Source: an uncultured bacterium | Lineage (GTDB): Bacteria > Desulfobacterota_D > UBA1144 > Nemesobacterales > UBA2774 | Reading direction: 5' to 3' | NCBI GenBank assembly: GCA_963825135.1 | Contig: CAWGRW010000009.1 | Location: forward strand, 321,008 to 385,007 | DNA: 64,000 nucleotides | In this document: positions 1 through 64,000 of the stretch, one piece after another | How positions within the stretch are numbered: the first letter of the stretch is position 1 | How the letters are laid out: the number at the start of each line of letters is the position of its first letter | The notes under the pieces: model-generated | What the model saw: the letters and a program-made list of their open reading frames with translations, nothing else | The model's database searches: none | Told to the model about the DNA's origin: nothing | Translations under genes and position numbers: made by a program

Positions 1-211
1 CGGCATCAGCCATTTTGATTACCTGCTTATTTGTTCTTTCTTCGTTCCTTTGTCTTCCGGACAGCACATTGGCTTTATAGCCTTTTCTTCATAGCAAAAT
101 AGTGCTGTAATCATTTACAGCTCTCATTTCCATTTCTTTGTGGGAGTTTAAAGAACGGAGTAATACTGTTAAACCTATAGAGAAGCGGGACAATAAACCA
201 TACTCTAAATT

Positions 212-1000
212 TTACCAATGCATTGTTAATACCAGCCCGGAACTACTCCCTTCCGAGTAAGGCATAATTGTAAAATTACCTCCTTTATCATTTTTATGAA
301 TATGCGCCACGCCCCTTCCCACCGCTGTGCCGAGGGCCGCTCCGAAGAGCACGTCCGAGAGAAAATGCTTGTTATCCGATATACGCGAGAGCCCGACGAA
401 AGAGGAAAATGCATAAAGTGGAATCCCGACTTTATAGCCGTACATGGAATCGAAGGTGGTTGCGAGGGCGAAGCTTGCAGAAACGTGTCCTGACGGGAAG
501 GACGAACTAAAACGGTTGTTATCTCCGTTAGGTCGTTTCCTTCCGACCGAGACTTTTATTCCCTCCGTCATGACCGCGGTTATTATCTCGGATTCGATGA
601 GGGCCTCGCTCGTTTGAAGGAATTTTTCATCTTTTATTTGTTTGGCCACTATGTATGATGTGACCGTTATACCGGCAATTGTGATAGCACTGCCGCCTAT
701 ATTCCCTATTTCCGCGAAATTACCCAATGATCCTTCCACCGAATTTTGAACCTCTTTATCGGCATCTGTTTGGGAAAGTGTTATAGCAGTCCCGGCTGCC
801 GCCCCTAGAATTGCAAGGTTCCATCCGGTAACGCTATATTTTGTTCCGATGAGGAGGTTTTTAGGAAGGGTCTTTGACAAATATTGAAGAAATCCCTCAT
901 TGACGGGCGGTACCGTATCTTCACCCTTTGAGGTCAGAGGGATACTTATAATGAAGACGGCAAAGAGAGCTAAGGATAGAAGTTTCCTTGAGATGTTCAA
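212..1000 (-). CDS. PAP2-family phosphatase (phosphatidic acid phosphatase type 2 / undecaprenyl-diphosphatase-like), secreted or membrane-anchored
   Basis: 262-aa ORF; N-terminal hydrophobic signal/anchor (LLSLALFAVFIISIPL); PAP2 motifs KRP (VGRKRPNG), PSGH (FPSGHVSASF), SRxxxxxHxxxD (SRISDNKHFLSDV). Confidence 0.8.
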   Translation of the reverse strand: MNISRKLLSLALFAVFIISIPLTSKGEDTVPPVNEGFLQYLSKTLPKNLLIGTKYSVTGWNLAILGAAAGTAITLSQTDADKEVQNSVEGSLGNFAEIGNIGGSAITIAGITVTSYIVAKQIKDEKFLQTSEALIESEIITAVMTEGIKVSVGRKRPNGDNNRFSSSFPSGHVSASFALATTFDSMYGYKVGIPLYAFSSFVGLSRISDNKHFLSDVLFGAALGTAVGRGVAHIHKNDKGGNFTIMPYSEGSSSGLVLTMHW

Positions 1001-1284
1001 TTAAACTGAGCCATGGGTTAACTTTATTTAGTGTTTTTTAATAATACATGAGCATTATTACACCAACGTTACGGTCGAATTACAATTATTTAATCTTTTA
1101 CCGGGACAAGTAAACAAAAGTTGACTATTACGAGTGCAAAGCCTCTAAATACTTGTGGATTCGAATAATGCTATCCCGATAAATAACCTTTACCGATTGT
1201 CGAAAGTGATGTCGTTTGCGATTTTATTTATTAAACTAGAGAATGGAACATGCTTACACAACATCGAACCTGGAGGTAAGAGGC

Positions 1285-1959
1285 ATGAGAATACTGGTTA
1301 TAGAAGACGACCAGGAAACAGCCGCTTTCATTACCAGCGGTCTTAAACGTTCGGGTTATGCCGTTGACCATGCCGCGGACGGCGAGGAGGGACTCGAACT
1401 GATATTATCTTATAACTACGATGCCGCGGTCATCGATATAATGCTGCCCAAGCTGGACGGGTTGAGCATCCTGAGAAAGCTGAGAAGTCAAAACATATAC
1501 ACCCCCGTTCTTATTTTAAGCGCCAAAAACTCAGTCGACGACCGGATCGAAGGACTTAGCGCGGGGAGTGATGATTACCTGGCCAAGCCTTACTCCTTTT
1601 TAGAGCTGCTCGCACGGGTGAGATCACTTATACGCAGGGCCAATTTTGCATCCAGTCCCACCCGCCTGGCGAAGGGGGAGCTGACTCTCGACCTCCTCAC
1701 CAGGGAAGTGGCCTATGCGGGCGCGAGGATCGAGCTTCTGCCGAAGGAATTCTCGCTGCTGGAATATCTGATGCGTCACCACGGGGAGGTGGTGTCGAAG
1801 AACATGATCCTCGAGCACTTATGGAGTTACGACTTCGAGCCCCAGACAAACGTAGTGGAAGTTATGGTCTGCAGGCTGAGAAGCAAATTGGAGGATAGTC
1901 CCGAGAGAAAAATGATTCAGACCATCAGGGGCGCCGGTTATGTGCTCAAAGTTGCTTAA
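1285..1959 (+). CDS. OmpR-family response regulator (heavy-metal CusR/CopR-like)
   Basis: Receiver N-terminus MRILVIEDD...D...K, C-terminal winged-helix (LLEYLMRHHGEVVSKNMILEHLW, RLRSKLE); GGAGG RBS 8 nt upstream of ATG at 1285; the 14 codons upstream in the 1243 ORF are probably not translated. Confidence 0.85.
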   Translation: MRILVIEDDQETAAFITSGLKRSGYAVDHAADGEEGLELILSYNYDAAVIDIMLPKLDGLSILRKLRSQNIYTPVLILSAKNSVDDRIEGLSAGSDDYLAKPYSFLELLARVRSLIRRANFASSPTRLAKGELTLDLLTREVAYAGARIELLPKEFSLLEYLMRHHGEVVSKNMILEHLWSYDFEPQTNVVEVMVCRLRSKLEDSPERKMIQTIRGAGYVLKVA

Positions 1960-3337
1960 ACAAGCAAAAAAAAGTTTCGTCGTCCGGCTGACCTTCTGGT
2001 ACACGTTTATATTCGTAATCAGCTTCTTTATCCTCTTCGCGGTCGCCTATTATTTTATTTCCGAAACCATTAAAGATAACGATAGAGAGGACATCTCGAT
2101 AGAATTGAACGAGCTCAAGCTGAAATATCAGGAAGGCGGCATAGATGCTTTAAAAGAGGAGCTGGATTTCGAGATACTCGTCACAGGCAGTAATTTATAT
2201 TTCGTCCGGGTGGCTGACCAGCGAAATGAAACTGTCTATATGAACTTTCCGGCAAAATCATCGCAGACCGACTTTAAAAGAATCGAAAGCGCGGCGGTCA
2301 TGGGTGATAGAAAATGGATAATGCTGCCGGTGGCAGACAGCCGGCATCACTGGGAGATCTTATCCGGGTCTCTGAATAACGGCTGCATAATACAAGTCGG
2401 CAAAAGCACCGAGCTCCGGTCGGGCTTTCTTAACAAGTTCAGCGGAGTTATCGCGTGGGTCATCGTCATCATGATTGTGACCGGATTTACGGGGGGCGCC
2501 GTTATAGCGAAGCGCGCGATCAGGCCTGTACGAACTCTAATCAATGAACTAAAGTCAAAATATGTCGTCAGCTCAGGCGAGCCGCTTCTCCCGGTCAAAG
2601 AACCGGGGAATGAATTCGAGGAATTGGCGGCGATGTTCAAATCCATATTGAATAAAAACGAACTCCTGATAGACGAGCTGCGAAGCGCTCTGGACAACAT
2701 CGCCCATGACGTCCGCACGCCCGTTACGAGACTAAAAGGTCTTGCCGAATTGGCGATACATTCCGAACCGGACGTTAATACCCTCCGGGACGCTCTTCAT
2801 AAATGCATGGAAGAATCAGAGCAGATTACCACGATTCTAAATACCCTGATTGCGATTACCGCCGTCGAGAGCGGTGTGATGAAACTCGAAGTCGGGGAGA
2901 CGAATCTTACCGAGCTCATAAAGCAGGTAGTCGAGCTCTACAATTTCGTGGCAGGAGAGAAAAATATATTTATGACGACAAATCTGCCGGACACGCTCAT
3001 GGCGAATATCGACGTCAACAAGATGCGCCAGCTCTTCGCGAACATCATAGATAACGCGGTCAAGTACACTCCGGACGGGGGAAGGGTAACAATAGAGGCA
3101 TACAAAGGCAAAGATGAGATCATCGTAAATATAAAGGATACGGGATTCGGGATACCTTCGGAAGAGATTCCCAGGATTTGGGACCGTCTGTATCGAGGGG
3201 ATAAAAGCCGTTCGCAAAAAGGGCTCGGCCTGGGGTTGAGTATAGTAAAAGCCATCATTCAGGCGCACAACGGGTACATAGAGGTCACAAGCAAAACCGG
3301 CAACGGTTCCGTTTTCTCCATACATATTCCCCAATAG
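1940..3337 (+). CDS. Sensor histidine kinase (CusS/CopS-like; 2 TM + periplasmic sensor, HAMP, HisKA, HATPase_c)
   Basis: 465 aa; TM1 FWYTFIFVISFFILFAVAYYFI, ~150-aa periplasmic domain, TM2 VIAWVIVIMIVTGF, H-box IAHDVRTPVTRL, N-box NIIDNAVKYT, G-boxes DTGFGIP / GLGLGLSIV; start overlaps RR stop by 20 nt (operon). Confidence 0.85.
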   Translation: MCSKLLKQAKKSFVVRLTFWYTFIFVISFFILFAVAYYFISETIKDNDREDISIELNELKLKYQEGGIDALKEELDFEILVTGSNLYFVRVADQRNETVYMNFPAKSSQTDFKRIESAAVMGDRKWIMLPVADSRHHWEILSGSLNNGCIIQVGKSTELRSGFLNKFSGVIAWVIVIMIVTGFTGGAVIAKRAIRPVRTLINELKSKYVVSSGEPLLPVKEPGNEFEELAAMFKSILNKNELLIDELRSALDNIAHDVRTPVTRLKGLAELAIHSEPDVNTLRDALHKCMEESEQITTILNTLIAITAVESGVMKLEVGETNLTELIKQVVELYNFVAGEKNIFMTTNLPDTLMANIDVNKMRQLFANIIDNAVKYTPDGGRVTIEAYKGKDEIIVNIKDTGFGIPSEEIPRIWDRLYRGDKSRSQKGLGLGLSIVKAIIQAHNGYIEVTSKTGNGSVFSIHIPQ

Positions 3338-3462
3338 TGATAGTTCTTACTCCCCACTCGTAAACATTAAAATAATATTAATATTGGCGCAAGCCTGGCG
3401 CAATGTTCGCGTGATATAATCCGCGAAGAGACTTTTATATACATCAAAAGGAGGACCAGATC

Positions 3463-4647
3463 ATGATGGAGTTTCAAAGACAAACCGGTATCACTATATT
3501 TTTCTTCGTAATTATTAGCATGCTGATGGCTGTTTCCGTTGCGAGAGCAGATGTGCTCGTGGGTACGGATGGTCCGCCCGGAGACGGCCAAGTCCGCCGT
3601 TTCAGCAACAACGGTGCGTTCATCGGCAATTTCACCTCCGGCGGTCCTGAATTGGACGAGCCAACGGCCGTGCAATTCGGTCCCGACGGCAACCTGTACC
3701 TATTGACCGGAAGCGACACCGTAATCCGCTACAACGGTACGACAGGGGTATTTATCGATGTATTCATACCGGAGAACAGCAACGATCTGGAAGAAGCCAA
3801 GGACATGGTATTCGGCCCCGACGGCAACCTGTATATCGCCGCCAACTGTGACAGTTTTTGCCCGCCCGGTGTCGTGGGCGAGGGGGGCAGGGTCATGCGC
3901 TTTAACGGCAAGACAGGAGCCTTCATAGACGACTTCATACCCAACGGCGCAGGCGGCCCGGGTGCCGGAGGCGCGAATATATTGTCCGAAGCCATGGCTA
4001 TCGCCTTCGGCCCGGACGGCAACTTCTATCTAGGCAACGACCCTCGCAATTTGGTTGGTAATTCCGCTTACAGTGTCATGCGGTTCAGCAAAAACGGGAT
4101 TTACATCGATACACCTTTCCCGGCCGGCTTCATGGGTTTATACGACCCCAACGGTATAACCGTTGGCCCCGATTGCAACCTCTATATAAGCAGTGAAGGG
4201 TTGTCTTTTACACTTAACGGAGTAGATTTTGAAAACCCCAATGTCATATTCCGTTTGAACCCTGCCACTGATAACATCGACGAATTCGTGCCCTCGAATG
4301 GTCTCCTTGATTCCAACGGCCCCTTCCCCCCCGGTACGGGCCTGATAGAGCCCGAGAAGATCGTTTTCGGTCCTGACGGTAATCTTTACGTCACAAGCGG
4401 CGATACGACGGAGGTGTATATCTACAACGGGGACACGGGGGCGCTTATCAGCTTCTTCCCATCAGAGGGGGACGATCCCAAGGGCATCACCTTCTTCCCG
4501 GGGGAATCGCCCGTTTGTAGGATCCAGCCCGAAGGAATACCTACTCTCAGTGAATGGGGACCGATCGGCATGGCCGCGTTACTGGCGGTGATCGGAGGAT
4601 TATTCGCCTACAGCAGGCGTCAAAGAAAATCACACTTAACCAGTTAG
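3463..4647 (+). CDS. Secreted beta-propeller repeat protein with IPTL-CTERM C-terminal sorting domain
   Basis: 394 aa; AAGGAGG RBS; signal peptide; six copies of FGPDGNLY-type repeat (NHL/SMP-30-like blades); C-terminus IPTLSEWGPIGMAALLAVIGGLFAYSRRQRK = IPTLSEWG motif + TM helix + basic tail (TIGR04174-type sorting signal). Confidence 0.7.
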   Translation: MMEFQRQTGITIFFFVIISMLMAVSVARADVLVGTDGPPGDGQVRRFSNNGAFIGNFTSGGPELDEPTAVQFGPDGNLYLLTGSDTVIRYNGTTGVFIDVFIPENSNDLEEAKDMVFGPDGNLYIAANCDSFCPPGVVGEGGRVMRFNGKTGAFIDDFIPNGAGGPGAGGANILSEAMAIAFGPDGNFYLGNDPRNLVGNSAYSVMRFSKNGIYIDTPFPAGFMGLYDPNGITVGPDCNLYISSEGLSFTLNGVDFENPNVIFRLNPATDNIDEFVPSNGLLDSNGPFPPGTGLIEPEKIVFGPDGNLYVTSGDTTEVYIYNGDTGALISFFPSEGDDPKGITFFPGESPVCRIQPEGIPTLSEWGPIGMAALLAVIGGLFAYSRRQRKSHLTS

Positions 4648-4756
4648 CAGCGCAGCTCGCGGGGACGTTATGACACACTCGAAGATATGGGCATAACGTC
4701 CCCCTTCAGGCTCGGAATGCTCTGGACCCTCGCGCCTGGCGCCGCCTGCGGGTTCC

Positions 4757-5632
4757 TCAATTTGAGGGCATGATATTAATCACGGCTTCGGATAAATGAG
4801 GCACATCGCTCTGCAGCCTGTGATTTACCTCTCTTGCAATTTCTTCCCCGTCTCCGACGGAAAGCGCTGATTTAACCCCGATACTGAGCTGAGTGTGGAG
4901 ATTATGACCTATCCATCTGGCCTTCACCCCGGAGACTTCTGCGACTCCATCGACCTTACTCGCCGTTTTTTCAATCTCATCTATGATTTTTGGATCGACT
5001 CCGTCGAGTACGCGAATGAATATCTGTTTTGCGGCCTGCCAGACTATAACGAGTATCGCTGCGGTTATAACCAGTCCTATAATCGGATCGGCCAGGGGGT
5101 AGCCCAGCCATACGCCCAGAGCGCCGAACAATACCGCGAGGCTGGTCCATCCGTCTACACGCGCATGGTATCCGTCGGCGACGAGTGCGGCGCTCCCGAT
5201 TTCTTTGCCCACCTTGATCCGAAAAATCGCTACGACCTCGTTGCCGAGAAAACCGATAATAGAAGCCGCGATCACCGCGTATAAATGCCCTACTTTTTGA
5301 GGATGCAGTAAGCGGGAAATAGATTCATAACCTGCGACCAGCGCGCTGAATAGAATAATCAGAACGATAATTATTCCCGCCAGGTCTTCGACGCGGCCAT
5401 AGCCGTATGTGAATCTTTTGCTCGGCTTCGATTTAGCCAGCATGAAGGCGACGCCCAGCGGAATTGCCGTCGCCGCGTCTCCGAAATTATGGATGGTATC
5501 GGCGAGCAAAGCTATGCTTCCTGACAGCACCACAACAAAAGCCTGCAAGAGTGCGGTAATCATAAGTCCGGCAAAAGACCATTTAACGGCCCATATACCT
5601 CTTTCCGAACCCAGGACGGAGTAATCGAGCAT
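4757..5632 (-). CDS. Cation diffusion facilitator family metal efflux transporter (CzcD/ZitB-like)
   Basis: 291 aa, 6 predicted TM; CDF HxxxD motifs in TM2 (IHNFGD) and TM5 (YHARVD); C-terminal cytoplasmic domain; a His-rich in-frame extension lies directly upstream (see findings). Confidence 0.85.
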   Translation of the reverse strand: MLDYSVLGSERGIWAVKWSFAGLMITALLQAFVVVLSGSIALLADTIHNFGDAATAIPLGVAFMLAKSKPSKRFTYGYGRVEDLAGIIIVLIILFSALVAGYESISRLLHPQKVGHLYAVIAASIIGFLGNEVVAIFRIKVGKEIGSAALVADGYHARVDGWTSLAVLFGALGVWLGYPLADPIIGLVITAAILVIVWQAAKQIFIRVLDGVDPKIIDEIEKTASKVDGVAEVSGVKARWIGHNLHTQLSIGVKSALSVGDGEEIAREVNHRLQSDVPHLSEAVINIMPSN

Positions 5633-5775
5633 ATCGTGAGTATGACCGCCAATGCCTTCATGATGATGGTCATGGGGATGGTCGTGGTGATGATGGTGTT
5701 TATTGTCCTGTCGTGCATTATATTCCCGCAGTAACTAAAATCATTTTCCCGGTTTAAGTATGAAATACAGCTTAT

Positions 5776-6054
5776 CTACTTTAAGTAGGTCCTTATCAAC
5801 TCTAACAAGACTTTAGTCGCTTTCAGCTGCGCCGTTGTCGGAGCGGTATCGGGATCGAGCACGTGGAGGTTGATATGGCCCTCGAGAACCTCGGACATGA
5901 GACCGTTTATAGCGCCGCGGCACGCCGCAATATCCTGAAGGACCAGCGAACAATCCTTTTCATCTTCGAGAGCTTTCTCGATTCCCTCGATCTGCCCGCG
6001 GATTCTCCTCACACGGTTGATGAGCCTTTTTTTATCCGTAATTGTATGAGACAC
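5776..6054 (-). CDS. CsoR/RcnR/FrmR-family metal-sensing transcriptional repressor (DUF156)
   Basis: 92 aa; RLINRVRRIRGQIEGIEKALEDEKDCSLVLQDIAACRGAINGL... typical helix bundle with Cys/His metal ligands (C35, H/C in HINLH); directly upstream of and co-oriented with the CDF gene. Confidence 0.75.
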   Translation of the reverse strand: MSHTITDKKRLINRVRRIRGQIEGIEKALEDEKDCSLVLQDIAACRGAINGLMSEVLEGHINLHVLDPDTAPTTAQLKATKVLLELIRTYLK

Positions 6055-6086
6055 CGGCAGCGCTCCTGTATTACATTGGCCGCTGA

Positions 6087-6108
6087 ATACTATACAGGGG
6101 TATAGTAT
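6087..6108. promoter_or_regulatory. Candidate CsoR/RcnR-type operator: perfect 9-bp inverted repeat flanking a G-tract (ATACTATAC-AGGGG-GTATAGTAT)
   Basis: Seen in sequence 33-54 nt upstream of the csoR-like start codon (minus strand); resembles TACT-G(n)-AGTA / ATACCC..GGGTAT operators of this family. Confidence 0.45.
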
Positions 6109-6195
6109 TATTGCAAATTGCTGACTTGCGACAAACGGCGTTCCGACAATATTTCGGCTTTATGAAAGGTATTTCGATTCGCCGATGCGGTGATA

Positions 6196-6843
6196 TTACG
6201 CCCTCTCCACGACCAATATCGTCCTCGACTGCCCTCCGAAAGGCAGGGTGAAGTCGCTCCTCTCGGCGAGCCTGTATTCCTTACCCACCTCACTGAGGGC
6301 TGCCTCCCACTCTTCCCCTCCCCTCTGCCCCCTCATGAGAATTATTCCGCCCCCGGCGGCGAGATAAGGCTCGCTGAGACGGAGTATCCCGGGGATAGGC
6401 CCCACGGCCCTCGTGATAACACGCTGGAACCTACGCCTCTCTATGCCGTTCCCCTCGTCCTCCGCCCTGCCCCACACGGCCGTGATACCCCCGAGGCCGA
6501 GCGCGCGTATGACCTCCCGCATGAACACCACCTTCTTGTGTACGGAATCGAGGAGGGTGACCTCCAGCGACTCCGATATTATCTTTATCGGGATACCGGG
6601 GAACCCGGCGCCCGAGCCTATGTCGAGGAGGCGCGAGCCCTCGGGGACGAAGCGCGCGGCCGACAAGGAATCGAGGAAGTGGCCTGTCACTATGTCCCTG
6701 TCGCTCTTAAGCCCTGTGAGGTTTATCTTCTTGTTCCAGCTCTTGAGCTCCCGCAGGTAGAGCATGAAAAGGTCCCGCTCGGCGGAGGTGAGTTCCACAC
6801 CGACGAGGGACGCCCCCTCGCACAATAATTCCGCGGGCTTCAT
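6196..6843 (-). CDS. rsmG: 16S rRNA (guanine527-N7)-methyltransferase RsmG (GidB)
   Basis: 215 aa; SAM-binding motif LLDIGSGAGFPGIPIKI, conserved GidB N-terminal region (LYLRELKSWNKKINLTG). Confidence 0.85.
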   Translation of the reverse strand: MKPAELLCEGASLVGVELTSAERDLFMLYLRELKSWNKKINLTGLKSDRDIVTGHFLDSLSAARFVPEGSRLLDIGSGAGFPGIPIKIISESLEVTLLDSVHKKVVFMREVIRALGLGGITAVWGRAEDEGNGIERRRFQRVITRAVGPIPGILRLSEPYLAAGGGIILMRGQRGGEEWEAALSEVGKEYRLAERSDFTLPFGGQSRTILVVERA

Positions 6844-7610
6844 CCCGTCCTCCTTATGTGTATCGGGTGGTTCACGTGAACGCCCGGAGTGCCCTTATAC
6901 ATCTTGACCCTGCCCGTGACCTCGACCTCCTTCTCCATGTAGTAAGACGCGGGGTCTATTCCGAAGAAACGGAAATTGTCGAGGGCGTCGCGGAATATTA
7001 CCACGTCGAATTTTCCGTCTATCGAGAGGACTACCGCTTTCCCCGACTCCCTCGCGCCCGTTACCCTGCCCCTCACGACGACGCGCTTGCCTTCGTACAG
7101 GGAAGCCTTGTCTATGTCCACGACGAACGCGCCGTTCCCGGCGGGGACGACTATCGTGTCGAGGTCCCCCCACATCCCCCTTCTCTCCCGCCTGGCTTCT
7201 TCGGACGCTTTGTTAAAGGAATCTTTATATTTCCCGTTGGGCTCGATGAAGAGGGTCGTCGCGAGCCCTTGTCTGAGCAGCTCACGGCTCACGGAGACGC
7301 CGTCCGCGTAAACGTATGCGAGGAGCCTCCCGTAAACGTCGTATTTCTCGCTGTCGAATTCGAGCCTGACCGTCTTCCCCCCGACGAGCTTCCTGTTGAG
7401 CTCCCCGGCCTCGGCCGAGTAGGGGTCTCCGGGGGAATCCTGATGCGCGGCCTCGGGCGTGTCTATTCCCAGGTACCGGACGAGCGTCCCCTTGCCGTCG
7501 TCGATCACTATCGTGTCCCCGTCCAGGACCTCGGCGACCCGGTAGGACGCGTCCTCCGGTCTTCTTTCCGGTATGGGCGTTGTAAAAATAGAACGCGACG
7601 GCGAGCGCAA
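6840..7610 (-). CDS. Thermonuclease (SNase/micrococcal nuclease-like) family protein; N-terminus probably frameshifted from a TTG-initiated signal/TM segment at 7650
   Basis: 256 aa; SNase fold signature (VLDGDTIVIDDG...RYLGIDTPE...YGRLLAYVY...GLA...E...RGMWG); overlapping ORF 7282..7650 encodes a perfect signal/TM (MKPGKDPVVVLVFIALAVAFYFY) then Arg-rich wrong-frame sequence. Confidence 0.7.
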   Translation of the reverse strand: MRSPSRSIFTTPIPERRPEDASYRVAEVLDGDTIVIDDGKGTLVRYLGIDTPEAAHQDSPGDPYSAEAGELNRKLVGGKTVRLEFDSEKYDVYGRLLAYVYADGVSVSRELLRQGLATTLFIEPNGKYKDSFNKASEEARRERRGMWGDLDTIVVPAGNGAFVVDIDKASLYEGKRVVVRGRVTGARESGKAVVLSIDGKFDVVIFRDALDNFRFFGIDPASYYMEKEVEVTGRVKMYKGTPGVHVNHPIHIRRTG

Positions 7611-7680
7611 TAAAAACGAGCACGACGACTGGGTCTTTTCCGGGTTTCAAATTGATTTTCTCGTTTTTCGGATTTTAATT

Positions 7681-7764
7681 CCCTCCTTAGAAAAAGGAGG
7701 GTTAGGGAGGATTTGTCTTTTTCTTTATTTTAAATCCCCCTTAATCCCCCTTTTCCAAAGGGGG
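7681..7764. terminator. Intergenic region with two GC hairpins (ccctccttagaaaaaggaggg; cccccttttccaaaggggg) flanked by T/A runs; probable terminator(s) between trmI and the thermonuclease gene
   Basis: Perfect 8-bp and 5-bp stems seen in sequence; T-rich on plus strand, A/T-rich on minus strand; orientation ambiguous. Confidence 0.3.
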
Positions 7765-7803
7765 AAATACCGTATGCCACTCATTATTATCTCGTCCAAT
7801 AAT

Positions 7804-8595
7804 TTAAAGCCCCGGATCGCGCTTCTTCAAAGCCTTTCGGCCGAACGTAAGGAAGCCGGTGTGGCTCACCATGCGGTCCATGGGCCTCGTCTTGCCTGTG
7901 CTCACGCGGATATTCCTGACGAGCACCTCGATCGTCTCCAGGAAGACGAACCCCTCTTCGGCCAGCACCTCGACGCAGCGCTCCACCTGGTTGTACGTGG
8001 GCGACAGGCTGGCTATCCTGCCCCCGCCCCTGAGCGCGCGAGCGCCTGAAGCTATGCCGTCCCACGGCGACGGAAGGTCGAGCATGACCACATCGACCCC
8101 TTCCTCGTCGAAACCCTCCTGCGCTTCCCGCAGTTTGAATTCCACGAACTCGCCGAACCCCGCGCTCTCAACGTTCTTCCTCGCGTTCTCCATGAACTTC
8201 TCGCTCCTGTCGTACGCGTACACCCTCCCCGAGGGCGCCACGGCGTTGGCGAGAGCTATTGTGAGAGAGCCCGAACCCGAACCGCACTCGATCACCCTCA
8301 TGCCCGGGCCGAGCCCCGTCTTAAGCACTATCATCGCGGCGTCCTTCGGATAGATGATCTGCGTGTGCCTCTTCACCTTCATCATCCTGTCCTCGATAGT
8401 GGGCTCGAGCAGAACGTATGTGTGGAGGAGATTCGTCTGTATGGTGCTCCCGTATTCGAGCCCTATCGCTTTCCCGAGCTCTATATCGCCCAGATGAGTC
8501 CCCATCCGCTTCCCTTCGGCCACTGTAACGAGGTAGGTTTTTTCATCGGGGGACATTACGAGTACGGCGTCTCCGCTCTTTATGACCATTACCAC
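7804..8595 (-). CDS. trmI: tRNA (adenine57/58-N1)-methyltransferase TrmI (Gcd14 family)
   Basis: 263 aa; SAM motif GMRVIECGSGSGSLTIALA, Gcd14-type N-terminal beta domain and C-terminal region. Confidence 0.8.
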   Translation of the reverse strand: MVMVIKSGDAVLVMSPDEKTYLVTVAEGKRMGTHLGDIELGKAIGLEYGSTIQTNLLHTYVLLEPTIEDRMMKVKRHTQIIYPKDAAMIVLKTGLGPGMRVIECGSGSGSLTIALANAVAPSGRVYAYDRSEKFMENARKNVESAGFGEFVEFKLREAQEGFDEEGVDVVMLDLPSPWDGIASGARALRGGGRIASLSPTYNQVERCVEVLAEEGFVFLETIEVLVRNIRVSTGKTRPMDRMVSHTGFLTFGRKALKKRDPGL

Positions 8596-8623
8596 GCAAG
8601 ACTAATTAAAAACGCCCGTATTT

Positions 8624-9781
8624 TCAAGAATCCCCGCCGCGCTCGAAGAACGTGTAGAGCAGGAACCCCGTGAATACGAGGCATCCTGCCGTAAAGTACA
8701 TCCCCTCGTACCCGTAGTCGCGGGCGATTATCCCGAACGGGAAAGCCAGGAAGTTTATGCCCATGCTGTAGCTGGCGTTAAACGCGCCTATCGCCTTCCC
8801 CCTCTCGTCCTCCCCCGCCTTGTCTATCATCAGCGCGCTCAGCGTGGGATAGAGCGAGCCGTAGCCGAAGCTGAATATGAAAGAGATGAGGACGGCCGTG
8901 AGCGCGGAGTCGGCGAAGTACATCGACGCGAGAGACACGGAGACTATCAGCAGCGCGGGGGAAGCGACCGCCTTCCTGCCCCACGTGTCCGACAGCCGCC
9001 CCCCGAATATCCTTATCGCCGTCACGGTTATCGTATAGGTGAGAAAGAAGTAATAGGCCTGGAGGCCCTTCGAGCGGAAAAAGATCGCTATAAAATTGAG
9101 CACCGCGCCGAGCCCTCCGGCCAGTACGAGGTTCGAGAGAAGGACGAGGGCATACTTTCTGGACGCGATCAGGCGGAAGAATCCGAAGCCGTAAGGGTCT
9201 CTCGAAGGAACGAAATTGCCGTCCTTCATGAAGACCGCGAGCACCAAGGATATGAGGCTGAAGAACGACGAGTAGAGAAAGAAGTTGTGGAAGCCCGCAA
9301 GCCCTATGATGAACTCCCCGAGCGAAGGGCCCACCGCGTAAGCGGCGATCGTGAACGCGCTGAATATGCCCAGGCCCTGCGCCCTCCGGACGGACGGGAC
9401 GTAATCGGCGACGAACGTGCCCGCGGCAGTGAACGAGAACGCGAACGATACGCCCTGGACGAGCCGTATGATATAAATATACGGAGACAGCTCCGAGATG
9501 AAGATGTACGAGAGCGACGCTATGAACATGAGCGCGTAGCCTATGAGCATGAACCTCCGCCTCCCGTATTTATCCACGAGGAACGTAACGAACGGTATCG
9601 CTCCCAGGGACGTAACGCCGAAAATTCCCATGATGTAGCCTACGTGGGCGTCGTCCCCGCCGAGGCTCTTTATGTACAGGGGAAGGAGAAAAAAGGACGA
9701 GAAGTTGCAGTAGAAGAAGAAATTTGACGCCGTCGCCAATGCGAAATTCCTGAATTCGGGCTTCGAGTAACCGGATATCAT
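8624..9781 (-). CDS. MFS transporter
   Basis: 385 aa, 12 predicted TM helices, MFS loop motif (DKYGRRRFMLIG). Confidence 0.8.
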   Translation of the reverse strand: MISGYSKPEFRNFALATASNFFFYCNFSSFFLLPLYIKSLGGDDAHVGYIMGIFGVTSLGAIPFVTFLVDKYGRRRFMLIGYALMFIASLSYIFISELSPYIYIIRLVQGVSFAFSFTAAGTFVADYVPSVRRAQGLGIFSAFTIAAYAVGPSLGEFIIGLAGFHNFFLYSSFFSLISLVLAVFMKDGNFVPSRDPYGFGFFRLIASRKYALVLLSNLVLAGGLGAVLNFIAIFFRSKGLQAYYFFLTYTITVTAIRIFGGRLSDTWGRKAVASPALLIVSVSLASMYFADSALTAVLISFIFSFGYGSLYPTLSALMIDKAGEDERGKAIGAFNASYSMGINFLAFPFGIIARDYGYEGMYFTAGCLVFTGFLLYTFFERGGDS

Positions 9782-9913
9782 GTCGGCGTCTTGAAAACGC
9801 GGCTTAAACCGCTTAGATTTGATATGTAAATATTAAAGGATCGAGGGATGATATCATACACTCTGTCTTTGACAATGTATAATGTCGTGATATAGTTTAG
9901 CGCTTCAAAAATC

Positions 9914-9987
9914 GAGCCGTTAGCTCAGCTTGGTAGAGCAACTGACTTTTAATCAGTGGGTCACAGGTTCGAATCCTGTACGGCTCA
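9914..9987 (+). tRNA. tRNA-Lys (anticodon TTT)
   Basis: 74-nt cloverleaf folded by hand: acceptor GAGCCGT/ACGGCTC, D-arm GCTC..GAGC, anticodon arm ACTGA-CTTTTAA-TCAGT, T-arm ACAGG-TTCGAAT-CCTGT; CCA not encoded. Confidence 0.9.
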
Positions 9988-9998
9988 TACTCGTTTAC

Positions 9999-10073
9999 GT
10001 CCCCGTCGTCTAGCTCGGCCCAGGACATCGGCCTTTCACGCCGGTAACAGGGGTTCAAATCCCCTCGGGGACG
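9999..10073 (+). tRNA. tRNA-Glu (anticodon TTC)
   Basis: Near-identical to canonical bacterial tRNA-Glu (GTCCCCGTCGTCTAGC..GGCCTTTCACGCCGG..GGGGTTCAAATCCCCTCGGGGACG); acceptor GTCCCCG/CGGGGAC; 11 nt after tRNA-Lys. Confidence 0.9.
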
Positions 10074-10300
10074 CATCGCTTTCCCGAAGTACAGTAACAG
10101 AGTTGCCACTATCCAACAGCGACCGACTGCTCACTTGCTCGCAGTCGTTGGGGACGCATTTATTTCCCGGAGTACAGCAAAAATTCTGCCTTTGTTCAAA
10201 GGCGTCCAATTCCTCGCTCGCTCGGAATTGTTGGGGACGCATATATTTCCCGGAGTAAATTTACTTCACTGCACTTTTTCAAGGGCGTCCGGTCCCTGAG
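10074..10300 (+). repeat. Tandem array (2 full units + 1 truncated, ~84 nt each) abutting tRNA-Glu; each unit ends with a copy of the tRNA 3-prime end TTGGGGACGCA and carries a 7-bp hairpin with conserved 10-nt loop
   Basis: GGGGACGCA recurs at 10066-10074 (tRNA), 10150-10158, 10233-10241; hairpins cgactgc-tcacttgctc-gcagtcg (10124-10147) and caattcc-tcgctcgctc-ggaattg (10207-10230); same family as array at 47324-48233. Confidence 0.8.
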
Positions 10301-10364
10301 TTTTTATTAATTCCTTCCCCCTTGAGGGGGGAAGGGTAGGATGGAGGTGATAAACCCTCCACTT

Positions 10365-10919
10365 TCACCTCACGAGCTTCGAGATCTGCTTGAACTCGTC
10401 CGTCCCCGCGCGCTCGAGCAGCTGGAACAGGAACGCCTCCGTAGTGCCGATGACGGCCCCCGCTTTATCCATGAGCTCCATCCCCTTCTCCCAGTCAAGC
10501 TCCCTTCTCGATACGACCGCGTCCGCGGGCACATAGACGTGATACCCCTCGTTCACGAGGTCGATAGCCGTCTGGAGGACACACACGTGGGTCTCGACGC
10601 CGCAGAGAAGCACGGAGCTTCTGTTAAGACCCTTCAGCTCGTCCATGAACTCGGGCGACCTCGCGCAGCTGAATACGAGCTTCTCTACGGGACGGAACCC
10701 CTCCCCCGCGGATTCCCTTATATCGCCTATCGTGGGCCCGAGTCCCTTCGGGTACTGCTCCGTCACATGCACGGGTATATCCAGTATCTTCGCCGCTTCG
10801 AGTAGGATCTTCACGTTCTTCACCGCGAGCCCGCTCTCCGTCCCGGGCATTGCCGACATCAGCTTCTCCTGCATGTCCACTACGACGATAGACGTGTCTT
10901 CTTTCTTTAGAAAGTCCAT
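10365..10919 (-). CDS. Isochorismatase-family cysteine hydrolase
   Basis: 184 aa; VVVDMQ..., catalytic Cys in CGVETHVCVLQTAIDL, conserved D/K. Confidence 0.75.
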   Translation of the reverse strand: MDFLKKEDTSIVVVDMQEKLMSAMPGTESGLAVKNVKILLEAAKILDIPVHVTEQYPKGLGPTIGDIRESAGEGFRPVEKLVFSCARSPEFMDELKGLNRSSVLLCGVETHVCVLQTAIDLVNEGYHVYVPADAVVSRRELDWEKGMELMDKAGAVIGTTEAFLFQLLERAGTDEFKQISKLVR

Positions 10920-11177
10920 AAACCGTCTCCTTTCACGGGTGTGTTATGAATAATCCATCTTACAACGGATGGATAAATTTATAAAGCTCGGTTTTGAGTA
11001 TAGTGGTGAGTTCGGGATATAATCGGGTTCGCCCCCCCCGTCACGGCGCAGGCTCGTGGCTCCCTTTGCGGAAGGCGTCTATGAGCCCGCGGACCCGCTC
11101 GATTACGGGTTCCGGCGGCCTCCGGCGTATGCGACGGCCGCCGTTCGACTTCGTAAACATGAGCGCGGGCCTATGCC

Positions 11178-12813
11178 TCACTCGCCCACATTAAACGGCG
11201 CCGGCTCGAGCACGGCGACGCAGGAGGTGTCCGGCGCGCCCGGATCGGACAGGAAGGAAGCGAACACTTCCTGTGCGCAGCTGTTCGACTGGATCACGGC
11301 GTGTCCGACCCCGGGGAAGGCCAGCACTATGGAGTTCGTGAGCGGCAAGGCCCCTTTCTGACCCGTGCTCGGCGGTGTCACGGTGTCGAAGGTGCCCGAT
11401 AAGACCAGGGTCGGGATATCGCTCCCGGTGGCGGTGCGAAGGGCCTTGGGCGTCTTGGGGATATCCCAGATTCTGCAGTCGTCAAGCGCGTAGGTGAAGT
11501 GCAGGGCAGGCGCGAGCACCGAGTCCGGATAGTCCGGAAAGGCCAGCCGCCCCCGGTTGAGCACGCTGGCTTTATTGTCTTCGGCCACATATCCGCTGCA
11601 AAGCATACCGAAGGTCATGCCATAGGCGAGTACGTTGGGAGGGGCAAACGCGGGTACGGCGCGTGTCCTGGCTATGTTCTCCGGCTGTCCGTTGTCGAGC
11701 TCGTCGATCCACGCGGGCACATTCGGGAAGCTCTGAGTATTGAAGGTGTTGTCTATTATCCCGTTCACGATAGCTCCGCCGTCGAGCACGACGTCCACCG
11801 GCGGATCACCCGGTGAGACCTGCACGCTCGCAGTGACCGGATCCGCCTCGAGCTCGTTTACGAGGCGGGTGAGCGTCCCGGCAAGATCGGGATATCCGGC
11901 GGCGCACGCGGGCTGTGCCTCGCATGCGGCAAAAAAGTTGTCGAAGCCCTCTCTGGCGTTGCGCGAAGCCGTGGAGGCCATCGTCGGCGTCATCGAGCGG
12001 CTCTACGGAATCGAGCGTCACTGTGCGGATGCCTTCAGGATGCTGATACATGAGCGTCTGCGCGAGGTAGGTGCCGTACGAGACCCCGAGCACGTTCCAT
12101 TCAGCGATACCGAGCGCCTTTCTCAGGTCGGCGAAATCGGCGGCGTTTTCGACCGTGTTGTATGCGCTTATATCTATCCCGCTCCCGGACAGGCGGAGAA
12201 AGCATGCCCGTGACGCGGCGATGTGCGCATCCCGGTTGTCCTGAGAGTCCAACGGGAAGTTGAGACTTTCTATATAGAATTCATCCAGCTCCTGGCACAT
12301 CAGCTCGGGGTCGGCGAACACCGTCCCGCGCTGGCTCATGAGGATGAGATCGCGGTCCTGGTTCACGCCGGCTGCCGTGAGAGACTCAAGTTCAATGAGC
12401 GAGCTGCCGCCGGGACCGCCGGCCAGGTGCACGACAGGGTCTGGAAGAGGCGGCTGATTCACCGAGGGCACGATAATGACTGCAAGGCGGATGGTGCGTA
12501 CGCCTGACTCGGCGCGGTTCTCGGCCGCGAGCGGCTCGGTGCGCTTCTCGGGCACGAACAGATAGCCGCACCGCGACACAGCGAGATCTTGCGGCGTTGG
12601 CAGCCCCTTCTCTGAAAACGGGGCCACCTCCGAGCACGGCGCACCCACGAACCTCGGCAGATTCTCGTTGTTATTGTTGTCGTTGCAGCTTGCCGCGCCG
12701 GCGAGCAGGAGTGTAGTGATAATCACGGCAGCCGGCTTTATCCTGAACTCCGTTACATTACGTCTGTGCAAAGTCTTCTCCTCACTTGTTTGTTCTATCC
12801 GCACACATATCAC
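11178..12813 (-). CDS. Secreted S33-family alpha/beta-hydrolase peptidase (tripeptidyl aminopeptidase-like), apparently split by a frameshift near 11990-12030
   Basis: ORFs 11806..12813 (lipoprotein-like signal LLLAGAASC, nucleophile elbow GVSYGTYLA) and 11178..11993 (C-terminal half with conserved Cys pair) are collinear; each ORF tail/head is wrong-frame junk; likely start TTG at 12771. Confidence 0.65.
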
Positions 12814-13454
12814 TGCCTGTTCTTACTCACGATGGGGAAAAGTCTCCAGGCTGGTTTCCGGCAGGTATGAATCCGGGAACTTGATTCTACTATTTAAACG
12901 CGAGAATATACTAAAACGCTTGTAAATACAAATGATTGTTACATTAATAAATATAAGCTGTATTTCGGCGAAAGAACGGAGGGAATCGTTTATGAGCGCA
13001 GGTTCCTGACCCCCATCAAAGAAGGAGTATAGGGCTGGCGGTGGCGGGTAGGGGTGAAGAAAACGACACCCACCCCTTCAAAATTTGAACCCCCCTGGTC
13101 AAATAATGATCCCCCGGGGGTTCAAAATATGAACCCTAAGGAATACACAGTTAAAGGAAACACAGAGAAGGAATACACAGTAAAAAAGAGGCACGCAAAA
13201 AGAAAAAACGCGTGCTTGAAGAAGCTCACGCTACTTCGTCTCTCCGATCGACGCAGCTCTTAAGAGAGAGACACCAACCGCTCTCCGGGCTTTGAACCGC
13301 AGGATAGCTTTAAGGAGGCGGCCCCGGCAGCCGTCAGAAGCATGCCCTCGAAGAAACTATTGAGCTTAAAGAGATGAGTGGTTACAATAATCGAGCTAAC
13401 TCGAAGAGCCGACGTGAACGCTTTATCGTTCGGGACCGTATATGATGGAATTAA

Positions 13455-15191
13455 ATGGATCTACAAGAAAAACCTCGCTCAACTTCGGCTAGAAGCCGCT
13501 TACATTCCTTTTACTCAAATGAGCACGCGTTTTTTATTCTCGTAGGAATCATTATTGGAATTCTTGCCGGGGTCGCGAACTTCGCTTATGTGGAATCTTA
13601 CAGGTTCCTGTATTCCAAGGCCGTTCTACCCTACTGGGGTTCCCCTTTCGTCATAATGCCGCTTCTCTGCGGGGGACTTATCTTGCTTATTCTTTCTTAT
13701 ATCTTCCCCAATCAGGTTCTGGGATACGGCTTTCCGAAGTTTCTGGAACGAATAAATTTGATGGGCGGCATACTAAAACCTAAAGAAACGATCGCAAAAG
13801 CGCTCGGCTCCTGCGTAACGCTCGGGTTCGGGGGATCGGCAGGACAGGAAGGACCGATCGCACAATTATGCGGAGCAATCGGCAGCTTCATGGGACAGAT
13901 CTTTAAAATATCGAGGGGAAAAATACCCGTGTTTGTGGCCTGCGGAATAGCAGCAGGCATCGCGGCGACTTTTAACGCCCCGATTGCCGGCGTTCTTTTT
14001 GCCGAGGAGGTCGCGCTTCTCAAGGATTTCAGGGTCGGGAGCTTCCTCCCCATAGTTATTTCAGCGGCTGTCGGAACGGTTGTATCCCGTTCTTTGAGAG
14101 GAAACGAGCCTATATTCGTAGTGCCGCCTTATCAATTCGTTAGCGTCAAGGAACTTTTTTTCTATGCGCTGTTCGGCATTGTTCTCGGATTTTTCTCAGC
14201 CGGATTTATCAAACTCTTTTTCCTGGTTAGGGACGCTTTCTCTAAATTAAAGCGCCCTTCCCGGCTGCATCCCGTTCTTGGAGGGTTTATAGTTGGCGTT
14301 ATCGGAATATTCTTCCCCTATATATTGGGGAACGGCTACGATCAGGTTGACAAGGTTCTGCAAAATCAGCTTCCGCTCTTAGTTGTTGTCGGATTGATTT
14401 TTCTAAAGCCCGTCGCAACCTCTATAACCATCGGCTCCGGATGGCCCGGAGGCATGTTTGCTCCGTCTATTTTTATCGGCGCCGCGATGGGAAGCGTATT
14501 CGGAAAACTCGTCGGCACGCTCTTGTCGAGTCCCGTAGCGCTAAGCGGAGCTTACGCTACGGTCGGGATGGGCACTTTTCTCGCGGCGGTTACCCAGGCT
14601 CCCCTCACATCCATATTCCTGATATTTGAAATGACGCAAAGCTATCAGGTCGTAATCCCGATTATGATAAGCTCGGTTCTTGGAAGCCTGACGGCACAGC
14701 TTCTTATTGGAGGCTCGCTCGAGAGTCTTGAGCTGAACAAGGCGGGAGTGCACATCGAGGAAGAGGTCGGCGGGCGAATCATACATTTAATTCAGGCTAA
14801 AGACATAATGAAACGCGACATCGAGACGATCCCCGAGGGGATGACCCTCCGTGAGCTGATTGAATATATTCCCCAAAGCAGCTACACGACGTTTCCTGTC
14901 GTGGACATAGCGGGCAATCTTGTGGGCATAATATCCATACAGGATTTTAGAAAGTGGATATTCGAGGAATCGATTAAGGATTTGGTTGTAGTAAAAGAGC
15001 TGGCCACCTTGAACGTGGTGACGGTAAACCCGGACGACACGCTCTATACCATTTTGAAGAAATGGGAGAAGAAACCGGTAGAAATCCTGCCGGTAATTGA
15101 ATCGAAAAATTCAAAAAAGATCGTGGGAACGCTTTCAAGAAAAGACGTGATTGCAGCTTATAACGAAGCACTTTCCAATAAAACCATATGA
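13455..15191 (+). CDS. ClC-family voltage-gated chloride channel / H+-Cl- antiporter with C-terminal CBS pair
   Basis: 578 aa; ClC motifs GSAGQEGP and GGMFAPS, ~10 TM helices, two CBS domains in last 140 aa. Confidence 0.85.
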   Translation: MDLQEKPRSTSARSRLHSFYSNEHAFFILVGIIIGILAGVANFAYVESYRFLYSKAVLPYWGSPFVIMPLLCGGLILLILSYIFPNQVLGYGFPKFLERINLMGGILKPKETIAKALGSCVTLGFGGSAGQEGPIAQLCGAIGSFMGQIFKISRGKIPVFVACGIAAGIAATFNAPIAGVLFAEEVALLKDFRVGSFLPIVISAAVGTVVSRSLRGNEPIFVVPPYQFVSVKELFFYALFGIVLGFFSAGFIKLFFLVRDAFSKLKRPSRLHPVLGGFIVGVIGIFFPYILGNGYDQVDKVLQNQLPLLVVVGLIFLKPVATSITIGSGWPGGMFAPSIFIGAAMGSVFGKLVGTLLSSPVALSGAYATVGMGTFLAAVTQAPLTSIFLIFEMTQSYQVVIPIMISSVLGSLTAQLLIGGSLESLELNKAGVHIEEEVGGRIIHLIQAKDIMKRDIETIPEGMTLRELIEYIPQSSYTTFPVVDIAGNLVGIISIQDFRKWIFEESIKDLVVVKELATLNVVTVNPDDTLYTILKKWEKKPVEILPVIESKNSKKIVGTLSRKDVIAAYNEALSNKTI

Positions 15192-15300
15192 CGTCCGCTC
15201 GATCCTCCGATGAGTCGTAGACAGGCGCATTGCAAAGGGACGAACGGGTAGTTTCCGCCTCGTTGTTGGCAAGGGCAGCGGCGGAATGCAGTGACCCGCC

Positions 15301-16854
15301 TCACGCCTTATGCTTCGCGAACTCCTGCTCGAACCTGCTCTGGAGCTCCTTCGCCTTCACGTCGTACGCGGCCGGGTCTGCCCAGGTCTTCTTAGGTTCA
15401 AGCAGCTTGTCGTCCACCCCTGTACAGGACGCGGGGACCTTGAGACCGAACACGGGCACTTCCTTAAACGACCCCTTGTCGAGCTCTCCGCTCACCGCCG
15501 CTGTAACGAGCGCCCTCGTCTGGGGAAGGGGCATCCTCTTTCCGACCCCGTACGGCCCCCCGGTTATCCCCGTGTTGAGGAGCCACACCGAAGCCCCGCT
15601 CTCTTCCAATTTCTTTTTCAGCATCTCCGCGTAATACAGCGGCGGCCTCGGCAAAAACGGCGCGCCGAAGCAGGAGCTGAACGTCGCCTGGGGCTCCGTC
15701 ACTCCCCTCTCCGTCCCGGCCACCTTGGCCGTGTAGCCGAGGGTGAAGAAATACTGAGCCTGCTCCGGGGTGAGCCTCGATATCGGGGGCAGCACCCCGA
15801 ACGCGTCGTAGGTGAGCATGAATATGGTCTTCGGTATCCCGCCCGCGCCCGCGGGCACGATATTTTTAAGCGAATCTATCTGGTAAGCGCTCCTCGTATT
15901 CTCCGTGAACTTCTCGCTGTCGAAATCAACACCGCGTGTGTCGGTTTCTATCTCCACGTTCTCTAGCACCGTTCCGAATTTGAGAGAGGCTTCGTATATC
16001 TCGGGCTCGGTCGCGGGGTTGAGCTTTATCACCTTGGCGTAGCACCCGCCCTCGAAATTAAATACCCCCTGGTCGAACCATCCGTGCTCGTCGTCCCCTA
16101 TGAGGGCGCGCACCGGGTCGGCCGAGAGCGTCGTCTTCCCCGTGCCCGAGAGGCCGAAGAAGAGCGCTACGTCCCCGTCCCTGCCGACGTTGGCCGAGCA
16201 GTGCATCGGGAATACGCCTTCCCTCGGCAGTAGGAAATTGAGCACGGTGAATACGGATTTCTTCATCTCCCCCGCGTAACGCGTCCCGCCTATTATTGCG
16301 ACTCTCTTATCGAAGTTGAGCACGATGAACGTCCCTGACCTCGTGCCGTCCGACTCGGGGTCGGCCTCGACGCCCGGAGCCGATATAACGGTGAACTCGA
16401 CCGACTTGTGGGGGAGGTCCCCCCGGTCGGGCCTGATAAAAAGGTTATTGACGAATATATTGTGCCACGCGTACTCGTTAATCACGCGGACCCTCATGCG
16501 GTACTCCGGGTGCGAGCAAACGTAGAGGTCCCTTACGAAGATGTCTTTCCCTTCCAGGTGTGCCGTGACCTTCCTGTAGAGCGAATCGAAATTGGCGGGG
16601 GATATGGGTTTGTTTACGGGACCCCAAAGTATGTCTTGCTCGGTCCCCGGCTCCTTTACAATGAACCTGTCCTGGGGCGAGCGCCCGGTATGCGGAGCAG
16701 TGTACGCGACGAGGGTCCCGCCCTGGGCGATCTCGCCTTCCCCCCTCCTGACAGCCTCTTCATAGAGTGCGGGTACAGGCACGTTATAGTAGACTTTTCC
16801 GGGATTTTTAATCCCGTGCCGGTCGAGAAGCTCCTTTTCAGTGATCTGCTGCAC
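15301..16854 (-). CDS. pckA: Phosphoenolpyruvate carboxykinase (ATP)
   Basis: 517 aa; PckA kinase-1a P-loop FFGLSGTGKTTLS, conserved N-terminal region (GIKNPGKVYYN), full-length collinear with PckA. Confidence 0.95.
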   Translation of the reverse strand: MQQITEKELLDRHGIKNPGKVYYNVPVPALYEEAVRRGEGEIAQGGTLVAYTAPHTGRSPQDRFIVKEPGTEQDILWGPVNKPISPANFDSLYRKVTAHLEGKDIFVRDLYVCSHPEYRMRVRVINEYAWHNIFVNNLFIRPDRGDLPHKSVEFTVISAPGVEADPESDGTRSGTFIVLNFDKRVAIIGGTRYAGEMKKSVFTVLNFLLPREGVFPMHCSANVGRDGDVALFFGLSGTGKTTLSADPVRALIGDDEHGWFDQGVFNFEGGCYAKVIKLNPATEPEIYEASLKFGTVLENVEIETDTRGVDFDSEKFTENTRSAYQIDSLKNIVPAGAGGIPKTIFMLTYDAFGVLPPISRLTPEQAQYFFTLGYTAKVAGTERGVTEPQATFSSCFGAPFLPRPPLYYAEMLKKKLEESGASVWLLNTGITGGPYGVGKRMPLPQTRALVTAAVSGELDKGSFKEVPVFGLKVPASCTGVDDKLLEPKKTWADPAAYDVKAKELQSRFEQEFAKHKA

Positions 16855-17195
16855 CTGTTCACACCTCCGTCGAATTCGTACTCGATTGTCAGCGGAAAAG
16901 GTAAGAACTCTATATCAACAAGGCGCGGATTTCAAGGACGGGACGAGCGATATAGCGACTCCTCCGAATTAGCCGGGGGACAGTCTCCGCCGCCCCGGGC
17001 GGAGGGAGACTTTTGCCGTCTGAAACGCCCCGGCACAGGGGGCTGCCGAAGCAGGTTTTACGCCGCGAAAGTCCTCCCGAACCCAGTTTTTTCGGCCCCG
17101 AAGCGCCCCCCGTCCATTTGACCGGAGGGTAAATTTATGATAGAGTTCATCCATCAGCGCCGCCTATCGCGCAAGGGGTCACTAACATAAATACG

Positions 17196-17684
17196 TTTAA
17201 AGTTGGAACCAAGGCTGTTTACCCGGCTCACGGAGTTGTTCTGGTCAAGTCGGTGGAATCGAAGGAAATTTGCGGCACGATCAGAAATTTTTACATCCTC
17301 CAGGTGGTTGACAGCGATGTCACCGTCATGGTCCCCACCGATAACGCCGACGTTGTGGGCTTGAGGCCCGTGATAACGAAAAGGCAAATTGACCAGATAT
17401 ACGACATACTTAAGACCAAAATCAAGAACTCGAACCACCAGAACGGCGGCCAGAGCTGGAACAAAAGGTACCGCGAATACTCCGACAAGCTAAAGAGCGG
17501 CGACATCTTCGAAGTCGCGAACGTGCTCAGGGACATCAACCACCTCCAGAGGGGTAAAGACCTCTCGTTCGGCGAGAAGAGGATAATGGACTCCGCGCGC
17601 ACGCTCCTCATCAAGGAAATATCGATAGCCAAGAACCTTACCGAAGAGTCGGTTATCAAAGAGATAGAAGGCCTGCTCGGCTGA
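17196..17684 (+). CDS. CarD/CdnL-family RNA polymerase-binding transcription factor
   Basis: Conserved N-terminal RNAP-interaction motif FKVGTKAVYPAHGVVLV...EFYIL lies in-frame upstream of the first ATG (17253) with no canonical start codon before it; C-terminal helical domain. Confidence 0.7.
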   Translation, partial: FKVGTKAVYPAHGVVLVKSVESKEICGTIRNFYILQVVDSDVTVMVPTDNADVVGLRPVITKRQIDQIYDILKTKIKNSNHQNGGQSWNKRYREYSDKLKSGDIFEVANVLRDINHLQRGKDLSFGEKRIMDSARTLLIKEISIAKNLTEESVIKEIEGLLG

Positions 17685-17738
17685 AACTGGTGAATCTTCA
17701 CCGACCCTCGGTTATACTCTCCCGATTACCCCTAGATC

Positions 17739-18611
17739 ATGGCAAACGGCATACTCGACATAGAGACCGCTTCGCGTCTCAGGCGCTTTTATTTCAGGAG
17801 CCCGTCCCGGGTAAGGGGCCGCAAGGCCGGGATTCACAAGAGCCTCTGGAAAGGCATCAGCCCGGACTTCCTCGAATACAAGGAATACAACCGGGGGGAC
17901 GAGCTGAGACAGGTGGACTGGCGCCTTTACGGCCGCCACGACAGGCTCTACGTCAAAAAATTCGAGGACGAGGTCAACCTCGCCTGGTGCATACTCGTCG
18001 ACAGCTCGTCTTCCATGGGCTACGGCGACGGGGACTCCTCCAAGCTGCGCTACGCACAGAGGCTCGCGGCCACGCTCGCGTACCTCCTGCTCAGACAAGG
18101 GGACTCAGTCGGGGCGGGCGCTTTCTCGGAGACGGAATTCAGCATGATCCCGCCAAAGGCCGGGAACTCCTGCATTGCGCCGATACTGGACAGGCTCGAA
18201 TCCCTGACGGCGTCAGGCGGCACGGCGCTCTCGTCGCCCGTCCTCAGGGCGCTCGAAATATTCAGGCAGGACGCCTCGTTCGTAATAATCTCCGACCTCC
18301 TGACCGAAGAAAGCGAAATCGAGAAGACGCTCCAGCTCCTCAAAGCGGCCGGCAAGGAAGCCGTCGTATTCCACGTGCTCCACGAGGACGAGCTCGAATT
18401 CGGGTTCAGGGGCCCCCTCGAATTCATCGACATGGAATCGGAACAAAGGGTCGTTGTGGATACGGACGCGGTAAGGGACGGCTACAGGAAGAGGATAAGG
18501 GAGTTCACCGTGAGGCTCAAGCTCCTCTGCCACGAATACGAGTCGAGATACGTCCTCTCACCGACATCGAGACCCGTCGATGAAGCCCTTATCGAAATCG
18601 CTGATAAATAG
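17739..18611 (+). CDS. DUF58-domain protein (MoxR-associated, vWA-like fold)
   Basis: 290 aa; DUF58 signature EYKEYNRGDELRQVDWRLYGRHDRLYVKKFEDE. Confidence 0.75.
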   Translation: MANGILDIETASRLRRFYFRSPSRVRGRKAGIHKSLWKGISPDFLEYKEYNRGDELRQVDWRLYGRHDRLYVKKFEDEVNLAWCILVDSSSSMGYGDGDSSKLRYAQRLAATLAYLLLRQGDSVGAGAFSETEFSMIPPKAGNSCIAPILDRLESLTASGGTALSSPVLRALEIFRQDASFVIISDLLTEESEIEKTLQLLKAAGKEAVVFHVLHEDELEFGFRGPLEFIDMESEQRVVVDTDAVRDGYRKRIREFTVRLKLLCHEYESRYVLSPTSRPVDEALIEIADK

Positions 18612-18622
18612 AGAGAGAAGCA

Positions 18623-20578
18623 TTGAATTTTTCCTTCCTTAACCCGCTGTTCCTCATAGGATTCGCCGCAGTCGCGCTGCCCTTTATCGCACACCTCATA
18701 TCGAGGAAGAGCGGGGTCGTACAAAAATTCCCCGCCGTCAGGTTCCTGATCGCCTCACAAGGGGACGCGTCCGCGAGGTCGAGGCTTAAAGACCTGCTGC
18801 TGCTAATGCTGAGGGCGCTCATAATCGTCCTCCTCGTGCTCGTATTCTCAAAGCCCGCGTTCTTCTCCTTCGCCCCCGCCGGAAGCTCGGGGCCCGGGGC
18901 GCTCGCCATAGTTATAGACAACTCGTTCAGCATGGGATACGGGGACAACTTCGAGCGCGCCCGCAAGAAGGCGTCCGGGCTGATAGACTCGCTCCCCGAC
19001 GGGAGCTTCGGCATAACGGCCCCGCTCGTAGGCGGAGAAGGCGCGCGTCTCGCCCCCGCCGGCGATACGGCGGGCATGAGGGAGGCACTCGACGGAATAA
19101 AGCTTTCTTACTCGTACGCCGACAATGAAAAGAGACTCGAAGAGGCTTACTCCGCCCTCGAAGGCGCTCCCGGACGCTCGAAAGAGGTCGTATTCCTGAC
19201 GGACCTCCAGAAGAACGGGTGGACCGGTCGTAAATTCGAGAAGGACTGGCTCAGGATTATAGACGTGTCCGGCGGCGCCGCACCCGCTAATCATGCCGTG
19301 ACGGATACGGCCTCCGGGTACAGCGGGGATCTGGCGACGCTCGGAATGACCGTGTCCAATTTCTCGGAGAAAGAGGAAAAAGGGCTGCTCGCCTCGATAA
19401 ACGCCGGGGGAGAGGACCTGAGCGCGTTCATAGACGTCCCGCCCGGCGGGAGCGTGCGGAAGGAATTCACGGTACCCGGGGACTTTCTTTCCGCCGACAG
19501 GAAGAAAGAGGGCACAGCCCGGATACCGCGCGACAATCTCCCGGTCGACGACACCAGATACTTCGTCCTCTCGGGCAGGGAGGGATTTAACGTGCTCATA
19601 GTCGACGGCGACGCGAGGGAAGAGGCGAGACTCTCGGAGACCTACTACCTCGCGAGCGCGGCCGAGACGGTGTCCGAGATCTCAGGAGCGCGCGTCACGG
19701 TCAAAGACAACGACAGCTTCCTCGAGGAAAAACTCTCGGGCTACGACCTCGTATTCCTCGCGAACGTCGGGGACATATCGGAGGAGAGCGCGAAGGAGCT
19801 CGGGGAGTTCGTCTCCCGCGGAGGAACTGCCGTTATATTCCTCGGCGACCGCGTAAGGTCGACCTCCTACAACGCGCTCCTCGGGAGCGTCATGCCGGGC
19901 GAGCTCGTCACCGAGGAGGAGAGAGAGACGAAAATCGTGCCCGGGGCCGTGTCCGTTTACCCGAAGGACGTCGCCGACAGGCTCGGCCAGGTCGAGGTCA
20001 GGCGGTATTTCAAAACGGTCCCGCACCCTGAATCCGAAGTCATGCTCGGGCTCGAAGGCGGCGATCCGTTCCTTCTCAGGAACGCGCTCGGCAGAGGGAG
20101 CGTGTTCCTCGTGACCTCGACCGCCGACACGGGCTGGAGCAGCTTCGCCATTTCCACCGTGTTTCTCCCCGTCGTGAAATGGTTCCTCGACGTGCCTGGC
20201 TCGTCGAACGAGAAGCGGAGGAACTATACGGTCGGGGACGGCGTCCCGCTCGATATATCTCCGGGCTCGGACTCGGTCGAAGTGATAAGCCCGTCCGGAA
20301 AAAAATACGTCCGCGGCATGACAGCCCCGGTATTCGAAGAGACGGGCGAACCCGGCATATACACGGTGAGGGAGTCCGGGAAGGATTCGTATAAGTTCGC
20401 CGTAAACGTAAACCCCTCGGAATCCGATCTCCGCAAGATCGAGATTCCGCAGGACGAGCCCGCCGCCGCCGGCGATCAGGGCCTCGTAAAGATATACAGG
20501 GAGATATGGAGGTACTTCCTCTGGGGCGCGGTGCTGCTTTTCATATCCGAAGCCGCCGCAAGGGCGGCGTTCTCGTAA
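18623..20578 (+). CDS. BatA/BatB-like membrane protein: N-terminal double-TM domain + von Willebrand factor A domain
   Basis: 651 aa; N-terminus MNFSFLNPLFLIGFAAVALPFIAHLISRK (TIGR02226-like), vWA (LAIVIDNSFSMGY), C-terminal TM; 12 nt after DUF58 gene. Confidence 0.7.
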   Translation: MNFSFLNPLFLIGFAAVALPFIAHLISRKSGVVQKFPAVRFLIASQGDASARSRLKDLLLLMLRALIIVLLVLVFSKPAFFSFAPAGSSGPGALAIVIDNSFSMGYGDNFERARKKASGLIDSLPDGSFGITAPLVGGEGARLAPAGDTAGMREALDGIKLSYSYADNEKRLEEAYSALEGAPGRSKEVVFLTDLQKNGWTGRKFEKDWLRIIDVSGGAAPANHAVTDTASGYSGDLATLGMTVSNFSEKEEKGLLASINAGGEDLSAFIDVPPGGSVRKEFTVPGDFLSADRKKEGTARIPRDNLPVDDTRYFVLSGREGFNVLIVDGDAREEARLSETYYLASAAETVSEISGARVTVKDNDSFLEEKLSGYDLVFLANVGDISEESAKELGEFVSRGGTAVIFLGDRVRSTSYNALLGSVMPGELVTEEERETKIVPGAVSVYPKDVADRLGQVEVRRYFKTVPHPESEVMLGLEGGDPFLLRNALGRGSVFLVTSTADTGWSSFAISTVFLPVVKWFLDVPGSSNEKRRNYTVGDGVPLDISPGSDSVEVISPSGKKYVRGMTAPVFEETGEPGIYTVRESGKDSYKFAVNVNPSESDLRKIEIPQDEPAAAGDQGLVKIYREIWRYFLWGAVLLFISEAAARAAFS

Positions 20579-20599
20579 CGCCCGGAAGCCCGCGCGTTT

Positions 20600-22015
20600 T
20601 CAGCTCAGATCGACGCCGTCCGCTCCGTCAGGCACGGGCTTTCCCATGAGGCTCAGTATCGTGGGGTAGATATCCACCGTCCGGAGGTGCTCCTTCTTTA
20701 TATCCGCGCTCATCGCAATCGGTACGAGCATGTGCTCTTTAAAGAGCGCTCCGTGTGAAGAGCGGTGCTCGGGGTTCTCATGCTTCGCCCGGAGGTCATA
20801 GCCGGGGCTCGCGCTCAGCACGAGGTCTCCGGTACGGCGGGCCTCGAACAGCTGAACGATCTGAGTGATGGCGTCCGGGTAGTTCGTATTGAAGCTGAGA
20901 TCGAGCGCCTCGCCCGAGCTCATCCTTCCGGGTATGCCGTTATATCCGAACGGGTCGCCGCCGAGCCTCTCGTAATTTATGAACCCGTCCGGGTCGATCC
21001 ACGCCGCGGCCTCTCCCCTCACGCTCTTTATCCTCGCCCTCCCGCCCTCGTCGAGACCCGCGACGATATCCACCTCGGGCCTCTCGAGGAAGCTCTCCGC
21101 GAGGCCGTACAGCTCCTCGAAGGTCGATTTCCTTCCCCAGCCGTCCGGACTCTTCACGTATATGTTCGCCATGGCGTTCCCGGATACGAGGCTCGCAGCG
21201 TCCGCGTCCCTGAAATGCCTGAACACGTTCGGATAGTAGAACGTCTTGTAGCCGCGACGGTTCATGAACTCCAGGGAATCGAAGTGCGAATGCGTCTGCG
21301 TAAGCCCGTGGTCGCTCCCTATTACGATCAGCGTCTCGTCGAGCCTCCCTTCGGATTCGAGCCTCTCCGCGACGAGTCCTACGGTCTCGTCTATCCTCGT
21401 GTAGGAATCGAGGACCTTCCTGTGAAACGGGTGGTTTATGTGGGAGTAGGTGTCGATTCCCAGAAAGACTACGAATATGAAATCGTGCATGCCGCCGAGC
21501 TCGCTGAGCAGTATGCGCCTCGCCACCATGTCGACCTCGTCGCTCTTGTCCGTGAAATGCCCTTTCACCTTGTAATAGAGCTTCGAGAATCTCGTCTTGT
21601 CGTATTTCAAGCTCACTCCGCGCGAAAGCTCGTTCAGTATGTTCCCGCTCCTGGGGAATATCTCGAACAGGCTCTTGTTGTCGGCCGAAACGTCGCTGTT
21701 CATGAAATAGGTCTCGAGCCCGATGTAGCTCCTGAAACGCCTGAATGAAAAGAGCCTCCGCCTCTCGGGGTATATGTACCTGTCGAGCCACCTGATTCCG
21801 GGGAAATTACACCTGCCCGGATACTTGCCAAGAATATAGGGCGTGTACGCGGGCCCCGTGGTAGAGGGGAAAACGGACGACGCTATCCTGAAAGAGCCCC
21901 TTTCCACCACGTATCTCGAAATGTTAGGCAGGTCCCCTCTCGCCAGCAGGTCCGAAAACAGGTCCGCTCTCGCTCCGTCCGCCATTATGAAAATACAGCT
22001 CTTGAACCTGCTCAT
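20600..22015 (-). CDS. Alkaline-phosphatase-superfamily enzyme (type I phosphodiesterase/nucleotide pyrophosphatase family)
   Basis: 471 aa; metal-ligand region IFIMADGARAD, conserved HG/DHG motifs (GSDHGLTQTH). Confidence 0.7.
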   Translation of the reverse strand: MSRFKSCIFIMADGARADLFSDLLARGDLPNISRYVVERGSFRIASSVFPSTTGPAYTPYILGKYPGRCNFPGIRWLDRYIYPERRRLFSFRRFRSYIGLETYFMNSDVSADNKSLFEIFPRSGNILNELSRGVSLKYDKTRFSKLYYKVKGHFTDKSDEVDMVARRILLSELGGMHDFIFVVFLGIDTYSHINHPFHRKVLDSYTRIDETVGLVAERLESEGRLDETLIVIGSDHGLTQTHSHFDSLEFMNRRGYKTFYYPNVFRHFRDADAASLVSGNAMANIYVKSPDGWGRKSTFEELYGLAESFLERPEVDIVAGLDEGGRARIKSVRGEAAAWIDPDGFINYERLGGDPFGYNGIPGRMSSGEALDLSFNTNYPDAITQIVQLFEARRTGDLVLSASPGYDLRAKHENPEHRSSHGALFKEHMLVPIAMSADIKKEHLRTVDIYPTILSLMGKPVPDGADGVDLS

Positions 22016-22058
22016 ATTTGTGAGTCCTTTTTCCGGGCGTTTTTAGATTGCGTCATGC

Positions 22059-24844
22059 TCATGAGAAATACCTGTCGTATATCTTCCTTATCGAATTCGT
22101 CTTCGCAATATATTTTTCCCTGAGCTTCTTCCCGCCCGCGCCCGCGTCGAGCTCGGACGAGAGCTTGTCGAAATCGCTCTCGTAAAGCTCGTTTATCGAC
22201 CTGTCGCGGAGCAGCCTCAGGAGGTTCTCCATCTTTTTAAGGAAATAGAGGCCGTCCGAAAGCGAGACGTATTCCTTCTCCTTTATAATACCCGCGTCCC
22301 GGAGCCCGTTAAGCGCGTCGAGCGTATTCTGTCCCCTCACCTCCGCGTGCGCGGCCCCGTGCTTTAACTGGAGCATCTGGACGAGGAACTCTATATCCAC
22401 TATCCCGCCGTGCCCGGTCTTGATGTTGAGCTTCCCGGCACTCTCCCTCGCGAGCTCCGATTCCATCCTGGCGCGGAGGCGGTTTATCTCCTTATCGAAA
22501 TCTGCGGCAGGGGCTTTCCGTAAACGAATTCCTCTATGGATCCGGTAACGCGCGTTCCGAGCTTCACGTCCCCCGCCGAAGGCCTCGCCCTTATGAGCGC
22601 CTGCCTCTCCCACACCTGTGCGCTCTCCTCGTGGTATCTCCTGAACGCCTCGTATGAGGTCACCAGCGCGCCCGAGCGCCCCGAGGGCCTGAGCCCCATG
22701 TCTATCTTGTACGCGAACCCCTCTCCCGTGGGCACGGATAGTATGGAAATCACCTTCTGCCCGAGCTTCGAGAAATACTCGTGCTCCCCGGCCTCGCCGT
22801 CGTATATGAATATGATATCCAGGTCCGAATTATAGCTGAGCTCCCTGCCGCCGAGCTTCCCCATACCGAGCACGATCATGCGCGTTCCCTTTTTCTTTCC
22901 CTTCTCCTTAACCGAGACGATGTCCCGCGCGAGACCGAGACCGACCTCGAGCACCGCCTCGGCGACGAGGGAAAGATACCAGCCGACGTAAAAGGGATCG
23001 ACCTCGCCGTTTAAGTCCCGGAGACAGATCTTGAGAGTCTCCACGTGCCTGAACCTCCTTATCGCGTCGAGCTTGCCCCCGTAGTCGCTTTCCTGGGACA
23101 TCGCGGATTCGAGCTCTCTCAATATGTCCTCCTTCGACGCGAACTCCGTCCTCACGCTCCTGAGCGTGATAACGTCCAGGTACTCGGGGTGCCTGATGAG
23201 GAAATTCGAGAGATACCCGCTCGTCGAGAAGAGCTTAGAGAGGAGCTCGATGATGTCGGGGTTCTCGAGCAGCACGGCGTAGATCGAGGTCCTCCAGCCG
23301 ATGCCGGAGATGAAACGCTCGAGGTTGATCAGCGCCGCGTCGGGGTCGGGGGATTTCAAGATACTGCCGAGGAAGGCCGGGATCACGCGCCTCGTCGTGA
23401 CGCGCCCTTCCCGCGTGAGCGCACCCCTCCTCGGGTCAAGGAGCTTCGAGAAAAGGTCGATCGCGCTCGAGGGGTTTTTAAATCCGAGTTTCTTGAGGTT
23501 ATCGACCGCTTCTTTTTCATCGATATTCCCCTCGGTCAGGAAGTCGGCCGCCCTGAGGAATTCCTTTCCCGATTCCTCGGTTTTTTCAGAACGCTCGTAA
23601 AAGAGGCTCTTGAATATCTTCGACACGGAGGACGTCTTGTCCGCGTAGAGCGCCTCGAACTCGTCCCTGTCCCGGAGCCCCGCCCTCTTCGCGAGCTTCT
23701 CTATCTCCTCGGGAGAGACCGGTATCTTGTGAGTCTGCCTCTCGTCGGCGATCTGAATGTAGTGCTCCACCCTCCTGAGAAAAAGATATGAGGACGAGAG
23801 CGTGTCGTGGACGTCCCTGTCTATTATTTTATTGGCGTTTAGTTTTTCGAGCGCACGGAGGGTGTTGTTCTCCCTGATGCCCTTTACCGCCCCGCCGTTT
23901 ACGAGCTGGAGCGCCTGAATGAAGAACTCTATCTCCCTTATCCCTCCCCTGCCGAGCTTCACGTCGCGCTTCTTCTCGAGCCTGTCGAGCTTCATCTTCA
24001 TGTCCTTCAGGTCCTCTATCGACGTGAAGTCGAGGAACTTCTTGTAGACGAAGGGCTCGATCTCCTTTATGAATTCCTCGCCGAGGCGCAAATCGCCCGC
24101 AACGGGCCTCGCCTTTATCATAGCCGCCCTCTCCCACGTATCGCCCCAGTAGAAATAGTGCTCGACCGCACCGTCTATGGGCACCGATACGGAGCTCTTG
24201 CTCCCGCCGGGCCTGAGTCCCAGGTCCACCCTGTAAAGGAAACCGTCCTCCGTCACGGCGCTCAGCGTCTTCGTAGCCCTTTCGCCGAGCCTGAAAAACG
24301 GGTCGGGGTCCCCGTCGTCCCTGTAGATATAGATGAGGTCCACGTCCGAGCTCAGGTTGAGCTCCCGGCCGCCTAACTTCCCCATACCGAGCACGACGAA
24401 CCCGCCCGCTCCGTCCATTCCGAGATCTTTCCTGTGATACGAGAGCACGGCCTCGATCACGGCGCACGCGAGGTCGGAGAGCTCCTCCATCGTATCGGGG
24501 AAAGGGGCCGCGCCGGTTATGTCCCTGTACGCTATTCTCGCGAGCTCCCTGTATTTATACCGGGTGAGGCGCGTCTGGAGCTCCGCCTGCGATTGTGAGG
24601 AATCCATTACGCCCCGCGATTCGTCTGAAAAACGGGCGGGGTCTTTTTTCGTCTTGAGTATTTTTGATGAATCGAGGTAATCGAGTATTCCGGGGTCTCT
24701 CAGCACAGCCCTTCTCAGGAACGAGCTCCAGGAGGCGAGCAGCTCCAGTATGTCCTTCTTTGCGGACGGGATGTCCCCGTGGAGTTCCCTGAAACGCTCT
24801 AAAGCGGTGCGGGCGTTATCGGGGTCGGGTAATGCTCTACTCAA
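22059..24844 (-). CDS. glnE: Bifunctional glutamine synthetase adenylyltransferase/adenylyl-removing enzyme GlnE, split by apparent frameshift near 22490-22610
   Basis: Two nucleotidyltransferase cores (VVLGMGKLGGRELNLSSDVDLIYIY; IVLGMGKLGGRELSYNSDLDIIFIY) in ORF 22484..24844; ORF 22059..22613 carries the remaining C-terminal GlnE domain; combined ~928 aa. Confidence 0.75.
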
Positions 24845-25154
24845 CGTTTATTTTCCTGCTTCTTTTTCCGCGCGTCCCCTTGGCTCCGCCCTTCCGGCGC
24901 GCCTTGATCCCTTCCCCCGCCTTCTTCACGAGCTCGAACCCCTTGTCCACGGCCTTTAACGGCAGCTCGCAGATGAGCTTCCTCCCCTCTTCCTTCCGGA
25001 GGAGGTCTTTTACACCCTTGATCGCGAAACCTGCGCCCACGACCATCTCCGTGGCGCTCACGATGAAATGCTCGCCTGCTTTCCCAAGGTCGCTCAAATC
25101 GAGCTTCGGCGATTTCTCTTCCGCCGCGGTCTTCTTCTGCTGCTTTCTAGCCAT
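24837..25154 (-). CDS. Hypothetical small basic protein (105 aa), overlaps glnE start by 8 nt
   Basis: ORF only; Lys/Arg-rich termini; no family recognised. Confidence 0.4.
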   Translation of the reverse strand: MARKQQKKTAAEEKSPKLDLSDLGKAGEHFIVSATEMVVGAGFAIKGVKDLLRKEEGRKLICELPLKAVDKGFELVKKAGEGIKARRKGGAKGTRGKRSRKINVE

Positions 25155-25597
25155 ATTCCCGCCTCGCCCGCCGGGCCCCGGCCGGAGCCTGTATACCGAC
25201 CCGACACCGAAATTCTACCAGAAATAAGGGCTTGTGTTTATAGCAGGCGGAGAATCCGTGTAGTATTATCTGTATGTAAGTCGCCCTCACTCCTTGTATG
25301 AAATACATTCCCTCAGCCGTGATTCCATTGCAGTAATTTCGAGCTGCGCTTTCAGTCCGACTAAAATGTAGCTCCTAGAATCGTTGCAACGACTTCCGAA
25401 CAGCAGACTCTAAGCGAGTCCACCTGCCACTCACGCAAGAAACATGCCACGCAAGCAAGATGCGTACGTAAGCCATGTCATGAACTATTGCGGATCTGCA
25501 AAACATCGACCATAATACGGTCTCGCGAAGACAGTGCGGTGGGATGACGTTACACGAAGCGCTCGTTCTCGTCAATCCACTATGAGGATGAAAAAAC

Positions 25598-28012
25598 TCA
25601 GCTAAAATTATACGGGTCGACGTCCACTGTAACCCTCACGTCGCCAGTGAGGTTCGATATGAGCTTCCTGAGTTTTTTGGTGAAGCTCCGCAGAAGCCCC
25701 GCGTTAGTGGATTTTAGAAGCATCTGAAACCTGTATCTGTTCCTTATCTTGCTCACGGGGCAGGGAGAAGGGCCGAGTATAGTGAGCGCGCCCGGTTTTA
25801 ACTTCGAGACGAGCTTCCTCGCGGTCTCTCCGGCCTTCTCCGCAGCCTCTCCCGTCTCCCGCTCGCTCTTTCCCGTGAACCTTATATTCACGAGCCTGGA
25901 GTAGGGCGGATAGCCGAGCTCCTCCCTTAATTTGAGCTCCTCTTCGAGAAACCCCTTGCTGTCCTGCCTCACCGCATGGAGGATGCTCGGGTGCTCCGGG
26001 TTGTAGGTCTGAACTATCACCTTCCCCGGCGTGTCCCCCCGCCCCGCCCTGCCCGCGACCTGCGTGACGAGCTGGAACGTCCTCTCTCCCGAGCGGAAGT
26101 CGGGAATGCCGAGCGCCATGTCGGCGGATATGACCCCCACGAGCGTAACGCCCGGAAGGTCGTGCCCCTTGGCCACCATCTGAGTCCCGATGAGGACGTC
26201 TATCTCCCCGCGCTCGAGCTTGCCGTAGAGGCTAAGCAGGCTCTTCTTCCCGGCCACGGTGTCCCTGTCCATGCGCGCGGCCTTCGCCTCCGGGATTATG
26301 CGCCTTAGCTCCTCCTCGACCTTCTGAGTGCCTATGCCTAACCCGCGCATCGACTCGCCGCACTTGAGGCACGCCCCCGGGAGTCTCTCCGAGAGCCCGC
26401 ACATGTGACACCTCACGGAATCTTCCCGCGAGTGGTACGTGAGCGATACGCTGCAGTTGGGGCACTTCAATATCTCCCCGCACGCGGGACAGATAATGAG
26501 GGTAGCGTAGCCCCGCCTGTTGAGAAAGAGTATCGTCTGCCTGTCGTGCCAGAAGTTATCCACTATCCCCTCACGGAGCATTCCCGAGAATACGGCCCCG
26601 CCTTCGTACTTCATGTCGGCGACCTCCACCGTCGGCAGAGGCCTGTCCTCGACCCTGAGCGGTAGAGATAGGTATTCGAACTTGCGCTTGAGCGCGTTGT
26701 AGTAGGATTCGACGGAAGGGGTCGCGGAGCCGAGCACTACTACCGAGCCGGTCATCTTGCCGAGCACGAGGGCGAGGTCCCTCGCGTTATAGCACGGGGT
26801 CTCCTCCTGCTTGTACGTGGTCTCGTGTTCCTCGTCGACGATTATCACGCCGATGTTCCTGAAGGGCGCGAATACCGCGGAGCGCGCCCCTATCACCACC
26901 TTCACCTCGCCCCGGCTCGCCATACGCCAGGAGTCGAACCTCTCTCCGTCAGAGAGAGCGCTGTGAATCACGGCTACATTGCTCCCGAACCTCGCCCTCA
27001 CCCTCTTTACGAGGAGCGGCGTGAGGGATATTTCGGGCACGAGCAGAATCGCCTCCTTCCCCTTCCCTATGACCTCCTCTATCGCGCGGAGGTACACCTC
27101 GGTCTTTCCGCTGCCCGTCACGCCGTGCAGCAAAAACGGCGCGAACCTGCCCTTCTCTATCGCGTCTTTTATCTTTCCGCACGCGATCTCCTGGTCTATC
27201 GTGAGCACGGGGCGTTTATCTTCCTTAATATCCATTGCGCCGAACGGGTCCCTCGATATCTCCTCGTGCTCGGTGACTATGAATCCGTTCTCTTCGAGCC
27301 ACGCGAGGTGCTGGCCGACCGTCCCGAATACTTCTTTGAGATCGTCGAGCGGCACCCTTCCTGCCGCGAGCACGAATTCGAGTATCTGCGACTTTGTCTT
27401 CTTTCTCTTTAACCGCTCATCGTCGAGGCGCGCTCCCTCCGCGGCCGCGATAATCTTCTCGGTCTTTATCTTCGGGTCCGATTTCAGCTCGTACTCGAAC
27501 TCGATGAGCCCCCTTCTCCTGAGCGAATTGAGGAGCTCGGCTGACGTGTTTTCCACCAGTGACAAAAGTTTCTGCGAGCTTAATTCCCCGGAATTGAGGA
27601 CTGTCTTAAGCACGAGTATTTCGTGCTCGACGAGCCTGCCGTCCTCGACCGCCCTCTTCCCGCCGTCCGTAATTTTTATCAGCCTCTTCATGCTCACCCC
27701 GAGCCCGCCCGGATGCGAGGCCTTGAGCACGATGCCGAGAGACGTCATGTAGTAATCGGCCGCCCACTTGAGGAACCCCAGCCTCTTCTCGTCGAAGAGC
27801 GGCTCGTCGTCGATGATGTCGAGCACGTATCTGAGCTCGACGCCGGGCGGAGGCTCGCCCGGGCCCGTGATGAAGCCGATAGTCCTCCTGTTCCTGAACG
27901 GGACGAGTACCCGTTTGCCTAAAGCGATGCCTTCTCGGAGATGTGCGGGGACGCCGTAGGTGTAAAGAGCCTCCCCGGGGATAGGGACAGCGACCTGAAT
28001 GGTATCTTTCAT
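25598..28012 (-). CDS. priA: Primosomal protein N-prime (replication restart helicase PriA)
   Basis: 804 aa; Walker A GVTGSGKT, DEAH-like VIIVDEEH, zinc-binding Cys cluster CPACGEILKCPNCSVSLTYH...CHMCG. Confidence 0.9.
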   Translation of the reverse strand: MKDTIQVAVPIPGEALYTYGVPAHLREGIALGKRVLVPFRNRRTIGFITGPGEPPPGVELRYVLDIIDDEPLFDEKRLGFLKWAADYYMTSLGIVLKASHPGGLGVSMKRLIKITDGGKRAVEDGRLVEHEILVLKTVLNSGELSSQKLLSLVENTSAELLNSLRRRGLIEFEYELKSDPKIKTEKIIAAAEGARLDDERLKRKKTKSQILEFVLAAGRVPLDDLKEVFGTVGQHLAWLEENGFIVTEHEEISRDPFGAMDIKEDKRPVLTIDQEIACGKIKDAIEKGRFAPFLLHGVTGSGKTEVYLRAIEEVIGKGKEAILLVPEISLTPLLVKRVRARFGSNVAVIHSALSDGERFDSWRMASRGEVKVVIGARSAVFAPFRNIGVIIVDEEHETTYKQEETPCYNARDLALVLGKMTGSVVVLGSATPSVESYYNALKRKFEYLSLPLRVEDRPLPTVEVADMKYEGGAVFSGMLREGIVDNFWHDRQTILFLNRRGYATLIICPACGEILKCPNCSVSLTYHSREDSVRCHMCGLSERLPGACLKCGESMRGLGIGTQKVEEELRRIIPEAKAARMDRDTVAGKKSLLSLYGKLERGEIDVLIGTQMVAKGHDLPGVTLVGVISADMALGIPDFRSGERTFQLVTQVAGRAGRGDTPGKVIVQTYNPEHPSILHAVRQDSKGFLEEELKLREELGYPPYSRLVNIRFTGKSERETGEAAEKAGETARKLVSKLKPGALTILGPSPCPVSKIRNRYRFQMLLKSTNAGLLRSFTKKLRKLISNLTGDVRVTVDVDPYNFS

Positions 28013-28309
28013 TTTATTCCGGAGAGTCTAATTGTTTTCCCCCCCGCCCGCAATAGCGGGGGAGCGCCGGAAACGCCCCTAAAGATAGTTGTGATACACG
28101 AGCCTTCCGTCCGGGGTAAGCCCCTTTAACGATTTACAATCACGCACGAGCCTCTATTTTGTACGCCTTAAGAATCGCGGCAACAGATACTCTTCATACT
28201 TCATTTCAGGCTTTACCGATAACATATTAATCTCATTGATGAATTCCCGGCAGCCCCCCGGAGCCGGGGCGATGCCAAAAATTAAAATAAATAAATTAAG
28301 TTTCGGATG

Positions 28310-28338
28310 TTGACAACGCCTATCACAGCAAATATGAT
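28310..28338 (+). promoter_or_regulatory. Near-consensus sigma70-type promoter TTGACA-N17-TATGAT, ~40 nt upstream of TPR gene
   Basis: TTGACA at 28310-28315, TATGAT at 28333-28338, exact 17-nt spacer; seen in sequence. Confidence 0.45.
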
Positions 28339-28376
28339 TTTATTGGGCCGGCACGATACACTGGCCGGAGCATTCA

Positions 28377-29234
28377 ATGGGAAGGTTGGACAGGCTCTTA
28401 AACAAGGCAGACGACTATAAAGAAGCGGGACGCTTCGAGGACGCTCTCAATGAGTTGACGAAAGCGCTCAAGATAGCCCCCCGCGACCCGGACGTTTATC
28501 TCTCCTTCGCCCTCACCTACGACGCGATGGAGGATTTCCATTCCTCTATATTCTATTTCAAGAAGGCCGTCGATCTCAACCCCGAAGACCCTTACATATG
28601 GACGCAGCTCGGGATAACGCTTTCGAGAATGGGCAGGCACGGGGAATCGCTGCACGCGTACCAGACGGCGCTCGATTTCGACCCGGAATACGTCGTAGCC
28701 AAATGGCATACGGCGCTCACCTACAGGTCGATCGGTCTATACGAGGACGCGCTCCGCTACTTCAGAGAATGCAGGGATTCCGATACCGAGATCGAATACA
28801 TTAAAGACGAGATAGGTTATCAGACGGGGCTCTGCTATTTCGACATGGGGTGGACCAAAGAGGCCCTTTACGAGTTCAGGAAACATCTGGAGGCATGCCC
28901 CAACGATACATGGGCCCACATGTCGATGGGGAACTGCTATTTTGATTTCGGGTGGATAGATGAATCGGCCGCGAAATTCAGGGAAGTCATTTCCCTCAAT
29001 CCGGAATTCATCCCCGCGTATAACGCGCTCGCGCTTTCTCTGGCCGAGAAGGGATGGTACGACGAGGCTCTCGACGTGTTGAGGACCGCTCTGCGCATAT
29101 CCCCTGATGACGAGACCATCAAGGACAACATGGACTACATACAGTCGCTCAAGGAAGACGACGACGGTGCAAAGGGCGTCATACTTCTCTGCCTGATTCT
29201 TCAGATGATGAAGAAAAAGGAAATTTCCGAGTAA
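28377..29234 (+). CDS. Tetratricopeptide (TPR) repeat protein
   Basis: 285 aa, ~7 TPR units (W-LG-Y-A-F-P consensus positions recurring every 34 aa). Confidence 0.75.
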   Translation: MGRLDRLLNKADDYKEAGRFEDALNELTKALKIAPRDPDVYLSFALTYDAMEDFHSSIFYFKKAVDLNPEDPYIWTQLGITLSRMGRHGESLHAYQTALDFDPEYVVAKWHTALTYRSIGLYEDALRYFRECRDSDTEIEYIKDEIGYQTGLCYFDMGWTKEALYEFRKHLEACPNDTWAHMSMGNCYFDFGWIDESAAKFREVISLNPEFIPAYNALALSLAEKGWYDEALDVLRTALRISPDDETIKDNMDYIQSLKEDDDGAKGVILLCLILQMMKKKEISE

Positions 29235-29311
29235 ACCCGCCACCGCTCAGGCAATAAACCCCCTTATAAAAAATACTCTCACCCGCAGCACGCTGTCGAG
29301 AAGTACCCGCA

Positions 29312-30137
29312 TCAGAAAAAGAACGTAAAGGCAGCGCTTATTACGACCAGCCTGTCGGCGTTCTTCGTATATACGTCGGGCGTGACTCCGACAATAACGG
29401 TAAGCCGGTCGGACACGGGCGAGGTGAAACCGGCGGTAACGTTTATTATCGAAATACCGTCACTGCCGTCCGGGTCTTCAAAAGCATAAGCAGCCTCGAC
29501 CACGGGCTGAAACCATGATTTCAGGAAATACCCGAAGCCTATATCGGTCGTGAAGCTCCATGAATCGCCTTCAATAATTCCGAATAGCGAAATCGGAGTC
29601 CATCGAAAATTTATCCGTGAAGTTTTTCGTCAGTATAAGCCCGCCCGGCTCGACGATCCACCGGGCCCCGTTCCCCACGGGAAACGTAATCCCTCCCTGA
29701 TAGGCGAGGGAAACGGGATACCCTCTTTCCTCATCGAGGAACCTGAACTTCACTCCGGCCTCTATATCCCCGAAGTCCGATTCAGTCTTTATTAAATCAG
29801 AATCTTCGACGTTCAGATAATTAATATTCACTCCGGCTTCCAGGTCCTCGAGCAGCCCGGGAGTCAGCCTGAGGCCGCCTCCGAACCTGACCGTATCGTT
29901 CCCGTCGTCCTCGAATTCGAGTGAGAAAAAGGGCTCGACTTCGACATGTTTTCGGGGGACCGTGTCAGCGCTCAAAACATTTATTTTGGAATTGGAGAGA
30001 CCCCCTACGGCCTCAGCCTCGGTCGCGAGCGGGAAAAAGTAAAGGGCCATCAGCAGCGGGACAACGAAACCGCGGGCGGAAACGGCTCTCGCGCTCCGCC
30101 TGGCGCCGCACAAGTCAATAGTGAACTGCTTCCGCAT
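29312..30137 (-). CDS. Outer-membrane beta-barrel protein (signal peptide, C-terminal aromatic terminus FTFFF), split by apparent frameshift near 29575-29600
   Basis: ORF 29571..30161 (signal MRKQFTIDL..LMALYFFPLATEA, alternating beta-strand pattern) continues in frame +1 into ORF 29312..29503 ending ...VISAAFTFFF. Confidence 0.55.
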
Positions 30138-30338
30138 ACGATTCGCCTCACGCACAAACACCGCCCGCCTACGTTAAAGCCGCGGCATTTTATGACACCT
30201 AGAATGGTGTTTATAACGACCTAATACTATTTTTAGACTTATCTAAAATATAATGGCCGGGCCGTTGTGTCAAGACGCAGTATAAGAGGCCGGAGAAATT
30301 CACGGAAAATCCGGCTATTATATACCTTCACTAGAGCT

Positions 30339-31202
30339 ATGATTTCCACAGGGAATTACAATCCGAGACGAAGCCCCGCCGATTTTAAATCTATCCGGCG
30401 GCTAGCCGTATTCCTGCCGGTCCTGGTGCTGCTCGTTTCTTCATCCGTAACGCTATGCTTGTCGCTGCATCCGCATAACGCTTCAGCCGTAGAAGACGCG
30501 GGCATCCCGGTACTCGGCTATGAGATTATAAAAACATACCCGCATGACCCGAACGCCTTCACGCAGGGACTGCTTATCTACGACGGTATTCTGTACGAGG
30601 GCACCGGACTCAAGGGCCGTTCTTCCCTGAGAAAGGTGGATATGGAGACGGGAAAGGTGCTCGAAGAACACAAGCTCCCCGACATACATTTCGGAGAGGG
30701 GATAGCTACCGACGGAAGAAGGATAGTACAGCTCACATGGCAAACGCATAAGGGTTTTGTTTACGACAGGGATACGTTCAAGCTAATAAAAGAGTTCAGC
30801 TACCCGACCGAAGGATGGGGCATAACGTACGACGGAAGGGACTTCATCATGAGCGACGGGAGCGCGACGCTCTACTACCTCGACCCGGAGACCTTCAAGG
30901 AGATCGGCAGGCTCGAGGTATATGACGACAAGGGCCCCGTCGTACGGCTGAACGAGCTCGAATACGTCAAGGGAGAGATATTCGCTAACGTCTGGGGGGA
31001 AGACCGCGTAGCCAGGATCGACGCCGGTACTGGACGCGTTACGGGGTGGATCGACCTCAGCGGACTGCTCGGCGATGCCGACAGGAAAACACGCGTCGAC
31101 GTTCTAAACGGCATAGCCTGCGACAGCAAGACCGGGAAGTTTTACGTAACGGGAAAGCTCTGGCCCAAACTATTCGAGATAAAAATCACTTCAGGGAAAT
31201 AA
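30339..31202 (+). CDS. Glutamine cyclotransferase (plant/bacterial beta-propeller type glutaminyl cyclase)
   Basis: Signal peptide after Met-25 of the ORF; conserved blocks GLLIYDGILYEGTG, FGEGIA, TWQTHKGFVYD, EGWGITYDG, NELEYVKGEIFANVW, VTGKLWPKLFEI. Confidence 0.75.
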   Translation: MISTGNYNPRRSPADFKSIRRLAVFLPVLVLLVSSSVTLCLSLHPHNASAVEDAGIPVLGYEIIKTYPHDPNAFTQGLLIYDGILYEGTGLKGRSSLRKVDMETGKVLEEHKLPDIHFGEGIATDGRRIVQLTWQTHKGFVYDRDTFKLIKEFSYPTEGWGITYDGRDFIMSDGSATLYYLDPETFKEIGRLEVYDDKGPVVRLNELEYVKGEIFANVWGEDRVARIDAGTGRVTGWIDLSGLLGDADRKTRVDVLNGIACDSKTGKFYVTGKLWPKLFEIKITSGK

Positions 31203-31265
31203 ATCGACTGAGATCAGGGGACCGTCCGGCTCGATGCTTTCAGGATAGAGCGGCCTCACGCGCGT

Positions 31266-31493
31266 CTATTTAATGAGGGGCTTGTCTTCCATCTCCTCGG
31301 TCGCGAGCGGGGCTTCATCCGATTCGATCTCTTCCTCAACCTCGGGATTGTATTTGCTGTCGAGAGACGCGGGCTCTGTCCTGTCCTCGAGAGTATCCGA
31401 GGACGCTGGCTCGGAAGGAGCGTCGAGCGTAGCGCAGGAAGAGACCCACATCGGGCACAAAACCAGCAGGAGAGCAAAAAGAATTTCTTTCAT
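31266..31493 (-). CDS. Small acidic putative lipoprotein (75 aa)
   Basis: Signal + lipobox (LLVLCPMWVSSC), Glu/Asp-rich mature part; no family recognised. Confidence 0.45.
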   Translation of the reverse strand: MKEILFALLLVLCPMWVSSCATLDAPSEPASSDTLEDRTEPASLDSKYNPEVEEEIESDEAPLATEEMEDKPLIK

Positions 31494-31575
31494 GATCCGT
31501 TCAACCTCGTTCTGTAATTGTTATTATTCAAACATCCTTCGCATAATATACCATCATTCTGGCATGCCGCACCCA

Positions 31576-32514
31576 TTAATTTTTCTTGACCGCACCATGA
31601 ATGCCGGACATGGCCTCGAGGGCCAGCATGAGCGCCTGGGTGCCCTTCCGTCCGTGTCCCTGCGCCCTGGCGGCGACGTAGAGCTGTCTCACGAGAGATA
31701 GTCCGGGGAGAACGAGGTTCATCCTGTCGGCCTCCTTGAGCGCGATCCCCATGTCCTTTATGAAGTGCTCGACGTAGAAGCCGGGGCTGAAGTCCCTTTT
31801 CAAGACCCTGGGCGCGAGGTTATCCAGCATCCAGCACGCGGCCGCCCCCCTGCTCACCGACTTGAGCATCGTCTCGGGATCGAGTCCCGATTTATGAGCG
31901 TAGAGCAGAGTCTCGCACATCCCTATCATGAGCGAAGCGGCCATGATCTGGTTGCACATCTTCGCGTGCTGCCCCGACCCGGCCCCTCCCTGATACATTA
32001 TGTTCTTCCCCATGAGCCCCAAGAGCGGCTTTACGGCGTCAAACGTCTTTTTGTCCCCTCCCGCCATGATGGAGAGCTTCCCATCCCTGGCCCCGATGTC
32101 TCCCCCCGAGACGGGCGCGTCTACGGCCGAAGCCCCCGCCTTTTTCGCGGCCGCATATATCTCCTCCGCAAGCAGCGGCTCGGTCGTGGTCATATCCACG
32201 AGTATGCTCCCCTTCCGTAGCCCCCCGAAAATACCGTCTTTGCCGAAATAGACCTCCTTCACGTCATGGGGGAAACCGACGATCGTGAAGACGACGTCCG
32301 ACTTCGAGGCCGCGTCCTTGGGGGATTTCGCCCATACGGCCCCGGCTTTGATCAACCCCTCGGCCTTTTTCCTAGTCCTCGTATATACCGTAGTCCTGTA
32401 GCCCGCCTTCACGAGATGCATGCACATGGACGCGCCCATCACTCCCGCGCCTATCCATCCGATCCTTGTCTTCTCCGTACTAACATCGATTAGAGCCATG
32501 CGTGTCCCCTCCAT
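31576..32514 (-). CDS. NAD(P)-dependent 3-hydroxyisobutyrate/2-hydroxy-3-oxopropionate reductase family oxidoreductase
   Basis: 312 aa; Rossmann GWIGAGVMG, HIBADH signature (DAPVSGG), catalytic Lys region. Confidence 0.8.
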   Translation of the reverse strand: MEGTRMALIDVSTEKTRIGWIGAGVMGASMCMHLVKAGYRTTVYTRTRKKAEGLIKAGAVWAKSPKDAASKSDVVFTIVGFPHDVKEVYFGKDGIFGGLRKGSILVDMTTTEPLLAEEIYAAAKKAGASAVDAPVSGGDIGARDGKLSIMAGGDKKTFDAVKPLLGLMGKNIMYQGGAGSGQHAKMCNQIMAASLMIGMCETLLYAHKSGLDPETMLKSVSRGAAACWMLDNLAPRVLKRDFSPGFYVEHFIKDMGIALKEADRMNLVLPGLSLVRQLYVAARAQGHGRKGTQALMLALEAMSGIHGAVKKN

Positions 32515-32630
32515 AAGCGAGTGATAATATCGATTCGCCCGCCCGCTGTAAAGGGAGCGGGAGAATTGTTTTTACAGCCTGCGTGTGTAAAACTAAAACC
32601 GGAGGGAGAGCGCCCCGCGCTTAAACAGAC

Positions 32631-34577
32631 ATGAACGGAATACCCGAACCCACTTCCAAGCAGCAGGAAATACTCGACGCCCCGGGCAACGTACTGGTCA
32701 CGGCCAACCCCGGCACGGGAAAGACGTTCCTCCTCTCCCGTAAATACCTGAAGGCGGTAAGGGACGGTATCCCCCCTGAGGAGATCTTATGCCTCACGTT
32801 CACAGACAAGGCGAAGAGAGAGATGGAAGACAGAATAATCGGGCTCCTTTCCGAGAGCGGCGTAAAACCCGACCTATCGAAGCTAAACATTTACACCTTC
32901 CACTCCTACGCGCTTGAGAACATTGAGCGGGGGAATATCATCTCATCCAACCTGCTCAGGTTCTCGGTCTACAGATACCTCGCGGACGAGGAGGTATTCA
33001 ATTACGGCTCGTCCCATCTCATCGATACCATAGTGCCAAAGGTGGAGAACCTCATACGCTATCTAAAGTCCTTCGGAATAACGCCCGGCATGATAAATCT
33101 CGAAAAGACACTCCCGCACCTTAAAGGGGACAAAAAGGTGAGCAAGGGAGAGAAGGAATTGTTCGCGCGGGAATTCGTAAAAATCTTCGAGCGGTACGAG
33201 GAGGCCAAACGAGGCGGGGGCATGGACTACGCCGACCTGCTCATCAATTTCCTGAGGCTCGACGAGATACCGGGATACGAGCTCGTCCTGGTCGACGAGC
33301 TCCAGGACGTGAACCGGATGGAAGCGGAGATAGCTATAAGGTCCGGCAAAAGGTTCTTCGCCGTAGGCGACAAGAAACAGGCCATATTCGGGTTCCAGGG
33401 CGGGTCCATACTCAACTTCTCCATGTTCGAGGACTCCTCGCATTTTATATTGTCGGAGAACTGGAGGAGCACCGGCGAGATACTCGCCTACGCGAGGGAA
33501 TATTTCGTATCGAAAACGAAAGACGAGTCCCACGGGAGGGAGCTCAGCGAATTAAAAAGCGCAGGGGGCCTCAGGGGTGAAAAACCGGTCATATATCACG
33601 TCGAGAAGAAGCTGGTCCCCGGCGTCGTAGCGGGGATACTGAAATCGTCAGCGGACGAAAAGGGAAGCACCGCCGTAATCGTGAGGACGAACGGCCAGAT
33701 CATGGAGATATCGAGGGAATTGATGAAGGAGAACATTCCCTTCTCCTCCACCTTCCTCACCGCGTCGAACGAGGCGAGGACGAGCATCATTAAATATCTG
33801 AGGGGGATGCTGAGCAACAATATCGATGAAATAAAAAATGCCCTCGTCACCCCGTTTGCCCCCGTGCCGCTCAGGGACGCGTTCGACATACTGGACGACC
33901 GTGATGTCACTATCGAGACGCTGCGCGGGAAGGCCCCCGCTTTCGTGGCCGAGAGGGAATCACTCAGCTCGATCGAGGACGTGAACAGGCTATTCACCGA
34001 CAGGATTATCCCCGAAGCTTCCCCGTACGGGCGGGAGTATTTCACGGCCGCGATAAATCTGCAGTACGCCTTTCAGGAGGCCCTGGGGTTTATAAAAGAC
34101 ATGAACCGCGAGAGCCTTCTCGCGTACCTCCGCACCGCAGACCTCTCATCGGACGAAATCGAAACCGAGGGCGGGGTCACCCTCACGACGGTCCACAAGG
34201 CGAAGGGGAAGGAATACGATACGGTGATCTACGCGCCCTTCACGCCGCCCGACAGGTCGAACTATCAGGACGAGGTCGTCGAGGCGGTTCTCAGGCTCGA
34301 AGGGATAGACGCCAAGGAGGAGCTCGAAGAAGAAACGCTCCGTATAAATTTCGTCGCGTTCACGCGGGCGAAAAGAAAGCTCGTCGTCGTGACCGAAAAA
34401 TTCTCCGAATTCATAAACGATTATGCGGAGGAAGGGACGCTCGATGCGAGCGCGGGGGCGGGGATAGATTACGACGAGTCCCGCAAGAAAGCGTTCACCT
34501 GCTTCGTGAGCGGCGAGTACGAGCGCGCGCAGGGAGCTTACTCGAAAGAAAAGAGAGCTGGCTCACGGACTACGTGA
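32631..34577 (+). CDS. UvrD/PcrA-type superfamily-1 DNA helicase
   Basis: 648 aa; motif I TANPGTGKT, II LVLVDELQD, III AVGDKKQAIFGFQGG, IV ENWRS, V/VI TTVHKAKGKEYDTV, FVAFTRAKRKL. Confidence 0.8.
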   Translation: MNGIPEPTSKQQEILDAPGNVLVTANPGTGKTFLLSRKYLKAVRDGIPPEEILCLTFTDKAKREMEDRIIGLLSESGVKPDLSKLNIYTFHSYALENIERGNIISSNLLRFSVYRYLADEEVFNYGSSHLIDTIVPKVENLIRYLKSFGITPGMINLEKTLPHLKGDKKVSKGEKELFAREFVKIFERYEEAKRGGGMDYADLLINFLRLDEIPGYELVLVDELQDVNRMEAEIAIRSGKRFFAVGDKKQAIFGFQGGSILNFSMFEDSSHFILSENWRSTGEILAYAREYFVSKTKDESHGRELSELKSAGGLRGEKPVIYHVEKKLVPGVVAGILKSSADEKGSTAVIVRTNGQIMEISRELMKENIPFSSTFLTASNEARTSIIKYLRGMLSNNIDEIKNALVTPFAPVPLRDAFDILDDRDVTIETLRGKAPAFVAERESLSSIEDVNRLFTDRIIPEASPYGREYFTAAINLQYAFQEALGFIKDMNRESLLAYLRTADLSSDEIETEGGVTLTTVHKAKGKEYDTVIYAPFTPPDRSNYQDEVVEAVLRLEGIDAKEELEEETLRINFVAFTRAKRKLVVVTEKFSEFINDYAEEGTLDASAGAGIDYDESRKKAFTCFVSGEYERAQGAYSKEKRAGSRTT

Positions 34578-35293
34578 AAAATTTCTTCGGCTCCCTCGGA
34601 AGCGTCTCTTTCTCGTCCGTCAACAACAGCGCCTACGAGTTCCTCGTGAATTACATACTCAGGATAAGGGAAGACACGAAATCCCTTACGACGGGACTAA
34701 GCGTCCACTCCATAGCCGACGAGCTGATAAAGAAAGGCGAATGTGAATGCGCTCCGGAGCTCATGCCGTTTAAGGAAAACATCACGGCGCTCCTCGCTGC
34801 TATAAAGGAGAATTATCCCGAGAGCCACGCGACGGAGATGAGCTTCAGGGTCCCCTTAGGCGGACTCATAGATACTGACGAGCCGATTGTATTCACGGGC
34901 TTTATCGACGCTATATTCAGGAACGGGGACTCGTATCTGATAGTCGACTGGAAGACGGACAAGAATACCGGCAGAGGCTCGGAGCACCGCCAGCAGCTGG
35001 AGACCTACAGGAGGGCGTTTTGCCTGGCGAACAACCTCGACCCGGAAAAGGTAAAGGTCTCGATCGGGTTCGTGGGCCTGAGATCGGCGCTCAACACCGG
35101 GACTATAGGGTGCGAGCTCGACGAGCAGCAGCCCCGGAAGACCGCGTTTGAAACGTTCGCGAAGAAAGCAGGCAGCATGCTCAGGTGGAAGAAGGACCCC
35201 GAATCGTTCTTCCATGAAATACTCGAAGACGGGACCAACGACCCGCTCTGGCGGAGCATCGTCGAGCAGTACATGAAGGAGAGGAGCACATAA
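34574..35293 (+). CDS. PD-(D/E)xK nuclease, RecB/Cas4-like domain protein (probably the C-terminal nuclease module of the preceding helicase)
   Basis: 239 aa; GFIDAIFRNGDSYLIVDWKTDKN (D...D-x-K) and QQLETYRRAF (QhxxY) motifs; GTG start overlaps helicase stop; upstream reading frame stays open through helicase 3-prime end. Confidence 0.7.
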   Translation: MKNFFGSLGSVSFSSVNNSAYEFLVNYILRIREDTKSLTTGLSVHSIADELIKKGECECAPELMPFKENITALLAAIKENYPESHATEMSFRVPLGGLIDTDEPIVFTGFIDAIFRNGDSYLIVDWKTDKNTGRGSEHRQQLETYRRAFCLANNLDPEKVKVSIGFVGLRSALNTGTIGCELDEQQPRKTAFETFAKKAGSMLRWKKDPESFFHEILEDGTNDPLWRSIVEQYMKERST

Positions 35294-35468
35294 TCCGATC
35301 CGGTCCTCCTGCCTGTTCCCTCTGCAGTCGATTCAAATTCCGTTAGCTCGTATCTCCATTTTATGTTAGCCTTGATATTAACAAGCAGCATATCACCCGA
35401 ACGCTTACAGAACGATGCCGTTTTGGTCGAGCGGCATATACTCATTTACGGGCGGGGGGGAAGAGGGA

Positions 35469-35990
35469 ATGAGGAATAGGTTCTCAAAAGTCCTGTTATG
35501 GCTTTTTGTAATAGACCTCGGGATCGCACTCGGCGCGGGTCTCTACGAATCCCTGATCGTCGTCCCCAACTGGTTCATCTCCTCGCCCGGGTCCCCTGCC
35601 ATTTGGGACGCCGCTGCCGCAGAGCGATACGACACCGGGCAGCACTTCTGGATCTTCGTAACTACGATCCCTCTTTCTTTGCTCACCGTGGTAAACCTGT
35701 GGGCGGCCTGGCGGTCCAAAGGAAAAATACGCACATGGTGGCTGACCGCGTGCCTTTTAGTAGTGGCCGAGAGGTCGTTCACGTTCATCTACTTCCTTCC
35801 GACAATGCTCGAGCTCATGCAGGATCAGGGCATGTCTCAGTCAGACGCTACGGCTATGGCTCTGCAGTGGGCAGACCTCAATTATTTCCGTCACGCAATC
35901 GTATTTCTGGCATGGGTGGCTGCGCTCCGGGCGCTCTCTATGTCAGGCGGAAGAGAGCTGTTCGTACGCCGCTACGGACCGTACAGGTAA
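35469..35990 (+). CDS. DUF1772-family (anthrone-oxygenase-like) membrane protein
   Basis: 4 predicted TM helices, start at ATG 35469 with GGGGGAAGAGGG RBS; weak family assignment. Confidence 0.55.
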   Translation: MRNRFSKVLLWLFVIDLGIALGAGLYESLIVVPNWFISSPGSPAIWDAAAAERYDTGQHFWIFVTTIPLSLLTVVNLWAAWRSKGKIRTWWLTACLLVVAERSFTFIYFLPTMLELMQDQGMSQSDATAMALQWADLNYFRHAIVFLAWVAALRALSMSGGRELFVRRYGPYR

Positions 35991-36134
35991 GAGAGTAAAT
36001 ATACCGGAGCCTGAAGCACTCTATTTATGCATAGGAATATTCCTCCCTGCAATCCTCGCCCCCTAAACTATTCTGATCGGCATAAACACCCAAACAGTAG
36101 AGAGGCAGTGAGTATCATGCCGAAGTTAGTCCCC

Positions 36135-38657
36135 TCACCCCCTCACCCTCTTGTAAAAAATCCTCTTCGCGACCTCCGCGGTAATCACGTACAGAACCAC
36201 GATCACGCCGAGGGCGATGAGGAAGGAAGGCGGGAGCGGGTGCAGGCTGAAGAGACCCGCGAGCCTCGAATAAGGCAGGTACAGGGTCGCGCATATAACG
36301 AGAAAGATCGCGAGCGCCAGGTATTTCCCGGGCCTGCTCCTGAGAAACGGCCCCCTCGTCCTTATGACGAGCACTATAAGGGTCGCCGAAATGACGGACT
36401 CGATGAACCACCCCGTCCTGAACTCCTCCGTAGACGCTCGGAATATGAAGAGCAGCACGCCGAACGTCATGTAATCGAATATAGAGCTTATGAGACCGAA
36501 TGTCGCCATGAAGTTCCTTATGAAACGTATGTCCCAGCGCCTCGGCTTCTCCACCATCTCGCGGTCGACGCTGTCGCCGGCAATAGTCATCTCCGGCAGG
36601 TCAGTCAAGAGGTTAGTGAGCAGTATCTGCTTCGGGAGGAGCGGCAGAAATGACAGAAAGAGCGACGCCCCCGCCATGCTGAACATATTCCCGAAGTTGG
36701 CGCTCGTCGCCATGAACACGTATTTGAGCGTGTTCGCGAAAGTCACCCTGCCTTCTTTTACACCGTTCACGAGGACGCCCAGGTCCATCTTGAGGAGCAC
36801 TATGTCGGCCGCCTGCTTCGCGACGTCGACCGCGCTCTCCACTGATATACCGACGTCCGCCGCGTGGAGAGCGGACGCGTCGTTGATGCCGTCCCCCATG
36901 TACCCGACGACGTTCCCGGCCTTTTTCATGGCGTTGATGATGCGCTCCTTCTGGCTCGGCTCCACCTCGGCGAAGACGTTATAGTGGTTGACCATTTTGA
37001 TGAGCGCGTCGTTACTCATGCTGAGCAGCTCCTTCCCCGTAACGGCCTCGGGCTCGGGGAGCCCGACCTCCCGGCTCACGTAGAGCGCGACCTCCCTGCT
37101 GTCCCCAGTCACGACCTTGAGCTCGATGCCGAGCCTCTCGAGCTCGTCCAGAGTAGCCTTCACCCCTTCCTTCGGAGGGTCAAACAGGGTGATAAAACCC
37201 AGGAACGTCATGTCCTTTTCAAAGTCCTTCGTTATGAGGTTTTCGCTGATCCCGCTCCTGCTCGCGACGCCCAGCACGCGGAACCCTTCCCTGCTGAGAT
37301 TCGCGAAACGCTCCTCTATCTTTCCCCTGACCGATTCTATGTTCTCCGTATCCCCTTCCGAAACCCGTGCGTGCGTGCATACGGATAGTACGTTTCCGAG
37401 CGCGCCCTTCGTGACCATCATGTTCGCGCCTTCTTTAGAGACGAGTATGCTCAACCTCTTGCGGCTGAAATCGTACGGAACTTCGTCGAGCTTTTTATAG
37501 CCCTCGACGTCGAATTTGGCGTGCGCGCGGATCGCCTCGTCGATCGGGTTTCTGAACCCGGTCTCGAAAAAGGCGTTCAGGTACGCGTGGAAGAGCACGT
37601 CCTCGCTCTCTTTGCCGCTCACGTCCTCGGCGGAGTGCAGACGGACCTCCCCCTTGGTGAGCGTGCCGGTCTTGTCGGAGCAGAGCACGTTCATGCTGCC
37701 GAAGTTCTCTATCGAGCTGAGGCGCTTCACTATGACGCTCTCCCGGGCCATGCGTTTCGCGCCTCTCGCGAGGTTAACGCTGATTATAACGGGCAGGAGC
37801 TGCGGCGTGAGGCCGACGGCGATCGCGAGAGAAAAGAGGAACGAGTCGAGCACCGGCCTCTCGAAATAAACGTTGACCGCGAATATGGCGATCACGAGTA
37901 TGAGGGTGACCTCCATGAGGAAATATCCGAACTGCCTGACGCCGTGCTGGAACTCGGTTTCGGGAGGCCTCAGCTTGAGCTTCTCCGAGATCTCGCCGAA
38001 CAGGGTCTCCTTTCCGGTGTGCACAATGACCGCCCTGCCGCTCCCGCTCACGACCGATGTGCCCATGAACAGGGTGTTCGTGCGTTTCCCGAGGGGAGCG
38101 CCGGCGGGAAGCACTCCCGCCGATTTTTCAGCCGGATAAGTCTCTCCCGTCAGCGTTGCCTCGTTCACGAAAAGGTCCTTGGAATCGAGTATCCTGCAGT
38201 CGCCGGGAATTATCCCGCCCGCGGACAGCTGCACTACGTCGCCCGGTACGACGTCCTCGATCGGCTGCTCGACAACAGTCCCGTCCCTCAGCACGGAAGC
38301 CTTTATCCTCACCATGTTGAGGAGATTCTTCACCGCGTTCGCGGCCCCGTGCTCCTGCCAGAAGCCTAGTAAACCGCTCACGATAACTATCGCAAGTATG
38401 ATAGCGGCGTCGGTATGTCCTCCGAGAAATATCGAGAGTACCGCAGCGAAAAGCAGGATTACGATGATAGGGCTCTTGAACTGGGAGAGAAGGATTGGAA
38501 GCCAAGCGGTGTCGAGAGGCGGCTTCAGAACGTTGCGGCCGTTGCCGGCAAGCCTCCTGAGAGCCTCATCGGTACCGAGACCTCCGGCGGTCGTCCCGAG
38601 CTTTTCAAGGAGACCGCTCTCGGCAACACTCCAGAATTCATCCGTGTGGCGCTGCAT
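36135..38657 (-). CDS. mgtA: Magnesium-importing P-type ATPase MgtA/MgtB
   Basis: 840 aa; DKTGTLT phosphorylation motif, TGES, MGDGINDASAL hinge, 10 TM, MgtA-type N-terminus. Confidence 0.9.
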   Translation of the reverse strand: MQRHTDEFWSVAESGLLEKLGTTAGGLGTDEALRRLAGNGRNVLKPPLDTAWLPILLSQFKSPIIVILLFAAVLSIFLGGHTDAAIILAIVIVSGLLGFWQEHGAANAVKNLLNMVRIKASVLRDGTVVEQPIEDVVPGDVVQLSAGGIIPGDCRILDSKDLFVNEATLTGETYPAEKSAGVLPAGAPLGKRTNTLFMGTSVVSGSGRAVIVHTGKETLFGEISEKLKLRPPETEFQHGVRQFGYFLMEVTLILVIAIFAVNVYFERPVLDSFLFSLAIAVGLTPQLLPVIISVNLARGAKRMARESVIVKRLSSIENFGSMNVLCSDKTGTLTKGEVRLHSAEDVSGKESEDVLFHAYLNAFFETGFRNPIDEAIRAHAKFDVEGYKKLDEVPYDFSRKRLSILVSKEGANMMVTKGALGNVLSVCTHARVSEGDTENIESVRGKIEERFANLSREGFRVLGVASRSGISENLITKDFEKDMTFLGFITLFDPPKEGVKATLDELERLGIELKVVTGDSREVALYVSREVGLPEPEAVTGKELLSMSNDALIKMVNHYNVFAEVEPSQKERIINAMKKAGNVVGYMGDGINDASALHAADVGISVESAVDVAKQAADIVLLKMDLGVLVNGVKEGRVTFANTLKYVFMATSANFGNMFSMAGASLFLSFLPLLPKQILLTNLLTDLPEMTIAGDSVDREMVEKPRRWDIRFIRNFMATFGLISSIFDYMTFGVLLFIFRASTEEFRTGWFIESVISATLIVLVIRTRGPFLRSRPGKYLALAIFLVICATLYLPYSRLAGLFSLHPLPPSFLIALGVIVVLYVITAEVAKRIFYKRVRG

Positions 38658-39193
38658 ATCGGAATAACCTCAATATTCGACCGTTACAATAAGTATCCCG
38701 CATTCGGCGGCCATTTCCACGCATTCCGTGCCGCGACCCCGCCGCTGATGAACATTCATCATTTATCGTCCTTCGCCGCCGACCTCTTTCGCCAGACGAG
38801 ATAAGCCGCGCTCAGAGCCGTAAAGACGATCGTGTACGGGATTAGGAAGGGGAGCGCCTTATCCGGAGAGAAGTTCAGCTGAGCTATGACGAGGGCGAAT
38901 CCGGGGTTCCGTCCCGCGGCTTCGAGCGCCGGCGTCGTCCGTTCGGGAATACATATACTAAAACATGAGGGACTGTCAGAGGTAGTGATCGTTGGTGAGG
39001 TCTCTAGTGGCTCGTCGTCCGAGACGAGATAAGATATGGAAGGCTGTGAGATGAGTAGCGTCGCAGTGCAATTGTAGGGTCGAGTAGTTTCGCAGGATAG
39101 AGTTTGAATCGGTAACGATAGATTCATATTATTCGACTTTGTATTGGATTCTGCTACTCAAACTGACAGGCCATGGTTGACAATCTGTAGTAG

Positions 39194-40273
39194 TCAGGTG
39201 CCAATCCGTGTATCGTCATTGAGCCATGACAAGAAAAGCTCGTAGCTAAGCGCGAAAACGAATGCTCCAGCGAAGAGACCGGGTAAACCGTATGTAATAA
39301 AGCCGCCTATTGCACCTATGAAAATGACAATCATTGGAACGTCGACTCCACGGCCCATTAGGAGCGGTTTAAGTATGTTATCACATAGGCCAACGATAAT
39401 ACACCAGACCGCAAACACAACAGCGACGATTGTATTGTGAGTGTAGAATACATAGATAATGATAGGACATAGGATCACAATAGTAGGAATCTGAACCACA
39501 GCAACAATTAATACGAGAAGAGCCAATAGCCCCGCCGCGGGCAGGCCGACGACGACAAATCCGACCCCTGCCAGTAGCGCCTGGATCAGTGCGACGCCCA
39601 GAATACCCAATGCGACACTTCGCACAGTCGCTGCCGCGAGCTTTACAGTATCTCCCCCACGCTCGTATCTCAGCCGCGTGGCCAATGACAGCGCAGCTTG
39701 AGCGCCGGCATCGGATTTCGCGAGCAGGACACCGGCAATAACCATCGAAACCACGAACTTGAGTATCCCGACCCCTATACCGGCCGCTGAGGACAACAGT
39801 TGAGTACCAAAACTTTTGAAATGTGGGGGGATCTTCATTAGTGCAGTCTCAAGATTGCTTGAGGCAAGGCTCCAGAACTCGTACAAAGGTTTGCCGATGA
39901 CCGGCCAGGAAACGATCTTCTCCGACGGCGGTGGTATACTTAACGTCCCCTGTTTAAGATGTATCAAATATTCCTTAGAAGAGCTGATGAGCAAATCGGA
40001 AAGCAAATAGGCCGGTACAATCAGGAGAATCAAAGGAATGAGCGTTATCAGGATTGCCGCTAGAGTATCACGTCCACCTAATACAGATTTGAGTCGGTCG
40101 TATATCGGTTTGATAGTAACGGCAATGATGACTCCCCAGAAAATAATCGGAAGGAACGGATGAGCGATCTTGTAACACCAGTATATGAGCAGAAGAACGA
40201 GTCCTATACGCATGATTGACTCTAGCGCTTTTGCCGTAAACACCTTGTCATCTGGTCGATTAGATGTGTTCAT
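39194..40273 (-). CDS. AI-2E family transporter (PerM/YhhT, UPF0118)
   Basis: 359 aa, 8 TM, characteristic N-terminal ~25 aa cytoplasmic region then TM pair. Confidence 0.8.
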   Translation of the reverse strand: MNTSNRPDDKVFTAKALESIMRIGLVLLLIYWCYKIAHPFLPIIFWGVIIAVTIKPIYDRLKSVLGGRDTLAAILITLIPLILLIVPAYLLSDLLISSSKEYLIHLKQGTLSIPPPSEKIVSWPVIGKPLYEFWSLASSNLETALMKIPPHFKSFGTQLLSSAAGIGVGILKFVVSMVIAGVLLAKSDAGAQAALSLATRLRYERGGDTVKLAAATVRSVALGILGVALIQALLAGVGFVVVGLPAAGLLALLVLIVAVVQIPTIVILCPIIIYVFYTHNTIVAVVFAVWCIIVGLCDNILKPLLMGRGVDVPMIVIFIGAIGGFITYGLPGLFAGAFVFALSYELFLSWLNDDTRIGT

Positions 40274-40848
40274 ACAGATGAGCCCATTCTAAACAGATGT
40301 TAATATATGTCAAGCTCCCTGAAGGCGGTCCAACTTCTAAGTTAGATTACTTCAGATTTGACCCTAACTCAAAAGCTCTACCGGCAAGTTGCCGAGAAGG
40401 TGCCTATCCCTGAAATGCATCAGATGGGGGGCCATCCGGAGCCCCGCTGAAAACATGAGGCACAGCACTGCGGTGAACGTGCCCGCTTTGATTATTTCCG
40501 GATACAGCTCAGGCGACATCATGACCTTTGTCCGCCCTTCGGAAACTGAACATTAAATTGAACCCTCTATCTGGTAAATAGTCTTGATAATATACTTTTT
40601 TATAGGACCGATGTCCCCATTTATGACAAACGACACTGAACACCCGGACCTGATTCTTCAATGCCCCGCATAAATTTAGAAAAAAATACAGTCAAATAGC
40701 ATGCTATTTGCAACTATAATAAGCTGGTATCATCCATAGTACGCATTCATTATTACTGATAATGACGTAAAATGAGCGAATGTCGTGTTATAATCGGAGA
40801 TAATACGATGAATTTCGACAATTTCATACCAGGCAAGGAGCACAACAT

Positions 40849-41770
40849 ATGAGTAATAAAGACCTGATCAAGAGGGCGCGTAAATTCGCTGCGCCGTTCC
40901 GCATCACGAAAGGCGGCAAGTTCCGCCTGAAACACATAGATCCCGGCGACACGCTGCATCTCCAGTCAGAGGACAAGCCCCGCGCCAGGGAAGTGCTCGC
41001 CATGGGAGTCGAGCTGCTCTCCGAGCTTCAGGATATGCTCTACGCCCAGGACCGCTGGTCTCTGCTGATCATCCTGCAGGCAATGGACGCCGCGGGAAAG
41101 GACGGCACCATAAAGCACATCATGTCCGGGGTGAATCCGCAGGGCTGTCAGGTCCATTCCTTCAAGTCGCCTTCGGAGGAAGAGCTCGACCACGACTACC
41201 TGTGGCGCTGCATGAAGGCTCTGCCGAACAAAGGCGAAATCGGCATATTCAACCGTTCCTATTACGAGGAAACGCTCGTGGTGAGGGTCCATAAGGAATA
41301 TCTCGCCAACGAGAAGCTCCCGCCCGAGCTCGTTACACGCAGCATCTGGAAGGAGCGATTCCAGGATATACGCAGCTTCGAGCGTTACCTTACGCGGAAC
41401 GGGGTGGTAATCCGAAAGTTCTACCTGCACGTTTCAAAGGAGGAGCAGGAGACGCCGTTTCATGGAGCGGATCGACAACCCGGAGAAGAACTGGAAGTTC
41501 TCCTCCAGTGACGTGAAAGAGCGTCAGTACTGGGACGATTACATGGAAGCCTTCGAAGACATGATCCGGAACACCGCCACAAAGGAAGCGCCGTGGTATG
41601 TCGTCCCCGCGGACAACAAATGGTTCACTCGTCTTGTGGTCGCGGCGGCTGTAATCGATGCCCTTGCATCTCTAAACCTGCATTATCCGAAGGTGGACGA
41701 GAAAAAACTAGAAGAACTCGCGGTTGCGAAAAATCTATTAGATGGGAGAAGCGGAAATGGTAACCGATGA
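40849..41770 (+). CDS. ppk2: Polyphosphate kinase 2 (PPK2 family), split by apparent 1-nt frameshift near 41445-41470
   Basis: Walker A MDAAGKDGTI, Walker B/lid; ORF 41462..41770 continues the PPK2 C-terminus (RFMERIDNPEKNWKFS...WYVVPADNKW) after wrong-frame tail of ORF1. Confidence 0.75.
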
Positions 41771-42254
41771 AAATAAAACCGGTCGTTTCGTCGATAGTGA
41801 TGCCGGTCAGATGATGCGGATAGTAAGGGAGCACAAGGTATTCTGGACTACCATGCCGATAGAGCTCGCGGGCGGGGAAGGCAGACCCCTTAAAGTAGGT
41901 ATGGTTTTAGCGCTCGTAGGAACCGATGCAGACAGCGGAGTTTCCGAAGAAGGGAGCGGTGCCTCGACCGTATACGACAAGCTCTACGAGCTCGCCCGGT
42001 GGCTCACCTCCGGGGATGATACGGACGTCAGGTTCGAGATAAGGAGACATGACAACATCGTCTTCTACCTCCCGGACGACCTCAAAACCAAGAGGAAGGA
42101 CTACGTAGTCGTCGTAAGGATTCTCCACGAAGACCAATTCAACCTCCCTCTGGATAAAAGGCAGCTTGAGACCCTGGGCGGATTCGAAAAGAAGCTCAAG
42201 GATATCGGTTCGCCCAAAGACCACTGGAAAAATCACCCCGTCAATCAGATTTAG
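41757..42254 (+). CDS. Hypothetical protein (~165 aa)
   Basis: ORF with reasonable codon usage between ppk2 and ackA; no family recognised. Confidence 0.4.
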   Translation: MVTDENKTGRFVDSDAGQMMRIVREHKVFWTTMPIELAGGEGRPLKVGMVLALVGTDADSGVSEEGSGASTVYDKLYELARWLTSGDDTDVRFEIRRHDNIVFYLPDDLKTKRKDYVVVVRILHEDQFNLPLDKRQLETLGGFEKKLKDIGSPKDHWKNHPVNQI

Positions 42255-42300
42255 CGGCTTCGAACACTGAGATAAGGCTGCTATGAGTTAAACTAAGTTA

Positions 42301-43497
42301 ATGAGAAAACCGGAAGCCATACTCGTCATAAATTCAGGCTCTTCGAGCCTTAAGTTCTCAGCCTTCACCTTGGACGAAGCCCTGAAGCCGTTCCTCCGCG
42401 GTCAGATAGAAGGTTTATTCACAAACCCTCATTTCACCGCGCATGATGGAGACGGAAACCTTATAGGTGAGAAGAGCTGGGCCTCCGGAACGAACCTCGG
42501 ACACGACGGAGCGATAGAATTCTTATTCGACTTCGGCGGGTCGGGCGTCATGGCGGAACACGCTATAGCAAGCGCAGGGCACAGGGTCGTCCACGGCGGG
42601 ACGGTGTTTACGGAGCCCGCGCTCATAGACGATAGCGTAATCGAGGCCCTCGAAAAGCTCGTTCCCTTAGCCCCCCTCCATCAGCCGCACAACATCGCGG
42701 CTATCAGAGCCGTGAGGAAAAAAGTGCCGGGCCTGCCTCAGGTCGCTTGCTTCGACACCTCCTTCCACCGCACTCAACCGCGCTTGGAGCGTATCTACGC
42801 CATACCGAGAACATACACCGAAGAAGGTGTCGTGCGTTACGGGTTCCACGGCCTCTCGTACGAATACATCACATCCGTCCTGCCGGCGTACGACAGGAAG
42901 CTCGCCTCGGGCCGCGCCGTAATCGCCCACCTAGGCAACGGCGCGAGCATGTGCGCCGTGAAGGACGGACGGAGCGTCGCCACTACGATGGGGTTCACGG
43001 CCGTGTGCGGTCTCCCCATGGGAACCCGCTCCGGGACGATAGACCCCGGCATCCTGATTTACATGATGGACCATTACGGGATGGACGCGCGGGCCGTGGA
43101 AGACCTGATCTATAACCGGTCGGGCCTCCTCGGCGTATCGGGCGTATCGAGCGACATGCGCACACTCCTCGCAAGCCCCGACCCCCTAGCGAAGGAGGCT
43201 GTCGATCTGTTCATATACAGGATAGGCCGGGAGCTAGGCTCGCTCGCCGCCGCATCGGGAGGCATAGACGGAATAGTGTTCACAGGAGGGATAGGAGAGA
43301 ACGCCGCATTTATCAGAGAAAAAGTGTGCCTCAACGCGGGATGGCTCGGAATAGAGCTCGATAAAGACGCGAACGACGCCGGGGGGCCGCGGATAAGCAA
43401 AGCGAACAGCAGGGTTTCCGCGTGGGTCATACCGACGAACGAGGAACTCGTAATTGCCGCTCATACGAAGCGTCTCCTCGGATCAGCGAGAGGCTAG
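42301..43497 (+). CDS. ackA: Acetate kinase
   Basis: 398 aa; N-terminal ILVINSGSSSLKFS, conserved His/Arg/Glu catalytic positions, ASKHP-fold. Confidence 0.9.
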   Translation: MRKPEAILVINSGSSSLKFSAFTLDEALKPFLRGQIEGLFTNPHFTAHDGDGNLIGEKSWASGTNLGHDGAIEFLFDFGGSGVMAEHAIASAGHRVVHGGTVFTEPALIDDSVIEALEKLVPLAPLHQPHNIAAIRAVRKKVPGLPQVACFDTSFHRTQPRLERIYAIPRTYTEEGVVRYGFHGLSYEYITSVLPAYDRKLASGRAVIAHLGNGASMCAVKDGRSVATTMGFTAVCGLPMGTRSGTIDPGILIYMMDHYGMDARAVEDLIYNRSGLLGVSGVSSDMRTLLASPDPLAKEAVDLFIYRIGRELGSLAAASGGIDGIVFTGGIGENAAFIREKVCLNAGWLGIELDKDANDAGGPRISKANSRVSAWVIPTNEELVIAAHTKRLLGSARG

Positions 43498-43641
43498 TAG
43501 TCGAAAAAGAAGATTAAATCGAGCGGATAAATGACGGACGGCGATTTTCATTTCCCTGCCAGCATCTTCCCGAGCCGGCGACTATCCCGTTGTGCCCCGC
43601 CCCGATGATAACGGCGTCATAGGCCATTTCAAGTCCGTCCG

Positions 43642-43914
43642 TCAGTACTCGACGTATACTTCATCGGCATAACACCACGCCCATCTTTCACCGCGCTCGG
43701 CCGAAATGACAATCGGATGGCCCGTCTCCCGGTAGTGCTTCGAGGCGTGCTTATTCTTCGATGAATCGCAGCAATGAACACCTCCGCAAGTCTGGCAGGC
43801 CCTCAGATGGAACCACGTATCCCCCATCTCGACGCATTTCTCGCATACGTGTGTTTTGGGAGGGACGGGCTGCCACCCGCTGAAGTGCTCACAAAGAGCA
43901 TTATCCGACGACAT
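43642..43914 (-). CDS. UBP-type zinc-finger domain protein
   Basis: 90 aa; Cys/His spacing C..C..H.RAC..CG..HCCD..KNKHA..H...GHP. Confidence 0.6.
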   Translation of the reverse strand: MSSDNALCEHFSGWQPVPPKTHVCEKCVEMGDTWFHLRACQTCGGVHCCDSSKNKHASKHYRETGHPIVISAERGERWAWCYADEVYVEY

Positions 43915-43941
43915 ATGATTCTCCGGTCAATACGAGATGGA

Positions 43942-45603
43942 TCATGATCTGTTCATGTACTCGTGTATGAATTTTATAGCCATGGACCCTTCACCGACCG
44001 CAGAAGCGACGCGGTTCATAGCGCCCGACCTTACGTCTCCGGCCGCGAATATACCGGGGATGCTCGACTCCAAGAGATAAGGAGTGCGCTCAAGCTTCCA
44101 GATCGACTTAAAATTCTCGTAACTAAGAAGGTCCCTGCCTGTCTCTATATACCCTTTTTCATTCTTTATAAGGTCGAGCTTTATCCAGTCCGTGAAAGGG
44201 CGCATACCTATGAATATGAACAATGACTGAGTCTCTACCGTTCTTCTCTCGCCGGTATCCAGATCCTCGATCACCATGCCTTCAAGTCGTCCGTCCCCCA
44301 TTACTTCCGCTACCCGTGTTTTGCCCAGTACAAAAATATTTTCTGTACGCGATATCTGCTCTACTAGATATTGGGACATCGAAGAGCCGAGAGAGTCGCC
44401 TCTAATGATAATGGACACCCTCTTTGCGAATTTCGATAAGTACATTGCAGACTGACCCGCCGAATTCCCGCCGCCTGCTATATATACGTCTCTACCCTTG
44501 CAGGCATGGGCTTCCGTCCTGGAGGACCCGTAATAAATGCCTGACCCGGTAAAGTCATTTACGCGCTCGGCATCCAATCGTCTGTAATCGACGCCGGACG
44601 CGATTATCAGACTGAGCGCGTTTACGTCCTTTCCGTCCGAGAGCTTAAGGATCTTATACATGTCTTTAAGCTGTATATCGACGACTTCCTGGGGCGTAAG
44701 AAATTCGGCTCCCAGTCTTGTAGCCTGCGTAATAGCACGCCGCGTGAGCTCGGCTCCGCTGAGGCCGCTCGGAAACCCGAGATAATTTTCTATCATCGAG
44801 CTCGTACCCGCCTGTCCGCCCGGGGCTCTCTTCTCGACGAGGAGCGTCTTCAGGCCCTCGGACGCCCCGTACACCGCCGCCGCGAGCCCCGCGGGCCCTG
44901 CTCCGATTATTACGACGTCGTAGATTTCCTGGGAAGCCTCCGATTTCAGACCCAACTTTCGCGCGAGGGACGTGAAATCGGGATTCGTCAGATACGAGCC
45001 GTCTTCGAAAAAAGCCGCGGGTAAGTCTTTATTTTCGATCCCTGAAACACCGATCAGCTCCCTGGCTTTATCGTGCAGCTCTACGTCAAGCCAGAGATAC
45101 GGGATCAGGTTGCCCGCCAGATACTCCTTTATCGCGTGCGACTGGGGCGACCATTGATAACCGACTAATCTTATCCCGTCAAAGTCAGGCTTGTAAGACG
45201 CATGCCATTCATCCAGGAGGTCGTCCAAAACCGGGTAGAGCTTCTCCTGAGGGGGGTCCCAGGGCTTCATCAGATAGTAGTCGAGCTGAACTTCGTTTAT
45301 CGCCTTTATCGCGGAGTCGGTGTCGGAATAGGCCGTAAGCAGCACCCTTTTCGCCTCCGGGTAAATGTCTTTCGCCCGGACCAGGAAATCTACCCCCGAG
45401 ATTCCGGGCATCCTCTGGTCGGAGACGAAAAGCGCGACCACCTCGTTTTTAAGCTTGAGCTTAGTCAGGCTTTCGAGGCTCTCTTCACCGGATTGAGCGG
45501 TTATGACCCTATACTCTTTTCCATAATACTTTCTAAGGTCCCTCTCGATAGCCCTGATAACGGCGTTGTCGTCATCGATTGCGAATATCATGGGTTTCTT
45601 CAT
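43942..45603 (-). CDS. Response-regulator receiver domain fused to thioredoxin-like domain and thioredoxin-reductase-like FAD/NAD(P) oxidoreductase
   Basis: REC (IFAIDDD...VSDQRMPGISG...K), Trx-like (GIRLVGYQWSPQSH), TrxR-like (YDVVIIGAGPAGLAAA, GGGNSAG, GIFAAGDV); start ATG 45603 with GAGGAAG RBS. Confidence 0.8.
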   Translation of the reverse strand: MKKPMIFAIDDDNAVIRAIERDLRKYYGKEYRVITAQSGEESLESLTKLKLKNEVVALFVSDQRMPGISGVDFLVRAKDIYPEAKRVLLTAYSDTDSAIKAINEVQLDYYLMKPWDPPQEKLYPVLDDLLDEWHASYKPDFDGIRLVGYQWSPQSHAIKEYLAGNLIPYLWLDVELHDKARELIGVSGIENKDLPAAFFEDGSYLTNPDFTSLARKLGLKSEASQEIYDVVIIGAGPAGLAAAVYGASEGLKTLLVEKRAPGGQAGTSSMIENYLGFPSGLSGAELTRRAITQATRLGAEFLTPQEVVDIQLKDMYKILKLSDGKDVNALSLIIASGVDYRRLDAERVNDFTGSGIYYGSSRTEAHACKGRDVYIAGGGNSAGQSAMYLSKFAKRVSIIIRGDSLGSSMSQYLVEQISRTENIFVLGKTRVAEVMGDGRLEGMVIEDLDTGERRTVETQSLFIFIGMRPFTDWIKLDLIKNEKGYIETGRDLLSYENFKSIWKLERTPYLLESSIPGIFAAGDVRSGAMNRVASAVGEGSMAIKFIHEYMNRS

Positions 45604-45641
45604 TTTCCGTGCTTCCTCATAGCCGTCTTTCGGGCGCGGGC

Positions 45642-47042
45642 TTATAAATCCACGGGCAGGCAAATGGAAAATTTCGTAAAACCCGGCCTGGATTCAAAGC
45701 CAATAGTCCCCTTATGCTGATTTACGATAATACGATATGTTATCTCGAGCCCCAGCCCCGAACCCTCGCCGGGCGCCTTGGTAGTAAAAAAAGGATCAAA
45801 TATTTTATCCTGTATTTCCTGCGGGATCCCGTTGCCGTTATCGATAATTTCCACGTTCACCGTATCGGACCCGTTGCCGTTCATTCCCGTCCTTATCGTG
45901 ATCATCCCCTTCTCGGGAACTGCGTCGATCGCGTTGTCGATCATATTAGTCCATACCTGATTGAGCTCGCCGCCGTATGCGGATATCGCGGGAATTTTGT
46001 AGTCGAATTCTTTTTTCAGGGTTACGTTCTTTTTTTTAAGTTTGTGGTTCAGGATGATTATAGTATTTTCTATGCCTTCATGCAGATCGATCTTTCTTTT
46101 CTCATGCGCTTTGTCCATATAAGCGTAAGATTTCATTGCCGATACGAGCTCCGAAATCCTGGACGTGCTTTCGACGAGCTCCCTCACGAGCTTCCTCATT
46201 TCAACGTCCCTCGGGAGCCAATTCAAAAAATTCGTGACCTGGTCCGGTTTTAATTTCTCTGAAAAATCACTGAGTATTTTCTTGGTAAATCCGACGGAGA
46301 CAAGTGCCGATGCAAGCTCCCACGGCTCTCCGACGCCCTGCTCTTCCATCCAGCCTGTCAATTCATCTTCAAGCTCGTTTCGCTCTACCGCGTCGAGCTC
46401 CACACCGTCCACGTCTATGACATCTTCAATCGGCTGAAACGGATAACCGCTCTTATCGACTTCGTCTTTGAACATGTAGTATTTCAGTATCTCGGAGGAG
46501 AAGATGTCGAATTCGTATACAGTATTCGCCAGATTCTCCGCCGTCCTCTTTGAGGCCGATGCCGGGTTATTCAATTCATGGGCGAGGCCGGCCGCCATCG
46601 TTCCGAGCGAGGCCAGCTTTTCCCTTTGAAACGAGAGGTGCGTTAATTCAAACATCCTGCTCGACATATTGGACAATATTTTTCCTCTCACCGTCGAGCA
46701 GTTACCCAGCATGTACCAGAAATCATTCTCGTCCACGCTGAATATTCTCATATCCGTAACAGCTATCCCGTTTGCCATATGCGTCATTCCCGAGAGCAGA
46801 GGCACCTCGCCGCCGGACATCCCTTTTGTGAACCGGCCGATCTGGAGCTTTTCTCCCTTGATTATCCTGTAAATTTCGAGTGTGCCCTCGAGAAAGATAT
46901 AAAAACGCCTGGCGTGATCCCCCTCGCAAAAAAGATGTTCGCCTTTTTTCAATTCCACAATTACGCCCTTTACGTCCTCGTCCAACTCTTCGTCGGTAAT
47001 TTCCGAGAACAGGTCCATATCCTTCAATTCTCTTATAAACAT
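45642..47042 (-). CDS. Sensor histidine kinase with N-terminal cyclic-nucleotide-binding (cNMP/CAP-like) domain
   Basis: 466 aa; cNMP-binding fold (FCEGDHARRFYIFLEGTLEIYR), H-box LAHELNNPAS, HATPase N/G boxes (DNGNGIP, GSGLGLEI); 3-prime end overlaps REC-TrxR gene start. Confidence 0.8.
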   Translation of the reverse strand: MFIRELKDMDLFSEITDEELDEDVKGVIVELKKGEHLFCEGDHARRFYIFLEGTLEIYRIIKGEKLQIGRFTKGMSGGEVPLLSGMTHMANGIAVTDMRIFSVDENDFWYMLGNCSTVRGKILSNMSSRMFELTHLSFQREKLASLGTMAAGLAHELNNPASASKRTAENLANTVYEFDIFSSEILKYYMFKDEVDKSGYPFQPIEDVIDVDGVELDAVERNELEDELTGWMEEQGVGEPWELASALVSVGFTKKILSDFSEKLKPDQVTNFLNWLPRDVEMRKLVRELVESTSRISELVSAMKSYAYMDKAHEKRKIDLHEGIENTIIILNHKLKKKNVTLKKEFDYKIPAISAYGGELNQVWTNMIDNAIDAVPEKGMITIRTGMNGNGSDTVNVEIIDNGNGIPQEIQDKIFDPFFTTKAPGEGSGLGLEITYRIIVNQHKGTIGFESRPGFTKFSICLPVDL

Positions 47043-47249
47043 TGTATGGCACCCACTATAGAGTTAGATAATCCGGATGTCACAATCGCGCGCTCCCGAC
47101 AGGTGAACACTTAAAAGGTATTCTGATATAATATGTCAAGAAAATATAAAAAATCCAAGTCTTTATGTTTTTTTACGAATAAAACTATTGATGGACGGTA
47201 CAAAGTCTGTTATAGATATAAGCGTTTACGTTAACCCTGAAACATTCAC

Positions 47250-47323
47250 GTCCCCGTAGCTCAGAAGGATAGAGCGCAGGATTCCTAATCCTGAGGCCGG
47301 AGGTTCGAATCCTCTCGGGGACG
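47250..47323 (+). tRNA. tRNA-Arg (anticodon CCT)
   Basis: 74-nt cloverleaf: acceptor GTCCCCG/CGGGGAC, D-arm GCTC..GAGC, anticodon arm CAGGA-TTCCTAA-TCCTG, T-arm GGAGG-TTCGAAT-CCTCT; CCA not encoded. Confidence 0.9.
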
Positions 47324-48233
47324 CAACCATACAGATCTTCAATCGGTTCTTGCGCCGGAAGCTGGACGCATATCAGTCGGAGAATAGACATTGTTGCAAT
47401 TAACCTATGGCGTCCGATTCCTCCTATTCGTCGAAATCGTTCTCTCGGGGACGCAAAACTTTCCCTAAGCATAGTGGCTCTATTGCATTCTTCCAAAGGC
47501 GTCCGGTTCTTGCGCATCGCTCAGAAACCGTTCTCTCGGGGACGCAATAACTCAGTCCGGAGAATCAGTAACATTGTTGCAATTAACCTATGGCGTCCGA
47601 TTCCTCCTATTCGTCGAAATCGTTCTCTCGGGGACGCATAACTCAGTCCGGAGAAAGAAGTGAATAACATGGCGTCCGATTTCCTATCTCTGTACCATTC
47701 AGTCCGGTTAACATGGCAAAGTCGACTAGTCGAAACGTCCGGGACGCATAACTCAGTCCGGAGAATAGAACATTGTTGCAATTAACCTATGGCGTCCGAT
47801 TCCTCCATTCGTCGAAATCGTTCTCGGGGACGCATAACTCAGTCGGAATAGAACAGCTGGATCTATTCGTCGAAATCGGGGACGCATAACAGTCCGGAGA
47901 ATAGTAACATTGTTGCAATTAACCTATGGCGTCCGATTCCTCCTATTCGTCGAAATCGTTCTCTCGGGGACGCATAACTCAGTCCGAAGAATAGTAACAT
48001 TGTTGCAATCAACCTAAGGCGTCCAATTGCTCACTTGTTCGCAATTGTTTCTCGGGGACGCAGCAATTTACCAAAGTACAGTGACCATGTTGCATTCTTT
48101 CAAAGGCGTCCAATTTAGTTTGGTTTCAGTAGATCATCCCGAGAACATTGGCATTGTTGCAATTAGCATAGGGCGACCGGTTTCTCACTTGCTCGAAACC
48201 GTTACTTGTTCGCAATTGTTTCTCGGGGACGCA
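47324..48233 (+). repeat. ~910-nt tandem array of ~10 units (52-171 nt, modal 85-92) directly abutting tRNA-Arg; every unit ends in (C)TCGGGGACGCA (copy of the tRNA 3-prime end) and contains a tRNA-3-prime-half-like remnant with a 7-bp hairpin
   Basis: GGGGACGCA at 47317, 47447, 47538, 47630, (47741), 47826, 47878, 47966, 48054, 48225; unit consensus TAACTCAGTCCGGAGAATAGTAACATTGTTGCAATTAACCTATGGCGTCCGATTCCTCCTATTCGTCGAAATCGTTCTCTCGGGGACGCA. Confidence 0.85.
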
Positions 48234-48494
48234 CACACAATGTATGCTCATAGAGGTTTCCTATGAAACTCTTCCTATTTCCCAGGTAGCCTAGGAGCGG
48301 CTTCCAGCCGCAACCTTTTTTCGAAGTGCTGAGTCAGGGTTGCCAATTGACAATGTCCTCCAATTGTTCATTATCCCGGAATCGTTAATGCACATTATAT
48401 AAGATGGGGGACGCGGCCGGCAGGATGCACCGATATTTTCAATTTCTTAAAAAATTAGTCTGTCATAATCAAAAAATATCATTATAATTCGGGG

Positions 48495-50274
48495 ATGATG
48501 AAATCCGTTCTACCCATTCTGTTGATACTTCTGTTTGCACTTTCCTGCGACTCCTCAGGTCCCGGAAACTCGGCGAACGTTTTCGGAGACAATGTGCCCG
48601 ATCCGGATGCAGTCGCCGAGGGCCCTGTCGAGAGCGACGTAGTCCTGGACATCGTACTCGGGCTCGCGCGCTCTCAGGATAGTCTCGCCGAGAGAGTCGA
48701 TGAGCTCCACGATCCGGGCTCCCCTCATTATCACGATTTCAGGAGCGTTCCGGAGATCGCCGAGGAGTTCGGGGCCGACGATTCGGCAATAAAGACAGTG
48801 CAGGAATACCTGGACGGGCTTGGCATTTCCTTGACCGCCGATGCCACAAAGGGATTTCTTCACGGCCGGGCGACGGCTGCGCAGCTGGATCAGCTTTTCG
48901 ACACGGAGCTTTTTTATTACAAGATAGACGAAGGCACTTTTATTGCGCCCTCGATAGCGCCTTCGCTCCCCGCGGCGCTTAACGGACTTGTGACGGAGGT
49001 TCTGGGTTTAAGCACCGAGCCTTCTCTCTGGGAAATCTCCCCATCCGACAGATTCCGAGACCGCTCTCGGCCCATCCGTTGCAATCGACACGCCGGGCTC
49101 CCCGACAGTCACGGGGACCCGCGAGGGGTGCGCCGACGCCCTCAAGCAAAAAGGCTTCACCCCGAACCAGTTTCGAACGGCTTACGGGATCGATGACCTT
49201 CACGAGCTCGGTTTCGAAGGGCAGGGCATCACAATGGCCCTCGTCGAGGGAACCAGTTTCGAGCAATCGAATATCGATAAGTTCACATCCTGTTTCGGAA
49301 TTTCCAATCCCGTCGTTCCGACGGTCGTCCAGCTGGGAAGCGACGAGCTCAAACCCGACGGAGAACCGTTTCTCGATATTGAAACAGCTCTAATGATCGC
49401 CCCCAAGCTCTCGGGGCTTTACGTTTTTCAAGAGAAACTCAATTCCCTGGCCGACTGGATCACGCTCTTCTCCGCGCCGCTCAACACCAAGCACACGGCG
49501 GGGGTTCCCGTGCAGATAATGTCGGGGAGTCTCGGAAACTGCGAGGTCAAATGGGGGTTTGCGGCAATTAGTACGCTGGAATTCGTATTCATGAACGCGG
49601 CAGCTTCAGGGGTGCACGTGTTTATCTCCGCGGGAGACAGCGGCTCGTCCACATGTTTCCACCACGATAAAAAGACCAAGACCAAGTCCGCCGAGTATCC
49701 CGCGTCGTCGCAATACGTCACAGGCGTCGGCGGGACTAACCTTGCGCTCAATGAGGACAACACGATCAAGGGAGAGGGCGTATGGAACGACCAGGATTTC
49801 CCCGCTCCCTACAACAAAAAGTTTGGAGCCGGCGGCGGCGGCAAAAGCATGTTCCTCTCGAGACCTCTCTGGCAGAAGGGAACGAAAATAAAGGGCTTCA
49901 GGAGGACGACGCCCGACGTGGCATTCTTCGCCGATCCTTTTCCGGGCTACGTCATAAACGACTCGCTGAAAGGCTGGTTCGATAACGGGGGCACGAGCGC
50001 CGCGACGCCGTTTTTCGCCGCGTCCATGGCCCTCGTGCTCCAGGCCGCGAAGGAAAACGACGTAACCCTCGACCTCACTTACGAGCTAATCTACAAGCTC
50101 GCGAACAGCGACGCCTACGACGGGGTTTTTCAGGACGTGGTCATAGGGAATAACGACCTCTTCGACGTCGGCTGCTGCACTGCGGGACCGCGTTACGATA
50201 TGGCAAGCGGGTGGGGATCGCTCAACATCAATTCCCTGGCCGAAGTCTTGATCCCGGGGTTGGGGAACCGATAG
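48495..50274 (+). CDS. S53-family (sedolisin/kumamolisin-like) serine peptidase with pro-domain, split by apparent frameshift near 49030-49060
   Basis: ORF 48495..49196: signal/lipobox + pro-kumamolisin activation domain; ORF 49234..50274: catalytic domain with SGDSGSS and GGTSAATPFFAA (Ser nucleophile); frame of ORF2 stays open upstream to ~49020. Confidence 0.75.
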
Positions 50275-50296
50275 TTTAGGTTATTAAGGTTTTATT

Positions 50297-53167
50297 CTAA
50301 GACGCATCAAGCAATTCCCGAACCTTTCGAAGAAAGGTCCGGGGCGTGAAAGGCTTCCCGAGGTATCCGAAACCCCGCTCCTGTTCTCCGGATTGAAAAA
50401 TGGACTCCCTCGTGTAACCGGATATATACAGCACCTTCATCTCAGGATGGATATCCAGGAGTTCTTTCACAAGCTCCGGACCGTTCATGCCGGGCATTAC
50501 CACGTCGGTTACCAGCAGATGAATCGGATCGGCGTACTTGTCGCAGATTTGAAGCGCTTCGATACAGTCCCGCGATTCCATTGCCTTATAACCGCTGTCC
50601 TTCAGCACCATGCTGAGAATATTCCGGACCGTGCCTTCATCTTCGACAAGGAGCACGGTCTCGCTGCCTCCCAGCGGTTTCTCCGCTGCAGGCTCTTCTT
50701 TCCCGGCGGGTTCGGCGCCCGAATCCGCTCGCGGCAGGTATATCCTGAACGTCGAGCCCTTGCCGACCTCGCTCATGACCGTAATATGTCCCTTGCTCTG
50801 ACTCACGATCCCGAAAGTGGTAGCCAGCCCCAGCCCCGTGCCCTGGCCTATGTCCTTGGTCGTGAAGAAGGGCTCGAAGATGCGGGATATGGTCGGCTCA
50901 TCCATCCCGCGCCCGGTGTCGCTGGCGCTTATAACGGCATACTCGCCCGGTTTAACCTCATCGCGCCGATCCGTGTTATTCTCGTCCAGATAGACGTTCG
51001 TCGTGCTTAGAGTAAGCCTGCCCCCCTCCGGCATCGCGTCTCTGGCATTAATAAGGAGGTTCATGATAGCCTGCTCGAGCTGTCCCCTGTCGGCTTTTAC
51101 ATGCCAGAGCTCCGGACGCAGGTCGGTTATGAACTCTATATTCGCCGGAAGCAGTCTCCCGAACATCTTCCCCAGGTCGGAAATTACATGGTTCAGGTTC
51201 AGAACCGTTAATTGGAAGACCTGTCTGCGTCCGAGGGCCAGGAGCCGATTGGTCAGCGCAGCGGCGCGTTCGCCTGCCTTTTGTATCTCCATGATGTTCG
51301 CCCGGAGCCCGTCGTCGATGCTCTCCTGCTCCAGTACGAGGTCGCTATAAGACGCTATGACCGTCAGCAGGTTGTTGAAGTCGTGTGCGACCCCGCCTGC
51401 CAGGTTCCCTATCGCCTCCATTTTCTGCACCCTGCGGAGCTGCTCCTCGAGTCTTTTCCTTTCGGTTATGTCCGTAACGAAGCCCTCGATGTAAGGAGGC
51501 CCACCGTCTTCCGGATAAATGCCTCTGCCCTTGTCCCAGACCCATTTCTCCTCTCTCGCTTTAGTAATAATCCTGTAAACCAGGTCGAACTGCTGGCGCT
51601 TTCCGAGTGCGGTCAGGGCATCCTCCCACACGCGTCCCCGGTCGTCAGGGTGTATTAGATTGGAGTACTTGACCTCCCTCGTAACAACAAATTCTTCAGG
51701 GGCGTAGCCTGTTAGCGCGGATACCCCTTCGCTGATGAAATCAAGCGTCCAGTATTTGTCGTATTTGCAGCGGTAAGAGCATCCCGGGAGGTTGCCGAGG
51801 AGCGTCGACAACATCCGCTCGTTCTCCCTGAGGGCTTCTTCGGCCTGCTTACGGTCCGTGATGTCCTCAACGACTCCCATACCGCCGATAACCGTCCCTC
51901 CGGCATCGAGCAGGGGAGAGTAGTGAAGAGACAGCCACAGCTTGACTGGAGATGTCGTAGCTTCATAAACACCTTCGTGATAGGAAGGCGTTCCTTCAGT
52001 AGCGGTTTTCATCGCATTTAAAAAACTCTTGTCCTTTAACGTATTCATATCGAGGCCGATAATCTTTTCAAGTGACGATTGCAGTATGTCGCTCAGGCGT
52101 TCATTACATTGTGTTATCCTCAGTTCCTTATCAAATATAAAAACTCCTACGGGCGACTGGTCGAAGAGGATGCGGTACCGCTCTTCCGAACGCCTGAGCG
52201 CCTCTGCCACCTGAGCCTTTTGTATCGCTCTCACCACCATTTGCGAAACGATCCCCAGCATTTTTAACTCTTCGTCGTCAAACGCGTCTTTCTTGAGAGA
52301 ATCTATCTTTATCACGCCGGTTACGCTGCCGTCGGTGCGGATCGGCATCGAGACGATGCTCTTCGTTCCCAATTTCCTCCCGGCGGGTCCGAGGACGGAA
52401 TCCAGGTCCGCGTCCTCACAGTACAATATGGGATTTCCGTCGAGAATCGCCTTCCACGTAAAGCCCTTCGGGTACGGGATCCTCCCGGCGCGCTCGATGA
52501 ACCATCCGGGATAACCCCTCTCGGCCATCATGACGGCGTCGTTACCCTCAACGAAATAAATCGAAACGAAGTCGCAGCCCTTGATGTTCTTGTTTATCAT
52601 CTCAACCGTGACTTCGAGTATGTCACCCACGCGGGCGTACTCCGATATGCTCCTGTTAATTTCGTTGATTATCGTCTCGTGGCTGCTCTTCTTCGACAGC
52701 CGCGCGATGCTCCTGTTGAGCTCATCGACCATGCGCCTGCTCTCCGTGACGTCACGGAAGCTGCACACTATTCCGACAACTTCGCCTTCGGATAACCGGG
52801 GGTTACAGTGTTGCTCGAAGACCCTCCCGTCCTTGAGCTCGATAACGTCGCTGCCGGGTTGCCCGGGGTTCTCTTCCATTTGCCTCAGTTTCTTGAGTAC
52901 CGCATCCGGGTCTTTCACGACCGAAAGGACGAAAGCGAACACGCGGTTGAAATCCCCGCCCTCCAGCTCGGACTCGGGTATCCCCCACATGTCTATCAGC
53001 TTCCTGTTAATGTAGGTTATATTTCCCGACCTTCCTCTGGCGATAATACCGTCCGCTGTCGCCTCCAGTGTCGCGTGGACGAGGGAAGGCGCTTCCTCGA
53101 GATTAGCCTTCGTCAGATCCCGAGGGTCGTCATTGAGCTGTTTTTTTGTTTTAGTTCCGTCTTTCAA
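50297..53167 (-). CDS. Hybrid sensor histidine kinase/response regulator with multiple PAS and GAF domains
   Basis: 956 aa; PAS/GAF repeats, H-box VAHDFNNLLTVI, HATPase (DTGRGM, GTGLGLA), C-terminal REC (VLLVEDE...D...VMPGMNG). Confidence 0.85.
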   Translation of the reverse strand: MKDGTKTKKQLNDDPRDLTKANLEEAPSLVHATLEATADGIIARGRSGNITYINRKLIDMWGIPESELEGGDFNRVFAFVLSVVKDPDAVLKKLRQMEENPGQPGSDVIELKDGRVFEQHCNPRLSEGEVVGIVCSFRDVTESRRMVDELNRSIARLSKKSSHETIINEINRSISEYARVGDILEVTVEMINKNIKGCDFVSIYFVEGNDAVMMAERGYPGWFIERAGRIPYPKGFTWKAILDGNPILYCEDADLDSVLGPAGRKLGTKSIVSMPIRTDGSVTGVIKIDSLKKDAFDDEELKMLGIVSQMVVRAIQKAQVAEALRRSEERYRILFDQSPVGVFIFDKELRITQCNERLSDILQSSLEKIIGLDMNTLKDKSFLNAMKTATEGTPSYHEGVYEATTSPVKLWLSLHYSPLLDAGGTVIGGMGVVEDITDRKQAEEALRENERMLSTLLGNLPGCSYRCKYDKYWTLDFISEGVSALTGYAPEEFVVTREVKYSNLIHPDDRGRVWEDALTALGKRQQFDLVYRIITKAREEKWVWDKGRGIYPEDGGPPYIEGFVTDITERKRLEEQLRRVQKMEAIGNLAGGVAHDFNNLLTVIASYSDLVLEQESIDDGLRANIMEIQKAGERAAALTNRLLALGRRQVFQLTVLNLNHVISDLGKMFGRLLPANIEFITDLRPELWHVKADRGQLEQAIMNLLINARDAMPEGGRLTLSTTNVYLDENNTDRRDEVKPGEYAVISASDTGRGMDEPTISRIFEPFFTTKDIGQGTGLGLATTFGIVSQSKGHITVMSEVGKGSTFRIYLPRADSGAEPAGKEEPAAEKPLGGSETVLLVEDEGTVRNILSMVLKDSGYKAMESRDCIEALQICDKYADPIHLLVTDVVMPGMNGPELVKELLDIHPEMKVLYISGYTRESIFQSGEQERGFGYLGKPFTPRTFLRKVRELLDAS

Positions 53168-53524
53168 CCGTAGCCGCCTTTATATGGACCCCGCACGCAT
53201 CAAAACCGCTTCCATTTTCCAAATACAGCAAGATGAATTTGCGGGTTATTGTTAACCGTACAAAACAAACGTCGATACATTAAGGATATGATATCCGTAT
53301 CCGCATCCAAACTCATTAAGGACGGAAAAAACGATCGACGCCTTCCGGCAGCGATCAATTATGTGCACACTTTACGGTAAATTGTATCGGGTTAAACACG
53401 AAGCGACCCGGAATTGACGGACTTGACGGACTACGCATGGAATAACCGCAGCACTTATGACGAAACCCTGTAATTATGACGCGCTCGAGATAATGAGCAT
53501 CCTCGAATCAATGGGAACGAGGGG

Positions 53525-56023
53525 CTACGCATTTTTCATCAATGCCGGATTCAGAAATTCGTGCACGCGCGATCTGAATAATTCCACCCTGAACGGCTTT
53601 GTAATATACTCGTTTCCCGTATTGGTGAGGAACTCCATGGTTTCGCTGCTCGGGTCGCCGGTAATAAAAATCACTTTCCCGGCGAGACCGGGGTTGGCCG
53701 CTTTTACCTCGTTGTAAAAAGAGATCCCGCTCATTTTCGGCATTTTTATGTCGCATATGATAAGGTCGTAGGCGTTGGAGAGGATTTTTTTGAGGGCTTC
53801 CTCTCCGTCACATGCAACGTCCATAGTGAGGTTCTCATCCTCGAGCACCCCTTTAATCAGATCGACTACCAGCTCTTCGTCCTCCACGATAATAATCCTC
53901 TTCCGGTTTATCTTCCCCACGCTCGGCGATTCGTCTTTCTCGCTGCGGAGGCCCGGAGTCGTAATCCGCGAAATTACCGGCAGCTCCACAATAATGGCGG
54001 CCCCCGTCCCCTCTCCGTCCCGGTTTTCCGCGCGTATCTCGCCTCCGTGCTCGTTTACGATGCCGTAGGCAACCGCAAGGCCGAGTCCCGTCCCTTTCCC
54101 GGGTTCCTTCGTGGTGAAGAACGGATCGAATATTTTTCCGACGATATCCTGCGGAATCCCCGGGCCGTCGTCTCTGAAAGCGATTTCGATTACCCCGTTT
54201 TTGATCACTCTCGTGGTCACCGTCAGACGCCCCCGGTCGCTCAGTGCGCTGATCGCCTGCTCGGCATTGAGTATGATGTTCGTAAATACCTGTTGTATCC
54301 GGTTTGAATCGACCATCGTTTTAGGGATCCCCCTGTCCAGGTCCAGCACGACCTCTATGTTCTCGAGCCTGAGCTGGTACTCCCTGAATTCGAGCGACTG
54401 CTCGATGATCGCGTTGATGTCCTCATAGGTCCTGAGAGGCCTGTATTTCCGGGAGAACGACAACAGCTTCTCGATAATCTTCGCGACCCGAAGCCCGGAA
54501 GAGTTGATAATCTCGAGGGGCTTCTTCTCCTTGTCATCGAGCCCGGGCCGCATGAGGAGCCTCTGTGAATAACCGATTATCGGCGTGAGGGGGTTGTTTA
54601 TCTCATGCGCAATGCTCGATATCAGCTGCCCGAGAGAAGCGAGCTTCTCCGACTGGACGAGCTTCTCCTGGGCTGACTCGATCTCCTCCAGCATCTTCGC
54701 TTTCGCTACGGCGATCGCTATCTGATCCCCCATAGCCGAAAGCAGGCGCACTTCGCTTTCGCTGAACTTACGCTCCTTATAGCTCAGGAACCAGATAACT
54801 CCGATAACTTCGTTCCCCTGAAATATCGGTATCCCGAGCAGGCTGTGGTGTCCGAGCTCCCTGCCGGCCTCGCCGATATCCTTGTCTTTCTGCGCGTCTT
54901 CGATGTTTACCACCGCCCCGCTGTCGATGACCTTCCAGGTAAGCCCCTTGGGACTCGGGACTCTTCCCGCCCGATGCATATAAAATTCGGGGAAGTTCCT
55001 GCTCGCCTGGGCCACCGCCTCATTCTTTTCCTTATCCACAAGGTAGATCAAGGCCATGTCCACGTTTTCCATATCCATTATCGTGTCCAGCGCGACGTTA
55101 TAAACCTCGTTCAGGTCGAGGAACCTGTGCACGGCCTTCATCAGCGTATTCAGGGCCAGGAGCTCCTCCTCCGTCCTTTTACGCTCCGTAATGTCCCTCG
55201 TGATAATAACGCCCCGTATCTCTCCCGAAGCCGTCGTAAAGGGGTTCCCTATGCATTCGAGCCACTGGTACTCGCCGGATTTGTGAAGGGCCCTGAACGT
55301 AACCCTCTCCGAGGTGCGGTTCATCACCGCGCGCATGAAGACTGTCATGACCATGGGCAGGTCGTCGGGGTGCATGAAATCGAAGGCCCTTTTGCCCATA
55401 AGCTCCGACTCCATATAACCCGTAAGCTCGAAGCAGGACGGATTCACGTACAGTATCCTTCCCCCGGTATCCACCTCGTAAATAAGATCGTAGCTGTTCT
55501 CCACTATGGTCCGGTATTTGTTTTCACTCTCTATGAGCCCCTCTTCCGTTTCCCTGAGCCTGGTAATGTCGCGGAACACGACGACCACTCCCCTGAAGTC
55601 CGTCTCCTCGTACTGTACGGGGGCGATGCTCGCGGAGACGTACCGTGTCGCCCCGTCCCGGGCGACGAGGACCGTGTCCCTCTGCAAACCGAGCGTCTCT
55701 CCCGTTTCAAGGACAGCGCTCGCGGGCTCGAGCGGACTCTCCCGTCGTTTATCGTTGAAGAGACGGAGCACATCCTCGACGGGCCTCCCTATAGCCTCCT
55801 CATATGTCCAGCCCGTCAACTCCTCCGCTTTATAGTTGATCAGAATGGTCCTGCCGTCTTCGCCCGCGATTATCACGCCGTCGCCGATGCTCCGGAAACA
55901 TACCGAGAGCTCCTCCATCCGGCGTGAAAGGGCCTTTTCCCTTTCCTCATGGCGGGAAATTCCGAGACGGAGTTCTTCAATCTCGCTGATCAGCTGTTTC
56001 TTCGTCTTACTCTCGTCCTTCAT
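53525..56023 (-). CDS. Hybrid sensor histidine kinase/response regulator with PAS and GAF domains
   Basis: 832 aa; PAS x3, GAF, H-box [12 protein letters not shown], HATPase ([15 protein letters not shown]), C-terminal REC (IIIVEDE...DIKMPKMSG). Confidence 0.85.
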
Positions 56024-56551
56024 TTCTGCCCTCGGACTCCTGACGAATAACCTGGCGGTTCATGCACGGCCGCATGAGGCATTTAGAATGAAGCACCCTG
56101 AAATTAACTGGCATTGCAGATAGTTACAACCACACATCCCTGCGGGATACCTGCCGCTTCCGGTAAATTCGACCCATAGCCCTTCCGTTTGAATTATTAA
56201 TGCACATCGCCTGAATTGTAAATAGAGAAGGTCAGATATGATTAAGAATAAAGATTAGCGGGGATAATCTCGACCCCGGTCGATACTTCGACCCGGACGG
56301 GACCGAACCCCCTTCACCCGCCCCGGTTACATATTATGCGGACTCCGATCGGGGCGTCAGGGAATGGCGGGTACCGTTAATCCCAATTTGCAGATTTGAT
56401 AACAGAACATGACCGCCGTCAACTCCGCACTCTTAATATTAATTTCATGTTAATCCGGAAATTCAGGGATGACACGGAACGGATATTGATATATCCTTCT
56501 ACTAAAATAATATATTTTTGTTTAGATATTATCGGTAAAGGAGAGCGCAAG

Positions 56552-56776
56552 ATGGCGACTAAAAAAGAAGCAGCCCCCAAAAAGACTGCGGGCAAAAAGG
56601 CGGCTACCCCCAAGACCTCGAGCAAAAAAACTTCATCTGCCAAGGGATCCGTTCAGGACAAAATCGCGAGAGTCGCATACGAGCTTTTTGAAAAGAGCGG
56701 ACGCATCCACGGAAGAGACGTCGAGCACTGGCTCGAAGCAGAGGTAATAGTCTTCGGCAAGAAGAAGAAAAAGTAA
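56552..56776 (+). CDS. DUF2934-like small protein with Lys-rich N-terminus
   Basis: Start at ATG 56552 with AAAGGAGAG RBS; C-terminal motif IARVAYELFEKSGRIHGRDVEHWLEAE. Confidence 0.5.
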   Translation: MATKKEAAPKKTAGKKAATPKTSSKKTSSAKGSVQDKIARVAYELFEKSGRIHGRDVEHWLEAEVIVFGKKKKK

Positions 56777-57195
56777 ATACAGCTTCTCCCGCTGAATGTC
56801 AGGCGTTGTTCCCGGATACGTCCATATCCATGTCTGGGAACCCTTACCTGAACTCCCAAACGTTACTGATCCGCCCCCGCTCCGCATCTCGAATTCCCGC
56901 TCATATTGAAATATTAACAAGAATCACAGATAGCGGCATATGCTGATATAGCCTGTGCCGCTTCATTTTATCCGCTTTTATTAAGCGCGCCCTTGTACGC
57001 TGCAAAGTCCGGCCGCCGGACAGTGATAAATAATCGGCTATTCATCCCTGACTCTCTCCGCTGTACAATATAGCAGCGTCATATGGAATCGGTCTTCGTC
57101 CGCCCGCCCGGCGGCAGGCCGAAATAAGAGAGGAGGATATAAGGGCTTTAACGACCGCTCGCCCCCGCTGCGCGCGGGGAGCCCCCCCGAACAAC

Positions 57196-59874
57196 ATGAA
57201 TACAGGAATAAAGCTCACAGAGGAAGAGAAGAGACTTAGAGGGGACAGGGAGAAAAAAACATACTGGAAAAAATGGGGGCCGTACCTGAGCGAGAGGCAG
57301 TGGGGGACCGTCAGGGAGGACTACAGCCCCGGAGGCACCGCGTGGGAATACCTGCCCCACGACCACGCCCGCTCGCGCGCCTACAGGTGGGGAGAGGACG
57401 GCATCGCGGGCATATCCGACAACCATCAGAAGCTCTGTTTCGCGGTCGCGCTCTGGAACGGTCATGACCCTATACTGAAGGAAAGGCTCTTCGGTCTTAC
57501 AGGCACCGAGGGCAATCACGGCGAGGACGTAAAGGAATACTACTACTATCTGGACAACACGCCGTCCCACGCCTACATGAAGTGCCTTTACAAGTACCCG
57601 CAGAAGGCCTATCCGTATGACGACCTGGTCGAGGTCAATAAAAATAGGGGCCGCCACGAGCCCGAGTACGAGCTCATCGACACGGGCGTCTTCGACGAAG
57701 ACCGATATTTCGACGTATTCGTCGAGTACGCGAAGAAATCGCCCGAGGACATACTCGTCCTCATCACGGTCGCGAACAGGGGGCCCGCCGAGGCGGCGCT
57801 CCACCTGCTCCCCACGCTCTGGTTCAGGAACACGTGGTCGTGGAAGGGAGGGGAAAAACCCTCTCTCCGGTACGCTGAGTCGGAGGAGAAGTTAAAAGTC
57901 ATCGAAGCCTCGCACCCGGAGCTCGGCAAGAGGTGGCTCTACTGCGACAACCCCGGCGGGCTTCTCTTTACGGATAACGAAACAAATTTCGAGAGGGTCT
58001 TCGGCTCCCCGAACGAGACGACTTACGTCAAGGACGGCATCAACGACTACATAGTCGGGGGCAGGGAGAGCGCCGTCAACAGCAAGGGCGCGGGGACGAA
58101 GGTGTCGGCCCATTACACGCTCACGATACCCGCCGGAAAATCCGTAACGGTCAAGCTCAGGCTCTCGGACACGATTAATCTCATAGACCCGTTCGGCAAG
58201 CTATACGACGCAGTCTTCGCGAAACGAAAAAAAGAGGCGGACGAGTTTTATAAAAGGATGTGCCCGTACACGCTCCCCGAGGACCTCTCGAACATACAGC
58301 GCCAGGCCTTCGCGGGAATGCTGTGGACGAAGCAGTTTTTCTATTACATCGTCGAGGAATGGCTCAACGGCGACCCCCTCTGCCCCCCTCCCCCCGAATC
58401 GAGGAAACAGGGGCGGAACCACAACTGGATTCACGTTTATAACGAGGACATACTCTCAATGCCGGACAAGTGGGAATACCCATGGTTCGCGGCGTGGGAC
58501 CTCGCCTTTCACACCGTAAATTACTCCCTCATCGACCCCGACTTCGCGAAGCGCCAGCTGATGCTGCTCACGAGGGAATGGTACATGCACCCGAACGGCC
58601 AGATGCCGGCATACGAATGGGCGTTCGGCGACGTGAACCCGCCCGTACACGCCTGGGCCGCCTGGAGGGTCTACAACATAGAGCACAAGATGTACGGCAG
58701 GAAGGACATCCATTTCCTGGAAAGGGTCTTCCAAAAACTCCTCCTCAATTTCACCTGGTGGGTCAACAGGAAGGACGCCGAAGGAAAAAACGTATTCGAG
58801 GGAGGGTTTCTGGGGCTCGACAACATAGGCGTATTCGACAGGAACGCGAAGCTCCCGTCGGGCGTGATACTCGAGCAGGCGGACGGCACGAGCTGGATGG
58901 GGATGTACTGCCTCAACATGCTCGCGATAGCCATAGAGCTGGCGAAGCACAATACGAGCTACGAGGACATAGCGAGCAAGTTCTTCGAGCACTTCCTCTA
59001 CATCGCGAGGGCAATAAACTTGCCCGAAAGGGGCCACGACGGCCTCTGGGACGAGGAAGACCAGTTCTACTACGACGTGCTCCACCTGCCTAACGGAAAT
59101 CACCTGCCGCTCAAGGTGCGCTCCATGGTGGGGCTCATTCCGCTCTACGCCATAGAGACTATCGAGCCCGACGTGCTCGAGAAGCTCAGGGGGTTCAGTC
59201 AGAGGATGGAATGGTTCATAGAGAACAGGCCCGACCTCGGGCAGAACGTGGCCTCCATGGTGGAAAGGGGCGTGGGCGAGAGGAGGCTCCTGTCGATAGT
59301 CGATCAGGACAAGCTGAGGCAGGTGCTTAAGAAAATGCTCGACGAGAACGAGTTCCTGAGCCCCTACGGGATACGCTCGGTCTCGAAATTCCACAGGGAC
59401 CACCCTTATGAGTTCCGCGTGGCCGGGTATGACTATACGGTCGCGTACGAGCCCGCGGAATCTACGAGCGGGCTCTTCGGAGGGAATTCCAACTGGAGGG
59501 GCCCCGTCTGGTACCCGGTCAATTTCCTCCTCATCGAATCGCTCCAGAAGTTCCACTACTACCTCGGGGACAGCTTCAAGGTCGAATGCCCCACCGGCTC
59601 GGGCAAATATATGACCCTCTGGGAAGTGGCGAAGGAAATATCCCACAGGCTCGTCAGAATATTCAAGAAGGACGCCTCCGGGAGGAGACCCGTTTACGGG
59701 GGCGAAGAGAAATTCCAGACCGACCCCTACTGGAGCTGCTATATTAATTTCTACGAGTATTTCCACGGCGATAACGGCGCCGGCATCGGCGCGAGCCACC
59801 AGACAGGCTGGACGGGACTCGTCGGAAAGCTCATACGCCAGTCGGGCGAATACGGGACAATAGACGAAATTTAA
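57196..59874 (+). CDS. GH63-family glycoside hydrolase (mannosylglycerate hydrolase / processing alpha-glucosidase-like)
   Basis: 892 aa; N-terminal beta-sandwich + (alpha/alpha)6 barrel pattern, N-terminal block [20 protein letters not shown] typical of bacterial GH63 glucosidases. Confidence 0.65.
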
Positions 59875-59891
59875 GAATGGAAATATTTCGC

Positions 59892-59920
59892 TTGACAAAT
59901 TAAGACGCATGCTTTATATT
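59892..59920 (+). promoter_or_regulatory. Near-consensus sigma70-type promoter TTGACA-N17-TATATT immediately downstream of the GH63 gene
   Basis: TTGACA 59892-59897, TATATT 59915-59920, 17-nt spacer. Confidence 0.4.
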
Positions 59921-59975
59921 AATAACTAATATTAAGTAGCGCGCTTAAAGTCATCCTCCATCCTCCTTTAAGAAA

Positions 59976-60018
59976 AGAGGGAACATTCCGGAAACGGATG
60001 TTCCCTCTTTTTGTTTTT
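59976..60018 (+). terminator. Rho-independent terminator: perfect 11-bp stem (AGAGGGAACAT/ATGTTCCCTCT), 11-nt loop, followed by TTTTTGTTTTT
   Basis: Seen in sequence 100 nt after GH63 stop and ~55 nt after the candidate promoter. Confidence 0.7.
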
Positions 60019-60219
60019 ACAGCAACGCCTGAAGCCCGCAAAGGGTATCTATTCCCTCTCATCCGCTTTCCTCGTCCCCAATCGCTCACGCCGTATATCT
60101 CCAATAAACACCTGATTTGTGAAGATATTTCTCACGAATTTGATATATTCCGATACGCATCATATAATATCCGTAGTTCTGTAGTAAGGAAGTAATAAGA
60201 AGCAGGGGGTTCGTGAACC

Positions 60220-60480
60220 ATGGCAGAGAGCGTCAACGTTAGAATCACGGGAAAGCTCATCAAATTCGTGAAGGACCAGACAGGCCCGGAGGGAATGTAT
60301 GAATCGGTAAGCGAGTATGTCCGAGCCCTGATCAGGCAGGATTATGAGCGGCTTGAAGAGCACAGATGGCAACGGCTCTATGGGGAGCTCGAGCCAGGAA
60401 TGAACGCCGGAGAGAGCGAATTTATCGAGGTCGGGGCCGAGGACGTAATCGCCAGAAACCGCGGCAATCAAAAATTATGA
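60220..60480 (+). CDS. parD: Type II antitoxin, ParD/CopG ribbon-helix-helix family
   Basis: 86 aa; N-terminal beta-strand + helices (NVRITGKLIKFVKDQTG...SEYVRALIRQDYERLE), ParD-like C-terminal tail; stop overlaps parE start (ATGA). Confidence 0.65.
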   Translation: MAESVNVRITGKLIKFVKDQTGPEGMYESVSEYVRALIRQDYERLEEHRWQRLYGELEPGMNAGESEFIEVGAEDVIARNRGNQKL

Positions 60481-60821
60481 TGCGGTATCGTTTTTTTCCC
60501 GCCGCGGACAGGCGCCAGGACGAAATATGGGATTACACGCTCGAGAAATGGGGCGAGCAGAAGGCAGTTGAATACATACGCGGCATGCACGACGCGGTCT
60601 CGAAGGCCGCTGAAAATCCGCAGCTGCGGCGGAGGATGGAGCGCAAGGGGTTCGAAAAGGTTTTCTACATACGTTATGAGAAACACCTCATATTCTTTCG
60701 CCTCCTCTCGGGAGGGGTACTGGGTATAATCAGCATGCTGCACGAGCGGATGGACATTCCCGCCCGCCTGAGAGAAGACATCAAAGAAAACATTAAAACT
60801 CGAAAACGAGAGAATGAATAA
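60477..60821 (+). CDS. parE: Type II toxin, ParE/RelE family
   Basis: Start at 60477 (Met-38 of the ORF-track translation); motifs YRFFPAADRRQDEIWDYTLEKWGEQ, HLIFFRLLSGGVLGIISMLHERMD typical of ParE. Confidence 0.7.
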   Translation: MMRYRFFPAADRRQDEIWDYTLEKWGEQKAVEYIRGMHDAVSKAAENPQLRRRMERKGFEKVFYIRYEKHLIFFRLLSGGVLGIISMLHERMDIPARLREDIKENIKTRKRENE

Positions 60822-61725
60822 TTTCCTTATAATACTCTTCTACAAATTCGCCGAAATTGCCGACCCGGAGGGGTTTGCCGCCGGGCAGAGGGAATTCTGC
60901 AGTAAAGAAGGGCTCCTCGGCAAGTTACTCGTCGCGCGGGAAGGGATAAACGGCTCTTTTTCGGGGACAAGGAAGCAGATCGAAAGGTATCAGCGCTACC
61001 TCACGGGCATAGACGGGTTCTCGGATGTTAACTTCAAGGAAGAGACCGCCTTATTCCGCCCGTTCAAAAAGCTCATTGTGCGCGTGAAGAAGGAGATAAT
61101 ACGCATGGAGCGGGAGCTCGACATGAGCAGGAGGGGGAAGTACATCACACCCGAAGAGCTGCTGGCCTTATACGAGAGCGGCGAGGAGTTCATAATCCTC
61201 GACACCAGGAACAAATACGAATCGGACGTCGGCAGGTTCAGGAACGCCCTGACCGCGGACATCGATTCGTTCAGGGAATTCCCGGAAGCGCTCGAAGGGC
61301 TCCGCGATAAGAAGGACAGGAAGATCGTGACATACTGCACGGGCGGGATCAGGTGCGAAAAGGCCACGGCCTACATGATAAGCCTCGGATTCGAGGACGT
61401 GTATCAGCTGAAGGACGGTATCATCAGCTTCTGTCAGCAATACCCCGACACGCTCTGGGAAGGCAAGTGTTTCGTCTTCGACGAGAGGCTCGTCTCGGAC
61501 GTCGAGGCCGGGGGCGAGGTCATTTCGAGGTGCGCCCTCTGCGGAGAGAGCTCAGACCGCTACCAGAACTGCAGGAACACGGCCTGCGACGAGCTCGTGA
61601 TTTTGTGTCAAGAATGCAGCGACGCGAACGAAGGGTGCTGCTCCGGGGAATGCCTGGAAGAGTACAGGGCCTACAACCGCTTGAAGACACGCGAGAAGCA
61701 GGGGCGGAAATCGAGGACGGGCTGA
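60814..61725 (+). CDS. trhO: Rhodanese-domain tRNA uridine(34) hydroxylase TrhO (YceA/UPF0176)
   Basis: 303 aa; UPF0176 N-terminal domain, rhodanese active-site Cys (VTYCTGGIRCEKA), C-terminal Cys-rich region. Confidence 0.8.
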   Translation: MNNFLIILFYKFAEIADPEGFAAGQREFCSKEGLLGKLLVAREGINGSFSGTRKQIERYQRYLTGIDGFSDVNFKEETALFRPFKKLIVRVKKEIIRMERELDMSRRGKYITPEELLALYESGEEFIILDTRNKYESDVGRFRNALTADIDSFREFPEALEGLRDKKDRKIVTYCTGGIRCEKATAYMISLGFEDVYQLKDGIISFCQQYPDTLWEGKCFVFDERLVSDVEAGGEVISRCALCGESSDRYQNCRNTACDELVILCQECSDANEGCCSGECLEEYRAYNRLKTREKQGRKSRTG

Positions 61726-61865
61726 CGATACTCGGAACAAATCATCATCAAGCGGCTCGACATACTGTAAAACCCGGGACCGTCCGAATTTGAGTTTAGC
61801 AGGTTCGGAGGTTACAGGACGTACGCCCGCTCGTATACCCGCGGGCGCCCACCCGCCGCCCGCTC

Positions 61866-61955
61866 AGTCCTCTATGTTCCTCGCCTTCAAAAGAAGAAGC
61901 ACGACGAACGCCAGAAGAAATACCGCATATAAAAAAGGCGGAAGCAGATCCATGT
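61866..61955 (-). CDS. Possible 29-aa hydrophobic micro-protein (MDLLPPFLYAVFLLAFVVLLLLKARNIED)
   Basis: Short ORF with single TM helix just downstream of the isocitrate lyase gene on the same strand; not in ORF track (too short); speculative. Confidence 0.25.
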
Positions 61956-62045
61956 GTGACTGCATAATCCCTCCGTCGGAACCGGAATAAAACCCGGAGA
62001 CCCTCTATCTTAAAGGGCCTCCGTACCCGTTGATCTTTCTGCCCG

Positions 62046-64000
62046 TTATTTTTCTTTCCTCTTTCCCTTGGGCTTCGACTTTTTCGCGATGAAATTCTTC
62101 AGCTCCGCGAGGTCGGGCGCGAGCAGGTCCTTCACCCTCTCGGTGTTGACCCTGGCCACGATGATGTGGCCGATCTCGGTGTTGACCTCGTCGTATATCC
62201 CCATTGCTTTCATCCCCTGAGCCTGCTTCTGGTTGTCGTCGGTCGGGCTCACGTAGTGTACGGAGACCGCCTTGTACCTGTGTATCAGGAATATATGGAT
62301 GAGAGCCATGAGCCTCTTCTTGCGGAACTTGTCTTCGAAGGTATTCTGGTCCCTGATGGAAACGAAGTTGTTCCCCCAGCGGTCGTGTATGGTCGTGAAA
62401 ATCGCGTCGGCCACCTTGTTCCCGGCCTCATCGGATACCGTAAGCTCGAGGAGCTCCGAGCCCGAGGTATGCGGCCGGAGCTTTACGCTCAGGCGTCCCG
62501 GTATGCCGTAGTGCTCCGACCAGAGCTCGAACCAGTCCTCCAGAAGCCTGGGCGGGACCTCGGTTTCGACCAGGTGCTGCACCTGTGTCGAGCCCTTGCC
62601 CATCGCGACCGTGGTCGCCGTACGCCCGGAAGAAGCGGCGAGCGCTCCGTCCAGACGGGGCCCTCCGACGAGCGTCTGGGGGGTCCTGTACGGGGAGTCG
62701 AGCAGCCTCAGCTTCCTCTGGAGCCTCGCGAGTGCGAGCATGCCGTCCTGCTTGAGAGCCGTGGCGAACTCCTCAGCGGCGAGACCGTCTATCTGGTGGC
62801 CGCCGTAGGTGATGAAGTCGAAAACATATCCGAGCTTACCGATTTCCTTCGGGAAGTTCCTCATCTCTTCCTCGCTCATGCCCGTCGTGTCCCAGTTAAA
62901 GGACGGCGACAGGTTGTAGGCGAGCATCTTGTCGGGAAACTCCGCGTGTACGGCTTCCGCGAATTCCCTGGCTTCCTCGTAGTTTGCCGTTTTGGTTTCC
63001 ATCCATATTAAATCGGCGTAAGGGGCCACGGCGAGCGACTTCGCTATCGCGTATTCTATGCCGCCCTTTACCTGATAGTAGCCCTCGGGCGTCCTCGACA
63101 GCTCGCAGTCCCAGGGCGCCTCTATGCCCATATGCTTCGCCTTGTCCCTCGCGTGCTGGTAGGAGGCGTGTTTCGCGAATTCGAACCACTCCTCTATGGT
63201 CATCCCGAGGTTCCTGCCCTCTTCTATCGCGAACTCCATCTGCTCGGCGACCGCCTGGTCGTACGTCATAAGCCCGGATTCTACTTCCCAGGTCTCGACG
63301 AACTTGCTGGCCGCGTTCTCGAGCGGCTTGGTGATGCTCCTCTCCTTCCCTTCCTTGAGCGCCTGTATGCTCTTGTCGATAATAGGCGTGAGGCCCACCT
63401 TGTCGAACCACTCGTAGACCTCGTCGTACTCGGCGTCGGAGATATTGTAGAGCATAAAGCCGTTCACGTCCGTGATGCCCTTGTCGTAAAACCTCTTAAG
63501 AATCGCGAGATAACAGTTCTTGTATCCGGGTACGGTCGTGACGGTCGCTCCCAATATGAACGGCTGGTCGCGCTCGTCTCCCCTTCCGTCGAGGAGGTTT
63601 GCGGCCTCGGCGTCCGTACGGGCGACGATGATCCCCGGCACTTTCATAATGTCGAGCTGGAACCTCGCCGCGTTCAACCTCTTTATCTGCTCGTCAACAG
63701 GCACGAGCGCCTTCCCTCCCTGGTGGCCGCATTTCTTCGTGCCGGGCTTCTGGTCCTCTATGTGATACCCCGTCACGCCCGCTTCGACGAACCTCTTTAT
63801 GAGGTTCCTGACGTGGGCGTCTCCTCCGTGCCCCGTGTCGGCGTCGGCTATTATGAACGGCCTGTAATCGACCTTGGGAGTGGCCTTCCTCTCCTTCTCC
63901 GACATGCGCGACCTCATGAACTTCTGGTTCCGGTCGGCCGTGAGGAGCGCGCGGACGAGCCCTGCAGCCTCATCGGGCACCTGGCTCAGCGGATAGCTCG
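62046..64000 (-). CDS. aceA: Isocitrate lyase, long form with extra C-terminal domain (ICL2-like); 5-prime end lies beyond the window
   Basis: ICL signature KKCGHQGGK; TIM-barrel blocks ([19 protein letters not shown]); ~200-aa C-terminal extension; ORF open to window edge, so N-terminus truncated. Confidence 0.85.

What the first reader, a model, noticed from the sequence alone, without database searches (positions are those of the whole stretch)
9999..10300. Second, shorter copy of the same repeat family behind tRNA-Glu, which shares the identical acceptor stem with tRNA-Arg
Seen: tRNA-Glu(TTC) and tRNA-Arg(CCT), 37 kb apart, have identical acceptor stems (GTCCCCG / CGGGGACG). Both are followed by the same unit architecture: ~45-nt leader with TTTCCCGGAGTACAG / CAGTCCGGAGAATAG, then AAAGGCGTCC, a 7-bp hairpin, GTT(TCTC)GGGGACGCA. 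Here there are two full units (10076-10158, 10159-10241) and a truncated third, which ends in a GC hairpin (10313-10335). Whatever generates the units therefore recognises the shared 3-prime acceptor sequence rather than one particular tRNA. A tRNA-Lys sits immediately upstream and is not involved.
Basis: partly seen in the sequence, partly recalled or inferred. Interest (0 to 1): 0.7.

Follow-up and report, generated by a model that had tools for sequence, protein, structure and literature searches.

The report
tRNA-linked repeat arrays behind two tRNAs
Two tRNA genes in an uncultured sulfate-reducer-type bacterium are each followed by a run of about 85-base repeats that all end in a copy of the tRNA's own tail; this is the same kind of "tRNA-linked repeat" known since 1978 in E. 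coli, whose function is still unknown, now seen as a new, unrelated family in a distant phylum.

Summary
tRNA-Glu(TTC) (9999-10075) and tRNA-Arg(CCT) (47250-47325) share the acceptor stem and the 3' tail CGGGGACGCA. Both are followed, on the same strand, by one repeat family: 2 full units plus a partial one after Glu, and about 10 units (47326-48233) after Arg. GGGGACGCA occurs 12 times in the window against 0.56 expected, only at these two loci.

The same family follows the same two tRNAs in at least 11 related contigs (Thermodesulfobacteriota/"delta proteobacterium" MAGs and unnamed metagenome contigs), with 1 to 4 units.

Each unit has a semi-conserved leader, GGCG(T/A)CC, a 7-bp hairpin with clear compensatory changes, GTT, and usually 14 nt identical to the local tRNA's 3' end.

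By position and 3'-end identity this is a tRNA-linked repeat (TLR), a class described in E. coli (tyrT 178-bp repeats, rtT RNA, RrA/B/F). There is no sequence homology to those.

Most likely the units are co-transcribed trailer modules that carry the tRNA's 3' processing signal. They probably multiply and homogenise by unequal crossing-over and gene conversion. I found no dedicated "generator": no mobile-element gene in the 64 kb and no copies on viral contigs. The function of the RNA remains unknown.

I classify it as a new member of a known kind, of moderate interest.

The parts
9869..9896 (+). sigma-70-type promoter of the tRNA-Lys/tRNA-Glu operon (TTGACA-16-TGnTATAGT)
   Evidence: 11 of 12 consensus matches, with an extended -10 TG. 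The same sequence is conserved in relative L005.
9914..9987 (+). tRNA-Lys(TTT). It is the first gene of the operon, has a different 3' end, and carries no repeats of its own.
9999..10075 (+). tRNA-Glu(TTC) including the trailing GCA. Its 3' end is ...ATCCCCTCGGGGACGCA.
10076..10158 (+). Glu unit G1 (83 nt). Hairpin CGACTGC-TCACTTGCTC-GCAGTCG at 10124-10147. Ends GTTGGGGACGCA.
   Evidence: (77.3 bits)
10159..10241 (+). Glu unit G2 (83 nt). Hairpin CAATTCC-TCGCTCGCTC-GGAATTG at 10207-10230. The same hairpin occurs in the Arg arrays of L026 and L030.
   Evidence: (77.9 bits)
10242..10297 (+). Terminal partial unit G3: leader plus GGGCGTCC plus the start of a hairpin. It is orthologous to the terminal partial unit of L022/L044.
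   Evidence: 28.9 bits
10313..10335 (.). GC-rich hairpin between the array and the convergent isochorismatase gene (10365-10919, minus strand). It has no canonical T-tract on either strand and is a possible two-way transcription stop.
   Evidence: A similar hairpin sits in L013.
47250..47325 (+). tRNA-Arg(CCT) including the trailing GCA. Its 3' end is ...ATCCTCTCGGGGACGCA.
47326..48062 (+). Arg array, units R1-R9, with unit ends at 47370, 47455, 47546, 47638, 47748, 47834, 47886, 47974 and 48062. R2, R3, R4, R6, R8 and R9 are full units of 85-92 nt. R1 (45 nt), R5 (110 nt) and R7 (52 nt) are damaged.
   Evidence: 75-97 bits for the full units
48063..48233 (+). Composite unit R10 (171 nt): a unit with a second unit-like module (48130-48214) sitting inside its hairpin loop. 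The same composite is present in L001, L022/L044 and L026.
48234..48246 (.). Palindrome CACACA-A-TGTATG directly after the last unit. It is conserved at array ends in relatives.
   Evidence: unique in the window
48291..48325 (+). REP-like GC hairpin plus T-run, the likely terminator of the tRNA-Arg transcription unit.
48313..48414 (+). Degenerate relic of a further composite unit that ends in GGGGACGC (48407-48414). Also present in L002 and L039.
   Evidence: (15.8 bits, weak)

Best explanation
These are tRNA-linked repeats (TLRs): non-coding modules of about 83-92 nt in the 3' trailer of a tRNA operon, each ending in a copy of the upstream tRNA's 3' end.

**Shown.**
- The arrays lie on the tRNA strand, between the tRNA and the next hairpin or terminator, downstream of a strong promoter.
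- Every unit ends in 9-14 nt identical to the local tRNA's T-stem/acceptor 3' strand plus GCA.
- Each unit holds a 7-bp hairpin kept intact by compensatory changes.
- The family follows the same two tRNAs across many related genomes, with variable copy number and shuffled modules.

**Inferred.**
1. The whole array is co-transcribed with the tRNA.
2. The repeated tRNA tail, together with the hairpin and a unit-internal complementary strand (leader UUCCCGA, or GCGUCC), acts as a repeated 3'/5' processing signal. The transcript would then be cut at each unit border by the enzymes that mature the tRNA (RNase Z/P or RNase E-type; CCA is not encoded in the three tRNA genes of the window), releasing about 85-nt structured RNAs.
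3. Arrays grow, shrink and homogenise by unequal crossing-over and gene conversion seeded on the shared 14-nt end and the conserved blocks. Because tRNA-Glu and tRNA-Arg have the same acceptor end, one family can live at both loci and exchange units.

What the released RNAs do is unknown, as it is for most E. coli TLRs.
For: - **Anatomy and statistics:**
- **Hairpin covariation:** 5 of 6 pairs change on both sides, in 25 cells. None of 500 shuffles reaches this, and the slid controls collapse.
- **Leader/3'-end helix:** 92.7% of cells are paired, and its variation is mostly wobble-compatible on the + strand (16 C->U or A->G cells, against 11 unpaired cells). A stray unit in L022 with a different 3' end (CTCGCAATGACAGCA) has a matching different leader (TGTCG...GCGA).
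- **Transcription signals:** promoters upstream of both operons and a terminator after the Arg array.
- **Distribution:** the same family sits behind the same tRNAs, co-oriented, in L001, L002, L005, L008, L013, L020, L022/L044, L026, L030, L032, L039, L042 and L043.
- **Unit ends follow the local tRNA:** 14-nt suffix, CCCT against CTCT against CTGC.
- **Module shuffling and Glu/Arg sharing:**
- **Copy number:** 10 against 2 units at 97% flank identity.
- **Non-coding:** unit lengths are 83, 85-89, 91 and 92 nt.
- **No mobile-element link:** no such genes in the window and no viral copies.
- **Known class with the same defining features:** it has been shown to be transcribed and processed in E. 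coli (PMC8144298). The E. coli tyrT/tyrV units read directly show the 19-nt tRNA tail and an internal complement, GGGGAAGGAT.
Against: - There are no expression data, so co-transcription and processing are inferred.
- Only the hairpin has covariation support. The two candidate helices that involve the 3' end are nearly invariant and mutually exclusive.
- Single-unit folds are not more stable than shuffles (z from +0.7 to -1.3).
- The commonest imperfect hairpin, CGATTCC/GAAATCG, has a C.A mismatch on the + strand that would be a G.U pair on the minus strand. It occurs with 8 different loops on 6 contigs. Strand evidence is therefore mixed.
- The Glu array has no canonical terminator.
- There is no match to any Rfam family, including tRNA and rtT.
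- Copy numbers in short-read MAGs may be collapsed, and the window itself may carry indel errors.
Confidence: 0.6

Rival explanations
1. The arrays are selectively neutral DNA repeats, a by-product of replication slippage and unequal crossing-over at a short repeat next to highly transcribed tRNA genes, with no role for the RNA. On this view the apparent compensatory changes in the hairpin come from quasi-palindrome template-switch correction at the DNA level.
For: - Copy number is very unstable between close relatives.
- Many units are damaged: R1, R5 and R7.
- Modules are shuffled.
- Folds are no more stable than shuffles.
- Hairpin mismatches give no clear strand signal.
- The region downstream of both tRNAs is a dump of other small repeats in relatives.
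- E. coli TLRs still have no proven function in tRNA operons.
Against: - The family persists behind both tRNAs in lineages whose flanks no longer align (L008, L032, L043).
- Conserved blocks (CCCGRAG, TTGC, GGCGWCC, GTT) stay fixed while hairpin arms and spacers vary.
- Hairpin pairing is kept in 94.7% of cells across about 12 different arm sequences.
- The stray unit has a co-varied leader and 3' end.
Confidence: 0.25
2. The units are footprints or copies of a small site-specific mobile element: att-site scars of tRNA-targeting integrative elements, or a MITE-like or hairpin-dependent element that inserts after ...GGGGACGCA.
For: - tRNA 3' ends are classic integration sites, and each unit duplicates the tRNA end.
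- The region downstream of both tRNAs varies from 290 nt to about 2.1 kb among relatives.
- L039 shows real integration footprints at this tRNA-Arg.
- Composite units look like a unit inserted into the hairpin loop of another.
- A stray copy exists away from a tRNA.
- A conserved palindrome caps the arrays.
Against: - No integrase, transposase or HUH gene appears among about 40 ORFs of the window.
- No copies were found on viral contigs.
- In the window, units occur only at the two tRNAs.
- The real integration scars in L039 duplicate 23-47 nt of tRNA, including the T loop and anticodon arm, with foreign AT-rich DNA between them. That is unlike the units.
- Unit ends track the local T-stem sequence, which a single transposing sequence would not do.
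- The composites share one ancestral insert (ATTTTGG...) rather than arising from independent insertions.
Confidence: 0.1
3. The units are decayed tRNA pseudogenes left by tandem duplication of the tRNA gene plus its spacer.
For: - Unit length is about that of a tRNA plus a spacer.
- The leader TTTCCCG(A/T)AG.ACAG resembles the tRNA-Arg 5' end GTCCCCGTAGCTCAG.
- The minimum-free-energy folds of two of the three type A units tested close with a 7-bp acceptor-like helix, next to the hairpin.
Against: - ARAGORN and the Rfam tRNA model find nothing in the arrays, even at E up to 10.
- Outside the shared 14 nt, unit-to-tRNA alignment scores are no better than shuffles (z about 0 to 1, one case 2.8).
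- The hairpin has 7 bp and a 10-nt loop, not a T arm.
Confidence: 0.05

Closest known systems
tRNA-linked repeats (TLRs) of Escherichia coli K-12: the tyrT/tyrV 178-bp repeats with rtT (RttR) RNA, and RrA/RrB/RrF behind 5S rRNA (Egan & Landy 1978; Rudd 1999; PMC8144298)
   Same: - They sit directly downstream of a stable-RNA gene in the same operon and orientation.
- Each repeat ends in a copy of the 3' end of that gene.
- There are one to several copies per locus, and they are non-coding.
- Each unit contains an internal stretch complementary to the copied tail. In E. coli this is GGGGAAGGAT against ATCCTTCCCC. Here it is UUCCCGA or GCGUCC against the GGGGACGC tail.
- Function is unknown.
   Different: - There is no sequence similarity (no Rfam rtT hit).
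- Units are half as long: 83-92 against about 178 nt.
- The shared tail is shorter: 9-14 against 18-19 nt.
- Arrays are longer, up to about 10 units.
- One family serves two different tRNA species.
- A covarying hairpin and nested composite units are documented here.
- The host is an uncultured Thermodesulfobacteriota lineage, not an enterobacterium.
3' external transcribed spacers of tRNA operons acting as small RNAs (for example 3'ETS-leuZ of E. coli, mentioned in PMC8144298)
   Same: It is trailer RNA made from a tRNA transcript and released by tRNA processing.
   Different: 3'ETS-leuZ is a single copy, has no copied tRNA tail, and has a known sponge function. Nothing comparable is shown here.
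att-site duplications left by integrative elements at tRNA 3' ends
   Same: They are direct repeats of the tRNA 3' end downstream of the gene, and the locus is variable between strains.
   Different: Real scars at this very tRNA (L039) copy 23-47 nt and enclose foreign DNA. The units copy only 9-14 nt, are 85-nt tandem modules of one conserved family, and have no recombinase nearby.
REP/BIME and other small hairpin repeats (MITE-like)
   Same: They are short intergenic modules with a hairpin whose arms vary but stay complementary. Some are nested or composite.
   Different: REPs are scattered genome-wide in both orientations. These units are tandem, in one orientation, and tied to two tRNAs. 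A separate REP-like element does occur beside the array (48291-48311).

Membership tests
tRNA-linked repeats (TLR class, defined in E. coli) | Located immediately downstream of a tRNA (or rRNA) gene, in the same operon and orientation | tested here: met
   Both arrays start at the base after the tRNA's GCA, on the + strand, between a promoter and a hairpin or terminator. The same holds in 12 related loci. Operon membership itself is inferred, not measured.
tRNA-linked repeats (TLR class, defined in E. coli) | The 3' end of each repeat is identical to the 3' end of the upstream stable-RNA gene (18-19 bp in E. coli) | tested here: met
   The identical suffix is 14 nt in most units, 9 nt in the window's Glu array and 20 nt in the separate L027 family. 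It is shorter than in E. coli but the same feature. The E. coli tail was checked directly.
tRNA-linked repeats (TLR class, defined in E. coli) | One to a few tandem copies per locus | tested here: met
   There are 2.7 units after Glu and about 10 after Arg in the window, and 1-4 in relatives.
tRNA-linked repeats (TLR class, defined in E. coli) | Transcribed with the stable RNA and processed to discrete RNAs (shown for rtT and RrA/B/F) | not testable with these tools
   No transcript data are available. Only promoter and terminator positions bear on this.
Rfam rtT RNA / E. coli TLR sequence family (homology) | Match to the family covariance model or sequence | tested here: not met
   There is no Rfam match in the arrays at gathering score or at E up to 10. 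This is an analogous family, not a homologue.
tRNA genes / tRNA pseudogenes | Cloverleaf detectable by tRNA models; sequence similarity to a tRNA beyond the tail | tested here: not met
   ARAGORN and Rfam find only the 3 true tRNAs. Alignment of unit bodies to tRNA-Arg and tRNA-Glu is no better than shuffles.
CRISPR array | Constant repeats alternating with unique spacers | tested here: not met
   The 'spacer' part (the leader) is itself repeated and conserved between units and genomes. No cas gene is in the window.
Integrative-element att scars / small mobile element | Associated recombinase or transposase; copies at other targets; foreign DNA between repeats | tested here: not met
   No such genes are in the 64 kb. 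Window copies occur only at the two tRNAs. None is on viral contigs. One stray copy in L022 keeps this open at a low level.

The most novel reading that the evidence does not exclude
The units are tRNA-mimicking small RNAs: an acceptor-like helix, a T-arm-like hairpin and the tRNA's own 3' determinant. The tRNA-processing machinery would cut them out of tRNA operon transcripts. Together with the E. coli TLRs and the independent L027 family, they would form a widespread, functionally selected class of 'tRNA-operon satellite RNAs'. Possible roles include titrating or tuning RNase P/Z, the CCA-adding enzyme or acceptor-end-targeting toxins, with copy number tuned by array expansion.
Probability: 0.15. 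Interest if true: 0.75.

Novelty: new member of a known kind. Interest (0 to 1): 0.45.

Why it matters
TLRs have been an unexplained feature of E. coli stable-RNA operons for over 45 years, and in the searchable literature they appear only for E. coli and other Enterobacterales.

This is an unrelated family with the same design in a distant, uncultured lineage, and a third family turns up in a peat metagenome (L027). That suggests the design is convergent and therefore probably useful, not an enterobacterial accident.

This family also offers something the E. coli repeats lack: many diverged copies across genomes. These already reveal a conserved hairpin and fixed sequence blocks, which give concrete handles for testing processing and function.

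Tried and rejected
- **Rfam.** The whole window at gathering score and the Arg array at E up to 10 gave only the three tRNAs.
- **Exact-protein lookup.** I tried this to recover the source contig and found nothing on record.
- **Structure beyond the hairpin.** An all-against-all column scan and RNAalifold found covariation only in the hairpin. The GCGUCC/GGACGC helix and the leader/acceptor-like helix are both well paired but nearly invariant and mutually exclusive, so neither is proven.
- **Strand assignment from wobble pairs.** The result was contradictory. U.G pairs favour the + strand in the outer helices, while the C.A hairpin variant favours the minus strand.
- **Thermodynamic stability.** Single-unit folds are not significantly more stable than shuffles.
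- **tRNA-pseudogene origin.** I found no significant similarity.
- **Coding.** Unit lengths are not multiples of three, and the ORFs across the arrays are spurious.
- **CRISPR, integron attC and IS200/IS605-type readings.** I considered these from the anatomy and dropped them. The units have a single hairpin each and conserved 'spacers', and there are no cas, integrase or TnpA genes.
- **Viral link.** The pattern scan of viral contigs gave 13 chance hits, none matching the model.
- **Unrelated pattern hits.** Many hits in the genome and metagenome scans were unrelated: CRISPR-like arrays, coding repeats and REP-like elements in high-GC genomes.
- **Literature.** I found no report of TLR-type repeats outside Enterobacterales.

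Full report
**1.

ARAGORN and Rfam both find three tRNAs in the window: tRNA-Lys(TTT) 9914-9987, tRNA-Glu(TTC) 9999-10074 and tRNA-Arg(CCT) 47250-47324. Glu and Arg both begin GTCCCCG and end CGGGGACGCA.

Splitting the DNA after each GGACGCA gives two 83-nt units (10076-10158, 10159-10241) and a partial third after tRNA-Glu. After tRNA-Arg it gives ten units between 47326 and 48233. Tandem Repeats Finder and the repeat finder see the Arg array independently, with a period of about 90.

GGGGACGCA occurs 12 times in the 64 kb, always on the + strand and only at these two loci. Shuffles give 0.56.

**2. Unit anatomy**

An alignment of 22 different full units from the window and relatives (A1) shows the following order:
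- 3-6 A/T-rich bases;
- a leader, either TTTCCCGRAG.ACAG... ('type A') or CAGTCCGRAGAATAG... ('type B');
- an invariant TTGC;
- a variable spacer of about 12 nt;
- GGCG(T/A)CC;
- a 7-bp hairpin with a loop of about 10 nt (TC...TC);
- an invariant GTT;
- the tail C(Y)CTCGGGGACGCA.

| Candidate structure | Pairing | Covariation |
|---|---|---|
| 7-bp hairpin | 94.7% of cells | 5 of 6 pairs change on both sides, 25 cells; 0 of 500 shuffles reach this; slid controls collapse |
| GCGUCC with GGACGC | 96% of cells | none (nearly invariant) |
| Leader UUCCCGA with UCGGGGA ('acceptor-like') | 92.7% of cells | none; changes are mostly C->U or A->G, which keep wobble pairs on the + strand (16 cells; 11 cells unpaired) |

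About a dozen different arm sequences occur in the hairpin. The two outer helices involve the tRNA-derived tail and cannot both form.

One stray unit in relative L022 (6295-6383) gives independent support for the leader/tail helix. It lies away from any tRNA and ends in CTCGCAATGACAGCA, and its leader is TGTCGGTTAGCGAAG, which pairs with that different tail.

Several points weaken the structural case:
- Single units do not fold more stably than shuffles.
- Strand evidence from mismatches is mixed. The frequent CGATTCC/GAAATCG hairpin has a C.A mismatch on the + strand that would be G.U on the other strand.
- The arrays match no Rfam family, tRNA and rtT included, even at E up to 10.
- Unit bodies are no more similar to the tRNAs than shuffled sequence.
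- Unit lengths (83-92 nt, not multiples of three) rule out coding.

**3. Context**

A near-consensus promoter (9869-9896) precedes tRNA-Lys/tRNA-Glu. One search lists a promoter-like site at 47104-47132. A sequence block just upstream of tRNA-Arg is conserved in relatives. The Arg array is followed by a hairpin plus T-run at 48297-48325. The arrays therefore lie inside the likely tRNA transcription units.

Pfam scans of about 40 ORFs across the window show ordinary chromosomal genes and no integrase, transposase, reverse transcriptase, HUH enzyme or cas gene.

**4. Relatives**

Pattern scans of genome and metagenome collections returned many unrelated hits. They also returned 13 true loci in which the same family follows tRNA-Glu(TTC) or tRNA-Arg(CCT), always co-oriented with it:
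- behind tRNA-Glu: L005, L013, L022/L044, L042;
- behind tRNA-Arg: L001, L002, L008, L020, L026, L030, L032, L039, L043.

The named genomes are Thermodesulfobacteriota or 'delta proteobacterium' MAGs.

| Loci | Flank identity to the window |
|---|---|
| L002 | 97% upstream, 91% downstream |
| L026 | 91% |
| L001, L005, L022, L042 | about 88% |
| L013 | 82% |
| L008, L032, L043 | not alignable |

Four findings follow.
- **Copy number is labile.** The window has about 10 Arg units and L002 has 2. The distance from tRNA-Glu to the next gene ranges from 290 nt in the window to about 2.1 kb in L022.
- **Modules are shuffled, and units pass between the two loci.** The hairpin of Glu unit G2 is identical to one in the Arg arrays of L026 and L030. 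L032 has a Glu-type tail in an Arg array.
- **The tail follows the local tRNA into its T stem.** It reads CCCTCGGGGACGCA behind Glu and CTCTCGGGGACGCA behind Arg. In L043 it reads CTGCCGGGGACGCA, where the tRNA T stem reads CTGC.
- **Composite units are shared.** The 167-183-nt composites carry a second module inside the hairpin loop and share one ancestral insert (ATTTTGG...). They occur at both tRNAs.

No unit was found on viral contigs.

**5. What it is**

The literature search led to the class of tRNA-linked repeats (TLRs) of E. coli. There are 22 repeats at ten loci, one to five per locus, downstream of tRNA or 5S genes. Each ends in 18-19 bp identical to the 3' end of the upstream gene. 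They were first seen as the tyrT 178-bp repeats (Egan & Landy 1978) and catalogued by Rudd (1999).

Their function is unknown. For the 5S-linked members, the RNAs are transcribed, processed and bind Hfq and CsrA, and the authors propose that the copied tail is a processing signal (PMC8144298).

I read the E. coli tyrT/tyrV locus directly. Its units end in AATCCTTCCCCCACCACCA and contain GGGGAAGGAT, the complement of that tail. This is the same logic as here.

The arrays in the window meet the positional and 3'-identity criteria of the class. They are not homologous to the E. coli sequences. Further searches found TLRs discussed only for E. coli and other Enterobacterales.

**6. Mechanism**

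*Best supported (confidence 0.6).* The units are co-transcribed trailer modules that repeat the tRNA's 3' processing determinant. The three tRNA genes of the window lack encoded CCA, which points to endonucleolytic 3' maturation. The arrays are maintained and resized by unequal crossing-over and gene conversion seeded on the shared tail and conserved blocks. The shared acceptor end of tRNA-Glu and tRNA-Arg lets one family occupy both loci.
- Shown: position, tail identity, hairpin covariation, persistence, copy-number change and module exchange.
- Inferred: transcription, cleavage at unit borders, and any role of the released RNAs.

*Rivals.*
- Neutral slippage products, with palindrome correction mimicking covariation (0.25).
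- Scars or copies of a site-specific mobile element (0.1). Contig L039 shows what real integration scars at this tRNA-Arg look like: 23- and 47-nt tRNA fragments around AT-rich foreign DNA. The units look different.
- Decayed tRNA pseudogenes (0.05).

**7. Verdict**

The link to the shared 3' end is reasonable. The idea of a generator that recognises that particular sequence is not supported; the pattern fits a known, more general rule.

This is a new, non-homologous member of the TLR kind in an uncultured lineage. Its comparative signal (a covarying hairpin and fixed blocks) could help crack an old puzzle. Interest is moderate.

Two caveats apply. The split hydrolase and sedolisin genes suggest indel errors in the assembly, so the odd units R5-R7 may be partly artefacts. 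Copy numbers in short-read MAGs may be collapsed.

Noticed in passing
L027 56-302 (minus strand) and L021 1-200: A different tRNA-Glu(TTC), from a peat metagenome, is followed by 2-3 tandem 86-nt units. They end in the last 20 nt of that tRNA (CAAATCCCGCTGGGGACGCA) and contain GCGGGATTT complementary to it. This is an independent TLR-like family with a different unit.
   Followed up: partly
L039 3500-3930 (minus strand): Upstream of the unit array lie only partial 3' fragments of tRNA-Arg (23 nt and 47 nt), separated by about 340 nt of AT-rich DNA. This looks like the footprint of integrative elements at this tRNA. The contig ends before a full tRNA or an integrase could be seen.
   Followed up: partly
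window 48234-48246; also L001 986-998, L002, L005, L008, L026, L042, and L022 about 6390-6410: A 13-bp palindrome, CACACA-N-TGTGTG, sits directly after the last unit of most arrays, and next to the stray unit in L022. It is unique in the window. Its role is unknown; it could be a protein-binding site, a boundary of an older insertion, or the ancestral trailer.
   Followed up: partly
window 48291-48325; L022 about 6000-6060: A REP-like element, (G/C)TAGGAGCGGCTTCCAGCCGC, forms the terminator-like hairpin after the Arg array here. In relatives, other small repeat families (GTCATCGCGAG..., CCGTTCATCCTGAGCTTGTCGAAGGATGAAC) crowd the regions downstream of the tRNAs.
   Followed up: no
window 11178-12813 and 48495-50274: Two genes are split into overlapping or adjacent frames: an alpha/beta hydrolase (Abhydrolase_1 plus TAP-like C-terminus) and a sedolisin (pro-kumamolisin activation domain plus S8/S53 peptidase). 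These are either pseudogenes or indel errors of a long-read assembly. If they are errors, the irregular units R5-R7 are also suspect.
   Followed up: no
L022 6295-6383 (+) and 6090-6114 (-): Unit-like copies lie away from any tRNA, in an intergenic region full of other repeats. One full unit has a tail (CTCGCAATGACAGCA) and leader that have changed together. There is also one isolated hairpin on the opposite strand.
   Followed up: partly
window 7804-8595 (minus strand): A GCD14/TrmI-type tRNA (m1A58) methyltransferase gene lies about 1.3 kb from the tRNA-Lys/Glu operon. This is probably coincidental.
   Followed up: no
L009 (Actinomycetota MAG), minus strand, reverse-complement coordinates 6104-7918 (about 83-1896 on the + strand): A regular array of 25 copies with a 71-74-nt period was picked up by chance because it contains GGACGCA. 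It looks like a CRISPR array and is unrelated to the finding.
   Followed up: no

Follow-up and report, generated by a model that had tools for sequence, protein, structure and literature searches.

Several response regulators, CheB, PleD/WspR, RpfG and PorX among them, have enzymatic outputs; we know of no characterised response regulator whose output is a flavin oxidoreductase. Enzymes of the thioredoxin reductase (TrxR) fold that lack the CxxC pair use their flavin directly. CoA-disulfide reductase and NADH peroxidase work with a single active-site Cys. The joining of a receiver (REC) to a thioredoxin reductase already appears in Galperin's response-regulator census, and NCBI gives the same family the name 'fused response regulator/thioredoxin-disulfide reductase', carried for instance by protein P0066 of Adhaeribacter arboris. 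Our literature search found no study characterising any member of this regulator family.

We analysed one member and its neighbours within a 64,000-nucleotide stretch of bacterial DNA, the window. Set against the NCBI-named family, the window's copy has nothing distinctive and is a typical member. The locus itself is no discovery: its architecture is in censuses and has been annotated automatically in thousands of genomes. The family's name is contradicted by a complete family-wide loss of both dithiol centres, and the partner kinase is of interest for a CAP-fold sensor from which the cNMP-binding residues are mostly missing.

Gene structure of the locus

The kinase, regulator and zinc-finger genes lie on the minus strand and are real and intact (Table 1); with ORFs this long and domain scores this strong, chance is not at issue. 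A Pfam search recovered the domains of all three products, bearing out a sequence-only reading made earlier by eye. The kinase has a CAP-like domain and no membrane sensor (aa 29–112 score 55.9 bits against PF00027, cNMP_binding; cut-off 27.5). The regulator combines REC, thioredoxin-fold and TrxR-like parts, the middle one recognised from an AF2 model and a profile match, and a UBP-type zinc-finger gene lies directly downstream (PF02148, zf-UBP, 49.7 bits; cut-off 22.7).

That reading had also described the kinase gene as overlapping the start of the regulator gene. The overlap is a product of taking the longest ORF, from TTG 45663. Because the listed homologues are nearly all 551–555 aa and align from query residue 1, we place the start at ATG 45603, which has GAGGAAG ahead of the start codon. 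The kinase stop is TAA 45642–45644 and the regulator starts 38 nt beyond it, so the genes do not overlap; the orthologous locus L002 has an identical 38-nt gap. Elsewhere in the window, genes for PPK2 and a sedolisin-like peptidase look split.

Table 1. Features of the kinase, regulator and zinc-finger genes (positions are those of the window)
Feature	Position	Strand	Evidence
Soluble histidine kinase, 466 aa	45642..47042	-	ORF; Pfam cNMP_binding and HATPase_c; AF2 model pLDDT 82.5
CAP-like beta-barrel, aa 29-112, non-canonical phosphate-binding cassette GGEVPLLSGMTHMANGIA	46707..46958	-	Pfam cNMP_binding
Phospho-accepting His155, H-box AGLAHELNNP	46578..46580	-	Invariant in alignments A2 and A4; aligned to ZraS H-box
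~100-aa insertion (aa 173-275) between DHp helix 1 and helix 2	46218..46526	-	ZraS alignment, AF2
CA domain, N/G1/F/G2 boxes	45648..45965	-	Pfam HATPase_c, 81.7 bits
Response regulator, 553 aa, REC + Grx-like + TrxR-like	43942..45603	-	ORF, Pfam, homologue lengths
Receiver domain, D10-D11-D12, phospho-acceptor D62, T90, K113	45250..45588	-	Pfam Response_reg; D62 at 45418..45420
Glutaredoxin/mycoredoxin-like domain, WSPQS at WCGYC position	44956..45174	-	AF2 and profile match
TrxR-like FAD/NAD(P)H two-domain module	43945..44922	-	Pfam Pyr_redox_2, 120.7 bits
S360-S-R-T363, opposite TrxR redox C-x-x-C	44515..44526	-	HMMER (7AAW) and MAFFT (E. coli TrxB)
Cys368 of HAC, five residues past the CxxC site	44500..44502	-	Alignment to TrxB
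Family-specific insertion before PGIFAAGDV, near-invariant W502, R506, E512	44065..44139	-	Absent from E. coli TrxB
Stand-alone UBP-type zinc-finger protein, 90 aa	43642..43914	-	Pfam zf-UBP; 27 nt downstream of regulator

An output module without redox cysteines

The receiver scores 52 bits against Response_reg (cut-off 30.2), and D10–D12, D62, T90 and K113 are invariant in alignment A1. Behind it, regulator aa 144–216 are predicted to adopt a thioredoxin fold of topology b-a-b-a-b-b-a, in an AF2 model whose overall confidence is moderate (pLDDT 69). A profile of this middle domain matches M. tuberculosis mycoredoxin-1 (2LQO, E=5e-9), whose W-C-G-Y-C lies opposite W-S-x-x-S; Pfam Glutaredoxin was detected in 8 of 32 family members. 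The domain has no CxxC or CxxS active site and no redox Cys: among 75 REC-type proteins, position 152 is Ser in 68 and Cys in none, and position 155 is Ser in 55.

The remainder of the regulator is an enzyme-like flavoprotein and not a DNA-binding domain, as the earlier reading had it. GAGPAG, GGQ, GGGNSA and GD are retained, with GAGPAG, GGQAG and AAGDV invariant in family alignments. Its closest PDB matches by sequence and fold are TrxRs and AhpF (Foldseek probability 1.0 to TrxRs), and its score against TIGR01292 (TrxB) is 230.2 bits, under the equivalog cut-off of 343.45. HMMER and MAFFT both put the CxxC site at SSRT, so the pair is wholly lost, not cut to one Cys. The sequence-only reading had located the site at HACKG, with a single Cys left; the loss holds and is more complete than it claimed, and the location was wrong. 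Across about 330 aligned relatives, C..C is never seen at this site (0/75 REC-type proteins, 0/136 in a second sample, 0/119 one-component proteins). Disulfide-reductase activity, which that reading had raised as a possibility, is unsupported with both CxxC sites free of Cys. A TrxR-like flavoprotein without any redox cysteines is almost certainly misnamed by the family's usual label, "thioredoxin reductase".

Cys368 aligns with the Phe/Tyr that TrxRs carry five residues after their second Cys. It is kept in 53, 44 and 119 proteins of the same three samples, with Y, F, L, M or V otherwise, the state of about two thirds of 50%-identity representatives. It is thus conserved in the query's clade and not across the whole family. 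Other positions are far more constant: E364, which sits where TrxR has its acid-base Asp, R401, W502 (73 of 75), R506 and E512 (75 of 75 each) and the Asp of GD are near-invariant across relatives, a pattern that argues for a conserved active site and not a decaying domain. The HRRxxxR motif (HRRDGFR) reads IRGDSLG, with only R401 conserved. GGGNSA is present. E. coli TrxR binds the 2'-phosphate of NADPH through three Arg; the regulator keeps just one of them, so the choice of dinucleotide is uncertain.

A kinase with a CAP-fold sensor

AF2 predicts a beta-barrel at kinase residues 27–104. The transmitter has the features of a HisKA-type kinase, with the H-box His and the N, G1, F and G2 boxes all present and N366, D401, G403, G405, F418 and G425–G431 invariant in the homologue alignment. 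Its Pfam HisKA score is nonetheless 20.7, below the cut-off of 26.9, because the DHp loop carries an insertion of about 100 aa. The alignment to ZraS is accordingly broken, kinase residues 138–172 and 276–465 lying opposite contiguous ZraS residues 16–50 and 53–236. In the AF2 model the insertion forms longer helices and a small helical cap (helices 116–190, 203–261 and 266–311); W231, A244, G251 and W275 are invariant, and a comparison with PDB kinases found the insertion in none. The kinase has about 8000 homologues, and among the matches listed most have a length near 466 aa and an identical set of domains.

In a canonical cyclic-nucleotide cassette, Arg-Ser/Thr-Ala makes the contacts to the cyclic phosphate. 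When the kinase is aligned to E. coli CRP, the R82-S83-A84 of CRP falls opposite M89-A90-N91; the Gly-Glu of the cassette is kept and its Arg is Met. Pfam cNMP_binding was found in 56 of 58 full-length partner kinases scanned, and the canonical cassette G-E...R-[ST]-A in three of the 58, all from Chloroflexota-like loci (L023, L069, L072). Even when the pattern is relaxed to accept Asp in place of Glu, only five of 119 one-component relatives fit it. A cyclic-nucleotide signal, as the earlier reading proposed, is therefore unlikely on sequence grounds: with its cyclic-phosphate-binding residues degenerate, the barrel probably recognises something other than cAMP or cGMP. A CAP-fold domain may nevertheless bind a nucleotide even with an atypical cassette.

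Distribution, linkage and one-component relatives

The regulator occurs in at least 578 species genomes of at least eight phyla. The 120 best database proteins are 64–98% identical to it over its full length; of these listed homologues, 107 have a length of exactly 553 aa and only one falls outside 551–555 aa. Thermodesulfobacteriota and Bacteroidota regulators still share 64–68% identity, with mostly identical lengths. These comparisons indicate strong purifying selection on the regulator family.

Pairing with the kinase is also widespread. In 73 of 82 loci the regulator has a related kinase core no more than 5 kb away. Gene order varies among these loci, which come from Bacteroidota, Cyanobacteria, Chloroflexota, Acidobacteriota, Gemmatimonadota, Actinomycetota, Planctomycetota and Proteobacteria, and the kinase is supported as the regulator's cognate partner. 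The only recurrent neighbours are the kinase and the zinc finger; our neighbourhood survey linked no acceptor or substrate gene to the regulator, the zinc finger being a possible exception. A UBP finger lies within 5 kb in 18 of the 82 loci (22%), across phyla and at varying positions. The window's finger protein matches 2IDA, deposited as 'Hypothetical protein' (E=1e-25).

There is also a large one-component sister family, in which a cNMP_binding domain is fused straight to the Grx-like and TrxR-like module, and the module occurs without any regulatory domain as well. In CAP-fused and stand-alone proteins no other output is possible, so we take the enzyme to be the regulated output. Control of the flavoprotein module by a CAP-fold sensor likewise gains support from the one-component family. 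The zinc finger was absent from all three one-component contexts examined. One one-component paralogue (locus L083) adjoins a 2Fe-2S ferredoxin-like gene.

Proposed mechanism and alternatives

With moderate confidence we interpret the regulator as a phosphorylation-gated FAD/NAD(P)H flavoenzyme that acts on a non-disulfide substrate. The pair would work in the cytoplasm, as part of a widespread conserved two-component family, here in a Thermodesulfobacteriota-like genome. The CAP-fold barrel of the kinase would sense a small cytosolic ligand and pass the signal through one long helix to the unusually long DHp. His155 would be autophosphorylated and the phosphate transferred to Asp62 of the regulator. 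The output module appears derived from a Grx and TrxR relay of the AhpF kind, with both dithiols replaced (WSPQS, SSRT) and the FAD and core NAD(P)H motifs retained; it is predicted to bind both cofactors. Phosphorylation of the receiver most likely acts as an on/off switch for an NAD(P)H-dependent flavin oxidoreductase. Electrons would then go to an external non-disulfide acceptor, and the regulator would be no thioredoxin or disulfide reductase; the UBP zinc-finger protein, as a recurrent neighbour, is a candidate partner or acceptor.

The most durable alternative, although we consider it unlikely, is that the flavoprotein module is a redox- or NAD(P)H-sensing pseudo-enzyme and not an enzymatic output. 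Its flavin or dinucleotide state would then tune either how the receiver is phosphorylated or how the regulator binds another protein, such as the zinc finger, with that binding relaying the signal. Loss of both dithiols with the cofactor motifs kept would fit such a role, as would the lack of a linked substrate gene, the recurrence of the zinc finger across phyla in variable positions, and a very high whole-length conservation typical of multi-interface proteins. Yet the many stand-alone and CAP-fused forms have no phosphorelay and are more simply read as regulated enzymes, the conserved polar residues E364, R506 and E512 look like those of an active site, and most loci have no zinc finger.

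Somewhat less probable again is a TrxR-type ferredoxin/flavodoxin-NAD(P)+ reductase (FNR) under phosphorylation control, with the UBP-finger protein or a ferredoxin as acceptor. In its favour, TrxR-type FNRs share the CxxC-less TrxR fold, PDB matches to such FNRs (3LZW, 5XHU and 6GAS) reach E of about 1e-17 to 1e-21, a UBP finger lies near the regulator in 18 loci, and a ferredoxin-like gene adjoins the one-component paralogue at L083. However, true TrxRs are much closer (E=2e-48), the regulator is missing the C-terminal FAD-stacking extension of these FNRs (query residue 571/573 aligns to residue 315/332 of 3LZW), and UBP fingers bind zinc and are not known to serve as redox centres.

We think it improbable that the kinase senses cAMP or cGMP and thereby controls a disulfide reductase that, in the manner of CoA-disulfide reductase and NADH peroxidase, uses Cys368 as its single active-site Cys, the altered redox mechanism first suggested from the letters. 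Pfam's name for the sensor, the three canonical cassettes and the presence of Cys368 in most REC-type and all sampled one-component proteins are in its favour. But this Cys is off the CxxC position and replaced in most representatives, the cassette is non-canonical in 55 of 58 partner kinases, and the Grx-like domain has no Cys for an electron relay. That the fused gene is an artefact, whether REC and TrxR genes run together through a sequencing frameshift or a pseudogene in decay, might be suspected from the split-looking genes in the window, but is refuted by a single uninterrupted ORF and by the same architecture, nearly always at about 550 aa, in more than 500 genomes of many phyla.

A bolder extension of the flavoenzyme reading, which we hold to be doubtful, makes kinase, regulator and UBP finger an unrecognised three-part module, in which a metabolite-sensing CAP fold acts through phosphorylation to switch a 'disarmed' Grx-TrxR flavoprotein with new chemistry, and the CAP-fused proteins are its one-component ancestor or derivative. 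The chemistry may be regulated NAD(P)H oxidation, generation of ROS, or the passing of electrons to the finger protein, which is rich in Cys and His. If this holds, hundreds of bacterial species would use a new class of signalling output, one based on flavin. Identifying both ligand and electron acceptor would define a regulated flavoenzyme activity that is new and is shared by Bacteroidota, Cyanobacteria, Acidobacteriota, Actinomycetota and others.

Comparison with known systems

With TrxB (TIGR01292) the regulator shares the two-domain FAD/NAD(P)H fold and the GxGxxG, GGQ, GGGNxA and GD motifs. It differs in having SSRT for the CxxC, an HRRxxxR motif reduced to one Arg, an N-terminal REC and Grx-like part, and about 14 extra aa, missing from E. 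coli TrxB, that include W502, R506 and E512. AhpF is similar in that a thioredoxin-fold domain precedes its TrxR-like module; Foldseek alignments to AhpF over the full length (567–597 columns) are among the top matches, and TIGR03140 and TIGR03143 match in part. AhpF has a CxxC in both its N-terminal domain and its TrxR-like part, whereas the regulator has neither and adds a receiver.

TrxR-type FNRs (B. subtilis YumC, 3LZW) and the bacillithiol-disulfide reductase YpdA/Bdr also have the TrxR fold without a redox disulfide. Similarity to YpdA (TIGR04018) is weak, at E=7e-15 and 55 bits against a cut-off of 340, and regulatory domains belong to the regulator family alone. With CheB, PleD/WspR, RpfG and PorX only the logic is shared, a receiver that gates catalysis instead of DNA binding.

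The one-component proteins, annotated 'thioredoxin reductase' or 'FAD-dependent oxidoreductase', have the same output module (query residues 140–550, 41–47% identity) and the same signature, YYxA..EA and W..R.P..LE[TS]. They differ in that the CAP-like sensor is fused directly and does not act through a kinase and receiver. The same enzyme module, wired directly or via a phosphorelay, offers a natural experiment in one- versus two-component design.

Gene structure and distribution

The kinase, regulator and zinc-finger reading frames are co-directional, all on the minus strand. The sequence-only reading had the kinase gene overlapping the start of the regulator gene, an artefact of starting the regulator at a TTG. 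Exactly 553 aa is the length of 107 of the 120 listed homologues, all but one measure 551–555 aa, and they align starting at query residue 1. The matching start is the ATG at 45603, preceded by GAGGAAG, which leaves 38 nt after the kinase stop codon (TAA, 45642–45644); L002, a related regulator locus with 87% identity, has a gap of the same length. Regulator residues are numbered on the 553-aa protein. That the regulator might be two genes joined by a frameshift was rejected by the homologue search and by a pattern scan of species genomes, so the single fused gene stands, as does the UBP-type zinc-finger gene downstream. A scan for promoter and terminator signals gave scores no better than shuffles.

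Features of the kinase–regulator region, in window positions
Feature	Position	Strand	Remarks
PPK2 gene, first ORF	40849-41511		profile positions 12-161; gene spans 40849-41770
PPK2 gene, second ORF	41462-41770		profile positions 155-223
MAYDAVIIG stretch	~43600-43630	minus	ATGGCCTATGACGCCGTTATCATCGGGG; just past zinc-finger stop
Zinc-finger ORF	43642..43914	minus	90 aa; Pfam zf-UBP
Regulator ORF, longest form from TTG	43942..45663	minus	573 aa
Kinase ORF	45642..47042	minus	466 aa
DHp-hairpin-tip insertion	46218-46526		~100 aa, kinase aa 173-275; ZraS alignment, AF2
tRNA-Arg(CCT) gene	47250-47324	plus	
tRNA gene and repeat array	47250-48233		at least 6 degenerate direct repeats after the tRNA
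Peptidase, pro-kumamolisin activation ORF	48495-49196		gene spans 48495-50274
Peptidase, subtilase-type catalytic ORF	49234-50274		
Hybrid sensor kinase	50297-53167	minus	956 aa; PAS-GAF-PAS-PAS-HisKA-HATPase-REC; ~3 kb upstream of pair

Database relatives of the regulator number more than 8000. The best 120, which are 64–98% identical to it, belong to Thermodesulfobacteriota, Bacteroidota, Ignavibacteriales and Balneola, and NCBI names some of them 'fused response regulator/thioredoxin-disulfide reductase'. The pattern scan, run on one genome per species, confirmed the regulator in at least 578 genomes, and 80 loci were retained from it, in Bacteroidota, Cyanobacteria, Chloroflexota, Acidobacteriota, Gemmatimonadota, Actinomycetota, Planctomycetota and Proteobacteria. 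A related kinase core lay within 5 kb of the regulator in 73 of 82 loci (tblastn), upstream in Bacteroidota and the window's lineage and downstream in most other groups. Adhaeribacter and a Thermodesulfobacteriota MAG have the three genes in the same order as the window. All-against-all ORF clustering of the 82 loci and the window region revealed no recurrent neighbours besides the kinase and the zinc finger. In 18 of the 82 loci, from several phyla, a zf-UBP gene is no more than 5 kb from the regulator, its position varying; by our own estimate only ~0.2% would be expected of a single-copy gene in a genome of 5 Mb, so the observed frequency is far higher.

Loss of the dithiol centres in the regulator

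Pfam matched Response_reg and Pyr_redox_2 in the regulator, with no match between residues 140 and 245; the NCBIfam thioredoxin-reductase model scored 230 bits, below its 343-bit cut-off. Loss of the canonical CxxC had been read by eye, with a single Cys kept in an HACKG motif at the site. The loss holds, more strongly than claimed because both cysteines are absent, but the motif was placed by a shifted alignment. The redox-active C-x-x-C is set opposite S360-S-R-T363 both by HMMER with Bacillus cereus TrxR (7AAW) and by MAFFT with E. coli TrxB; C368, the Cys of HAC, falls five residues past the site, opposite a TrxR Phe/Tyr. Nor had an intact CxxC been misaligned, as these alignments show none there.

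We aligned three samples: 75 REC-type proteins from species-representative genomes, 136 representatives of 50%-identity clusters, and 119 one-component relatives, which carry the same module without a receiver. A C..C pair at the CxxC site occurred in none of the three. E364, which stands where TrxR has its acid-base Asp, is near-invariant in them, as are R401, W502, R506, E512 and the Asp of the GD motif. Neither the FAD motifs nor the GGGNSA dinucleotide motif varies, and the NADPH 2'-phosphate motif HRRxxxR reads IRGDSLG in the window regulator.

The middle domain had been called thioredoxin-like, correctly: residues 144–216 are predicted to fold as b-a-b-a-b-b-a (AF2, pLDDT 69 overall), and a profile of 32 diverse middle domains matched M. 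tuberculosis mycoredoxin-1 (2LQO) at E=5e-9. Pfam Glutaredoxin was detected in 8 of the 32. Its cysteines are also lost, the mycoredoxin-1 WCGYC lying opposite W-S-x-x-S in the profile alignment (WSPQS in the window).

Sensor and core of the kinase

The kinase has a Pfam cNMP_binding domain (aa 29–112, 55.9 bits) and HATPase_c; a partial HisKA match covers the H-box only. Kinase alignments show no variation in the H, N, G1, F and G2 boxes. A cNMP_binding match was found in 56 of 58 partner kinases, those encoded near regulator homologues in other genomes. Aligned to CRP, the window's CAP-like domain is missing the key contacts to the cyclic phosphate, with E. coli R82-S83-A84 opposite M89-A90-N91. 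The canonical G-E...R-[ST]-A cassette occurs in only 3 of the 58; the others follow one of two patterns, 'G-x-L-P-[FY]-S-R' or, as in the window, 'G-E-[VI]-P-x-L-[ST]-G'. The cassette being degenerate, a cyclic nucleotide is an unlikely ligand of the window kinase, and the cyclic-nucleotide signal proposed from sequence alone finds no backing here.

Alignment to ZraS breaks at residues 172 and 276, around an insertion at the tip of the DHp hairpin. In an AF2 model of the kinase built from an alignment of database homologues (pLDDT 82.5), a single helix (116–190) spans the CAP C-helix through DHp helix 1, followed by a small, confident helical cap (203–261) and a long helix 2 (266–311). All partner kinases share this insertion, for which extended helices and the small cap are predicted at high confidence; among solved histidine kinases it had no counterpart.

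One-component counterparts

Searched exhaustively, 1.84 billion representatives yielded many proteins matching regulator residues 140–550 only, with cNMP_binding, nothing or SnoaL_2 at the N-terminus (Pfam); a search seeded with one of them gave at least 8000 matches. Even a cassette pattern loosened to allow Asp for Glu was matched by only 5 of the 119 one-component relatives, whose cassette, G-[DE]-x-x-x-L-[TS]-G, is similar to the window-type kinase cassette. The CAP-fused counterparts support a view of the flavoprotein as the regulated output, and of a CAP-fold sensor as its ancestral or preferred controller.

In three contexts of the one-component version a zinc-finger gene was absent, and the neighbours were mixed: a ferredoxin-like gene, or genes for thioredoxin and peroxiredoxin. 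In one genome, locus L083 (793–3038) carries two paralogous one-component cNMP-TrxR-like genes 2.5 kb apart. One of them has a 2Fe-2S ferredoxin-like gene (Fer2/Fer2_2) as its neighbour, which may hint at an electron partner.

Surroundings of the pair

The array of direct repeats lies immediately upstream of the kinase gene, where the GC content is the lowest in the window (0.467), and every repeat ends with the tRNA 3' part (...TCTCGGGGACGCA) in copy. The repeats may be att-site remnants of tRNA-targeting mobile elements. In L002 an integrase and a TIR gene lie upstream of the kinase. Past the zinc finger, MAYDAVIIG resembles MTYDAVIIGAG..., with which a DAO/amine-oxidase-like gene begins after the zinc finger of L002. 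In the window it does not lead into a long ORF, and the next gene is acetate kinase on the opposite strand. Together these suggest a deletion relative to L002.

The polyphosphate kinase 2 (PPK2) gene is split into overlapping ORFs by a frameshift, which marks either a pseudogene or a sequencing error, and a sedolisin/kumamolisin-like peptidase also appears split. The hybrid sensor kinase is unrelated to the kinase–regulator finding.

Mechanism and relation to known systems

In the best-supported reading, to which we give somewhat better than even credence, the CAP-fold domain would sense a cytosolic ligand, phosphate would pass from His155 to Asp62, and the receiver would allosterically gate an FAD/NAD(P)H oxidoreductase. 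Incapable of dithiol-disulfide exchange, this enzyme would have to use an external acceptor.

Alternatively, the regulator could be a pseudo-enzyme that senses redox state and works through the zinc finger, a reading that we regard as unlikely. An FNR-like electron donor to a metalloprotein is still more doubtful. Membership of the TrxR-type FNRs themselves was rejected, the regulator having no C-terminal extension. Least probable of these three by our reckoning is a single-Cys disulfide reductase under cNMP control: C368 is present in 53/75, 44/136 and 119/119 of the REC-type, cluster and one-component samples, elsewhere being Y, F, L, M or V, so it is not a family-wide catalytic residue, and we rejected it as a universal catalytic thiol.

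A search of the literature on REC-TrxR and cNMP-TrxR fusions, NCBI/JGI product names and bacterial zf-UBP found no functional study, only mentions: the REC and thioredoxin-reductase combination in a response-regulator census (PMC5847659), and zf-UBP in a mini-protein survey (PMC2602986). The locus is a typical new member of a catalogued, uncharacterised family. Modestly interesting and testable at the family level are the dead dithiol centres, the degenerate cNMP cassette, the one- and two-component versions, the zinc-finger linkage and the DHp insertion. The top Foldseek matches of the regulator were TrxRs and full-length AhpF, a relay of Grx/Trx-fold and TrxR parts; with the middle-domain cysteines lost as well, the regulator module therefore resembles an AhpF-type relay stripped of both dithiol centres.

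Follow-up and report, generated by a model that had tools for sequence, protein, structure and literature searches.

The window (the whole stretch of DNA that was analysed, 64,000 nucleotides) contains a tRNA-Arg(CCT) gene, called at 47250-47323/4 by both ARAGORN and Rfam (69.8 bits). This gene is followed, on its own strand, by a tandem array of short units that end in a copy of the tRNA's 3' terminus. A histidine kinase gene lies upstream and a sedolisin-type peptidase pair downstream. A smaller array of the same family stands behind a tRNA-Glu(TTC) gene of the window. The features of the two loci are:

9869..9896, + strand: promoter-like site of the tRNA-Lys/tRNA-Glu operon, TTGACA, 16-nt spacer, TATAGT (11 of 12 consensus matches)
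9914..10075, + strand: tRNA-Lys(TTT) at 9914-9987 and tRNA-Glu(TTC) at 9999-10073, then CA (ARAGORN, sequence)
10076..10297, + strand: second array of the same family, units 10076-10158 and 10159-10241 and partial unit 10242-10297 (CM 77.8, 76.5 and 29.8 bits)
47188..47216, + strand: putative promoter of the tRNA-Arg transcription unit, TTGATG, 17-nt spacer, TATAGA (sequence read by eye)
47250..47325, + strand: tRNA-Arg(CCT), mature end G at 47323, then CA; the units copy its final 14 nt, CTCTCGGGGACGCA (ARAGORN, Rfam, suffix table)
47326..47370, + strand: decayed or truncated unit, 45 nt, half hairpin CGGTTCTTGCGC kept, GGACGCA end, 7-nt shared suffix (segmentation, repeat search)
47371..47455, + strand: unit 1, 85 nt, "type 1" 5' part, hairpin CGATTCC/GAAATCG (CM 87.7 bits)
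47456..47546, + strand: unit 2, 91 nt, "type 2" 5' part TTTCCCTAAG, hairpin CGGTTCT/AGAAACCG (CM 81.4 bits)
47547..47638, + strand: unit 3, 92 nt, type 1 (CM 93.6 bits)
47639..47748, + strand: irregular 110-nt segment, a rearranged unit with end TCCGGGACGCA (weak partial CM match only, 47669-47748)
47749..47834, + strand: unit 5, 86 nt, type 1 (CM 81.2 bits)
47835..47886, + strand: internally deleted unit, 52 nt (segmentation; 11-nt shared suffix)
47887..47974, + strand: unit 7, 88 nt, type 1, the best family-model match (CM 100.7 bits)
47975..48062, + strand: unit 8, 88 nt, hairpin CAATTGC/GCAATTG (CM 87 bits)
48063..48233, + strand: composite unit of 171 nt, in which a unit-like module (48130-48214) sits inside the hairpin loop of an outer unit (CM, sequence comparison, fold)
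48234..48246, + strand: palindrome CACACAATGTATG, adjoining the last full unit (sequence)
48297..48321, + strand: terminator-like site, GCGGCTTCCAGCCGC and then AACCTTTTTT (consensus match only)
48313..48415, + strand: degenerate distal unit, end GGGGGACGCG (CM 22.5 bits at 48313-48392)

Cuts after GGACGCA divided the tRNA-Arg array into ten segments of 45, 85, 91, 92, 110, 86, 52, 88, 88 and 171 nt, the last of which stops at 48233. Eight of them carry CGGGGACGCA, in agreement with the ten consecutive tRNA-end-terminated units described in the first-pass annotation. That description ended the array at 48233; the region runs on, to the degenerate unit at 48313-48415. In the 64-kb window CGGGGACGCA was matched 10 times, without exception on the + strand: two of the matches are the tRNA ends and eight fall within units. 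Shuffled windows gave a mean of 0.21 matches, and none of 100 shuffles reached 10. The array period was ~88-91 nt by TRF and repeat search. Repeat blocks cross the unit junctions, and a two-unit block recurs. Two open reading frames that share the peptide SPRERFRRIGGIGRHRLIATM, previously called spurious, do exist on the minus strand and are artefacts of the repeats. Both window arrays begin directly after the CA that lies 3' of the discriminator base (47326 and 10076, + strand), and the two tRNAs have the acceptor end CGGGGACGCA in common. There are 10 units (plus one degenerate) at tRNA-Arg and 2.5 at tRNA-Glu, and a filter-free CM search of the window confined the units to these two tRNA trailers. 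The tRNA-Glu array at 10076-10297 had been missed in the first pass.

The promoter motif TTGATG/TATAGA is kept upstream of tRNA-Arg in the related sequences L001, L002 and L009, and received no call in the promoter scan. Consensus scans found no promoter-like site inside the tRNA-Arg array, no minus-strand one pointing into it, and no + strand terminator-like site between tRNA-Arg and 48297. The sole + strand terminator-like site 3' of tRNA-Arg, at 48297..48321, is not kept in L002. The palindrome CACACAATGTATG also adjoins the last full unit in L001, L002, L005, L009, L031, L035 and L049, and a degenerate unit with the GGGGGACGCG end is found at the distal array end in L002 and L045 as well.

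By the suffix table, the block common to tRNA-Arg and the units is usually 14 nt long rather than the 11-12 nt first proposed, and corresponds to the T-stem 3' strand, the acceptor 3' strand, the discriminator and CA of the tRNA. Among the ten tRNA-Arg segments of the window the shared suffix measured 13-14 nt in six, 11 nt in one, 8 nt in one and 7 nt in one; the segments ending at 47370 and 47748 retain merely 7-8 nt of the tRNA block. It was 14 nt in most units of the relatives and 9 nt in the Glu units of the window. Three variants of the tRNA-derived 14-nt suffix track the neighbouring tRNA: CTCTC.. (Arg), CCCTC.. (Glu) and CTGCC.. (the Arg locus of L050). From 5' to 3', a unit consists of an A/U-rich linker of ~7 nt, UUCCCGRAG, a stretch containing ..ACANUGUUGCA.., GGCGWCC, a 7-bp hairpin, GUU and the 14-nt tRNA-end copy. 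UUCCCGRAG is complementary to the 3' block of its own unit, and the ACANUGUUGCA stretch is conserved and mostly unpaired. The linkers are 80% A/T, against 49% in whole units. The invariant GTT is always placed at the right edge of the hairpin module, and 6-7 nt separate the hairpin from the acceptor-like strand. In places ~170-nt composite modules replace the ~88-nt units. The unit alignment revealed homology over the full unit length, so the ~45 nt once taken for a "non-tRNA" part are homologous in all units and begin with the stretch complementary to the 3' block. GATTCCT and TCGAAATCG, reported as present in each unit, belong to one hairpin variant only.

The unit hairpin was 94.5% paired, with double-sided changes in 5 of 7 pairs (26 cells) and ten distinct perfect Watson-Crick stems. 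None of 500 shuffles reached the observed values for cells paired, double-sided cells or covariation score; 49 of the 500 did reach the observed count of doubly changed pairs, and the slid controls collapsed. As these data show, the stem sequence of the hairpin is free to vary with its pairing kept. Along with the position of the units on the tRNA strand and the absence of promoter- or terminator-like sites up to 48297, the compensatory hairpin lends real support to an earlier suggestion that the units may be small structured RNA genes mimicking the 3' part of a tRNA. The closing helix UUCCCG/CGGGGA was 89% paired, with solely one-sided C-to-U changes; it appears in the MFE folds of type 2 units, and was absent from the folds of "type 1" units, the window majority. 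This helix is unprovable by covariation because its 3' strand never varies. L050a carries a two-sided change in it (G-C to U.G), and for the three tRNA-tracking bases a partner inside the unit with a two-sided change was seen in L050a only. An alternative pairing, GCGUC/GACGC, was 95% paired, but in 6 of 26 units a T-to-A polymorphism disrupts it. The two pairings are inseparable by covariation, since their common 3' strand is invariant, and in the fold of the composite unit they can form together. Unit folding energies were not better than those of shuffles (z +0.7 to -2.1), and the counts of G.U versus A.C (5 vs. 7) are uninformative as to which strand folds because most of the A.C cases come from one widespread variant. 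A full cloverleaf was considered for the unit and rejected: the closing stem and the hairpin recur, but two short inner stems that some of the MFE folds contain are, by eye, unconserved across the alignment, and tRNA models were unmatched.

Thirteen independent homologous arrays (L001, L002, L005, L009, L014, L025, L027/L051, L031, L035, L037, L045, L049 and L050) were found in related Thermodesulfobacteriota and metagenome contigs. Wherever the contig holds the upstream end, they start right after tRNA-Arg(CCT), a partial tRNA-Arg copy or tRNA-Glu(TTC), on the tRNA strand, and they sit in several different gene neighbourhoods. L027 also has unit-like copies in a non-tRNA intergenic region; the orthologous site is empty in the window, L005 and L014. 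Arrays hold 1 to 10 units overall and 1-4 in the relatives, numbers that rest on short-read assemblies and may be wrong. Copy number is uncertain because related contigs often break at or inside arrays (L025, L026, L032, L035, L049, L055, L056). The upstream flank of L002 is 97% identical to that of the window, yet it is followed by 2 units vs. 10. The inner part of the composite is 91-95% identical between the Arg arrays of the window and L001 and the Glu array of L027 (~95% for the composite of the window), and the flanking coding DNA is ~88% identical. The near-identical composites at two tRNA loci and the non-tRNA copies of L027 are more easily reconciled with a mobile element than with duplication that was local only. 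L045 contains 23-nt and 47-nt partial copies of tRNA-Arg with ~330 nt of AT-rich DNA between them, which are probably integration scars. In a GC-rich unrelated lineage (L026/L032) the same design is present, with a 20-nt tRNA-end copy and a 9-bp helix. On inspection, most other pattern matches from genomes and metagenomes proved unrelated, being CRISPR arrays, palindromic GC-rich repeats or coding repeats, and were set aside. A synteny search with the downstream peptidase gave two homologues only, each on a contig of ~2 kb that ends immediately 5' of the gene, and an exact look-up of the window's acetate kinase gave no match.

Pfam searches of the main ORFs within ~8 kb of either window array detected no integrase, transposase, cas or toxN-type domain, as had been noted before for integrase, cas and toxN; a few small or unmatched ORFs remain. 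No integrase or transposase was seen in the scanned ORFs beside the L009 and L037 arrays, three of which were without a Pfam match. The exclusion of CRISPR, attC, REP/BIME and ToxI arrays made in the first pass holds as far as tested. For CRISPR, the parts between "repeats" are homologous across units and genomes, not unique spacers, and no cas domain lies within ~8 kb. The attC core sites R''/R' (RYYYAAC ... GTTRRRY) close one imperfect hairpin and accompany an intI gene; here the GTT after the hairpin leads into pyrimidines (CTCT) instead of RRRY, the 5' partner is ~35 nt from the hairpin, and there is no nearby integrase. A ToxI-like type III array was rejected with the adjoining genes, the sedolisin-type peptidase pair and the histidine kinase, none of toxN type. 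Like REP/BIME elements, the units have hairpin modules, form mosaic tandems at the 3' ends of transcription units and vary in copy number by strain, but they are far longer than REP and carry a tRNA-end copy, their stems differ in sequence, unlike REP sequences, which stay conserved within one genome, and no RAYT-type gene was seen near the arrays. REP/BIME was rejected with the units only in the two tRNA trailers of the window and no Y1 transposase domain in scanned ORFs. In a cmscan of 46900-48600 at E<=10, Rfam returned the tRNA and three chance-level matches only, with no match to RtT. Neither ARAGORN nor Rfam (E<=10) called a tRNA in the units, leaving one tRNA call in the region, and the unit model scored the real tRNA at merely 13.5 bits. 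The whole array had no BLAST match in the plasmid or phage collections. In viral contigs the unit pattern had one chance match (L053) and the tRNA-Arg 3' end none.

The architecture has a precedent in the tRNA-linked repeats (TLRs) of E. coli, which the first-pass annotation did not recognise. These repeats have been known since 1978 (Egan & Landy 1978, Rudd 1999, as cited within the review PMC8144298). They share 18-19 nt of 3' identity with an upstream tRNA or rRNA, occur 1-5 per locus, and are exemplified by the 178-bp repeats of the tyrT-tyrV operon with the RttR/rtT RNA (PMC8144298). The repeat has been proposed as a processing signal, and the TLRs RrA/B/F bind CsrA and Hfq in vitro (PMC8144298). 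We re-derived the tyrTV locus and obtained units of 175-178 nt that end in the last 19 nt of tRNA-Tyr; in the MFE fold of the unit an internal GGGGAAGGAU pairs with the tRNA-derived strand. Both window arrays have this layout, with tandem units directly 3' of a tRNA gene, on the same strand and within the operon. Each unit closes by repeating exactly the 3' terminus of the upstream tRNA, a copy that begins in the T arm and takes in the acceptor 3' strand, and in both systems an upstream segment of the unit complements that copy to give a long helix. Several loci occur per genome (two in 64 kb here), and for most E. coli TLRs, too, function is unassigned. The units here are nevertheless without sequence similarity to the E. 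coli TLRs, and the unit CM did not match the E. coli locus. The copy is 14 nt without an encoded CCA versus 18-19 nt including CCA, the unit ~88 nt versus 100-180 nt, and the number of units up to 10, at the Arg array, versus 1-5. In further contrast to E. coli, one unit family serves two different tRNAs, the hairpin covaries, composites are nested and non-tRNA copies occasionally occur. The host here belongs to an uncultured Thermodesulfobacteriota lineage of sulfate-reducer type and that of the E. coli TLRs is an enterobacterium.

A second comparison is offered by 3'ETS-leuZ of the E. coli glyW-cysT-leuZ operon, an sRNA cut from the tRNA 3' external transcribed spacer (cited in PMC8144298). 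Like this RNA, the units would come from a tRNA operon trailer and are predicted to be freed by tRNA-processing nucleases; 3'ETS-leuZ is however single-copy, lacks a tRNA-end copy and has an experimentally defined sponge function. Literature searches beyond the TLR papers (Geobacter/Pelobacter "multicopy sequences", tRNA-like tandem repeats) yielded nothing relevant.

We hold it moderately probable that the arrays are a new, lineage-specific TLR family, transcribed together with the tRNA, probably cleaved at the tRNA-like ends and multiplied through unequal recombination. The arrays would constitute the 3' trailers of the tRNA-Arg(CCT) operon and of the tRNA-Lys/Glu operon, and, judging from the consensus scans, the tRNA promoter would drive transcription of the array as a single precursor. 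The acceptor-like closing helix and the A/U-rich linker may present a tRNA-type processing site at each unit end, at which RNase Z or RNase E could act on the 3' side of the unit and possibly RNase P on the 5' side, so that the trailer would be cleaved into unit-length RNAs. Repeated ends would favour unequal recombination or replication slippage, by which arrays may grow and shrink and unit ends may be homogenised with the tRNA. The released unit RNAs would be either functional (sRNA, sponge or tRNA-end mimic) or tolerated by-products.

Several other explanations could account for such arrays. The units might be mobile modules, miniature integrative or MITE-like and non-autonomous, inserted at ..CGGGGACGCA tRNA 3' ends by a recombinase or transposase encoded elsewhere, each insertion bringing a tRNA-end copy and so building the array. 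We regard this as unlikely on the whole, even though one unit family stands behind two tRNAs that share little except the acceptor stem, the inner composite is more alike between Arg and Glu arrays than the flanking coding DNA, and the intergenic L027 copies are absent from related sequences. The nesting of a unit in the hairpin loop of another, the invariant GTT at the edge of the hairpin module, the sharp boundary of tRNA identity (usually 14 nt) and the distal units, most degenerate yet conserved among relatives, also agree with insertion. Against it, the junction-crossing duplications and the recurring two-unit block are products of unequal crossing-over and not of one-by-one insertion, no integrase or transposase domain was met in the main ORFs around the window arrays or in the scanned L009 and L037 ORFs, and phage, plasmid and viral-contig collections gave no match. 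A double-stranded 88-bp circle is moreover an implausible integration substrate, and freely varying stems speak against sequence-specific protein sites. Integrative and cis-mobilisable elements are known to accrete at tRNA genes, and Williams is said to have defined, in 2002, sublocation classes for the att duplications that such elements leave at tRNA 3' ends. The direct repeats of the tRNA 3' end, the identity boundary in the T arm and the stacking beside the tRNA gene recall such duplications and the scar-like copies in L045, and the first-pass annotation had offered a fossil stack of serial integrations and excisions, with the cargo of ordinary integrative elements nearly all deleted, as one reading. 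We find it very improbable. The "cargo" amounts to 74 nt that are conserved and structured, where kilobases including an integrase would be expected, and no integrase is nearby; separate deletions would not yield units that are homologous, equal in length and equipped with a covarying hairpin; block duplications cross unit junctions; the probable real scars of L045, at 23 and 47 nt, look different from the 14-nt block; no scanned viral contig has the tRNA-Arg end; and a second tRNA carries the same units.

That the released RNAs serve as decoys, titrating a protein that binds acceptor ends (a processing enzyme, a toxin or a modification enzyme) at a dose raised by the multicopy array, seems rather improbable to us. 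The 3' block does stay identical to the tRNA, T-stem variants included, the 5' segment of the unit, which is able to pair with that block, resembles the tRNA 5' end (TTCCCGTAGCACA vs. TCCCCGTAGCTCA in L050), and multi-motif sponge RNAs are a known design, with the CsrA/Hfq-binding TLRs RrA/B/F (PMC8144298) as a parallel. However, the units have no tRNA score in Rfam (E<=10) or ARAGORN, and no coaxial acceptor/T-arm stack can form because 6-7 nt part the hairpin from the acceptor-like strand. Several window units are truncated or rearranged, which would be odd under dosage selection, and no gene linked to the arrays is a candidate partner. A collapsed or mis-joined repeat region, which the frequent contig breaks might suggest, is scarcely credible, given that the ten segments are mutually different and that thirteen independent assemblies present the same architecture at the same two tRNAs. 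A bolder and rather doubtful reading sees in the units either a non-autonomous element that propagates itself or a family of tRNA-acceptor mimics under selection, which would specifically colonise tRNA 3' ends with one acceptor sequence, move between Arg and Glu loci and be carried along by the transcription and processing of the tRNA. In that case TLR-type repeats in general, for which an explanation has been lacking since 1978, would be traces left by a mobile RNA/DNA module directed at tRNA ends and not local duplication debris, and with such targeting arrays would be expected only behind ..CGGGGACG tRNAs.

Under the favoured reading of a lineage-specific TLR family, testable predictions follow on transcripts, cleavage sites and turnover. 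Most E. coli TLRs are without an assigned function after almost fifty years. The occurrence of the design in a distant uncultured lineage, with a third version in a GC-rich one, suggests repeated origin or wide spread. The unit family is large and diverse enough for comparative analysis, as the compensatory hairpin and the tracking of the tRNA by the 3' block illustrate, neither of which is available for the E. coli repeats. For annotation, the arrays explain the contig breaks beside these tRNA genes in the clade.

Cutting the DNA behind tRNA-Arg(CCT) after each GGACGCA gave ten segments of 45, 85, 91, 92, 110, 86, 52, 88, 88 and 171 nt, the last ending at 48233. The 10-mer CGGGGACGCA occurred ten times in the 64-kb window, on the plus strand only (0.21 in shuffles); two of these copies form the 3' termini of tRNA-Arg and tRNA-Glu, and the remaining eight terminate units of the Arg array. 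Together with the period of 88-91 nt reported by TRF and a repeat finder, these results bear out the ten units ending in the tRNA-Arg 3' end described in the first-pass annotation. The copied end is thus real, with a normal length of 14 nt (CTCTCGGGGACGCA) and not the 11-12 nt claimed. Nor do the repeats stop at 48233, where the annotation had set their limit: past the palindrome CACACAATGTATG and a terminator-like hairpin comes a degenerate unit reaching ~48415. Also missed was a second array belonging to this family. The features concerned are:

47250-47323, plus strand: tRNA-Arg(CCT), ARAGORN and Rfam in agreement
48063-48233: 171-nt composite, the last full unit of the Arg array
48234-48246: palindrome CACACAATGTATG
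10076-10297: second array, behind tRNA-Glu(TTC), two full units and one partial

When the window was searched with a 26-unit covariance model and speed filters off, convincing matches came only from the Arg and Glu trailers. Both full units of the Glu array end in GTTGGGGACGCA, its partial distal unit is kept in the metagenome contig L027, and the acceptor stems of tRNA-Glu and tRNA-Arg are identical. Just upstream of the tRNA-Lys/Glu operon lie a gene resembling tRNA m1A-methyltransferases of the GCD14/TrmI family (7804-8595) and a GidB gene (6196-6843), both probably unrelated to the repeats. The 2-kb bin holding tRNA-Arg and its array (46001-48000) has a G+C of 0.467, against roughly 0.52-0.60 in adjoining bins. 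The two ORFs with a common peptide noted earlier are present on the minus strand, and share that peptide solely through the repeats they traverse. Assembly artefact was excluded as the cause of the array's existence; the exact copy number may still be affected.

All units, of type 1 and type 2 (two variants of the 5' part) alike, could be aligned end to end. From 5' to 3' they comprise:

an A/U-rich linker, 80% A/T and almost without G (whole units, 49% A/T)
UUCCCGRAG
a conserved stretch around ACANUGUUGCA
GGCGWCC
a hairpin of 7 bp with a loop of 10-11 nt
an invariant GUU
the 14-nt copy of the tRNA end

The hairpin is the best-supported element of the unit. Across the 26 units 94.5% of its cells were paired, and two-sided changes were found in five of the seven pairs, in 26 cells altogether. 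No shuffle reached the observed number of paired cells, of double-change cells or the covariation score (49 of 500 did reach the number of doubly changed pairs), and the signal was lost on sliding the partners by 1-3 columns. Because of this covariation, and because ten different stems are all perfectly complementary, we conclude that pairing and not sequence is under selection, which points to a folded single strand and not to a protein site on duplex DNA. A closing helix between the 5' UUCCCG and CGGGGA of the 3' block was 89% paired, all variation being C-to-U with G.U retained, and it appeared in minimum-energy folds of type 2 units. It cannot be proven by covariation since its 3' strand is invariant; the only unit beside a tRNA with an altered T stem (L050a) carries the matching two-sided change. 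A rival pairing, GCGUC/GACGC, was 95% paired, and a T/A polymorphism disrupts it in 6 of 26 units. In the predicted fold of the composite the two helices are nested and compatible, so that the entire 14-nt block is paired. Single-unit folding energies showed no significant advantage over shuffles, and type 1 units, the majority in the window, fold poorly.

The 14-nt block takes in the final four bases on the 3' side of the T stem, followed by the 3' strand of the acceptor stem, the discriminator base and CA. Three versions were found:

CTCTCGGGGACGCA, behind tRNA-Arg
CCCTCGGGGACGCA, behind tRNA-Glu (L005, L014, L027, L049)
CTGCCGGGGACGCA, behind the tRNA-Arg of L050, with T stem GCAGG/CCUGC

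Each version matches the adjoining tRNA; unit ends are therefore kept identical to their neighbouring tRNA, with a sharp limit at tRNA position 62. Exceptions are one Glu-type end within the Arg array of L037 and, in the Glu array of the window, ends that are shortened.

Two pattern scans, one of species-representative genomes and one of JGI metagenomes, yielded 13 genuine homologous arrays after many chance or unrelated matches had been set aside. Four are from genomes (L001 and L005, Thermodesulfobacteriota MAGs; L002, 'uncultured delta proteobacterium'; and L009) and nine from metagenomes (L014, L025, L027 (identical to L051), L031, L035, L037, L045, L049 and L050). In contigs that include the upstream end, the array starts, on the tRNA strand, immediately 3' of tRNA-Arg(CCT), of a partial tRNA-Arg copy or of a tRNA-Lys/tRNA-Glu(TTC) pair. 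Since more distant loci have other neighbours (a glycosyltransferase and a GH130 enzyme in L009, a copper chaperone and DUF1326 in L037), the array is linked to the tRNA and not to the gene neighbourhood. Arrays hold 1 to 10 units. The palindrome CACACAATGTGTG, of which CACACAATGTATG is the window form, also marks the distal limit of full units in L001, L002, L005, L009, L031, L035 and L049; in relatives it opens a second repeated module ending ..GCGGATGCTATCCGC, and a third recurring trailer module runs GTTCATCCTGAG..AGGATGAAC. In this clade, tRNA trailers are built as mosaics from several hairpin modules.

tRNA-proximal units turn over; tRNA-distal units are degenerate yet conserved among relatives. 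L002, whose 3.7 kb of upstream sequence match the window at 97% identity, has two full units versus ten, and the distal degenerate unit is common to both. Near-identical blocks span unit junctions (e.g., 47536-47655 vs. 47876-47991, 96%), and a two-unit block at 47364-47504 is repeated 604 nt downstream, changes of the kind that would be expected of unequal recombination or slippage in a tandem array.

The best-supported reading is that the arrays are a new lineage-specific family of tRNA-linked repeats (TLRs), i.e., a transcribed tRNA trailer made up of structured modules with ends that mimic the tRNA 3' end. The acceptor-like helix and A/U-rich linkers would enable tRNA-end nucleases to divide the trailer into RNAs of unit length, and the repeated ends would drive the expansion and contraction of the array and its homogenisation with the tRNA. 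The main rival takes the units for miniature mobile modules aimed at tRNA ends reading CGGGGACGCA, and draws on the nesting of units and on identity across loci: the composite's inner part shows 91-95% identity when the Arg arrays of the window and L001 are compared with the Glu array of L027, as against ~88% for flanking coding DNA. It also draws on unit copies away from tRNAs. At L027 6081-6383, a non-tRNA intergenic region, two unit-like copies lie in opposite orientation with non-tRNA 3' ends, accompanied by a copy of the GCGGCTTCCAGCCGC hairpin; the orthologous sites (window ~7650-7803, L005, L014) are ~300 nt shorter and lack them. The identity across loci and the L027 copies are not what a wholly local process would give. 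Against mobility stand the duplications across unit junctions and the failure to find a recombinase: the main ORFs within ~8 kb of either window array contained no integrase, transposase, cas or toxN-like domain, nor did the scanned array-side ORFs of L009 and L037 (three without Pfam match). Phage and plasmid collections gave no match to the array, and no viral contig carried the tRNA-Arg 3' end. On either reading, the units could in addition serve as decoys or tRNA mimics.

Fossil integrations at the tRNA 3' end, an option raised in the first-pass annotation, fit poorly, given what appear to be real scars at the same tRNA in L045. Upstream of the unit array there, partial tRNA-Arg 3'-end copies of ~23 and 47 nt (minus strand, ~3930-3897 and 3548-3502) flank an AT-rich stretch of ~330 nt; they resemble the attachment-site scars that an integrative element would leave, and the intact tRNA is absent from the contig.

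TLRs were first observed in E. coli by Egan and Landy (1978) and catalogued by Rudd (1999) as ten loci with 22 repeats, one to five each; the function of most is not known, and a role as a processing signal has been suggested for the repeated end (PMC8144298). At K-12 tyrT-tyrV we re-derived units of 175-178 nt, each terminating in the final 19 nt of tRNA-Tyr. The annotated RttR unit has a predicted 10-bp helix between internal GGGGAAGGAU and tRNA-derived AUCCUUCCCC, a design shared with the closing helix that we propose. In contrast, our units share no sequence similarity with RtT RNA (no Rfam match), and their covariance model did not match the E. coli tyrT-tyrV locus. L026 and L032 (L032 56-302, minus strand) come from a GC-rich metagenome lineage (62%); behind their tRNA-Glu stand two or more 86-nt units that end in that tRNA's last 20 nt, and both contigs break inside the array. 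These units have a 9-bp helix, GCGGGAUUU/AAAUCCCGC, and include the 5' strand of the T stem, as though 41 nt had been added to the T loop; the repeats are an independent third TLR-like family, unrelated to the present units. The Arg array is a real, unusually large case of a known, poorly understood class. Its value lies in comparison: the TLR design recurs far from E. coli, and the array adds a covarying hairpin and a tRNA-tracking end, both open to experiment.

A promoter-like motif (TTGATG, 17 nt, TATAGA; 47188-47216), read by eye and not called by the scanner, is kept upstream of tRNA-Arg in relatives. The scans found no promoter-like site within the Arg array or directed into it on the minus strand, and no plus-strand terminator-like site ahead of 48297; adjoining genes offered no evident source of antisense transcription. 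Downstream, a sedolisin-type peptidase is split into two ORFs (48495-49196, pro-kumamolisin activation domain; 49234-50274, Peptidase_S8), which may reflect either a frameshift or two genuine genes; its homologue P0001 is likewise called as two, overlapping.

The pattern scans also returned tandem arrays of the palindrome GTAGGGGACGCA-CACCGGGCGTCCCG with a period of 28-92 nt (L016, L022, L028, L039, L041, L043, L012 and L015; Ga0123353, Ga0082212), a separate REP-like family with no tRNA in the 200 nt upstream. Further by-catch comprised an ordinary CRISPR array (L010) and 73-nt tandem hairpin units in Microbacterium (L007).

Follow-up and report, generated by a model that had tools for sequence, protein, structure and literature searches.

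Downstream of two tRNA genes in a 64,000-nucleotide stretch of bacterial DNA (the window), short units are repeated head to tail, each carrying a hairpin whose stem differs between units. The locus raises the question of whether this hairpin is a selected structure, whether it acts in RNA or in DNA, and what kind of element carries it. According to the original prediction, four different perfect 7-bp stems enclose essentially one conserved loop, an additional stem may close around the hairpin, and the units are not explained by neutral decay of duplicated tRNA ends.

Units at the 3' ends of two tRNA genes

The units are non-coding, about 88 nt long and composed of a fast-evolving left part of about 45 nt, a GCGTC tag and a 7-bp hairpin with a loop of 10-13 nt, followed by GTT, a linker of 0-6 nt and a copy of the tRNA 3' end, GGGGACGC. 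In most units GCGTC forms the end of the seven bases 5' of the stem; the remaining units have GCGAC or GTGTC there. All four perfect hairpins were found by sequence reading exactly where they had been predicted (table 1), together with the majority-unit hairpin CGATTCC/tcctattcgtc/GAAATCG (for example at 47934-47958, with one C.A mismatch), the CGGTT-type unit (CGGTTCT..AGAAACCG, unit 47456-47546) and, as sequences, both GCGTCC 5' of the hairpin and GGGGACGCA at the unit end. The claim of a single conserved loop stood for the first T and the final TC, which are near-invariant, and failed for the loop middle, which falls into several classes (10-13 nt).

Table 1. Positions of tRNA genes, units and hairpins in the window.
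Feature	Positions	Strand	Remarks
tRNA-Lys	9914-9987		different 3' end; without units
tRNA-Glu(UUC)	9999-10074	+	ARAGORN, Rfam, sequence; 3' end CCCCTCGGGGACGCA, anchor of array 1
Array 1 unit 1	10076-10158	+	77 bits; tag GCGAC, hairpin, then GTT and GGGGACGCA
Hairpin CGACTGC/tcacttgctc/GCAGTCG	10124-10147		array 1 (tRNA-Glu), unit 1
Array 1 unit 2	10159-10241	+	76 bits; tag GGCGTC, hairpin, then GTT and GGGGACGCA
Hairpin CAATTCC/tcgctcgctc/GGAATTG	10207-10230		array 1 (tRNA-Glu), unit 2
Array 1 unit 3, truncated	10242-10300	+	30 bits; left part, tag, 5' arm CGGTCCC (10290-10296)
tRNA-Arg(CCU)	47250-47324	+	ARAGORN, Rfam; 3' end CCTCTCGGGGACGCA, anchor of array 2
Decayed unit remnant	47326-47370	+	5' half of CGGTTCT-type hairpin; ends in GGACGCA
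Eight tandem units	47371-48062	+	most with CGATTCC/tcctattcgtc/GAAATCG
Boundaries, first four of the eight	47371-47455, 47456-47546, 47547-47638, 47639-47748		last of these aberrant
Boundaries, last four of the eight	47749-47834, 47835-47886, 47887-47974, 47975-48062		second of these partial
Hairpin CAATTGC/tcacttgttc/GCAATTG	48024-48047		array 2 (tRNA-Arg), last of the eight units
Composite unit	48063-48233	+	outer 5' arm CAATT ends at 48115
Unit-like insert in composite	48116-48203		carries the following hairpin
Hairpin CGGTTTC/tcacttgctc/GAAACCG	48178-48201		array 2 (tRNA-Arg)
Orphan outer loop remainder and 3' arm of composite	48204-48218		ACTTGTTC-GCAATTG, then TTTCTC and GGGGACGCA
Terminal piece of array 2	48234-48415	+	starts with palindromic CACACAATGTATG; ends in GGGGGACGCG
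Terminator-like hairpin and T-run	48297-48322		within terminal piece
Decayed unit	48313-48392		within terminal piece

Units accumulate directly 3' of tRNA genes ending in ...TCGGGGACGC, and the two anchors, tRNA-Arg(CCT) and tRNA-Glu(UUC), have the common 3' end TCGGGGACGCA. The junction is precise and lies directly after GGGGACGC. All internal copies of this core read GGGGACGC-A, and the distal-most copies, represented at the end of array 2 by GGGGGACGCG, read GCG, GCT or GCC. The linker usually agrees with the local tRNA (CCCTC in Glu arrays, CTCTC in Arg arrays); in L051 it reads CTGCC, a variant also carried by the T-stem of the tRNA at that locus. The tRNA-identical segment that terminates each unit, 9-14 nt long, matches the local tRNA end. 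All 12 exact copies of GGGGACGCA in the window are located at the two tRNA loci, and a covariance model found no further units elsewhere in the 64 kb.

Related units occur in a Dadabacteria-like clade, head to tail only after these two tRNA genes. Arrays comprised one or two units in L002, L005, L014, L022, L043 and L051, four in L055 and about ten in the window; array breaks always fall at the core, and neither number nor order of units is conserved between close relatives. The third unit of array 1 stops inside the hairpin loop, and truncation of the same type was found in L028 and L034. The tRNA-Arg and tRNA-Glu loci share unit types and the same 171-nt composite: L002 carries it behind tRNA-Arg, L034 behind tRNA-Glu. 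In the 64 kb and the short related loci, all copies but one lie head to tail at tRNA ends; the exception is a solitary unit in L034, which has the opposite orientation, lacks a tRNA end and lies about 2.6 kb from the array. Unit-like elements ending in hairpin-GTT also interrupt the hairpins of other units, where several different outer contexts are represented, and the split outer arms of these composites are still complementary, in two different versions. The nested inserts show no target duplication, whereas 9-14 nt of target are repeated in tRNA-linked units, so that a single mechanism for both is not apparent.

Covariation of the hairpin stem

At least ten distinct perfect stems, with single-step intermediates, were found among the units (14 loci, different samples), and at least four within a single array. 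Most mismatches seen on the tRNA strand are of the C.A or A.C type and correspond to G.T wobbles on the opposite strand. An alignment of 24 distinct units from 13 loci (A1) was used for statistics: 94% of its stem cells pair, compensatory double changes occur in five of the seven stem pairs, and the observed covariation score was reached by none of 500 shuffles. When the partner columns were slid out of register, pairing fell to 17-48%. In an APC-corrected G-test similar to that of R-scape, the five variable stem pairs took ranks 1, 2, 5, 6 and 8 among 4,278 column pairs, and the covariation held on 47 covariance-model hits as well. The inner helix of the original prediction is supported by both the G-test and the shuffles; this 7-bp helix is kept by compensatory change, well beyond the expectation from shared ancestry. 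Left parts are only 44-84% identical between units with identical hairpins, and the hairpin module is conserved independently of the remaining unit.

These data bear on an account without structural selection, in which arm symmetry would arise by intrastrand template switching or gene conversion and the arrays would be a neutral minisatellite formed by slippage between the tRNA-end repeats. Near-identical neighbours in the window array (Tandem Repeats Finder, period 91) are typical of recent tandem amplification, and the chimeric composites show that recombination between units occurs. The account is nevertheless very unlikely: divergence of the left part (to about 60% identity) has not been matched by the hairpin and tag, which are conserved, the perfect stem variants persist across 14 loci, the loop-end positions are invariant, and the outer arms of the composites have stayed complementary after being split.

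The proposed closing stem of GCGTCC and GGACGC was not upheld. Covariation in the G-test was zero at all its pairs, GCGACC in 5 of the 24 units is an uncompensated T>A change that breaks a pair, and the GCGTC tag persists in inner and solitary units that have no downstream GGACGC. Since the tRNA end is fixed, this pairing is unable to covary. For GCGTCC, a role as a sequence tag, or as a guide that matches the GGACGC junction, is more probable than one as a strand of a closing helix. An acceptor-like closure of the whole unit, TTCCCGA/TCGGGGA, was rejected because the change in its sole variable pair (columns 15/86), a lineage effect, produces a non-pair (T.C in L051).

Comparison with tRNAs, RNA elements and attachment sites

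No cloverleaf was detected in the arrays by ARAGORN, which returned only the three true tRNAs, or by the Rfam tRNA model even at E<=10; the same three tRNAs were the only matches to Rfam families at gathering and permissive thresholds. Similarity of the unit bodies to tRNA-Arg, tRNA-Glu and tRNA-Lys was not significant in 22 of 24 units (local alignment against shuffles). On these grounds neither the unit bodies nor the hairpins descend from tRNA arms, in agreement with the view that neutral decay of duplicated tRNA ends does not account for them. Nor was a different parent tRNA arm seen for each stem variant; because one loop pattern is common to all, the hairpin variants are homologous to each other. 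It is hardly credible, and already largely refuted by these results and by loops of 10-13 nt instead of 7, that the units are degenerate tandem tRNA copies (pseudo-tRNAs) with hairpins from tRNA arms, even though their length of about 88 nt is near that of a tRNA plus spacer, the acceptor 3' strand of the tRNA forms the unit end, and CCCGTAGC.CA is common to the L051 units and the 5' part of tRNA-Arg (p about 0.03). A CRISPR array was also rejected: the parts between hairpins are mutually homologous (TTYCCSGRAG and GTTGCA motifs) and are not unrelated spacers, whereas L025 is a true CRISPR array.

Covariation is a classical signature of RNA, and a role at the RNA level was considered as a tentative, rather doubtful alternative. 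The arrays would then be transcribed as a 3' trailer of the tRNA and grow by duplication, and the hairpins, acting in the transcript, might block an exonuclease, guide RNase processing, serve as a terminator lacking a U-tract or be a source of small RNA. Every array lies directly downstream of its tRNA and is co-oriented with it, and the first terminator-like site after tRNA-Arg, which is also the only intrinsic terminator found (G+C-rich stem with T-run), lies beyond the array. Transcription of the arrays is probable because of this co-orientation and because no terminator is predicted before 48297. REPs, moreover, are often thought to act as RNA (PMC3733652).

The folding predictions, a point absent from the original prediction, argue against such a role, since the antisense strand relative to the tRNA gives the better structure. 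On the transcribed strand, the commonest stem contains a C.A mismatch; predicted energies are -2.2 kcal/mol for + strand RNA and -9.5 for its antisense, with consensus folds of -4.4 and -11.3, respectively. No promoter was predicted for the antisense strand. The absence of an Rfam match, the AT-rich stems without U-tracts or any terminator inside the arrays, the unit number and order that are not conserved in close relatives, the truncated and nested copies, and the copy in opposite orientation away from a tRNA all count in the same direction. If the structure acts in tRNA trailer RNA instead of DNA, it would constitute an unusual modular 3' trailer of variable copy number.

Direct repeats of the tRNA 3' end bound every unit, as tRNA 3'-fragment repeats bound the DNA inserted by integrative elements, and usually match the local tRNA; tandem accretion at one tRNA is a further likeness. 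The units could on this basis be remnants of att sites of tRNA-integrating elements, each consisting of fused attP/attR arms and a displaced tRNA 3' end. It would fit that tRNA-Arg is a synteny break beyond which the genes differ between relatives, that L049 holds just the 3' half of a tRNA-Arg, the kind of remnant left by integrative elements, and that a gene-bearing segment (GDSL lipase) lies within the Glu array of L014 and L034. Such an origin is unlikely, and so is the accompanying proposal that the hairpin arms are inverted core sites of a tyrosine recombinase, which would change together by virtue of binding the same protein and not through pairing. Several integrase specificities would be needed simultaneously, because a single array holds at least four different stems, and the spacer of 10-13 nt exceeds the usual overlap region of 6-8 bp. 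No integrase was found in or beside any of the 14 arrays; the units gave only tRNA matches in phage genomes (blastn) and no matches in IMG/VR viral contigs (two pattern scans). Unlike the tRNA 3'-fragment repeats of integrative elements, the repeated segment is very short (merely 9-14 nt), and the units, without genes or integrase, each have a covarying hairpin; their constant length would not be expected from independent deletions.

Likeness to REPs and other single-strand DNA systems

The units look like a relative, of undescribed type, of palindromic repeats (REPs) and not like decayed tRNA. With moderate confidence, they are regarded here as miniature non-autonomous repeats of the kind of REPs or neisserial mosaic elements, the hairpin being a selected cis-acting structure, probably in single-stranded DNA. 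The structure would be needed for copying, movement or recombination of the element, and an enzyme whose gene lies elsewhere in the genome would most likely recognise it as folded single-stranded DNA; pairing would be preserved while the stem sequence drifts because propagation of the element requires the hairpin. We infer all three of these points, namely the action at the DNA level, the action in trans and the kind of enzyme. The varying copy number, the occurrence of units at both loci, the tRNA-distant copy and the nesting point to a mobile or recombining element. With units that vary in number, nest and move between loci, the context suits a repeat element more than a dedicated RNA gene. 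Counting against the DNA reading, the majority hairpin gains no stability over shuffled sequence under DNA energy parameters. Pfam searches detected no transposase, integrase, RAYT or GIY-YIG domain in about 50 ORFs and small intergenic ORFs of the window or in 30 ORFs flanking related arrays. Truncation and decay of copies, also seen in the arrays, are in keeping with a REP-like repeat.

CGTC-tagged REPs, which include the Neisseria dRS3/NTS repeats from which neisserial intergenic mosaic elements are assembled (Di Nocera 2013, PMC3733652; PMC11893778), have an unpaired CGTC tag with TGTC variants, an 8-9-bp stem whose positions 1-2 are A-T, a loop of 4-5 nt (8 in dRS3) and a tail of CCA or C, and occur as many dispersed copies, mostly head-to-head dimers. 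Like them, the units carry an unpaired CGTC-type tag directly 5' of a short palindrome and have no adjacent dedicated transposase; as with these REPs and neisserial mosaic elements, they are intergenic, lie downstream of genes and are clustered with intervening repeat blocks. They differ in a 7-bp stem starting with C-G and then G/A, in the longer loop, in the tail GTT, in arrays that are strictly head to tail and in their link to two tRNA genes, whose 3' end they copy, with one tRNA-distant exception. Stem length, loop length and tail are unlike the described CGTC families, and a family found, within the 64 kb and the short related loci, almost only at two tRNA loci is unlike classical dispersed REPs; both observations tell against a REP-like assignment.

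One stem class of the units, ATTCC..GGAAT, bears a resemblance to dRS3, ATTCCC-N8-GGGAAT. The dRS3/NTS repeats are cut by the GIY-YIG nuclease SsnA only as single-stranded DNA (PMC3733652, PMC11893778), and their hairpins, like those of the units, serve as insertion targets. The ssnA gene (GIY-YIG cd10448) is often flanked by an Ssn-related motif (PMC11893778). This motif, published for SsnA targets as HGTCWYN(0-2)YYVSBRHN(0-5)WNVSBRGN(0-2)RNCYNB, was searched as a regular expression on both strands and was absent from the arrays; one unrelated match was found at 20038.

Two further systems were compared. Like the ends of IS200/IS605-family elements and RAYT-mobilised REPs, each unit has a subterminal hairpin, a few nucleotides from its end, is inserted directly 3' of a short sequence that does not vary, and has a structure that would be read on a single DNA strand; GCGTCC 5' of the hairpin foot is complementary to the junction GGACGC, which may correspond to guide and cleavage-site recognition. 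This guide-like complementarity is broken in 5 of 24 units, and the GGACGC partner is absent from inner and solitary units, unlike in those elements. Further differences are that no HUH/Y1 transposase was found in the window or the tested flanking ORFs, that each unit has one hairpin and not one per end, and that 9-14 nt of target are repeated, whereas those elements make no duplication. With integron attC sites and integrase-less attC clusters the units have in common a recombination-site-like hairpin of conserved structure and free sequence, head-to-tail arrays beside a fixed anchor, a bottom strand that folds better and, in relatives, a gene-bearing segment. Unlike attC, they have no RYYYAAC/GTTRRRY boxes (both strands), and no integron integrase was found, the GTT of the unit abutting the stem and being followed by pyrimidines; nearly all 'cassettes' are empty, at just 88 nt, and the anchor is a tRNA end and not attI.

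A narrower proposal, which is improbable in this full form, takes the units for the sites or the minimal cassettes of a system, of undescribed type, that inserts single-strand DNA in a structure-specific way. Such a system would dock on the 3' end of tRNA-Arg and tRNA-Glu (GGGGACGC), recognise the sequence-free hairpin and the GCGTCC guide, insert also into the hairpins of resident units and occasionally carry genes, of which the GDSL lipase segment in L014 and L034 may be an example. In function it would be parallel to integron attC/attI or to guide-directed IS200/IS605 targeting, but would use a different enzyme.

If the hairpin is the handle of a mobile or recombining repeat docking on tRNA 3' ends, the units would provide a compact case, defined at the sequence level, of single-strand DNA being targeted by its structure, in a phylum that has received little study (Dadabacteria / Thermodesulfobacteriota), and would extend the tagged-REP family, whose enzymes (RAYT transposases, Ssn nucleases) are under development as single-stranded-DNA tools. 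In that case an intergenic repeat of bacteria could have cleanly covarying stems and yet not be an RNA gene, a point of relevance to covariation-based RNA-discovery pipelines.

Assignment of the lagging-strand template from GC skew was set aside, as it disagrees with the way tRNA genes are usually oriented. Other matches from the genome and metagenome scans (L009, L018, L023, L025, L029 and others) were unrelated G+C-rich tandem repeats or CRISPR arrays. When orthologous loci were sought through the neighbouring histidine kinase, synteny was lost at three and one more array was obtained (L055).

Unit anatomy and relation to the tRNA genes

All four perfect 7-bp hairpins of the original prediction were located exactly by sequence reading (see table), and ARAGORN placed both hairpin loci directly 3′ of tRNA genes, tRNA-Glu(UUC) and tRNA-Arg(CCU), with the common 3′ end TCGGGGACGCA. 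The window's 12 exact copies of GGGGACGCA were all confined to these two loci. When the sequence was split at GGGGACGCA, the non-coding units measured 83–92 nt. Array 1, behind tRNA-Glu, comprised two units and a truncated third; array 2, behind tRNA-Arg, held approximately ten units, including decayed and partial ones, together with a composite (a unit with a unit-like element inserted in its hairpin) and a 182-nt terminal piece. Read 5′ to 3′, units contain 4–5 variable bases, TTYCCSGRAG, approximately 30 poorly conserved bases with GTTGCA, GGCGTCC, a 7-bp stem with a 10–13-nt loop, GTT, a 0–6-nt linker and GGGGACGCA. A common loop pattern (first T, final TC) indicates that the hairpin variants are homologous to one another.

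Coordinates of tRNA genes, hairpins and associated features in the window and in related loci L014 and L034.
Feature	Sequence	Position	Remarks
tRNA-Lys and tRNA-Glu(UUC)	window	9914–10074	upstream of array 1
Hairpin CGACTGC/tcacttgctc/GCAGTCG	window	10124–10147	sequence reading
Hairpin CAATTCC/tcgctcgctc/GGAATTG	window	10207–10230	sequence reading
tRNA-Arg(CCU)	window	47250–47324	upstream of array 2
Hairpin CAATTGC/tcacttgttc/GCAATTG	window	48024–48047	sequence reading
Composite	window	48063–48233	171 nt, array 2
Hairpin CGGTTTC/tcacttgctc/GAAACCG	window	48178–48201	sequence reading
GDSL/SGNH lipase gene	L014	831–2012	393 aa, membrane-anchored; inside tRNA-Glu array
GDSL/SGNH lipase gene	L034	1886–3067	393 aa, membrane-anchored; inside tRNA-Glu array
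Solitary unit	L034	6295–6383	(+), inverted relative to array, ~2.6 kb away, between two genes

No tRNA structure was detected in the units using ARAGORN or the Rfam tRNA model, even at E ≤ 10, and alignments of unit bodies with tRNA-Arg, tRNA-Glu and tRNA-Lys were not significant. These results, with the mutual homology of the variants, indicate that the hairpins do not descend from tRNA arms; that the units are tRNA pseudogenes is hardly credible. tRNA sequence was limited to the terminal 9–14 nt (CCCTCGGGGACGCA at Glu loci, CTCTCGGGGACGCA at Arg loci) and usually matched the local tRNA: the CTGCC linker of L051 recurs as a variant in its own tRNA T-stem, and the sole exception was a CCCTC unit at the L043 Arg locus. 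Internal core copies invariably read GGGGACGC-A, and the distal-most copy GCG, GCT or GCC, which places the junction directly 3′ of GGGGACGC. Remnants of integrase sites would account for tRNA-end repeats, but leave the constant 88-nt size, the presence of four or more stem types in a single array and the missing integrase unexplained; this origin is unlikely. CCA is not encoded by tRNA-Glu (9999–10074) or tRNA-Arg, both of which have CA directly after the discriminator G; unit GGCGTCC is complementary to the CCA-added mature end GGACGCC over one base more than to genomic GGACGCA.

Covariation of the inner and outer stems

In an alignment of 24 distinct units, 94% of cells in the 7-bp helix were paired; five of the seven pairs had changed on both sides and the remaining two were essentially invariant. 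The observed covariation score was reached by 0 of 500 shuffles, and pairing fell to 17–48% when the 3′ partner was slid by 1–3 columns. An R-scape-like control was performed using a G-test with APC correction on all 4,278 column pairs under one common phylogeny, and the five variable stem pairs ranked 1, 2, 5, 6 and 8. A covariance model from the alignment recovered 47 copies across the studied loci, on which the outcome was unchanged. At least 10 different perfect stems were present, as were single-step intermediates (e.g. CGATTCC/GGAATTG and CAATTCC/GGAATCG). The helix has thus been maintained beyond phylogenetic expectation, the benchmark on which the original prediction was to stand or fall, and structural selection on the inner hairpin is supported as predicted; neutral maintenance of the palindromes is very unlikely.

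Three genes in the window are split. PPK2 (40849–41511/41462–41770) and GlnE adenylyltransferase (22059–22613/22484–24844) each occupy two overlapping ORFs with Pfam matches that run on from one another; these splits are likely frameshifts and suggest indel errors in the assembly. The sedolisin gene adjoining array 2 has its pro-kumamolisin activation domain (48495–49196) and peptidase domain (49234–50274) in separate ORFs, probably through a frameshift or assembly indel, and forms one 588-aa ORF in L049. Assembly errors may therefore account for some of the small indels that distinguish near-identical units; covariation is unaffected, since it rests on substitutions in many independent assemblies.

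The proposed closing stem between GCGTCC and its complement GGACGC was not sustained. Covariation was zero at every outer pair (G-test), GCGACC in 5/24 units broke one pair without compensation, and the tag motif was kept where the partner is absent, both within composites, whose inner element reads GGGCGACC ... GTT followed by ACTTG, and in the solitary L034 copy. The behaviour of GCGTCC is that of a conserved sequence tag and not of one side of a helix.

Relatives, exchange and nesting

Relatives were sought by pattern scans of 185,579 species genomes and of JGI metagenomes (one scan each). Many chance matches occurred in G+C-rich DNA, and 12 loci were true (L002, L005, L014, L022, L028, L033, L034, L041, L043, L049, L051 and L052); a thirteenth, L055, was obtained via a homologue of the array-adjoining histidine kinase. 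L025 was rejected as a CRISPR array whose repeat includes GGGGACGCA. A named homologue helps to place the unit-bearing clade in Thermodesulfobacteriota/Candidatus Dadabacteria. Wherever the contig extends upstream, arrays lie directly 3′ of tRNA-Arg(CCU) or tRNA-Glu(UUC) on the tRNA strand; the L033 contig starts within its array. In L049 (reverse strand), only the tRNA-Arg 3′ half, from the anticodon stem onward, lies ~100 nt ahead of the first unit, with unrelated A+T-rich DNA before it; either the contig is chimeric or this is the far-end pattern that integration of an element into the anticodon loop leaves.

Relatives with common flanking genes carried 1 to ~10 copies per array, always differing by whole units, and unit classes were common to both tRNA loci. 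Left parts were 44–84% identical among units with identical hairpins, so conservation or exchange of the hairpin module does not depend on the left part. In the composite, an 88-nt unit-like insert interrupts the outer hairpin after CAATT; this insert begins TAGTTTGG and finishes in hairpin CGGTTTC/GAAACCG and GTT; the orphan outer arm ACTTGTTC-GCAATTG comes after it. Nearly identical inserts were found once in L002, at tRNA-Arg, and twice in L034, at tRNA-Glu, and the split outer arms are still complementary, with CAATT..GCAATTG in one version and CGAATT..GAATTCG in the other. A second insert family lies inside hairpin loops in L005, L041 and L049. Glu-locus arrays terminate in a unit broken within its loop, and the place where the array breaks off is occupied in L014 and L034 by a GDSL-lipase gene together with other short repeats (CACACAATGTGTG...). 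On one side the lipase gene is flanked by a complete unit-type hairpin and GGGACGCA; it is absent from the window's tRNA-Glu array. The solitary L034 unit (hairpin CGATTCC/tcgcacgctc/GAAATCG, tag GTGGCC) terminates in GTTCTC followed by GCAATGAC and has no tRNA end; 20 nt beyond it there is an inverted CACACAATGT motif. In copy number, sharing between loci, nesting and the occurrence of a solitary copy the units behave like a repeat or mobile element, not like a conserved RNA gene.

A second kind of short tandem repeat, beginning with palindromic CACACAATGTGTG, was observed behind unit arrays (window 48234–48415; also L002, L005, L014, L022, L034 and L041) and beside the solitary unit; in relatives it closes with hairpin GCGGAT-GCT-ATCCGC.

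Strand, enzymes and known systems

Mismatches on the tRNA strand were mainly C.A or A.C, corresponding to G.T wobbles on the opposite strand; the commonest stem, CGATTCC/GAAATCG, is among those with such a mismatch and was seen in six genomes with five different loops. With RNA parameters the antisense strand folded better in 11/11 variants (major variant, −9.5 versus −2.2 kcal/mol; RNAalifold consensus, −11.3 versus −4.4 kcal/mol), and the TC...TC loop ends, GA...GA on this strand, could form sheared G.A pairs. With DNA parameters the strands were similar and the majority hairpin was not unusually stable. Independent events are few, so the antisense preference is suggestive only, and no antisense promoter was predicted. 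On the tRNA strand no terminator was predicted between tRNA-Arg and 48297, the sole terminator-like site behind this gene (48297–48322) lying within the window copy of the CACACAATGTGTG repeat; transcription of array 2 as a tRNA-Arg trailer is therefore probable. A role of the units as RNA within that trailer is a tentative alternative.

Mobilisation in trans by a DNA-level mechanism has about an even chance of being correct. No integrase, transposase or GIY-YIG nuclease was found among ~50 ORFs of the window, its small intergenic ORFs or 30 further ORFs beside related arrays, the ORFs examined being housekeeping or of no known function. Phage genomes gave tRNA matches only and IMG/VR no unit. 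Of all window ORFs only one, a ParE-family toxin (type II toxin-antitoxin; 60366–60821), matched a family of the kind usually carried by mobile or accessory DNA.

Among described elements, CGTC-tagged REPs come closest: one end of the palindrome carries an unpaired tag, CGTC or TGTC, no transposase is dedicated to them, and Neisseria dRS3 is a member (PMC3733652). The GIY-YIG nuclease SsnA cuts dRS3 and the longer form of it, NTS (CGTC-ATTCCC-N8-GGGAAT-C), as ssDNA only, and dRS3 is also targeted by a phage recombinase (PMC11893778). The unit hairpin shares the tag-plus-palindrome layout, and one stem class has ATTCC..GGAAT, but the length and first bases of its stem, its loop size and its tail all depart from the defining measures of the described families, and it does not match the published degenerate SsnA-target motif. 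Complementarity of GCGTCC to junction GGACGC would be guide-like, recalling IS200/IS605 target selection; integron attC boxes are absent from the units. The description that fits the element best is a new type of tagged palindromic repeat linked to tRNA ends. Separately, five metagenome contigs (L029, L032, L035, L044 and L046) carried tandem 28–47-nt repeats, GTAGGGGACGCACACCGGGCGTCCCG, in which the palindrome GGGACGC/GCGTCCC has a GTAG tag; another organism is their probable source, and they are probably REP clusters of the classical GTAG type.
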